NCBI GenBank assembly: GCA_043779265.1
Contig: JAYWEM010000028.1
Span: 1-28,929, forward strand
DNA from: a bacterium
Lineage (GTDB): Bacteria; Eisenbacteria; RBG-16-71-46
Direction: 5' to 3'
Length of the DNA: 28,929 nucleotides
Part shown: positions 1 to 28,929 of the stretch, piece after piece
Layout of the letters: every line of letters starts with the position of its first letter
Numbering within the stretch: the first letter of the stretch is position 1
Notes under the pieces: generated by a model
The model's database searches: none
What the model was told of the DNA's origin: nothing
The model's input: only the letters and a program-made list of their open reading frames with translations
Made by a program: the position numbers and the translations under genes

Positions 1-958
1 AGATCTGGTCGAGCCAGACGTAGGTGCTCTTGGCCATGAGCAGCGTGGTCGGCATCCATTCCGCATCGCGGCTGAAGCGCTCGTACTCGATATCGGCCGA
101 GCTGTAGCGGGGTACGGCGGCTGCACTCGAGTCGCCGAACGTGCCTTGTCCGGCAGCCCAGGTGTTACCTCTCGCGTCGGCCTCCGCCCGTGCGGCGAAC
201 CACGCGTCCTCCTCTCGGCGGAGGTCGAATGCCGTGAGCAGGCGCTCGAGGAGGTCGCCGAGCAGCCACTGCCAATGCGTGCGCACCCACTCGAGTTGGT
301 CGTGCAGGGAACCCGGCGAAGCGATTGCGGGTTGCCGCAGGAAGTCGACCAGATTGCGCTGCTGCGGCCCGAAGCGCGGCCGAGTCTCGAACCAGGCACG
401 CATCAGGAGGGTCAGGCGATGGAACGCGGTGCCGTGCGTCAGCGCCAGCGACTCGAAGAGGTCGCGATAGGGCGCGGCTGCATCATTCGCCTGCGTGAGC
501 CAGAGCGCGAGGAGTTCCTCGAGCGCCACGGCACGATGCGGCGTCGCGCCGGTCGCACCCGCCAGCCAGACCATCGGATCCATGCCGCCCCGGTGCACAG
601 CCATCGGGGGGAACTGCTCGACGAACGTGAGGAGCACGCGATCGAGTTCGTGTGATCCGAGTCGCGCCGACAGCCACGGCAGCGCGCCCGTGAACGCCGC
701 GTCGTCGTGATCGGAGCGGAAGCGCTCCATCGCCAGATGCGCCAGTTCATCGAGCAGTCCGAGCGCGAACAGATCGGCGGCACGCGCGATGGGCGAGCCG
801 CCCCGCGCTTCGGTCCAGCGTGCGGCCAGTCGGTGAGCGGCCGCGGGGTTCGCGAGGACGACGCGGCCGGTGGTGTGGAACAGGGCCTCGTCGAAGCCGG
901 CGCGCTCGCGCGCGGCGCGGCTGATGTGGAACTCGTAGGTGGGTGTACGGGTGGGCAT
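1..958 (-). CDS. Alpha-amylase family (GH13) glycoside hydrolase, N-terminal part; runs off the window edge
   Basis: Not in the ORF track. Manual translation from ATG at 958 gives MPTRTPTYEFHISRAARERAGFDEALF...EYERFSRDAEWMPTTLLMAKSTYVWLDQI, open to position 1. The 'EFHIS' start and 'ERFSxDxxWMP...AKxTYVWLDQ' block match my recollection of a large GH13 subfamily; the catalytic domain would lie outside the window. Confidence 0.7.
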   Translation of the reverse strand, partial: MPTRTPTYEFHISRAARERAGFDEALFHTTGRVVLANPAAAHRLAARWTEARGGSPIARAADLFALGLLDELAHLAMERFRSDHDDAAFTGALPWLSARLGSHELDRVLLTFVEQFPPMAVHRGGMDPMVWLAGATGATPHRAVALEELLALWLTQANDAAAPYRDLFESLALTHGTAFHRLTLLMRAWFETRPRFGPQQRNLVDFLRQPAIASPGSLHDQLEWVRTHWQWLLGDLLERLLTAFDLRREEDAWFAARAEADARGNTWAAGQGTFGDSSAAAVPRYSSADIEYERFSRDAEWMPTTLLMAKSTYVWLDQI

Positions 959-993
959 GGTCTGGCCGAGGTTAACAGCGAGCTGCGGGCGCG

Positions 994-2835
994 TCAGAAC
1001 GAGTGCCCGGAGGCCACGTGTGTGGAGTCGGTGACGGCGCTCGAGTCGGCAGCCGCGGCGACGGTGTCGCGGGCGGTGTACAACGAGCCGGCGCTGCCTG
1101 CGAGCGTGATCGCCAGCGAGTCGGCGGGCCGGACGAGCGTCGAGTCGAGCCATCCCTTGGAGGACATCTTACCGGCGATGAAGCGCATCTGGTCTCTCAC
1201 CCAGGGCTTCAGCTCGCCCTCCGCGGTGAGCCGGCCGCGCCATCGCCGAGGGCTCGGCACCAGGGTCGCAAGGAAAAGGGACTCATCGAGTGTCAGCCGA
1301 CTGGCGTCTTTGTCGAAGTAGTAGCGGGCCGCCTCTCCGGCGCCATGAATGCCCGGGCCCCATTCGATGATGTTGAGGTAGATCTCGAGCAAACGTTCCT
1401 TCGGGACGCGGGCCAGATGTTCGAGGCTCCAGGCGAGCACGACTTCCTGGCCCTTGCGAGCGAGGGTCTTCTGTTGGCCGAGGAACAGGTTGCGCGCGAT
1501 CTGCATCGTGATGGTGCCGGCGCCGCGCTTGAATCGTCCGGCACGCAGGTTCTCGGCGATGGCGAGCTGGATCGCCTGCGTGTTGAAGCCGCGATGCCAC
1601 CAGAAGCCGCCGTCCTCGTTGGTGAGCACGGCATCGCGCAGGTTCGGCGTGATCGAGGCCAGTGGGCGGAAGTCGGGGTTCGCGGGGGAGAGTTCACGCG
1701 AGACCGTTCCACTCGGCACATGGATGTGCGCGATGAACGGGCCCCGAAGCGCGGTCAGGGGCAGTTGATTGTCGTCGCCGAGGACGAGCGCCTTGGACCG
1801 GGTACGCGCATCGAAGCGGACGCTGTCGGGATGAGCGACATCGAGTGTAAGCGCACCCTCCCAGTCGAACGCCCCACGCACGCGCATTGCATCGAGCGGG
1901 CCGAGCAGGATGCGCGGCGTGCTGGCACGGATGTCGGCCTCGGTCAGGTCGCTCCCCGCCCAAGTGGCCTCGAAGCGCGGGCCCGCACGCCGGATGCGGC
2001 CCGCGAGTGTGAAGGTCAACGAACCGACGCGCAGCGTCGCGCCTTCCTGGAGTCGCAGCTCGCCAGCCGTACGATCCTGTGCGAGTGCGCCGTCGAGCAT
2101 CAGCGTGAGCGGCTTTGTCGAGCCACTCACCGGGTCGGCGAGCGTGAAGCTGGCTCGAGCGCCGAACGTGTCGTCGCCCTTCCAGTTCGCAAGCACTTCG
2201 AAGGGCACCGAATCGGCGAGCGCGAGCGTGCCGACGCCGGACATCTGGAGTCCGGTGCTCGGGTGCGTCAGCTCGAACGCCTCGATCCAGGCGCCGCGCT
2301 CCCCTCTCTGGAGGCGGACGCGCGCGAGTCGCAGCTCGGGCAGGCGACGTGCTGGGAGGAGCACCGCGTTCGCGAGCTGCTGCGCCGCGGCCCGGACGCG
2401 AGAGTCCACCGGACGGCTACGGGCGGAAGTGGGTTCCGCTTCGGGTGTCCACGCCGGCTCGTCGGTCTCGGCGGGAGCCGTTCCTCCGATCGAGATCGCG
2501 GCGTCGTTCAGTGTGAGTCGCGCCGGTCTCGGGGGCCAGGCGAACGCCAGCGCCACATCGAGTTCGTTCGCGTGCAGCGCGGTGTCGCCTTGGGCGCGCG
2601 TGAGCGTCAGGCCACGCAGCCGGATGCTCGCCGGGTAGGACACGTCGAGCGCGCGCCAGGAGGCGGTGAGGCCCCGACCCGCGGCGGCGCGACGCACCTG
2701 ATCGGCCACGAGGCCACTCAGCGCCCAGGGGAGCAGGGCGATCGCCATGAGAAGTGAGGCGGCGACGGCGATCCATCGCCGGGGAATGGCGCGTACCGCG
2801 CCGCGGAGGCCTGAGCCATCTCGTTCGTGTCGCAC
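994..2835 (-). CDS. Monofunctional biosynthetic peptidoglycan transglycosylase (GT51) with N-terminal TM anchor and long beta-rich extension
   Basis: GT51 motifs EDGGFWWHRGF, GAGTITMQIARNLFL, RKGQE, KERLLEIYLN. No transpeptidase domain follows. Start uncertain. Confidence 0.88.
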   Translation of the reverse strand: MRHERDGSGLRGAVRAIPRRWIAVAASLLMAIALLPWALSGLVADQVRRAAAGRGLTASWRALDVSYPASIRLRGLTLTRAQGDTALHANELDVALAFAWPPRPARLTLNDAAISIGGTAPAETDEPAWTPEAEPTSARSRPVDSRVRAAAQQLANAVLLPARRLPELRLARVRLQRGERGAWIEAFELTHPSTGLQMSGVGTLALADSVPFEVLANWKGDDTFGARASFTLADPVSGSTKPLTLMLDGALAQDRTAGELRLQEGATLRVGSLTFTLAGRIRRAGPRFEATWAGSDLTEADIRASTPRILLGPLDAMRVRGAFDWEGALTLDVAHPDSVRFDARTRSKALVLGDDNQLPLTALRGPFIAHIHVPSGTVSRELSPANPDFRPLASITPNLRDAVLTNEDGGFWWHRGFNTQAIQLAIAENLRAGRFKRGAGTITMQIARNLFLGQQKTLARKGQEVVLAWSLEHLARVPKERLLEIYLNIIEWGPGIHGAGEAARYYFDKDASRLTLDESLFLATLVPSPRRWRGRLTAEGELKPWVRDQMRFIAGKMSSKGWLDSTLVRPADSLAITLAGSAGSLYTARDTVAAAADSSAVTDSTHVASGHSF

Positions 2836-2923
2836 TGCGAGCGACTCTGGGGAGAGAGGCGAAGCCCGTCAAGCAGAAGCGCCCAGCGCAGGTGTGTGCC
2901 GGGCGCTTCGAGTGCAGTCGGCC

Positions 2924-3841
2924 TCAGGCGACCGGAGTCTCTTTCGTCGCCTTGTACTCCGCCCACGCAGCGGGTGCTTCAGTCAGGAACGACGTGTGGC
3001 GGGGCACCCAGCCCAGTTCACGGCGTGCCTTGGTCGACGTGACCCGGATGTCGCTGAGCAGTGCCTTGCCGAACAGGCCGAGCTTCTCGACGAGCTGCTT
3101 CGGGTTCTGTGCGATCGCCTTGGCTCCGCTGGCGGCCGCTGCCGCCGCCGCCAGTTCGCGTACCGTGGGGTGCGTGTCGTCGGCGAGGATGTAGCGCTCA
3201 CCGCCCGGGGCATGCTCGAGCGCGAGGGCGTAGGCCTCGGCGACGTCATCGCGATGCACCATCGCCCAGTGCTGATCGCCTCCCGGGAAGTGGATGGTCT
3301 TCTTCTCGCGGGCGCTGTTCCACCAGGAGTGGAGGATGCCGCGACCCTCGCCATAGACCATGCCCGGGCGCAGGATGATCGTCTCGACCTCATGGGAATC
3401 GAGAGCGATCGCAACCTCCTCGTGCGCGGCGAGCCACGAGACGAGTTCGAGCGGCTGAAGCGGCGCCGACTCATCCAGCACCTCGCCGTCGCTGCCGCCC
3501 ATCACCCAGACACCGCTGGTGTAGAGCACCTTGCGCACCCGTCCATCGAGCGCCGCATGGCGGAACGCCTCGAGCGCCTCGGCATCGCGGTCGCTCGCTC
3601 CGTGCTGCGGGTCGGAGGCCAGGTGCACGACGGCGTCGCAGTTCTGCAAGACGCCCATCCACTCATTCGGAGCCTGCAGGTCGCCGTGCACCGGCGTGAT
3701 CCCGGCGGCTTCAAGGGCGTGGCCACGTTCCTTGTTGCGGGTCAGCCCGAACACTTCGTAGCGCCCATCGCGGGCGAGGCGCGCGGCGACGGCGCTGCCG
3801 ATGTAGCCGGTTGCTCCGGTGACGAACACTCGGGTGGTCAT
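2924..3841 (-). CDS. NAD-dependent epimerase/dehydratase family (atypical SDR)
   Basis: VFVTGATGYIG Rossmann motif, AVVHLA, YTSGVWV, RPGMVYG, VHRDDVA, KARRELGWxP. SD AGGAG about 6 nt upstream of the ATG. Confidence 0.9.
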   Translation of the reverse strand: MTTRVFVTGATGYIGSAVAARLARDGRYEVFGLTRNKERGHALEAAGITPVHGDLQAPNEWMGVLQNCDAVVHLASDPQHGASDRDAEALEAFRHAALDGRVRKVLYTSGVWVMGGSDGEVLDESAPLQPLELVSWLAAHEEVAIALDSHEVETIILRPGMVYGEGRGILHSWWNSAREKKTIHFPGGDQHWAMVHRDDVAEAYALALEHAPGGERYILADDTHPTVRELAAAAAAASGAKAIAQNPKQLVEKLGLFGKALLSDIRVTSTKARRELGWVPRHTSFLTEAPAAWAEYKATKETPVA

Positions 3842-3858
3842 GATGGGGCTCCTAAGGC

Positions 3859-4030
3859 CAGGGGGTGTCCGAATAGTGTCGGCTCAGCCCAGCCGTCCTT
3901 GAGTGCGAAGTCCAGGAAGTCTCGAGTCGCAATACCCGTTCAACGCTCAGGATGCGTCGGGTATTCCCCTCGGTGTGTCAGGTTCCGGGGTATTCGCGCA
4001 AGATCAGGTGCCGCAGGTCACTGGCCCCTG
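3859..4030 (+). ncRNA. ssrS: Probable 6S RNA (ssrS-like) rod-shaped ncRNA; strand tentative
   Basis: About 170 nt intergenic segment with nested complementarity: CAGGGG(3859)/CCCCTG(4025-4030), CGGC/GCCG, CTTG..GCGAA/TTCGC..CAAG, GGAA/TTCC, AATACCCG(3931-3938)/CGGGTATT(3958-3965), ACGC/GCGT apex. The CTTGAGxGCGAA element resembles the 5' bubble of 6S RNAs. Confidence 0.55.
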
Positions 4031-4383
4031 TAGGTCACACGCGAAGTGCAGGTCTCATGCACCGTGATGGCCGCGAGATGCGGCACGACCGTGGCGAGTC
4101 GCTGCCAGATCCACACCGCGAGGTGCTCCGCGGTCGGGTTCTCGAGACCGGGGACTTCGTTGAGTACACGATGGTCCAGTTCGTTCTTGAAGATCGGATC
4201 GATGCGCTCGCGAACCTCGCCGAAGTCGAGCAGCCAGCCCATGCGGGGGTCCACGTCGCCCTCGAGCGTCACCTCGATGCGATAGGAGTGGCCGTGCATG
4301 CGGAAGCACTTGTGCTCGGCGGGCACGTGCGGCAGGCGATGTGCGGATTCGAATCGGAACTCGCGGGTCAGTTCGACGCGCAT
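4018..4383 (-). CDS. queD: 6-carboxy-5,6,7,8-tetrahydropterin synthase
   Basis: MRVELTREFRFESAHRLP..HKCFRMHGHSY..LDHRVLN..LENPTAE..VHET. True ATG at 4383 (the track ORF is over-extended). Confidence 0.95.
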   Translation of the reverse strand: MRVELTREFRFESAHRLPHVPAEHKCFRMHGHSYRIEVTLEGDVDPRMGWLLDFGEVRERIDPIFKNELDHRVLNEVPGLENPTAEHLAVWIWQRLATVVPHLAAITVHETCTSRVTYRGQ

Positions 4384-4387
4384 GGAG

Positions 4388-5092
4388 TCAGGCCTCGGGA
4401 GTGAGCGCGTAGCGCGTGGGGTCGGGAACGCCCGCCTCGCGGAATCCGTGGGCGCGCAGGCGACAGGAGTCGCAGCCACCGCAGGCGAGAGCGTCGGGCG
4501 AGGGATCGTAGCATGAGTGGGTGAGCGCGTAGTCGACGCCCAGCGACAGGCCGAGCCGGATGATTCCGGCCTTGCCGAGCGCCATGAGTGGGGTGTGCAC
4601 CTGGTAGCGGGTGCCCTCGACCCCGGCCTTGGTCGCGAGCGAGGCGAGCGACTCGAACGCCCGGATGTACTCGGGGCGACAGTCGGGGTAGCCGGAGTAG
4701 TCGATGGCATTCATGCCGGCGACGATGTCACTCGCACCGATCACCTCGGCCAGCCCGAGTGCGATGCTCAGGAACACGGTGTTGCGAGCCGGCACGTAGG
4801 TCACCGGGATCTCGGCCGCCATCGCCGACTCCTCGCGCCCCTTGGGTACCGCGAGGTCCGCGGTCAGCGCCGAACCGCCCAGCGCACGCAGGTCGACTCG
4901 CACGATGCGGTGATCCACGGCTCCGAGAGCTGCCGAGACACGTGATGCGGCGTCGAGTTCGACGGCGTGGCGCTGGCCGTAGTCGAACGCGAGCGTCGTC
5001 GAGGCGAATCCCTCCCGCCTCGCCCACGCGAGGCAGGTGGCGGAGTCGAGGCCACCCGAGAGCAGCACGACAGCAGCGCGGGGTGCGCTCAT
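4388..5092 (-). CDS. queC: 7-cyano-7-deazaguanine synthase
   Basis: SGGLDS, FDYGQRH, TYVPARN, SGYPDCR, SCY..CGGCDSC. ATG at 5092 overlaps the queE stop (ATGA). Confidence 0.96.
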
Positions 5093-5751
5093 ACGCCGCG
5101 CCTCGCGCCCCACAGCCAGACATGCAGTCGCGGCGACAGACGCACACCGTCACGCTTGCAGCGCTCGGCCAGCCAGCGGCCGCGGCTCTTGAGCTGCTCG
5201 TCGGTCAGCCCTTCGGGCATCCACGAAAGCCGATCGAGCGGCACACGGTTCAGCTGGGCGCGCTCGAGTGACTCGTCGGCATCGGCATCGTCGCTCACCA
5301 CCACCTTGAGCGTGGTGTTGGGGTCCTGGAGGAAGGCGTCGGCATGGGCCCAGGTCTCATCCGCGCGCCCGGTGGCCGATCGCAGCTTGGGCGACCAGTT
5401 GTAGTGGAGGCGGGCATCACGGATCGGCGGCGGCTCCAAGCCGCTGGTCTCGACCTCGACACGGTGCCACCTCGTGAGGGCTGCGCGCAGGAGCGAGGCG
5501 ATCCCCTCGTGCGCCAGCGGTTCGCCGCCGGTGACCACCAGCAGTCGCGCCGCACCCAGTGCTTCGAGCGAGGCGAACACGTCGTCCACATTCCGAGGCT
5601 CGCCGCCGGAGCCTTCCCACGTGTACTTGGTGTCGCACCAACTGCAGCCGACCGCGCAGCCCTGCAGGCGGAGGAAGTGGGCGGGAGTGCCCAAGGTTGA
5701 GCCCTCGCCCTGGAGCGAGTGGAAGAGCTCGGAGACGCGCACGCTGTTCAC
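5089..5751 (-). CDS. queE: 7-carboxy-7-deazaguanine synthase (radical SAM)
   Basis: [26 protein letters not shown] (CxxxCxxC), TGGEP, VETSG, SPK, SPRLH..W. GTG start at 5751 directly after the upstream stop. Confidence 0.93.
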
Positions 5752-5752
5752 G

Positions 5753-6541
5753 TCAGGGAGCGTCGAACTCGCCGCCCGGGAACTCGCGCAGGGCCTCGAC
5801 GGCGTTGGTGAAGATGACCGTGCCGGCGCGAGAGGAACCCTCACTCGCACGGCGGATCGTGGGGAACCACAGGCCGGCATGCTGTTCCCAGCCTTCCCAG
5901 GTCCACTCGGAGGACGCTTGCTGGCCCTGCAACACGAAGCTCCAGCTCGTCACGCGCCAGGTCGCGGTGTTGACGACCACCGTGTAGCGATCGCCCGGGG
6001 TCAGGCCGACGCCATCGAACGACATGCCGAAGCGTCGATGCACGACGCCTGCGAGCGTCGTGTCGCCGAGATCGGCGAGCCGGACGCCCGGGTCGCGAAG
6101 CTTGTAGGGCATCAGGAACCAGTAGCTGTCGTTGGTCCACAGGGCATCGCCACGCTGGATGGCGCGGCGGAGCGAGTCCCCCTGGAGCGAGCGCATAGCG
6201 AGCGTGGCCCAGCCTTGAGTGCTGTCGCCGAGCACATGCGCGACGGCGTAGTGCACGCCATCGCGGCCGACGCCATCGACCTTGTGCCAGCCGGAATGCT
6301 TGTTCCACGAGTGGCGGCGCGTGCTGCGCACGGTGTCGTTCACACTCGTGCCGAAGCTCCAGCGCAGGCCGTTGAGCGACTGGAAGCGCTCGGCGCCCCC
6401 GAGCGCCTCGATCACACGAGTCGCCGTCTCCTCGGCTCGGTTGGGCGCGGCGATCGACTCGGCGGCCAGCGGCGCCACGCCGATCGCGTGCAGCGCGAGC
6501 GCGCCCCACGCGAGCAGGCTGAGCTGGGATCGTCGGTTCAA
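5753..6541 (-). CDS. Secreted hypothetical protein (DSYWFLMPYKLRDPGV family), paralog of 6538..7266
   Basis: TTG at 6541 overlaps the upstream TGA. Signal-peptide-like MNRRSQLSLLAWGALALHAIGVAPLAA; conserved block shared with its neighbour. Confidence 0.8.
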   Translation of the reverse strand: MNRRSQLSLLAWGALALHAIGVAPLAAESIAAPNRAEETATRVIEALGGAERFQSLNGLRWSFGTSVNDTVRSTRRHSWNKHSGWHKVDGVGRDGVHYAVAHVLGDSTQGWATLAMRSLQGDSLRRAIQRGDALWTNDSYWFLMPYKLRDPGVRLADLGDTTLAGVVHRRFGMSFDGVGLTPGDRYTVVVNTATWRVTSWSFVLQGQQASSEWTWEGWEQHAGLWFPTIRRASEGSSRAGTVIFTNAVEALREFPGGEFDAP

Positions 6542-7266
6542 GGTGCCTCGAACAGTGCGGCGGGAAGTCGATCGTCGCGGGTGATGTCCTTGGTCCAGAC
6601 GCGCGTGCGTCCGTCCTCGCGGAGGTGGTTCGTCGCGAATGAGACGCCGTCCACGTTCACCCAATCCTCCCAGGTTCCGGTTTCGAGCCGCGTCTCGCCC
6701 TCGTGATGGAACTGCCAGTAGGCGATGCGGCCGCTCTGCTCATCGACATCGAAGTGATAGGTGTCACCACCGCCCTCGAACGTGATTCGCAGACGCTCAC
6801 GACCGTCGGCCTGTTTGCCGATGTGCGCCAGTTGGACGCCCGGATCGCGGAGCTTGAAGGGCATCAGGAACCAATAGGTGTCGTGGCGCCACAGCGCGCC
6901 GCCGCGGCGGACGAGCGTGCGCACGGTGTCACCGGCGAGCGCGGTTCCATCGACCCAGGCGGCCCCGGTCGAGTCGCCGAGCGTGTGCACGATGACGAAT
7001 CGCTTCCCGGCGCGATCCAGGTACTCGACGCGATGGCGATTGGAGTTGCGATCCCAGGCGTGGCGTCGCGAGGCCCGCACGGTATCGCCTCGCGTCACCT
7101 CGAACGTCCAGCGCATGCCGCCCCATGTGGCGAAGCGTTCGGCACCGAGTGAGGTCTCGAGGCGCTGGAGGATCGGCGTCGACGCTGCGTCGTGCGTGGA
7201 GGCGTTCGCATGCGCCGCGCTGGCGAGCATCAGGCTCAAGACTGCCGAGAGTGCGATGCGGCGCAT
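6538..7266 (-). CDS. Secreted hypothetical protein (DTYWFLMPFKLRDPGV family)
   Basis: ATG at 7266 overlaps the upstream TGA (TGATG). Signal peptide MRRIALSAVLSLMLASAAHA; ends ...ALFEAP, paralog ends ...EFDAP. Confidence 0.82.
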   Translation of the reverse strand: MRRIALSAVLSLMLASAAHANASTHDAASTPILQRLETSLGAERFATWGGMRWTFEVTRGDTVRASRRHAWDRNSNRHRVEYLDRAGKRFVIVHTLGDSTGAAWVDGTALAGDTVRTLVRRGGALWRHDTYWFLMPFKLRDPGVQLAHIGKQADGRERLRITFEGGGDTYHFDVDEQSGRIAYWQFHHEGETRLETGTWEDWVNVDGVSFATNHLREDGRTRVWTKDITRDDRLPAALFEAP

Positions 7267-7430
7267 CAGTGGCCCGAGCCGCCGCGCGCGAGCGTGTGCT
7301 CCTTGCTGCAGTTGAAGCAGCGGTAGTCGAGATGCGCCTGTCCCACCGGCCAATCGACGTGATTCTTGCGGCCGCACCCGGGACAGGAGATGCGCACGCG
7401 TTCGGTGGCGCCGGATGGCGTTTGCGACAT
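7266..7430 (-). CDS. Small 54-aa zinc-ribbon protein (CPGC-x18-CFNC)
   Basis: Not in the ORF track. MSQTPSGATERVRISCPGCGRKNHVDWPVGQAHLDYRCFNCSKEHTLARGGSGH*. Strong SD AGGAGG 6 nt upstream; stop coupled to the next ATG. Confidence 0.8.
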   Translation of the reverse strand: MSQTPSGATERVRISCPGCGRKNHVDWPVGQAHLDYRCFNCSKEHTLARGGSGH

Positions 7431-7508
7431 GGGGGTCCTCCTGACGAGGGTGAATGGCTGCCGATGCGGGAACGGGCGGGCAGTATAGCGGCCGACGCCC
7501 GAATGCGC

Positions 7509-7949
7509 TCAGCGCCGATAGCGCTTGGCGTAGACGCCGAGGCAGGCGTCCTGGATCACGGTGATCCCGGCCTCGGTGAGCCTGGCGGTGGCGTCTTCAT
7601 GGCGGATACCGCTCTGCAGCCACACGACGCGAGGCCGGCGCTCGAGGGGCAGCGCGAGGATGGAGTCGGCCAGCTCGGGGATGGCCTCGCTGCGACGGAA
7701 CACGTTGAGCACGTCGATGCCCGGAGGCAGTTCGTCGAGAGAGGCCAGCGTCGGCTGGCCGAGCGCGTGCGGGACCCTGGGGTTCACGCCCGTCATCTCG
7801 ATCCCCAGGCGCGACATCATGAGCGGAATCGTATGGGCAGGAGCGTCCGGATCGGGCTCGGCATCTTTGATCCCGAGGACGGCGACGCGTTTCATCGACC
7901 GGGCGATTCCGGAGCGTGTGTCCTCGTCATCTCGAAGCGCAGGGCTCAC
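7509..7949 (-). CDS. CoA-binding protein (YccU-like)
   Basis: VAVLG, GVNP, IDVLNVFRRSE, VVWLQSGI, VIQDAC. GTG overlaps the upstream stop. Confidence 0.88.
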   Translation of the reverse strand: MSPALRDDEDTRSGIARSMKRVAVLGIKDAEPDPDAPAHTIPLMMSRLGIEMTGVNPRVPHALGQPTLASLDELPPGIDVLNVFRRSEAIPELADSILALPLERRPRVVWLQSGIRHEDATARLTEAGITVIQDACLGVYAKRYRR

Positions 7950-8335
7950 GCCTCGCCCTCGCGGGCCTCGTCGATCTTGCCGAGCGGCTCGCCCCGCAGC
8001 AGCTTGGGGAGGAGAACCGTGAAGGCGGAGCGTGCCATGGCGTATTCCGCGCCTGCCTCGCGCACGGCTTTGAGGCGTTCGGTCTCGACATGCGATCCGA
8101 ACGCCACGACGCTGACGCTGCGGGTGCGCTCATTCAGTTTGAGGGCGCGGACGAGTGCGGGGGCGTCCCCGTCGGCGTTGAGGTCGAGCAGCACCAGGTC
8201 CGGAGGTTCGCTGGTGATGCGATCGAGTGCCTGCGGCATTCCGAGCAGGGATAAATCGACCCCGGCCGCTTTGGCCGTCGCCGTGATGCGCGAGGCGAAG
8301 AACAGGTCCGGGACCACGGCGATGACTCGGCGCAT
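7946..8335 (-). CDS. Stand-alone CheY-like receiver-domain protein (atypical)
   Basis: MRRVIAVVPDLFF..PDLVLLDLN..VVAFGSHV..AGAEYAMARS. ATG at 8335 with GGAGG SD. Confidence 0.8.
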   Translation of the reverse strand: MRRVIAVVPDLFFASRITATAKAAGVDLSLLGMPQALDRITSEPPDLVLLDLNADGDAPALVRALKLNERTRSVSVVAFGSHVETERLKAVREAGAEYAMARSAFTVLLPKLLRGEPLGKIDEAREGEA

Positions 8336-8472
8336 CGACGACCCTCCGCGTGTGCTGCGTGATTCGGTGGGGCCGCGGGGGCGGCTGCAGGGTCTCCTGC
8401 GCGTGAGCGCAGCGGAAACCGTTTCCAGCGGCAGAATGCGCTTCGAAGCCTGTCCCGGCAAGGAGACAGGAG

Positions 8473-9192
8473 TCAGCGGACGCTCGGGCGCTTCTTCTCA
8501 CTGAGACGAGCGAGCCCCATGTACGTCACGGCGAGGCTCTTGGCGAGCGCCAGCTTGGGAGACCAGCGGATCCCCGTCTGCGCCTCGACGCGGGCGCCTC
8601 TCGTGCGCAGATGCCGCGCGAGGTCATCGGGACGGATGAAGCGATGGAAGTCGTGATGCCCGCGCGAGCGCGCCGGAGTCTCGTACTCCCACTTCCAGAT
8701 GATCTCCTTGAACGCTTCGAGTGTGGCGTTATGCGTGAGGTAGCCGAACCAACCGCCCGGCTTCAGCGCATGGAGCGCCTTGTCGAGCGTGCGCGGCAGG
8801 TCATTGACGTGTTCCAGCACGTCGACGGCGAAGACGATGTCGAACGCTTTGCGGTCCTTGATGTCCTCGGCGAAGCCGTGCCGGTAGTCGATGACGAGGC
8901 CCTCGCGCTTGGCATGCGCCCGCGCCAGCTTGAGCGTCTCTCGCGAGGGGTCGAGTGCGGTGACGTGGGCGCCCGAACGCGCGAGGTCCTCGCTCAGGAT
9001 GCCGCCGCCGCAGCCGATGTCCAGCACTCGGAGGCCGGCGAGCGCGGGCAGTTGGCCCACGAACCACGGGAAGCGGATGCGCTCCAGTTTCTGGAGTCCC
9101 ATGTCGGCTCGGTACCAATAGCCGGGGTCGGTTCGCGAGCGCAGGTCGTACTTCTTGAATTCGGGCAGGAATCGAAGGTCGGGTGCGGGCAT
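8473..9192 (-). CDS. ubiG: UbiG-like class I SAM-dependent O-methyltransferase
   Basis: VLDIGCGGGILSE, FDIVFAVDVLEHV, LKPGG, HDFHRFIRPDDL are typical of the UbiG family. Substrate is not established. Confidence 0.7.
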   Translation of the reverse strand: MPAPDLRFLPEFKKYDLRSRTDPGYWYRADMGLQKLERIRFPWFVGQLPALAGLRVLDIGCGGGILSEDLARSGAHVTALDPSRETLKLARAHAKREGLVIDYRHGFAEDIKDRKAFDIVFAVDVLEHVNDLPRTLDKALHALKPGGWFGYLTHNATLEAFKEIIWKWEYETPARSRGHHDFHRFIRPDDLARHLRTRGARVEAQTGIRWSPKLALAKSLAVTYMGLARLSEKKRPSVR

Positions 9193-9251
9193 GTCGTGAG
9201 CCTCGACGCTTGGCGTCGGGTGGTCAAGCGCTCGCGCCAGAAGCGCGCGCC

Positions 9252-9293
9252 AGAAGACAAGAAGCCCGATGACCGAGTGGTCACCGGGCTTCT
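9252..9293 (-). terminator. Rho-independent terminator after the two WGxIKxLYR genes
   Basis: Minus strand reads AGAAGCCCGGTGACC-ACTC-GGTCATCGGGCTTCT followed by TGTCTTCT; about 45 nt after the stop at 9337. Confidence 0.75.
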
Positions 9294-9336
9294 GCGGCGG
9301 AAGCAGTCGTACGGACCCGCTCGAGGGGCTCCGCGA

Positions 9337-10080
9337 CTAGCGGTACAGGGCCTTGATCTTGCCCCACGTTGAAGGCGTGGTCGACACGGGACAAGCCGGA
9401 GCATCGAACTTGCCGTTCGGATGTGCCATGTAGCCGGTCGGCAGACCCGACACCGCCCACAGACCATCCATCAGGCCGACGCCGCCCTTGGCCTGGCAGA
9501 GCTGGGACGAACCCGAGCCCGACAGGACCGTGTAGTTGCCACGGAACGAACCGTTGACCGTCCCGAAGCTGCTCTTCGTGATCGTGGTGACCAGCGAGTC
9601 CACCGCGCCGGCCAGGATCACGGTGCCATCCTGGTAGGTCGAGGGGACCGTGGCATTCGGCGGGTTGCTCGGCATCGAAGTCGGCGCGGGAGCATTGCGC
9701 GGCGAGCCCTCGTACACGGCGAAGGATCCACCGGTGTAGAGCGTCGTGTACTTCGTACCGCTCGAGCCGAACGGTGCGGTCGTCGTGCCGTTCGAAACGC
9801 CCGTGATCACGACCGTGTACTCCCTGAGTGGGTCGTTCGGATTGAGCGCGCCGAACGGTGCGCACCACAACGAGATCTGACTGACCATCGTCATGGTGTT
9901 GCCGACCGTGGAATTGTACGTGGCCTGCGTGTAGCCGGGCTCATAAGCGAAACCATTCGCATCCCACTTGAACAGGATGTTGGTTCCCGTGCCCGTGACG
10001 CACTGGGCCGAAGCCGCAGGTGTCAGGACGGTGGCGGCGAGCACCATCAGCAGAGCCGCCGTTCCGAGAATCCTCTTCAT
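9337..10080 (-). CDS. Secreted Thr/Ser/Gly-rich beta protein with C-terminal STWGKIKALYR tail
   Basis: GGGAGG SD before ATG 10080; signal peptide MKRILGTAALLMVLAATVLTPAASA; paralog of 10128..10838. Confidence 0.85.
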   Translation of the reverse strand: MKRILGTAALLMVLAATVLTPAASAQCVTGTGTNILFKWDANGFAYEPGYTQATYNSTVGNTMTMVSQISLWCAPFGALNPNDPLREYTVVITGVSNGTTTAPFGSSGTKYTTLYTGGSFAVYEGSPRNAPAPTSMPSNPPNATVPSTYQDGTVILAGAVDSLVTTITKSSFGTVNGSFRGNYTVLSGSGSSQLCQAKGGVGLMDGLWAVSGLPTGYMAHPNGKFDAPACPVSTTPSTWGKIKALYR

Positions 10081-10127
10081 ATGCAACCTCCCATGGCGCC
10101 GAGACGCCTTGATGTCGGGTTCGAGGT

Positions 10128-10838
10128 CTACCGGTACAGGGTCTTGATGGAACCCCAGGACTTGGCCTTCGAGTTCGTCGCGGTCGGGATCACGAGTTCA
10201 CCGGACAGCTGATTGATGTAGCCCTGCGGCACCGTCGCGTTGGGACGACCCGCAAGACCGCTCATCACCCAACCGCCAACCTGGCTCGGCGGGATCTGGC
10301 CGATCAGCGAGCCCTCATCCAGCGTCGCCGTGCCGATGAAGTTGCCCTGGTTCGAGTCGTAGTCGTAGACCAGAACGAGCTGGTCGACGTCGGCGCCGAG
10401 AATCAGTGTGCCATCCTCGAACGTGCTGGGCGACGTGCCGTTGGCCGGGTTGATGCCGTAGACGGCTGCGGTTCCCGTGGTGCGCGAATCCTCGAACGCA
10501 CGCATGCGGGCGTTATCCGCGAAGGACACCTCGAGCACGTTTCCGAACAGCGTGCTCGTTGCGACCGTCGCGTCGTAGAGGTGGAACGTGTACTCGTTCG
10601 CCACGTTGTCGAGTCCGACCAGGATCGGGCTGAACGACGTGATGAAACCGAGTGCGTGATACTGATCCGCCACTCCGAGGAATGACGACTCCGACGGCGA
10701 GCTGGCGCGCAGGCCGCCAGGGCCGGGCGCTGCGACGTAGTCGAAGCCGGTGAAGCCGAACAGGGTCTGCGTCTGCGAATACGCAGGAGCGGCGAATGTG
10801 ACGGCCGCCAGAAGGAGTAGCAAAGCACGACGCTTCAT
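10128..10838 (-). CDS. Secreted beta protein with C-terminal KSWGSIKTLYR tail
   Basis: GGGAGGT SD before ATG 10838; signal peptide MKRRALLLLLAAVTFAAPAYS. Confidence 0.85.
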   Translation of the reverse strand: MKRRALLLLLAAVTFAAPAYSQTQTLFGFTGFDYVAAPGPGGLRASSPSESSFLGVADQYHALGFITSFSPILVGLDNVANEYTFHLYDATVATSTLFGNVLEVSFADNARMRAFEDSRTTGTAAVYGINPANGTSPSTFEDGTLILGADVDQLVLVYDYDSNQGNFIGTATLDEGSLIGQIPPSQVGGWVMSGLAGRPNATVPQGYINQLSGELVIPTATNSKAKSWGSIKTLYR

Positions 10839-11070
10839 CGAGCACCTCCCATGGGATCCGAAGGGAATTCTCATCACGATGTTCTCGAACGAGCACTCGC
10901 GACTGCACGGGTTCTCGTCTGAGCGGCGAGCAGGGGGGGGCGCTCGCCAATTGGGGGATCATTCGAAACTGAGGTGATCACTCGTCCCGTGGAATCCGAG
11001 GGGGAGTGGGTCCTCGACCGAGCCGGGCCCGCGCTCGTCACTTCGACTTGAAACTGGTAGCCGCGAGCGC

Positions 11071-11098
11071 AGTATAGATGCGTGACCGAAGTGCGCAA
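11071..11098 (-). promoter_or_regulatory. Putative sigma70-type promoter
   Basis: TTGCGC-N16-TATACT on the minus strand, in the intergenic region about 230 nt upstream of ATG 10838. Confidence 0.5.
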
Positions 11099-11191
11099 GG
11101 GAAACAATTGCAGCAGTTTGGCTCGGCTGGTCGAGGCGCGGAGCGGGTTCAGTCGGACTGCACGGAACGCTCCTGGGGACCGCTCGACAGC

Positions 11192-11206
11192 GCAATTCCT
11201 TTGCCA
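11192..11206 (-). promoter_or_regulatory. Putative sigma54 (-24/-12) promoter
   Basis: TGGCAAAGGAATTGC = GG-N10-GC, one mismatch to TGGCAC-N5-TTGC, oriented toward the secreted-protein pair. Confidence 0.55.
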
Positions 11207-11229
11207 TGTGGGAGGCGCGGCGTGGGTGT

Positions 11230-12795
11230 TCACCTCGAGGCGTCGATGTGTTGTTCCACTGAACGAATGGCGACTCCGATCGAGGCCACACCGATGCCGA
11301 TTCCTAGGAGTGCCGAGAGCAGCTCGGGCCCGAGTCCCGCGCCTTCGATACCCCAACCGAGCACCGACCAGGCTCCAGCCTGGAGGATCGCGGCGAGCGA
11401 GGCGATCAGTCGGCCACCCAGTCCGAGCATGGCGCGGGGGTGGACCCAGTCCGGGTCGCCCGCCATCGCACCGGTCGCGAAGCCGACGCCGATCGCGGTG
11501 GCCCATGCGCCGGCACCGAGCAGCGCGGCATGTGCCAGCGCCTCGCCGCTCGGACGAAGCATGAGCGCCAAGATGAGGAACGACAGCAGCATGATCGGCA
11601 GCGAGAACATCGCGACGCCTGCCATGCGCCTCACGACCCATCCCGACACCCCGACGGGCGAGAGCCGCGACCACACCAGCAGATGCCGCTCGAGCGGCAG
11701 CGCGCGCGCCGCGACCTCGTAGCCGAGGCCTGTCGCCAGCAGCACGAGCATGCTGCGAAGGAGCGCCGCGGGCGTCAGCTCGAGTGCCGGCGCGAGGATG
11801 AGAGGAAGCAACAGCCACAGCACTGCGGCCGTGACGATGTCGGCGACCATCGTCCAGTCGCGCATGAGCAGCGCCGAGTCGCGTCGGAGGAACGCGGCGG
11901 TGAGCGAGCGCGCCCGCGAGAGCGGCCGGGAGCGAGCGGCGCGACGCTCGCCCGAGGCGGCCCGCGACTGCACATCGTCGAGCCACAGGTGCGAGGCGCC
12001 GCCGGCGAGCGCGGCAGCCGCCAGCGCCGCCAGTGCGAGCGCCGCCCAGGCGACGCCATCGCCGCGCATCGCGTTCATCGCCCACGCCGCCGGTGACCAC
12101 GCGGGCGGATGGGGCAGCGTGTGCAGCATCTCCGAGAGGACGACGTCGAGGCCGTGCTCGCGATCGACTCTCGGCAGGAGGAACGAGCTGGCGAGCCAGG
12201 TCGCGGTGACGATCAACGTCGCGAGCAGGCCGAGCGCCTCGCGGAGTCTCGCGGCGGGCGTGATGCGCAAGAGCGCGAGTGCCAGCGCGAGCCCTGTTCC
12301 CAGGGCGACGGCCCACAGCAGCACGAGCACCGGCGCCAGCAGGAACGACTGCGTGGCGAGTGAGGGATAGGCGCTCACGAGCCCGAACCACGCGGGCAGC
12401 GAGAAGGCGAGCAGCATGCCGGTGCTCTGGGGCAGCGAGCGAAGGAGCGAGATCGCGAGCACCTGCTGGGGTGCGAGCGGGGCGCGCCGCAGCAGTTCGA
12501 GATCGCGAGCCGCCACCAACTGCGTCACCGCGAGCTGGAGGTCCAGCACGAGCATGCCGACGATGGCCACTTGCAGGATCCACGCGAACACGCGCTCGGC
12601 GGTCGGCTGCGGCACGCCCGCGTTCGCGAAGGCACCGAACGTCTGGACGAAGGTCCACAAGAGGAAGCCCACCAGCATCAGGCCGAGCACCGTGGCTCCC
12701 GCACCACCTCTCAGCCGGAAGCCACCGCGGCCGCTCGTCCACCACTGCGTGCGCAGGAGAGCGGCCTGCGTGCCGAGCACGCCGGCCCATCTCAT
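11230..12795 (-). CDS. Putative ABC exporter permease (multi-TM)
   Basis: More than 10 hydrophobic segments; DLELLRRAPL and FLRRDSALLMRD motifs. ATG overlaps the stop of the ABC ATPase. Confidence 0.8.
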   Translation of the reverse strand: MRWAGVLGTQAALLRTQWWTSGRGGFRLRGGAGATVLGLMLVGFLLWTFVQTFGAFANAGVPQPTAERVFAWILQVAIVGMLVLDLQLAVTQLVAARDLELLRRAPLAPQQVLAISLLRSLPQSTGMLLAFSLPAWFGLVSAYPSLATQSFLLAPVLVLLWAVALGTGLALALALLRITPAARLREALGLLATLIVTATWLASSFLLPRVDREHGLDVVLSEMLHTLPHPPAWSPAAWAMNAMRGDGVAWAALALAALAAAALAGGASHLWLDDVQSRAASGERRAARSRPLSRARSLTAAFLRRDSALLMRDWTMVADIVTAAVLWLLLPLILAPALELTPAALLRSMLVLLATGLGYEVAARALPLERHLLVWSRLSPVGVSGWVVRRMAGVAMFSLPIMLLSFLILALMLRPSGEALAHAALLGAGAWATAIGVGFATGAMAGDPDWVHPRAMLGLGGRLIASLAAILQAGAWSVLGWGIEGAGLGPELLSALLGIGIGVASIGVAIRSVEQHIDASR

Positions 12796-13538
12796 GGCGC
12801 GTCGTCGCCCTGATGTTCGAGGAACAGATCCTCGAGCGAAGTGTCGGAGCGCCCGCCTTGTAGCTCGGCGAGCGTGCCGGAGGCGGCGACGCGGCCGCGC
12901 TTGAGGATCACGACGCGATCGCAGAGCCGTTCGGCGACATCGAGGAGATGCGTCGAGACGAGGACGCCGCCGCCTCGCGCGACATGCTCTCGGAGCAGGT
13001 CCTTGAGCGCGCGTGCGGCCTGAGGATCGAGGCCGACGAGCGGCTCATCGAGCATCAGCATTCGAGGCGCGTGCAGCATCGCCATCGCCACCGCCAGCTT
13101 CTGGCGCATGCCGAGCGAGGCCTCCTCGAGTCGCTGATCGGCATGCTCGGTGAGCGACAGTCTTGCGATCAAGGCCTCGCCTCGCTCGCGCGCGGCTCCG
13201 GCCGGCACGTCGTAGAGCGCGGCGATGAACTCCAGGTGCTCTCGGTGGGTGAGGCGTTCATGGACGTACGGGTGATCGGGGACGAACCCGATCGCGGCCT
13301 TCGCCTGCTTCGGGGAGCGAGCGAGGTCGTGCCCCGCGACCATGATGCGGCCGCCATGTGGGCGCAGCAGCCCCGTCGCGCAGCGCAGGGTGGTGGTCTT
13401 GCCGGCGCCGTTGGCTCCAAGGAACCCGACGATCTCGCCCGGCGAGACGTTCAGCGAGATGCCATCGACCGCGGTGAGTGCGCCGTAGCGCCGGACCAGT
13501 CCCTCGATCGCCAGCACGGCGCCCGTGGCGTCGCTCAC
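12792..13538 (-). CDS. ABC transporter ATP-binding protein
   Basis: Walker A GANGAGKT, signature SLGMRQK, Walker B LMLDEP, H-loop STH, C-terminal SLEDLFL. Confidence 0.95.
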   Translation of the reverse strand: MSDATGAVLAIEGLVRRYGALTAVDGISLNVSPGEIVGFLGANGAGKTTTLRCATGLLRPHGGRIMVAGHDLARSPKQAKAAIGFVPDHPYVHERLTHREHLEFIAALYDVPAGAARERGEALIARLSLTEHADQRLEEASLGMRQKLAVAMAMLHAPRMLMLDEPLVGLDPQAARALKDLLREHVARGGGVLVSTHLLDVAERLCDRVVILKRGRVAASGTLAELQGGRSDTSLEDLFLEHQGDDAP

Positions 13539-14533
13539 GCCGAGATCGCCTCGGCGAGCCGAGGCAGGCTCTCGTCGTAGCGATACGAGACGTTCATGTG
13601 GGCATCGTCATACTCGAGGTGCGTGTGAGCGATGCCGCGCGCCTCGAGTGCGCGCACGAAGAGCCGCAGGCCGAGATGCAGGTGGTACTCGTCGCGCGTG
13701 CCGCAATCGAGGTAGACGAGCCGCATCGAGCGCAGCGCTTCGGCATGCGACTCCAGCATCGTGAGCGGGTCGTGCTGCACCCAGCGCTGCCACACGTCGT
13801 CACGGAACGCGCCGGTCGTGAGATCGAAGGGCAGCGCCACGCCGAGTTCGGCCGAAGGATCGGGCGAGTAGCAGGCCGCCATGCCGAGGATCTCGAAGCC
13901 CTTGAAGTCGGACTTGGACTTCTGATGCTTGCGCTCGAACCCTTCGAGGAACGCCTTGGGCCCACCCGCCTGCTGGATCACATCGCAGGCCGCCGGCAGC
14001 TCGGGCCGGTAGCAGTACTCGAAGTAGAGGTCCCCGCTGTGTGAGCCCATCGCTCCGAACAGGTCGGGGTGGCGCATCGCCAGTCGAAGCGAGCCGTAGC
14101 CGCCGGAGGACTTGCCCACGACCGCACGATGCTCGCGTGCCGCGAGCGTGCGATAGGTGCGATCGACGTACGGAAGGAGTTCTTCGATCAAGTGCGTCTC
14201 GTAACGGCCGGTGGCGCTCGAGTCGAGGTACTGCGAGCCGCCGAAGCGCGTGTAGCAGTCGGGCATCACTACGATGCACTCACGCATCCTCCCGCTGGCG
14301 ATGAGGCCGTCGAGGCGCTCATCGAGCGGTGGGCTGAACGTGTTGTCGTTGAGCAGCATCCTGCCGCGTCCGGTGAAGCCGGTGATCACGACGATCACGG
14401 GGAAGCGGCGCGTGGGCTCGGGGTCATAGGAGGGCGGCAGGTACACGGGCACGCACCTCACATGCGGGTCACCGGCGGCGTTGCCACGCAGCACCTGGCT
14501 GTCGAAGGACTCGATGATCACACGACCGGGCAT
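13535..14533 (-). CDS. Alpha/beta hydrolase, putative esterase (Fes-like family)
   Basis: VYLPPSY, nucleophile elbow GKSSGG, LDCGTRDEY, candidate catalytic His in DDAH. Confidence 0.88.
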   Translation of the reverse strand: MPGRVIIESFDSQVLRGNAAGDPHVRCVPVYLPPSYDPEPTRRFPVIVVITGFTGRGRMLLNDNTFSPPLDERLDGLIASGRMRECIVVMPDCYTRFGGSQYLDSSATGRYETHLIEELLPYVDRTYRTLAAREHRAVVGKSSGGYGSLRLAMRHPDLFGAMGSHSGDLYFEYCYRPELPAACDVIQQAGGPKAFLEGFERKHQKSKSDFKGFEILGMAACYSPDPSAELGVALPFDLTTGAFRDDVWQRWVQHDPLTMLESHAEALRSMRLVYLDCGTRDEYHLHLGLRLFVRALEARGIAHTHLEYDDAHMNVSYRYDESLPRLAEAISA

Positions 14534-14548
14534 GCGGGCCTCATGGGT

Positions 14549-16594
14549 TCAAGGTCGGAGGCCGCGCGGTGCGCGCGGCTTGGGCAACTGGGCGATGCGG
14601 CCCTCGCCCGGCGATCGCGAGGCGATCAGCGAGTCGAGTCGCAGCACCGTGGGTTCGAAGGCGAGATCGGGATGGCGCTTTCGCAGCTCGTCGAGCTGAC
14701 GGCTGGCGATGTCGTCGAGCCGTGCGGCGGTGAGGCCAGCGGCCAGGTCGAGTCGCGCGAGCCAGTCCTCGGGGTTGAGGCGAGAGGCCACCAGAGTCTC
14801 GAGCAGAGCGTACTTGGTGTTGATCGGCAGCAGGAGTGCGCCCAGTTCGGCGTGCGGCACCGGCTGACCGATGCCCGAACGGATGGCCTCGATGAGCGCG
14901 CGGCGAGCGCCCAAGGTGTCTCGCTCATCGAGAGCAGTGCGCGCTGCCCTCAATGCGCGAAGATGCGCCACCGAGTCGTCACGCGCGCCCCACGCACTCC
15001 ACGCCTGCTCGGCGGCGGGACGATTCTCCTGCCACAAGTGCGCCCAGCCGAGCCAGTAGAGATGGTCGATCCGGCTCTCTCCCGCTTCGAGTCCTCGTCG
15101 GAATGCATGGCTCGCGCCGCTCGGCCGCTCGAGCAGCAGCAGATCGGTGCCGACCTGGAAGAACGGATCGGCGGCCTTGGAGTAGAGGTGTTCGAAGTCG
15201 AGCCCGTTCCAGCACAGGAACACGCAGGGGTGCTGGGCCGCTGTCGTGTCGCCGAACTGCGAGTAGAACCACGACTCGAGCGTGTCGTCGCGGTAGAGTC
15301 CGCGCACGGCGGCGCCGCTGCCCATCTGGAATCCGGCCCATGGCGGCATGGTCGCGAAGAAGAAGCGCGTGTTCGGTGCGGGCTCGGGCTCGACTCGGCG
15401 CAGGGCGTCCGCCAGCTGTCGCGACATTGCCGCGCCGCGTTCGAAGTAGTGCGCGGTGAGGCGGGAGCCCGGGTTCCACGGATCGTCGGTGACTGCGAAT
15501 GCCGGGATGGCGCTGACCGCGGCGTGCAGCCACAGCATGGCGGTGGTCATGACGAGCGTGGCCGGGCGTGGCCAGCGACGTGACGCGAGCGCCACCAGGA
15601 GCGCCCCCCCGATCGCGGCCAGCGTGTAGAAGTAGCTCGACCAGATCGCGGCGACCGGGATCGTGGGCAGCGTGAAGAGGACGGTCCAGACGAGCGCGAA
15701 GTTCAGCGCAGCCCGCGGGTCGATGGCGGCGGGCTCGGGCGGCGTCTCGGGTGCTCGCCGCGCGAGTGTCGCCGCGAGCAACAGCGCGAGCGCCGCGATG
15801 GAGGGTGTGGTCGAGAGAAGCGACGAGACGAGCTGCGCTGGGAACTCGATGCCCGTCAGCGCCTGCGCGAGATGGACGAACGAGGCGGTGAGCGTCGTGA
15901 TCGACAGTGCGCCAGCCGCTGCCGCGAGCGGGGCGCCCTTGACCACAAGCAGGGTCCCCGCCAGCCACAGCGCGATGGGTATCGAGAAGGGAGCGAGTCG
16001 CTTGATCACGGCCGAGAGATCGCGGCCCTCGATGCACCATGCCCACATCCCGAGCATCAGCGGCAGCGGCAGCGCCGATTCCTTGCTGAGCACCGCGGCC
16101 GTGAATGCGACCAGCGCGAGGCGGTCGCGGCCACGGCGGAACAACGCCATCGCGGCCAGCGCCGAGACCATCGCCAGCAGATCCTGACTGCACGAGATCC
16201 AGGTCAGGTTCACGCGCTGGAAGGGCAAGAGCAGCAGATAGAGGAGCCCCGTCCACGCGCCCGCCTGGCCCGCCATCGCCCGCATCAGATCGAATGCCAG
16301 CCAGCCGCCCGTCAACAGCAGGAGGAGGTTGGCGATGTGGAACACCATCGGCTCACCGCCCGAGAGCGGGCCCAGCAGCTCGAACCACACCGGCCGCGAG
16401 AGCGGGCGGAAGTAATTGGAGAGCGCGTCGGGCCGGGTCAGCGACTCGATCAGACTCTGCCGCCTCGCCTGTTCGAGGAACAGGTGGTCGTCGTTGAGGA
16501 ACCCGACCGTGAGGGCGCCGGCGTAGAGCGCCACCACCCCGGCGACGAGGAGGACGGGGGCGAGCCAGCGGGGCATGGAGGTGGCGTTGGGCAT
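14549..16594 (-). CDS. Integral-membrane GT-C (PMT/TMTC-like) glycosyltransferase with C-terminal TPR-like region
   Basis: TM1 followed by GFLNDDHLF (DD motif), YFRPL, FHIANLLL, LSKESA, about 11 TM helices, then helical TPR-like repeats. Start at 16594 or 16576. Confidence 0.7.
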   Translation of the reverse strand: MPNATSMPRWLAPVLLVAGVVALYAGALTVGFLNDDHLFLEQARRQSLIESLTRPDALSNYFRPLSRPVWFELLGPLSGGEPMVFHIANLLLLLTGGWLAFDLMRAMAGQAGAWTGLLYLLLLPFQRVNLTWISCSQDLLAMVSALAAMALFRRGRDRLALVAFTAAVLSKESALPLPLMLGMWAWCIEGRDLSAVIKRLAPFSIPIALWLAGTLLVVKGAPLAAAAGALSITTLTASFVHLAQALTGIEFPAQLVSSLLSTTPSIAALALLLAATLARRAPETPPEPAAIDPRAALNFALVWTVLFTLPTIPVAAIWSSYFYTLAAIGGALLVALASRRWPRPATLVMTTAMLWLHAAVSAIPAFAVTDDPWNPGSRLTAHYFERGAAMSRQLADALRRVEPEPAPNTRFFFATMPPWAGFQMGSGAAVRGLYRDDTLESWFYSQFGDTTAAQHPCVFLCWNGLDFEHLYSKAADPFFQVGTDLLLLERPSGASHAFRRGLEAGESRIDHLYWLGWAHLWQENRPAAEQAWSAWGARDDSVAHLRALRAARTALDERDTLGARRALIEAIRSGIGQPVPHAELGALLLPINTKYALLETLVASRLNPEDWLARLDLAAGLTAARLDDIASRQLDELRKRHPDLAFEPTVLRLDSLIASRSPGEGRIAQLPKPRAPRGLRP

Positions 16595-16656
16595 GGCAGC
16601 GGACTCTACCGCGAGGGCTGGCGGGCCTGCACGGCCGGTCGGGAGGCGGCAGCGAG

Positions 16657-16688
16657 GGCTCAACCCCTCCCCCTCCCCCGGCCGATAA
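16657..16688 (+). promoter_or_regulatory. Sigma28/FliA-WhiG-like promoter motif, copy 1
   Basis: GGCTCAA-N14-CCGGCCGATAA, 46 nt upstream of the kinase ATG. GCCGATAA is the canonical sigma28 -10 element. Confidence 0.5.
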
Positions 16689-16734
16689 CCGGGGGGACGA
16701 TCCGTGCCCCGGCTGACCCCCCCCGGAGACCTGC

Positions 16735-18345
16735 ATGACGCACCCGCGTCCCTCGACCACGCCGCTCGATGACCCTCGCGCCCGCGCTCTGCGCCGCGCC
16801 GGGTGGCTGCTGTGGACGGTCACGTTCGCACTGCTGCTCGCCCTCGCCGCGACGGTGCCGGCGCTCTACGCGCCGCTCCTCACGTTGCTGGGCCAGGAGG
16901 ACGCGGCGCCCTGGCTCCGAGATCCCATGCTCGCGGGCATCGCGGTGTTCGGGCTGGTCTCGGTGTTCGTGCTCTACACGATCACCAAGCAGCGCGAGAT
17001 CGAGGCGATGCGCGAGGCGCTGCAGCGAGAGGAGCGCGACCGGCATGACTCGGCGACGCGGCTGCTCGAGCTGTCCGAGTTGTTCCAGGTCTCGACCACG
17101 CTGCAGCTGCAGTTCCGGCTCGACGTGATGCTCGAGATCATCGTCCGCCGCGTCGTCAGCACGCACAACGCGCAGCAGGCGAGCATCATGATCGTGGACG
17201 GCGAGACGGGTGAGCTGGTGACGCGCGCCTCCTACGGGCTCGAGTCCGAGTTCTCCAAGGGCGCGAGGCGCAAGCCCGGCGAGGGCATCGCCGGTTGGGT
17301 GGCGCAGCGCCGTCAGGCCGTCATGCTGGGCGAGAAACTGGAGGGCGGCGAGTTCGCGGCTCACTACAAGTCCAATCGCCGCATCACATCGTCGCTGTCG
17401 CTGCCCCTGTCGCTCGGGGAGCGCGTCGTCGGCGTGCTCAATGTGAATCGCATCAACAATCCCGAGCCCTTCAGCGAGTCGCACCTGGAGGGGCTGCGGA
17501 TGTTCGGCGAGCACGTCGCCGCCGTGATCGACCGCGCCGAGATGATGGAGCGGCTGGACAACCGCACGCGTCAGCTCGAGGCGGACAACGAGAAGCTCTC
17601 CGACCTCAATCGCATCAAGGACGTGTTCCTCTCGACCGCGAGCCATGAGCTGAAGACCCCGCTCACCAGCGTCATCGCCTATGCCGAGATCCTCGACGAT
17701 CACGACAGTCGCCTGTCGCGCGATCAGGCGCGCGATTTCCTCGGCCGGCTGCGTACCGAGGCGCAGCGTCTGATGGGATTGATCGAGGACATCCTCGACC
17801 TGTCGCGGCTCGAGAGCGGCAAGTTGGCGCTGAAGCTGCGGCCGACCGATCTGCGAGAGGTCGTCGCGGCCGGCGTCGAGACCTCGCGCTCGCTGGCGCG
17901 CAAGTACGGCGTCGAACTGGAGCAGGAGCAGGGCGAGGCGCTGCCGGCGCTCCATCTGGATGAGGTGAAGATCCGCCAGGTGGCGGTCAACCTGCTGGTC
18001 AACGCCATCAAGTTCAGCCCGCGTGGTGGCAAGGTGCGAACGAGCACGCATGTCGACGACCGCTTCGTGCGACTCGAGGTGCGTGACGACGGGCCGGGCG
18101 TGGCGCCCGAGATGGCGACCCACATCTTCGAGTTGTTCGGCCAGGCGATCAGTCCGATCCATGAGACCGAGGGCCGTAGCGGCGTCGGGATCGGGCTGCA
18201 TCTGGTGAAGCGGATCAGTGAGTTGCATGGCGGGCATGTTGGCGTCGACAGCCGCCCCGGGCATGGCAGCACCTTCTGGGTGCGGCTCCCCATTCCGGCC
18301 TCCGCCGAGGCTCCGGGCCCGGCCGAGACCCGCGCCGCCGCCTGA
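16735..18345 (+). CDS. Membrane sensor histidine kinase with GAF domain
   Basis: 2 TM, GAF (GEGIAGWVA, LPLSLGERVVGVLNV), H-box ASHELKTPLT, N-box NLLVNAIKFS, G1 DDGPGV, G2 GVGIGL. Confidence 0.95.
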   Translation: MTHPRPSTTPLDDPRARALRRAGWLLWTVTFALLLALAATVPALYAPLLTLLGQEDAAPWLRDPMLAGIAVFGLVSVFVLYTITKQREIEAMREALQREERDRHDSATRLLELSELFQVSTTLQLQFRLDVMLEIIVRRVVSTHNAQQASIMIVDGETGELVTRASYGLESEFSKGARRKPGEGIAGWVAQRRQAVMLGEKLEGGEFAAHYKSNRRITSSLSLPLSLGERVVGVLNVNRINNPEPFSESHLEGLRMFGEHVAAVIDRAEMMERLDNRTRQLEADNEKLSDLNRIKDVFLSTASHELKTPLTSVIAYAEILDDHDSRLSRDQARDFLGRLRTEAQRLMGLIEDILDLSRLESGKLALKLRPTDLREVVAAGVETSRSLARKYGVELEQEQGEALPALHLDEVKIRQVAVNLLVNAIKFSPRGGKVRTSTHVDDRFVRLEVRDDGPGVAPEMATHIFELFGQAISPIHETEGRSGVGIGLHLVKRISELHGGHVGVDSRPGHGSTFWVRLPIPASAEAPGPAETRAAA

Positions 18346-18465
18346 GCGGCCGAGCACCGAAGCCGCATCTTCCTTCGGCCGTTCGGGTTGTGCCATAGTG
18401 CACGGCACGCTCGGGGGTACCGTCAGCGACACCCCCTGCATCCTCCTCCACCTCGGGGAGCCCCG

Positions 18466-19110
18466 GTGTCCGACCCGGAAGTCACGGCACATTCTGAGTC
18501 CTCGTCCGTAGAAGCTGGTGTGAACAGAGCCAGCGGGGTGGGCGAACTGCGGCTCGACCGCGCAACCCTCGAGGGTGTGCGCGCTCGTGAGCCCGCGGCC
18601 CTCGGAAAGCTCTTCGATGCCTACTTCGGCTCCGTCTTCGCACTCGTCCATCGCCTGCTCGGCGACCGGACGCTCGCCGAGGACGCGACATCGGAGGTCT
18701 TCTTCAAGGTGCAGCGAGCGGCCCACTCCATCGACCCGAACCGCGACCCGGCTCCCTGGCTCATGACGATCGCGACCAATGTGTGCCGCGACCTGTGGCG
18801 CTCGGGCGCCTATCGCATGCGCCAGCGCAGTCGTTCGGTCGAGGACGACCCGGTTGTCGCCAACACGTTGCGGTCCGCCACCGAGGAGCCGCCGAAGGCG
18901 CTCGAGACCGCCGAGCGGCAGTTGGCGGTGCGCGAAGCTCTGCTCGAGCTCTCGGAGTCGCACCGGGTGGCCATCCTGCTGCATGAGTACGAGGGACTGA
19001 GTCACCAGGAAGTGGCCGAACGAACGGGCATCGAACACGCGGCGGCACGCAAGCGCTACTCGCGAGCACTCTCCGCTCTGGCCGAACTGTTGAAGGCGAA
19101 AGGACTATGA
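18466..19110 (+). CDS. ECF RNA polymerase sigma-70 factor
   Basis: Region 2 AEDATSEVFFKV..WLMTIATNVCRD; region 4 YEGLSHQEVAERTGI. GTG at 18466 with GGGAG SD preferred over the track start. Confidence 0.92.
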   Translation: MSDPEVTAHSESSSVEAGVNRASGVGELRLDRATLEGVRAREPAALGKLFDAYFGSVFALVHRLLGDRTLAEDATSEVFFKVQRAAHSIDPNRDPAPWLMTIATNVCRDLWRSGAYRMRQRSRSVEDDPVVANTLRSATEEPPKALETAERQLAVREALLELSESHRVAILLHEYEGLSHQEVAERTGIEHAAARKRYSRALSALAELLKAKGL

Positions 19111-19976
19111 GCAACGCACCGGATGATCTGGACCTGAGCTCGGACGAACAGTTCGCACGCGCTGCCGTGCGTTCACTACCGCGTGCCGCCGAGGGCCCGA
19201 GCGCCGAGTTCCGCGCCGGACTCCGCGAGCGGTTCTTCGCCGGGTCGATCGAATCCACCGTCGCCGAGTTGCCCGAAGTGGAAGCGCCGGTCGCGGGGGA
19301 CGCGCGAGGACAGGTGCTGGCTGGGCCGTGGCTCCTGCGCCCGTCGGTGTGGGTGCCGTTGGCTGCCGCGGCCGCACTCGCCTTCGCGCTCGGACTCGCG
19401 AACCGTGGCCCCGCTTGGGAGGTTTCGACAGCGACGGGCGTTGGCGTCATCCGCATCGATGGCCAGGAAGTGCCGGCACAGGCGAGCGCGGTGATCAGTC
19501 GCCTCGTCGCACGTGGCGGCCGGGTCCAGCTGCCCGAGGAGGTCTCGATCGATCTCGTGGCGCCCGGTTTCATGGTGGTGCGACTGGCCGCTGGAAGCGA
19601 CGTGCGGCTGTCGGGGTCGCCCAATCGGTGGATCGCGAGGAACTCCGAGATCTCGATCGAGAGCGGGGACGTGTTCGTCGCGACGGGCCGTGAGTTCCCT
19701 GGCTCTCGCTTGGTGGTGAGCACGGATGAGGCTCGCGTGGATGTGCTCGGCACATCGTTCGCGGTGATGCGATTCGGTCACGGCACGTGCGTCTGCGTGA
19801 TGGAGGGCAGCGTCCGCGTCGGCTCGGTGCACGATCGGTCCTCGGCCGAGGTCGTCAAGGGCCAGCGACGCTTCTGCTATGCGGACCAGCCCGCTTACAC
19901 CGAGGTCATCCTCGAGAGCAGCGAGCACGAGCTGCATCAGCTGATCGAGACGAGCGGCGCGAAACTGGATCGCTGA
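19107..19976 (+). CDS. FecR-domain anti-sigma factor
   Basis: ATG overlaps the sigma stop; single TM (WVPLAAAAALAFALGL); FecR core VRLAAGS..GDVF..VSTDEARVDVLGTSFAV..VCVMEGSVRV. Confidence 0.85.
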   Translation: MSNAPDDLDLSSDEQFARAAVRSLPRAAEGPSAEFRAGLRERFFAGSIESTVAELPEVEAPVAGDARGQVLAGPWLLRPSVWVPLAAAAALAFALGLANRGPAWEVSTATGVGVIRIDGQEVPAQASAVISRLVARGGRVQLPEEVSIDLVAPGFMVVRLAAGSDVRLSGSPNRWIARNSEISIESGDVFVATGREFPGSRLVVSTDEARVDVLGTSFAVMRFGHGTCVCVMEGSVRVGSVHDRSSAEVVKGQRRFCYADQPAYTEVILESSEHELHQLIETSGAKLDR

Positions 19977-19994
19977 AGCCGTGAAGCCGTCGGA

Positions 19995-21407
19995 TCAGGC
20001 GGCCTGCTCGCCCTGATCGCCCTGCTCACTGGCTGGCCACGCTTCGAGCGGCAGGGACTCCGTGATGCTCCGCTCGAGCGGCAGTGCCCCCACCCAGCGC
20101 GCGCCGCTCGCGAGCGGGCGACCCTCGAGATCGGTCAGGGCCTCCACGATCGGGCGCTCGGGCTGCGAGGTCGGTGCGATGGTTCGCGCGAGGGTTCCGT
20201 CGTCGAGTCGCACGACCTGACCCGGAGGGTGCAGGCCGATCCCGCGCACGAGCGCGATGCGCACGGCCGGGTGCCAACGCTCGCCATAGCCCGCGAGCAC
20301 ATGGCCGAGTGCTTCATGGGGCGTCAGCGTCGACCCCGGCATCGCACGGTGGGCGAGCACGCTCACATAGGCGTCCGCGCAACTGACGATCTGCGCGAGC
20401 AGGGAGGCGCGATCGGGGTCCTCGATGTGGTGCTGCATCGCCGCGCGCATCGCTTGCAGTGATGTGGGCCCGAGCGGCGTGGAGACGGCGAGTCGGCGAA
20501 CGCCGAGCAGCGTGTGCTGCTGGGCATCCTTCCAGTCGGATGGGGTCCAATGGTCCATCTGCGAGCCGAGCACACGGACGATCTCGGGCTGACCCGAGTC
20601 ATGCAGCAGGGCCGCTGCGCCGAGGTCGGAGAGGTCGGCGCGCGAGAGGCCGAGGGAATGCCCGATGGCCAGCGCGGTGATGGTGACGTGAACCGCATGC
20701 GTCGCACCGCTGTCCTCGTGCCCGATGTCGACCAGCGCCAATGTGGCCGGTTCGTTCGTGCCGATCTCGTCGGCCAGTGGCTGGACGAGGCGCTGGACCC
20801 AGCGCATCTCGACGCCGCGCTCGAGTGCGCCGGCCCCGAAGAGATGCTCGGCTCCGGCCATCGCGAGTTCGTACGCGATGAGTGCCGGGCCGAAGGGGGT
20901 GTTCTCGTCGAGGACGGGCGCTGCCTCGGGCGCTTCCGCGGTGGAGTGATCGGACTCGAAGGCGATGCCATCGAGGTTGAGGAGCACCTCGATGCTGGGC
21001 ATGTCGCTGCCGCCACACAGCGCGGCCAGCTCGGCGTCCTTGTAGCGCTCGCTGACGACGAAGTAGCGCATGAAGGCCTCGAACTCCGGCACGGTGAGTC
21101 CCGGTCGGAATGAAATCCCCTTGATGCGGCGCATCGCCATCTCATCCGAGATCGAATCGAGATGGCGAAGCGACTTCTCGCGCAGCGGAAGACGCAGGCC
21201 GTTCAGGAAGACATCGCCCGAGCGAGCGGCCAGCTGCGCCTTGCCGTCGGTGTTGAGGATCGGGGTCAGGCACTCGATCAGATCCGTCAGGTGACGCGTG
21301 AACACCTGGTTCCCGATAGCATAGGTGCGACTGGTGCGCAGCAGCTGGACGAGGCGGTGAACGAGGATCAGTCCCTGCTCGCGTGTCGCGTCGGACCGCT
21401 CGTTCAT
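19995..21407 (-). CDS. HD-GYP-like domain protein (degenerate)
   Basis: THAVHV, LGAAALLHDSG, HTLLG, AMQHH, IVSCADAY, C-terminal GLHPPGQVVRLDDG. The GxGYP loop is absent. Confidence 0.82.
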   Translation of the reverse strand: MNERSDATREQGLILVHRLVQLLRTSRTYAIGNQVFTRHLTDLIECLTPILNTDGKAQLAARSGDVFLNGLRLPLREKSLRHLDSISDEMAMRRIKGISFRPGLTVPEFEAFMRYFVVSERYKDAELAALCGGSDMPSIEVLLNLDGIAFESDHSTAEAPEAAPVLDENTPFGPALIAYELAMAGAEHLFGAGALERGVEMRWVQRLVQPLADEIGTNEPATLALVDIGHEDSGATHAVHVTITALAIGHSLGLSRADLSDLGAAALLHDSGQPEIVRVLGSQMDHWTPSDWKDAQQHTLLGVRRLAVSTPLGPTSLQAMRAAMQHHIEDPDRASLLAQIVSCADAYVSVLAHRAMPGSTLTPHEALGHVLAGYGERWHPAVRIALVRGIGLHPPGQVVRLDDGTLARTIAPTSQPERPIVEALTDLEGRPLASGARWVGALPLERSITESLPLEAWPASEQGDQGEQAA

Positions 21408-23305
21408 GATGGTGTCCTCGTGTGGTCGAGCGCGTCGGCGCAGGCCAGACGGACGGAATCGGCGCGTGCCGTGAGCCCCGTCTGAAGCACGATCATCGCC
21501 AACGGCGAGCCGATGCGGGCCAGCGTGCGTGCGGCGGCCGTGCGTTCAGGGCTCTTGCGGGCGAACCATCCGCCTCGGTGCAGCAGTTGATCGAGCGCGG
21601 GGACGGCCTGATCGTCGGCGACATCAGCGAGCGTCTGGAGCAGCGCCAGGCGGCGCTCCTCGCTCAGGCTCTCGAAGTCGGGAGCGGAGATCCGGTCGAT
21701 GAGCGCCGACGCGGCGCGCGCATCGGGTTCGCGCGTCATCATCTGGAGCGCGTGCTGGAGCAGCATGGGGTCGGAGGTGTCGAGCTGCTGCAGCAGCAGC
21801 GGCGTGCGCTGGGCGGGCGGCACCTGGCCGAGCGCCTGGATGACCGCGCGCCGGACGCGTGTGTCGAGGTGGCGCGAGGCAGTGACCAGCATCGGAGTCA
21901 CGGCGGCCCCACCGATCTGACCCAGCGCGAAGACGACGTTGCGCACGACATGCCATCTCGAGTCATGCAGATAGGGACGCAGGGCGTCAGGGTCATCGCC
22001 GCACGTGTAGGCGAGCGCGGTGGTGGCCGCAGCGCGCAGGCGCGCCCGGCCGGCCTGTGCCAGCACATGGATCAACAGGTCGAGCATCGGCTTGCCCAGT
22101 ACGACAGCGACCGAGAAGAAGCGCGCCTGCTCCTCGGACGTTGCGGCATCGAGGCGCTCGGCCACGACATCGCGGTCGAGGCCTGCGAGCGACTGCGTGA
22201 GCGACTCCGCTGTGCGCGTGCCATCGGGGTCGAGCGTGCGGACGGCATCGAGCGCCTGGCCTGCCTCGGACCAGTCGCAGTGCTGCACGGCGTTGGCGAC
22301 CCACGAGACAAGTGAGGTCAGGACGGCGTCGCGCATGTCGTCGCTGGGGTCGGCGGAGCGGACCTCGTCGACGAACTCGCGCACCTGCTGCGCGTGGGTC
22401 GGCGCCTGCTCCCGCTTCCAGCGGTCGTGGAAGTCGGCGACGTGGCGGTCCTCGTCGAAGACGAGCTGATGCCACACAGCGGCGGCGCTCGCGTCCTGCG
22501 ACGGGATGAGCCAGTCATCGAAGTGCGCGTCGGCAGCCGCGGCCCGTGCACCGGACTCCGGCGCGGAGTCGACCGAAGCCTCGCATTCGGCGTCGGTCGG
22601 CGTGTCGTAGCGCACATCGTCGCCCGGACCCATCGCGAACGGATCGGGTGTGGGTGGTGCGGCTTCCTCGGATTCCGAAGGCGCGATGTAGTGATGTTGG
22701 AACGAATCGCCGGTAAGGACACGCTGGAAAGGCCGGTCGTCGATGAGCGGGAGGCTCTGCACGCGGACCGGCGCGCCGGTCCGCGCGCCGCGCTCGTCGT
22801 CGATCAGAGGGGAGCTGGCCTCCGAGCGCACGCGCACGTTGTCGAGGCCGGCCCTCCACAGCAAGGTCACCAGATCGTCGCCGGGGTTATGCGCCGTCGC
22901 CACGTCGAGCAGGGTCTGGATGAGCGTCAGCATCTGCTCGCGATTCAGGCCCTCGAGCAGCGACAGCGAGCGCACGCCCTGCTGGTGCAGGATGTGCGGC
23001 AGTTGGCGCTCGAGGGGTCCCCTTGTCGGGTGCCCTGTCTCGTCGCCCTCGACGCGCATCACCGATTCGCGCTCCACGCGGATCTCGAGGGGAAGGCAGG
23101 TCAGCGAGACCGGCCCATGCTGGAGGACCATCTCGAGTCCATCGACGGTGGCTCGCTCACGACCCTGTCGCACATGGGAGGCATAGGGACCGTGCCGCCG
23201 GGCGAGGTGGAGCAATCGCTCGAGTTGCTCGAGCCAGTCGGCGGCTTCGAGTGCGATCGGCGTGAGTCCTGAACGGGTCCGGCGCCCGGCGGGGGGCATG
23301 CTCAT
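21404..23305 (-). CDS. HEAT-repeat (PBS-lyase-like) protein
   Basis: LHDSRWHVVRNVVFALGQIG, DTRVRRAVIQALGQV, ERTAAARTLARIG, VRLACADAL. Stop overlaps the HD gene ATG. Confidence 0.85.
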   Translation of the reverse strand: MSMPPAGRRTRSGLTPIALEAADWLEQLERLLHLARRHGPYASHVRQGRERATVDGLEMVLQHGPVSLTCLPLEIRVERESVMRVEGDETGHPTRGPLERQLPHILHQQGVRSLSLLEGLNREQMLTLIQTLLDVATAHNPGDDLVTLLWRAGLDNVRVRSEASSPLIDDERGARTGAPVRVQSLPLIDDRPFQRVLTGDSFQHHYIAPSESEEAAPPTPDPFAMGPGDDVRYDTPTDAECEASVDSAPESGARAAAADAHFDDWLIPSQDASAAAVWHQLVFDEDRHVADFHDRWKREQAPTHAQQVREFVDEVRSADPSDDMRDAVLTSLVSWVANAVQHCDWSEAGQALDAVRTLDPDGTRTAESLTQSLAGLDRDVVAERLDAATSEEQARFFSVAVVLGKPMLDLLIHVLAQAGRARLRAAATTALAYTCGDDPDALRPYLHDSRWHVVRNVVFALGQIGGAAVTPMLVTASRHLDTRVRRAVIQALGQVPPAQRTPLLLQQLDTSDPMLLQHALQMMTREPDARAASALIDRISAPDFESLSEERRLALLQTLADVADDQAVPALDQLLHRGGWFARKSPERTAAARTLARIGSPLAMIVLQTGLTARADSVRLACADALDHTRTPS

Positions 23306-23389
23306 TCGAAGGTTCGTCTCTCGAGCATGGGTGAGTGCGATCTCCAGTGGGGCCGGTTCGAGGTCCCGCCGAAGAGGATTCCGGGTCAG

Positions 23390-23420
23390 GTATCGGCCGG
23401 CCGGGCGGCTCGATTGAGCC
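23390..23420 (-). promoter_or_regulatory. Sigma28/FliA-WhiG-like promoter motif, copy 2
   Basis: Minus strand GGCTCAA-N13-CCGGCCGATAC, about 85 nt upstream of ATG 23305. Confidence 0.5.
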
Positions 23421-23525
23421 TGGACTGTCCCGTCCCTCTTAAGGTGGAGATGAGGGGGGACGGCGGTCGGACCCGTGGGTACGGCGGGTGGCGAAGGGGG
23501 CCGAGTGGGTCGAACGTGGCGGAAT

Positions 23526-23555
23526 TTGACGGTCCGTCGCCGCCTCCCGTAGCCT
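23526..23555 (+). promoter_or_regulatory. Putative sigma70 promoter for the rpmH operon
   Basis: TTGACG-N18-TAGCCT about 54 nt upstream of rpmH. Confidence 0.45.
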
Positions 23556-23608
23556 GCCTCGTTCTCCAGTGGTAGCCGAACCCACCCGAAACGGAGTCAC
23601 CCGCTGTC

Positions 23609-23749
23609 ATGAAGCGCACCTACCAGCCCAAGAACCGTCGCCGCAAGAAGGTGCACGGCTTTCGTTCGCGAATGAAGACCAACGGTGGCCGCAAGGTTCT
23701 CGCCGCGCGTCGCGCGCGTGGTCGCAAGCGTCTGACCGTCTCCTCCTGA
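23609..23749 (+). CDS. rpmH: 50S ribosomal protein L34
   Basis: Not in the ORF track. [50 protein letters not shown] upstream; sits before rnpA. Confidence 0.98.
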
Positions 23750-23867
23750 CCGAGCCTCCCGCCTCCTCCGCCCGGTGCCCGCGCGGTGCCGATTGGATGA
23801 CGCGGCCGGTCCTCGATCCACCTGCTTAGTCCGCGCCTCGGCGCATCGCCTCGCAAGGCGCACTCCC

Positions 23868-24245
23868 ATGGTCCGCCAGCATCCCGAACGTCTGGCGCCT
23901 GCTCATCGTATGACGAGCGGCCGCGACTACTCGGCGGCCCGCCAAGGGGGGCGCGCTCATCGGGGCACGTTCTGCCTCCTCATCTCCATGCCCGCTGCCG
24001 GGGAACCCACGCGAGTGGGCTTCATCGCCAGCAAGAAGGGCGTCGGGGGAGCGGTGCAGCGCAATCGGGCCAAACGTCGGCTGCGCGAGATCATCCGGCG
24101 CCGATGGCCTCGGATGCCGCACCAAGGATACCTACTCGTGTTCATCGCCTCGCGCGCCACTCTTCGCGCGCCACATCAGTTACTGGCCTCAGAGGTCGAG
24201 AGCCTGCTCGCCCTAGCCGGCGCGCTGGCTCCCGCGGTCGACTGA
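23868..24245 (+). CDS. rnpA: Ribonuclease P protein component
   Basis: RVGFIASKKGVGGAVQRNRAKRRLREI (RNR motif); synteny; ATG at 23868. Confidence 0.95.
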   Translation: MVRQHPERLAPAHRMTSGRDYSAARQGGRAHRGTFCLLISMPAAGEPTRVGFIASKKGVGGAVQRNRAKRRLREIIRRRWPRMPHQGYLLVFIASRATLRAPHQLLASEVESLLALAGALAPAVD

Positions 24246-24249
24246 CGTC

Positions 24250-24459
24250 ATGCGTCGACTCGCGATCCTCCTCATCCGCATCTACCAGCGACTGATGCCC
24301 TCGACGATGCGCGGCTCCTGCCGCCATCTCCCCACCTGTTCCGAGTATGCGTGCGAGGCGATTGCACGCCACGGCACTCTGCGCGGCTTCGTGCTCGCGC
24401 TGCGCCGACTTGGACGCTGCCACCCGTTCGGTTCTGCGGGTTACGACCCGGTGCCCTGA
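24250..24459 (+). CDS. yidD: Membrane protein insertion efficiency factor
   Basis: IRIYQR..CRHLPTCSEY..RCHPF..GYDPVP; synteny. Confidence 0.96.
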   Translation: MRRLAILLIRIYQRLMPSTMRGSCRHLPTCSEYACEAIARHGTLRGFVLALRRLGRCHPFGSAGYDPVP

Positions 24460-24460
24460 C

Positions 24461-26299
24461 ATGGATCGTCGCACACTGATCGCGATGTTCGTGATCCTGC
24501 TGCTCTTCGTCGGATTCGAGATCGGCCGCCAGCGGGAATCGGCCAACCAGCCCCCGCCTGACGCGGATTCCCTGGCGACGCTCATCGACAGTACCGGCGC
24601 ACCGCCCGCGCCAGCCTCCACCACGCCGTCGGCGATCTCACCGGCCGCAGCCGGAGCGCTGGGTTCGGCAGCGATCGAGGCGGTTGGTTCCGTGCCTGCG
24701 ATCCCGGAGCGCGAGATCGTGATCGAGACGCCGAACTATCGCGCCACGTTCAGCAACCGCGGGGCGCGTCTGGTGGAGTTCGAACTCAAGCGTTTCGCCG
24801 CCGAGCGCGGGGTGAGCGGATACGGCAAGAACCCCGGCGACCGGCCGAAGCGCGGTGAGGAAGTGCCCTCGGGCGACCGCGTTCTGCTCTCGGGAACCCC
24901 GACGTTCGCGCTCGATATGGGGTCCGGCATGAGTCGCCGCGATTTGGACCAGCTGGTCTACGCGGTCGAGGAGAGCACCGATGCCTCCGGCGCCGTGCGC
25001 CGTGTCACGTTCACTGGCCGCGACACGTCGGGCCTCGCGATCGAGCAGGTGTGGCGCGCGACGGACCACGACTACCTGCTGGCGCTCTCCGTGCGCGTGC
25101 CGAGCACGCCGGCGGCGTGGAGGCTGACCGACTACTCGCTGGTCACACGCACATGGCCGCTCCTCAACGAGTCGGATCCCGAGATGGATAAGCGCGCTCT
25201 GCGCGCGATCGGACTCGTGGGCAAGAACCTGCATCGTGACCATGCGCCGGGTCTGGTGGGCAAGGCCGAGAAGTCGCACGATGGCGTTGCGCGCTGGGCG
25301 GGAGTCCAGACGCACTATTTCTACGTGATCGTGGCCAGCCTCGGCCGCGAGGCCCGCGGCGCGGTCAGTGCGGGAGAGCGCCGCACGCTGACCGATGAGC
25401 AGATGGCCCGCATGCCCGAGGGCGCAGTGGCCGCGCAGGATGTCGCCGTCGGGACACTGGTGATGCCGCTGCCGGATGGGGCGGAAACGCACTCGTTCAG
25501 CATCTATCTCGGGCCGGGCGACTACTTCGCGCTGTCGAAGCTGTCCGAGCACCTGGGCGGTGGACTCGAGCTCCAGCGGGCAGTGGACATGGGCTGGAAC
25601 TGGATCGTCCCGGTCTCCAAGCTGCTGCTCCAGCTCCTGAACTGGCTCGACAGCCTGGTTCGCAATTTCGGCGTCGCCATCCTGCTGCTCGCCTCGGTCG
25701 TTCGACTGGCGCTGCACCCGCTCAACATGGCGAGCATGAAGTCGATGCGCGGACTGCAGAGGGTCCAGCCCGAGGTGGAGCGCATCCGCGACAAGTACAA
25801 GAACGATCAGCAGGCGATGAACACGGCCATCATGGCGCTCTACAAAGAGCACAAGGTGAATCCGGCGGGCGGCTGTGTGCCGATGCTCATGCAGATGCCG
25901 CTGTTCTTCGCGCTCTACGCCGTTCTGTTCAATGCGGTCGAGCTTCGCCAGGCTCCGTTCTGGGGATGGATCCATGACCTCTCGGCGCCCGACCTGCTGT
26001 TCCAGGCCGGCCCGCTGCCGATCCGGCTGCTGCCCATCCTGATGGCGGGTTCGGGACTCCTGTCGCAGTGGCTGACGCCGACGGATCCCAAGCAGGCGCC
26101 GATGATGTATCTGATGAATGTCGTGATGTTGGTGTTCTTCTACAATCTTCCGTCCGGTCTCGTCTTCTACTGGACGATCATGAACCTCTTCACCGCGCTG
26201 CAGCAGTGGCTGATCATGCGCGGTGATGGTGGGGTGCTGGTCGGCACCTCGCCTGCCGCTGTCCCTGTGATGGCGGGAGGCAAGCGCAAGCGCCGCTGA
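24461..26299 (+). CDS. yidC: Membrane protein insertase YidC
   Basis: MDRRTLIA TM1, FSNRGA, NFGVAI, SMKSM, NPAGGCVPMLMQMP, ELRQAPF..WIHDLSAPD, PSGLVFYW. Confidence 0.97.
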   Translation: MDRRTLIAMFVILLLFVGFEIGRQRESANQPPPDADSLATLIDSTGAPPAPASTTPSAISPAAAGALGSAAIEAVGSVPAIPEREIVIETPNYRATFSNRGARLVEFELKRFAAERGVSGYGKNPGDRPKRGEEVPSGDRVLLSGTPTFALDMGSGMSRRDLDQLVYAVEESTDASGAVRRVTFTGRDTSGLAIEQVWRATDHDYLLALSVRVPSTPAAWRLTDYSLVTRTWPLLNESDPEMDKRALRAIGLVGKNLHRDHAPGLVGKAEKSHDGVARWAGVQTHYFYVIVASLGREARGAVSAGERRTLTDEQMARMPEGAVAAQDVAVGTLVMPLPDGAETHSFSIYLGPGDYFALSKLSEHLGGGLELQRAVDMGWNWIVPVSKLLLQLLNWLDSLVRNFGVAILLLASVVRLALHPLNMASMKSMRGLQRVQPEVERIRDKYKNDQQAMNTAIMALYKEHKVNPAGGCVPMLMQMPLFFALYAVLFNAVELRQAPFWGWIHDLSAPDLLFQAGPLPIRLLPILMAGSGLLSQWLTPTDPKQAPMMYLMNVVMLVFFYNLPSGLVFYWTIMNLFTALQQWLIMRGDGGVLVGTSPAAVPVMAGGKRKRR

Positions 26300-26524
26300 G
26301 TTGGACGCTGGCGAGACCCTTCACCGTGGCGGACGGGGCCACGGCTGAAGTCGCTGAATCCGTCATCGAGTAGCAACCGTCCCCGCGCCGTTGATGCGCG
26401 CCGGCGGCTCGAAGCGCCCCGTGGGTGCGTCGAGCGCTGCGCAGCACCGAAGCGCGAACGGATCACCATCAACGTCTGCGCGGCGCGCGTGAGCGCGCGC
26501 TGACGCGGCGACAAGAGGCATCAC

Positions 26525-28054
26525 ATGGCAAAATCGGGATCGGTTTTCGAAGGCAAGACATTCGAGGAGGCGGTTCAGCGCGGGCTCGATGATCTGCGGA
26601 TGTCGCGGGCCGAGGTCGTGATCACGCTGATCGAAGAGGGCAAGGGCGGTTTCCTCGGATTCGGCTCCAAGCCGTTCCGGGTCAGCGTGCTCCGTCGTCC
26701 GGGCGGAGCGATCCGCGAACCCGAGCAGCGTGAGGAGCGACGCGTGAAGCCGACGCGTGGCGGGGATCGCGATCGTGGTGGCCGCAGCAGTGGTCGTGGC
26801 CCGCGCGAGGAGCGCAAGGAGTCCGCCGGCCGCGATCGCGGCGAGCGTGGCGGCCGTCGCGACAAGCGCGATGACCGCGGTGGCGAGCGCCCGGACAAGC
26901 CGCAGGACGAGCCGGTCGAGACCGCTGCGAGTGGCGAGCGTTCGGAGCGTGGAGAGCGCGGAGAGCGTTCGGAGCGTGGCGAGCGTTCGAGTCGTCGTCG
27001 TGACGGTCGCGAGGGTCGTGAGCCGCGTGAGGAGCGTCGCCCGCGCCCTGCCGCCGAGGTTGCACCTGCCGACGCTCCGCCGCCCGCGGTGGCAGTGCCT
27101 GCACGCACGCCGGTCGCCGCTTCAGCCGATGAAGACGGGGATGATGATGCGAGCCGTCGCCGCCGTCGTCGTGGTCGCCGTGGTGGTCGTGGTCGTCGCC
27201 GTGGCGAGCGTCCGGAGGGTTCGTCGGCTGCTGCCGAGCTGAACGGTTCGCAGACGCATGAGACGGAGGAAGATGACTTCGAGGACGCGGTCGCGGTGCC
27301 AGTGGTTGCGGTCGCCGCCGTCCAGACGTCCCCTGCGCCTGCGGTCGTGCCGCCGTCGTCGCCGGAGCCGGTGATGACCCGCGCGTCCGCCGAGGAGTCG
27401 GACCGCGAGCCGGTCGGTGCCGCATCGAGCGCTTCAGGCTCGGAGTTCGGCGATCGTCCGGATCGTGGCAGTCGTGGCCGCGGCGGTCGTGGTGAGCGCG
27501 GCGATCGTGGCGGGCGCCGGGACCGGCCCGAGCGTACCGCGAGCTACTCGACGCCCGAGCTGACGGCTGTCGAGTTGGAGACACAGGCCAAGCAGCTGAC
27601 CGACGACCTGCTGCGCGCCATGGGCTTCGAGCCCACGGTCAGCGCGAAGGCGGACGGGACGCGTGTCGAGGTGACGGTCGAGGTGACCGAGGACGATGAG
27701 CTCCTGACCGGTCATCGCGGCGAGGTGCGGCAGGCGCTCCAGCAGCTGCTCAATCGCTACGTGAATCGCGGCGAGGGTAATCGCTACCACTTGCAGCTCG
27801 AGGTCAACGACTTCTGGCAGCGTCGCGAGGACGAGCTGACCGAGCTCGCCCGCTCGTTCGCCGCGGAGGCGCTCGAGAAGCAGGTCGAGGTCGTCACCGA
27901 CTACCTCAACTCCCAGGAGCGACGCATCGTCCATGTGACGCTCAAGGAGGACGCTCGCGTGCGCACGTTCGCGCTGGGGACGGGCATGATCAAACGAGTG
28001 GCCATCGCCCCGGCGAGTTTCCCTGAACGTTCGGGAGACGAGCACGAGGACTGA
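26525..28054 (+). CDS. jag: Jag/KhpB (EloR) RNA-binding protein: Jag_N, long disordered linker, KH, R3H
   Basis: [23 protein letters not shown] (Jag_N), [13 protein letters not shown] (KH), [10 protein letters not shown] (R3H); located between yidC and mnmE. Confidence 0.9.
26936..26989 (+). repeat. Six tandem 9-bp units GAGCG(T/C)NNN encoding ERS/ERG
   Basis: gagcgttcg gagcgtgga gagcgcgga gagcgttcg gagcgtggc gagcgttcg. Confidence 0.8.
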
Positions 28055-28080
28055 TCCGCGAGCCAACATCGCCTCTCAGT

Positions 28081-28118
28081 CGCCGGGCTCGCCTCCAACG
28101 AGCCCGGCGCGCTTCTTT
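28081..28118 (+). terminator. Terminator-like hairpin between jag and mnmE
   Basis: CGCCGGGCTCG-cctccaa-CGAGCCCGGCG perfect 11-bp stem followed by CGCTTCTTT. Confidence 0.65.
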
Positions 28119-28128
28119 CGGAGCCGTC

Positions 28129-28929
28129 ATGCCACTGCCTTCACTCGATGACACGATCGCCGCCATCGCGACCGCCCCGGGCGCCGCGGGGCTGGCCGTC
28201 GTGCGCGTCAGTGGGGCCGAGGCGCTCGCCTTCGCCGATCGAGTGTTCGAGGGTGCTCCGCTCGTTTCGGCGCTGGGCCATACGCTGCACCACGGCTGGG
28301 CGAAATGGCCGGCGCCCGGTGCCGAGGGGTTGAGACTCGACGAAGTGGTGGCGGCTGTGTTCCGAGCCCCTCGCAGCTACACACGAGAGGACGTCGTCGA
28401 GTTCTCCTGCCATGGCGGTTCCGTGCCGGCGCGCCGCGTGCTCGATGCGCTGCTCACTGCGGGCGCTCGCCTGGCGGGACCGGGCGAGTTCACGCTGCGG
28501 GCTTTCTTGCACGGGCGCCTCGATCTGGCCCAGGCCGAGGCGGTGGCCGATGTGATCCACGCCGAGACCGAAGCCGCACACGAGCTGGCGCTCGGGCAGC
28601 TCGCCGGTGCACTGTCGCGACGCCTCGCGGCACTCGCCGACCGCACGACCGATGCGCTCGCCGAGGTCGAAGCGCGCGTCGATTTCGCCGAGGATGTGGG
28701 CGGCATCGAAGTGCCGCCGCACGTGGTCGAGCTCATCGAAGCAGTGCACGGGGAGCTGGCGGAGATGCTCGCGAGCGCGGCGTGGGGACGCGCGGTGCGC
28801 GACGGCGTGCGCGTGCCGCTGGTGGGCCGGCCCAACGTGGGGAAGTCGTCGCTGTTCAACGCTCTGATCGGCGAGGAACGGGCGATCGTCACCGCACTCC
28901 CCGGCACCACCCGCGATCGCGTGACCGAA
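28129..28929 (+). CDS. mnmE: tRNA modification GTPase MnmE, N-terminal part; runs off the window edge
   Basis: [81 protein letters not shown]. Confidence 0.97.

Follow-up and report, generated by a model that had tools for sequence, protein, structure and literature searches.

The stretch of DNA analyzed here (the window, 28,929 nucleotides of a genome from the phylum Eisenbacteria) carries two co-oriented genes on the reverse strand that are separated by 47 bp and encode small secreted proteins. Protein A (9337..10080, 247 aa) comprises a Sec signal at about residues 1–25, a small beta-barrel passenger at residues 34–231, a short linker, and a C-terminal tail, and protein B (10128..10838, 236 aa) is a paralog with the same architecture. 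The tail of protein A is encoded at 9337..9390 on the reverse strand and reads P-V-S-T, then T-W-G-K-I-K-A-L-Y-R-stop, with an upstream triplet in register seven residues before the tryptophan (W-7). The tail of protein B (10128..10187, reverse strand) reads P-T-A-T, then S-W-G-S-I-K-T-L-Y-R-stop, and its triplet lies two residues farther from the Trp than usual. A weak terminator-like hairpin with a 15-pair stem is present at 9260..9293 (reverse strand), downstream of the two-gene unit; the hairpin search yielded 2 sites against 1.3 ± 0.9 in shuffled sequences. Elsewhere in the window, inspection by eye shows queD-, queC-, and queE-like genes in series (4018-5751), an ECF sigma factor gene followed by a FecR-like anti-sigma gene (18538-19976), and an rpmH-, rnpA-, yidC-, jag-, mnmE-like cluster that is typical of the vicinity of a replication origin (23609-28929).

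The two open reading frames exist as the sequence-only reading had described them, with the quoted segments and tails in place, and the homologous core and the Sec signals that it assigned to both proteins are confirmed. BLASTP aligns proteins A and B with 41/111 identical residues (37%, E 9e-15), and with 34.8% identity over 89 aa (E 1e-6) when the first and last 20 residues are removed. Both N-termini are basic-hydrophobic and end in AxA/AxS-Gln, as judged by eye and a hydropathy heuristic. Neither protein has a Pfam or NCBIfam match at E <= 1, and the named homologs of the window proteins are Candidatus Eisenbacteria proteins. The tail is kept in 103 of the 107 homologs of protein A. On an ungapped tail HMM that includes its own row, the tail of protein A obtains 40.9 bits, the top score of the genome, and that of protein B obtains 25.2 bits. 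A tail shared by two paralogs proves nothing alone, and the evidence for a tag is its genome-wide spread.

A search for the C-terminal pattern, as proposed from the two tails, finds it genome-wide and far above chance. The motif [ST]WGx[IVL][KR]xx[YF] occurs in 30 of 2,867 called proteins, always at the C-terminus and never internally, and 100 shuffled proteomes contain a mean of 0.3 matches anywhere and 0.0 at the C-terminus. The genes were called with a codon-model caller built for the analysis, and some starts are uncertain. Among 43,873 six-frame open frames, the strict motif ends 29 and is internal in none. The tail is about 18 residues long and labels about 1% of the proteome. The 30 passengers, which include an atypical C160 protein, fall into 23 BLAST clusters, so the tail is found on unrelated domains and not on one paralog family. 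Passenger domains in the genome include CHRD, lamin tail, right-handed beta-helix, cupredoxin, and NHL, and among 115 tail proteins from several phyla, choice-of-anchor V (three above cut-off), DNRLRE (two), and ScyD/ScyE (one) are recognized, while most are without a match. The expectation that a signal peptide always accompanies the tail is largely borne out: a heuristic scores 25 of the 30 proteins as positive, and the other five comprise edge fragments, proteins with doubtful starts, and one that the heuristic missed. The signal-peptide-like background is 452/2,867 proteins, and 72 of 86 tail proteins from other genomes are signal-peptide-like by the same kind of heuristic. Contig C63 carries four tandem tail genes. 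Degenerate tails occur at C79:16712-17449, C106:15803-16225, and C71:24760-24831; one has Trp replaced by Gly, one ends in IRAR, and one lies in a 27-codon frame, which suggests a frameshifted or broken gene.

The terminal part of the tail was recognized correctly at the outset, whereas its extent was underestimated, as the motif is longer and also takes in a triplet that lies seven residues ahead of the Trp. The pattern [TVLS][PSAGD][VTA], which is derived from the same 155 tails on which it is counted, is found exactly at W-7 in 112 of them, and no other offset has it in more than 20. Left out of the 155-tail set are the atypical C160 protein and two matches, L089 and L130, that arose by chance or stand out of context. 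Of 118 linkers ahead of the T9SS type A CTD, 48 contain a similar triplet, compared with 11% of control windows. The cleavage consensus of PorU is given as PT/GI in the available portion of PMC11969387, and the W-7 triplet is comparable to it. Pro stands at +1, the would-be P1', in 77/155 tails versus 4/48 CTD linkers, and its frequency at a position where PorU prefers small residues speaks against ordinary PorU cleavage. Of 102 tail proteins, 67 have a cysteine within the few residues that precede the triplet (a count that stands without a background rate), and this cysteine perhaps closes the passenger by a disulfide.

The AlphaFold2 model of protein A has a mean pLDDT of 88.7 (104-row alignment), with the core at residues 34–231 mostly above 90 and the linker and tail at 61–67. 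A helix is predicted at residues 238–246 of the tail (pLDDT ~67), beyond the core, and by residue range the modelled tail is outside the predicted core and does not appear to pack into it. The early description of the tail as helical and not transmembrane agrees with this helix and with the hydropathy of the tails, as none of the 155 has a 17-residue window above KD 1.6 and the highest such window is 1.45. The mean hydrophobic moment is modest (0.42 at 100 degrees, under the 0.52 at 170 degrees), and each of the 30 tails of the genome has a net charge between +1 and +4. In a wide VIA search, the core fold resembles allene-oxide-cyclase, dirigent, and DUF3224 barrels with Z ~8; this match is only middling, and therefore no function is drawn from the passenger fold. 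Foldseek of a window protein against the PDB gives no match at E <= 0.001.

A positively charged, predicted helix of this kind could be a docking or anchoring peptide that is never cut, and that either holds non-covalently to an envelope partner such as a surface scaffold, an S-layer, or a large T9SS cargo, or enters LPS or the membrane as a cationic aromatic helix. The frequent Pro at the would-be P1', the passengers, which are typical anchored-surface domains, and a lipoprotein-type signal, seen on at least one tail protein outside this genome, are also in line with anchoring. However, W, G, and K hardly vary across phyla, which suggests that a protein reads them stereospecifically and speaks against bulk lipid binding, and the modest hydrophobic moment at 100 degrees also counts against this reading. 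Anchoring also leaves unexplained both the fixed-register triplet, which is common to CTD linkers, and the crossing of the outer membrane by a folded periplasmic protein. A docking or anchoring peptide is considered unlikely, though it is the foremost of the alternatives to a sorting signal of T9SS.

The tail can be related to T9SS through passengers that end either in the tail or in the type A CTD. The genome contains 116 FlgD_ig matches and, by a local HMM, 162 CTD proteins; the type A CTD (TIGR04183/PF18962) is here mostly scored as FlgD_ig PF13860. None of the 162 CTD proteins also has a tail, and a tail followed by a CTD downstream is found in none of five genomes. An arrangement in which Poribacteria tails stand directly ahead of a CTD is not supported, as the three matches in five genomes each have a stop after the tail. 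Tail proteins have a median length of 239 aa versus 629 for CTD proteins, and the signal-bearing passengers have medians of 225 versus 604 (p 1e-8). Three tail proteins of the genome have their last domain in common with CTD proteins, and in two such pairs the homology stops 0–1 residues before the tail, where the CTD linker starts; overall, only 4 of 154 tail passengers match a CTD protein of the genome. For the window's own domain, 112 of the best 150 library representatives end in the tail and 5 in a type A CTD, and the remaining 33 comprise fragments, variant tails, and other cases. The five CTD-ending relatives are all multidomain (443–2,627 aa), and one 480-aa multidomain relative carries the tail. 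By these sequence comparisons, the tail takes the place of the T9SS type A CTD on domains that are homologous, and the window's own domain is one of them.

Related folds carry another surface-sorting signal elsewhere. In predicted models, both window folds match clusters from Pseudomonadota that bear PEP-CTERM (TM 0.60 and 0.62), and the ESM Atlas match of protein B, at TM 0.62, is to a cluster of which 71% is PEP-CTERM. A single-passenger homolog search for PEP-CTERM forms returned 11 close relatives only, all with the tail. The ligands of tail-specific proteases and of PDZ domains need a free C-terminus, and the tail, which is never internal, may likewise need one. On this ground, it could be a tag with a role inside the periplasm, be it in retention, chaperone binding, or degradation, through Prc/DegP-type C-terminal recognition, with its proteins not exposed at the surface. 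That such passengers elsewhere carry surface-sorting signals, and that the tail sits exactly where homologs have a T9SS CTD, makes a purely periplasmic role very improbable.

The occurrence of the tail in uncultured Eisenbacteria- and Latescibacterota-like bacteria, as put forward in the sequence-only reading, is supported by a GTDB scan and by a sample of the phylum. The scan matches at least 126 stretches, which by title are mostly Eisenbacteria, Krumholzibacteriota, Latescibacterota, or unnamed; three Poribacteria titles and one Zixiibacteriota title are among the matches listed, and no Bacteroidota title is among the 126 listed. When the window's phylum is sampled evenly, the pattern is present in 119 of 121 genomes with up to 84 per genome, against at most 1 in the reversed control, and one family of the phylum retains 0–5 tails only. 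Three Poribacteria genomes show 52–83 matches to a looser pattern versus 3–10 in the control, repeat counting included; their variant is L[PA]V[ED]PxxKLxTTW[GA]x[ILV]K, in which Tyr-Arg is not fixed. Across 41 genomes of the Zixibacteria phylum, tail counts are at the control level. One secreted protein of 138–151 aa, encoded after a rex-like gene, has a near-identical tail in genomes of this phylum; it is found in seven genomes among the matches listed, its open reading frame was read in four (L250, L254, L255, and L256), and it is the only recurring tail among the matches listed for these genomes. The phylum of an Elusimicrobia-titled record has no excess in 41 genomes (14 matches versus 27 in the control). 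W, G, and K are near-invariant across phyla, and the core common to all variants, as read from their sequences, is [TS]-W-[GA]-x-[ILV]-K near a basic end. A word-limited tail-profile search of a large protein database gave 52 matches among 7,998 scored and contributed little more.

T9SS is canonical in Bacteroidota, and several of its components are also encoded in the genome of the window. SprA matches TIGR04189 with 481.9 bits (cut-off 200), PorU matches NF033707 with 456.9 bits (cut-off 420), and the adjoining PorV scores above the PorV/PorQ family cut-off (NF033709) and below the PorV equivalog cut-off. The genome has 12 PorV-like matches, most of which adjoin CTD cargo while two are orphan. 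The PorU-PorV-M6-like operon lies at C127:6164-16475 (L033), where two genes without a Pfam or NCBIfam match follow the M6-like gene. The M6-like protein (NF052323-like, below cut-off) adjoins PorV in 23/30 and PorU in 25/30 PorV loci. The contig-edge fragments C63:1-2327 and C131:11-2041 share overlapping sequence and are apparently parts of one more C25 peptidase gene. GldM/PorM (PF12081) is found in 0 of 33 genomes, this genome included, in a search run without a positive control genome, and the T9SS here is possibly motor-less.

Profiling for a co-occurring translocon or protease, as had been suggested, shows that SprA, PorV, and PorU are encoded in tail-rich genomes. Among 50 scan-picked genomes, a set chosen by the tail itself and from which the profile was built, 41 are tail-rich; SprA is present in 39 of these, and the other two have PorV. 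Four tail-poor scan-picked genomes without SprA have 0–1 tails. In the even sample of the window's phylum, SprA is found in 115/121 genomes, and the six that have tails but no SprA match are fragmented assemblies of 88–94% completeness. As kin are not independent and nearly all genomes of these phyla have SprA, the co-occurrence is a matter of consistency and not proof. Zixibacteria have PorV-family genes with tails almost absent. The earlier statement that the tail has no assigned machinery can be narrowed, as the tail and the T9SS CTD replace each other and the tail is found in genomes with SprA, PorV, and PorU.

If the co-occurrence with SprA only reflected shared ancestry, the tail might be read by a dedicated machine outside T9SS, such as a protease, a transpeptidase, or a small translocon of its own. 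The tail has no sequence or fold likeness to a folded CTD, the matches listed contain no Bacteroidota title, and the same passengers take PEP-CTERM in Pseudomonadota, so that the swap with the CTD would show only that both are C-terminal tags. On the other hand, no recurring unknown gene stands out beside tail genes in flanks of 1.5–10 kb, even in genomes with 1–5 tails. In some Zixibacteria, a perfect tail is retained by apparently just one protein, that of 138–151 aa, which fits a general-purpose reader better than machinery maintained for a lone cargo. A dedicated machine is accordingly regarded as quite improbable.

Within T9SS, a candidate reader is one of the two orphan barrels, a PorV2-like protein at C21:549-1664 (L293) that scores 145.9 bits on NF052325 (cut-off 325). 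Its ortholog, apparently single-copy, is found in 35 of 40 genomes of Eisenbacteria, Krumholzibacteria-like bacteria, Poribacteria, and Zixibacteria, and because it is also present in the tail-poor Zixibacteria, its profile does not single the barrel out. Its neighborhoods at 21 loci contain no tail gene, and a C25 peptidase is present in a minority. The neighborhoods of SprA, also at 21 loci, contain no candidate reader and by eye consist of housekeeping lptF/G-, rimP-, nusA-, and infB-like genes. The second orphan barrel, on contig C56, was set aside as a reader since it has no clear ortholog pattern.

On balance, by analogy with orphan type B cargoes of T9SS, the tail, a portable tag on small Sec-exported proteins, is probably a peptide-sized T9SS signal read by a PorV-family shuttle. 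For the tail proteins, we infer binding, export, and cleavage. After Sec export, the passenger would fold in the periplasm, and the W-G-x-[ILV]-K helix would bind a shuttle at the SprA translocon in place of a folded CTD of 70–90 residues. The best candidate shuttle would be the orphan single-copy PorV2-like barrel, or else the PorV beside PorU, and the cargo would reach the cell surface. Less certainly, a C25 sortase may cut at the W-7 triplet and anchor or release the passenger. Among the points that bear against the T9SS signal, known T9SS signals are folded while the tail has about 18 residues and is predicted helical, and no PorM that could energize export was found in the 33 genomes. A fuller arrangement is possible but doubtful, in which, across several uncultured phyla, a motor-less T9SS of SprA, PorV-family barrels, and PorU handles two cargo size classes, with large cargo exported by a folded CTD and small cargo by an unfolded 18-residue peptide through the PorV2-like barrel. 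If this two-signal arrangement were true, the tail would become the first T9SS signal in the form of a linear peptide, and PorV2 would gain a function. A linear 18-mer would also redefine the minimal T9SS signal and give a small tag for tests of shuttle specificity or for surface display.

Whatever the reader, the motif marks its carriers as probable surface or secreted proteins. They are now annotated as hypothetical or miscalled PEP-CTERM, and a simple HMM would be enough to label thousands of them across Eisenbacteria, Krumholzibacteria, Latescibacteria, and Poribacteria. A search of the literature on the taxa, the machinery, and the literal motif, with subscription journals thinly covered, found no paper describing the tail. 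As first proposed, we infer a sorting, secretion, or anchoring tag for surface proteins, given a tail that is spread over more than one family, lies outside the predicted core, and matches no known model. The verdict is that the tag is real, widespread, and an undescribed sorting tag.

Its nearest known counterparts can be compared in turn. PEP-CTERM/exosortase (PF07589, PF09721): Like the tail, PEP-CTERM is a short C-terminal tag on small exported proteins with overlapping passengers and a Pro-rich motif before the end. In contrast, the tail lacks a TM helix (0/155) and the VPEP motif. Only one clear PEP-CTERM protein is present in the genome, and the UniRef name "PEP-CTERM sorting domain-containing" is attached to the tail-ending P0056, while the name of P0128, also tail-ending, begins alike. 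An exosortase as the reader was ruled out by the absence of TM segments in the tails and by the EPS-locus context of the one exosortase of the genome.

LPXTG/sortase and GlyGly-CTERM/rhombosortase: Both share with the tail a short motif near the C-terminus and basic terminal residues. Both need a TM segment, which the tail lacks.

T9SS type A CTD: The tail resembles this signal in its C-terminal position on Sec-exported proteins, its portability between unrelated domains, its basic end, its PT/GI-like linker triplet, its presence in genomes with SprA, PorV, and PorU, and its occurrence on homologs of the same passengers. The type A CTD is a beta-sandwich of 43–90 aa, whereas the tail has about 18 aa of predicted coil and helix. 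Moreover, the tail lacks the GxY/terminal strand motif and motifs D and E, and differs in its invariant W-G-x-[ILV]-K, its fixed triplet spacing, its common Pro at +1, and its small single-domain carriers. Its G-x-[IV]-[KR]-T-L is only a loose echo of CTD motif B. The type A CTD models TIGR04183, PF18962, and PF13860 match neither protein A nor protein B nor any of 136 tails, and no Pfam, NCBIfam, or PDB model is common to these aligned tails. In the portion of PMC11969387 available, the shortest described CTDs are those of Prevotella intermedia, with 43–55 aa and three strands. The known T9SS signals are folded beta-sandwiches for which an intact fold is proposed as required (PMC11285876, in its accessible part).

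T9SS type B CTD and PorP/SprF: The type B CTD is a second signal class beside type A, as the tail would be, and is a model for the proposed reader, since orphan type B cargoes of F. johnsoniae share one dedicated shuttle (PMC12618676, in its accessible part). It is a folded domain in Bacteroidota with PorP, whereas the barrels here belong to the PorV/PorQ family (NF033709). By its defining features, the tail is outside the type A CTD, PEP-CTERM, LPXTG, and GlyGly-CTERM families, and in its likely action it resembles a C-terminal sorting signal, with those of T9SS as the nearest.
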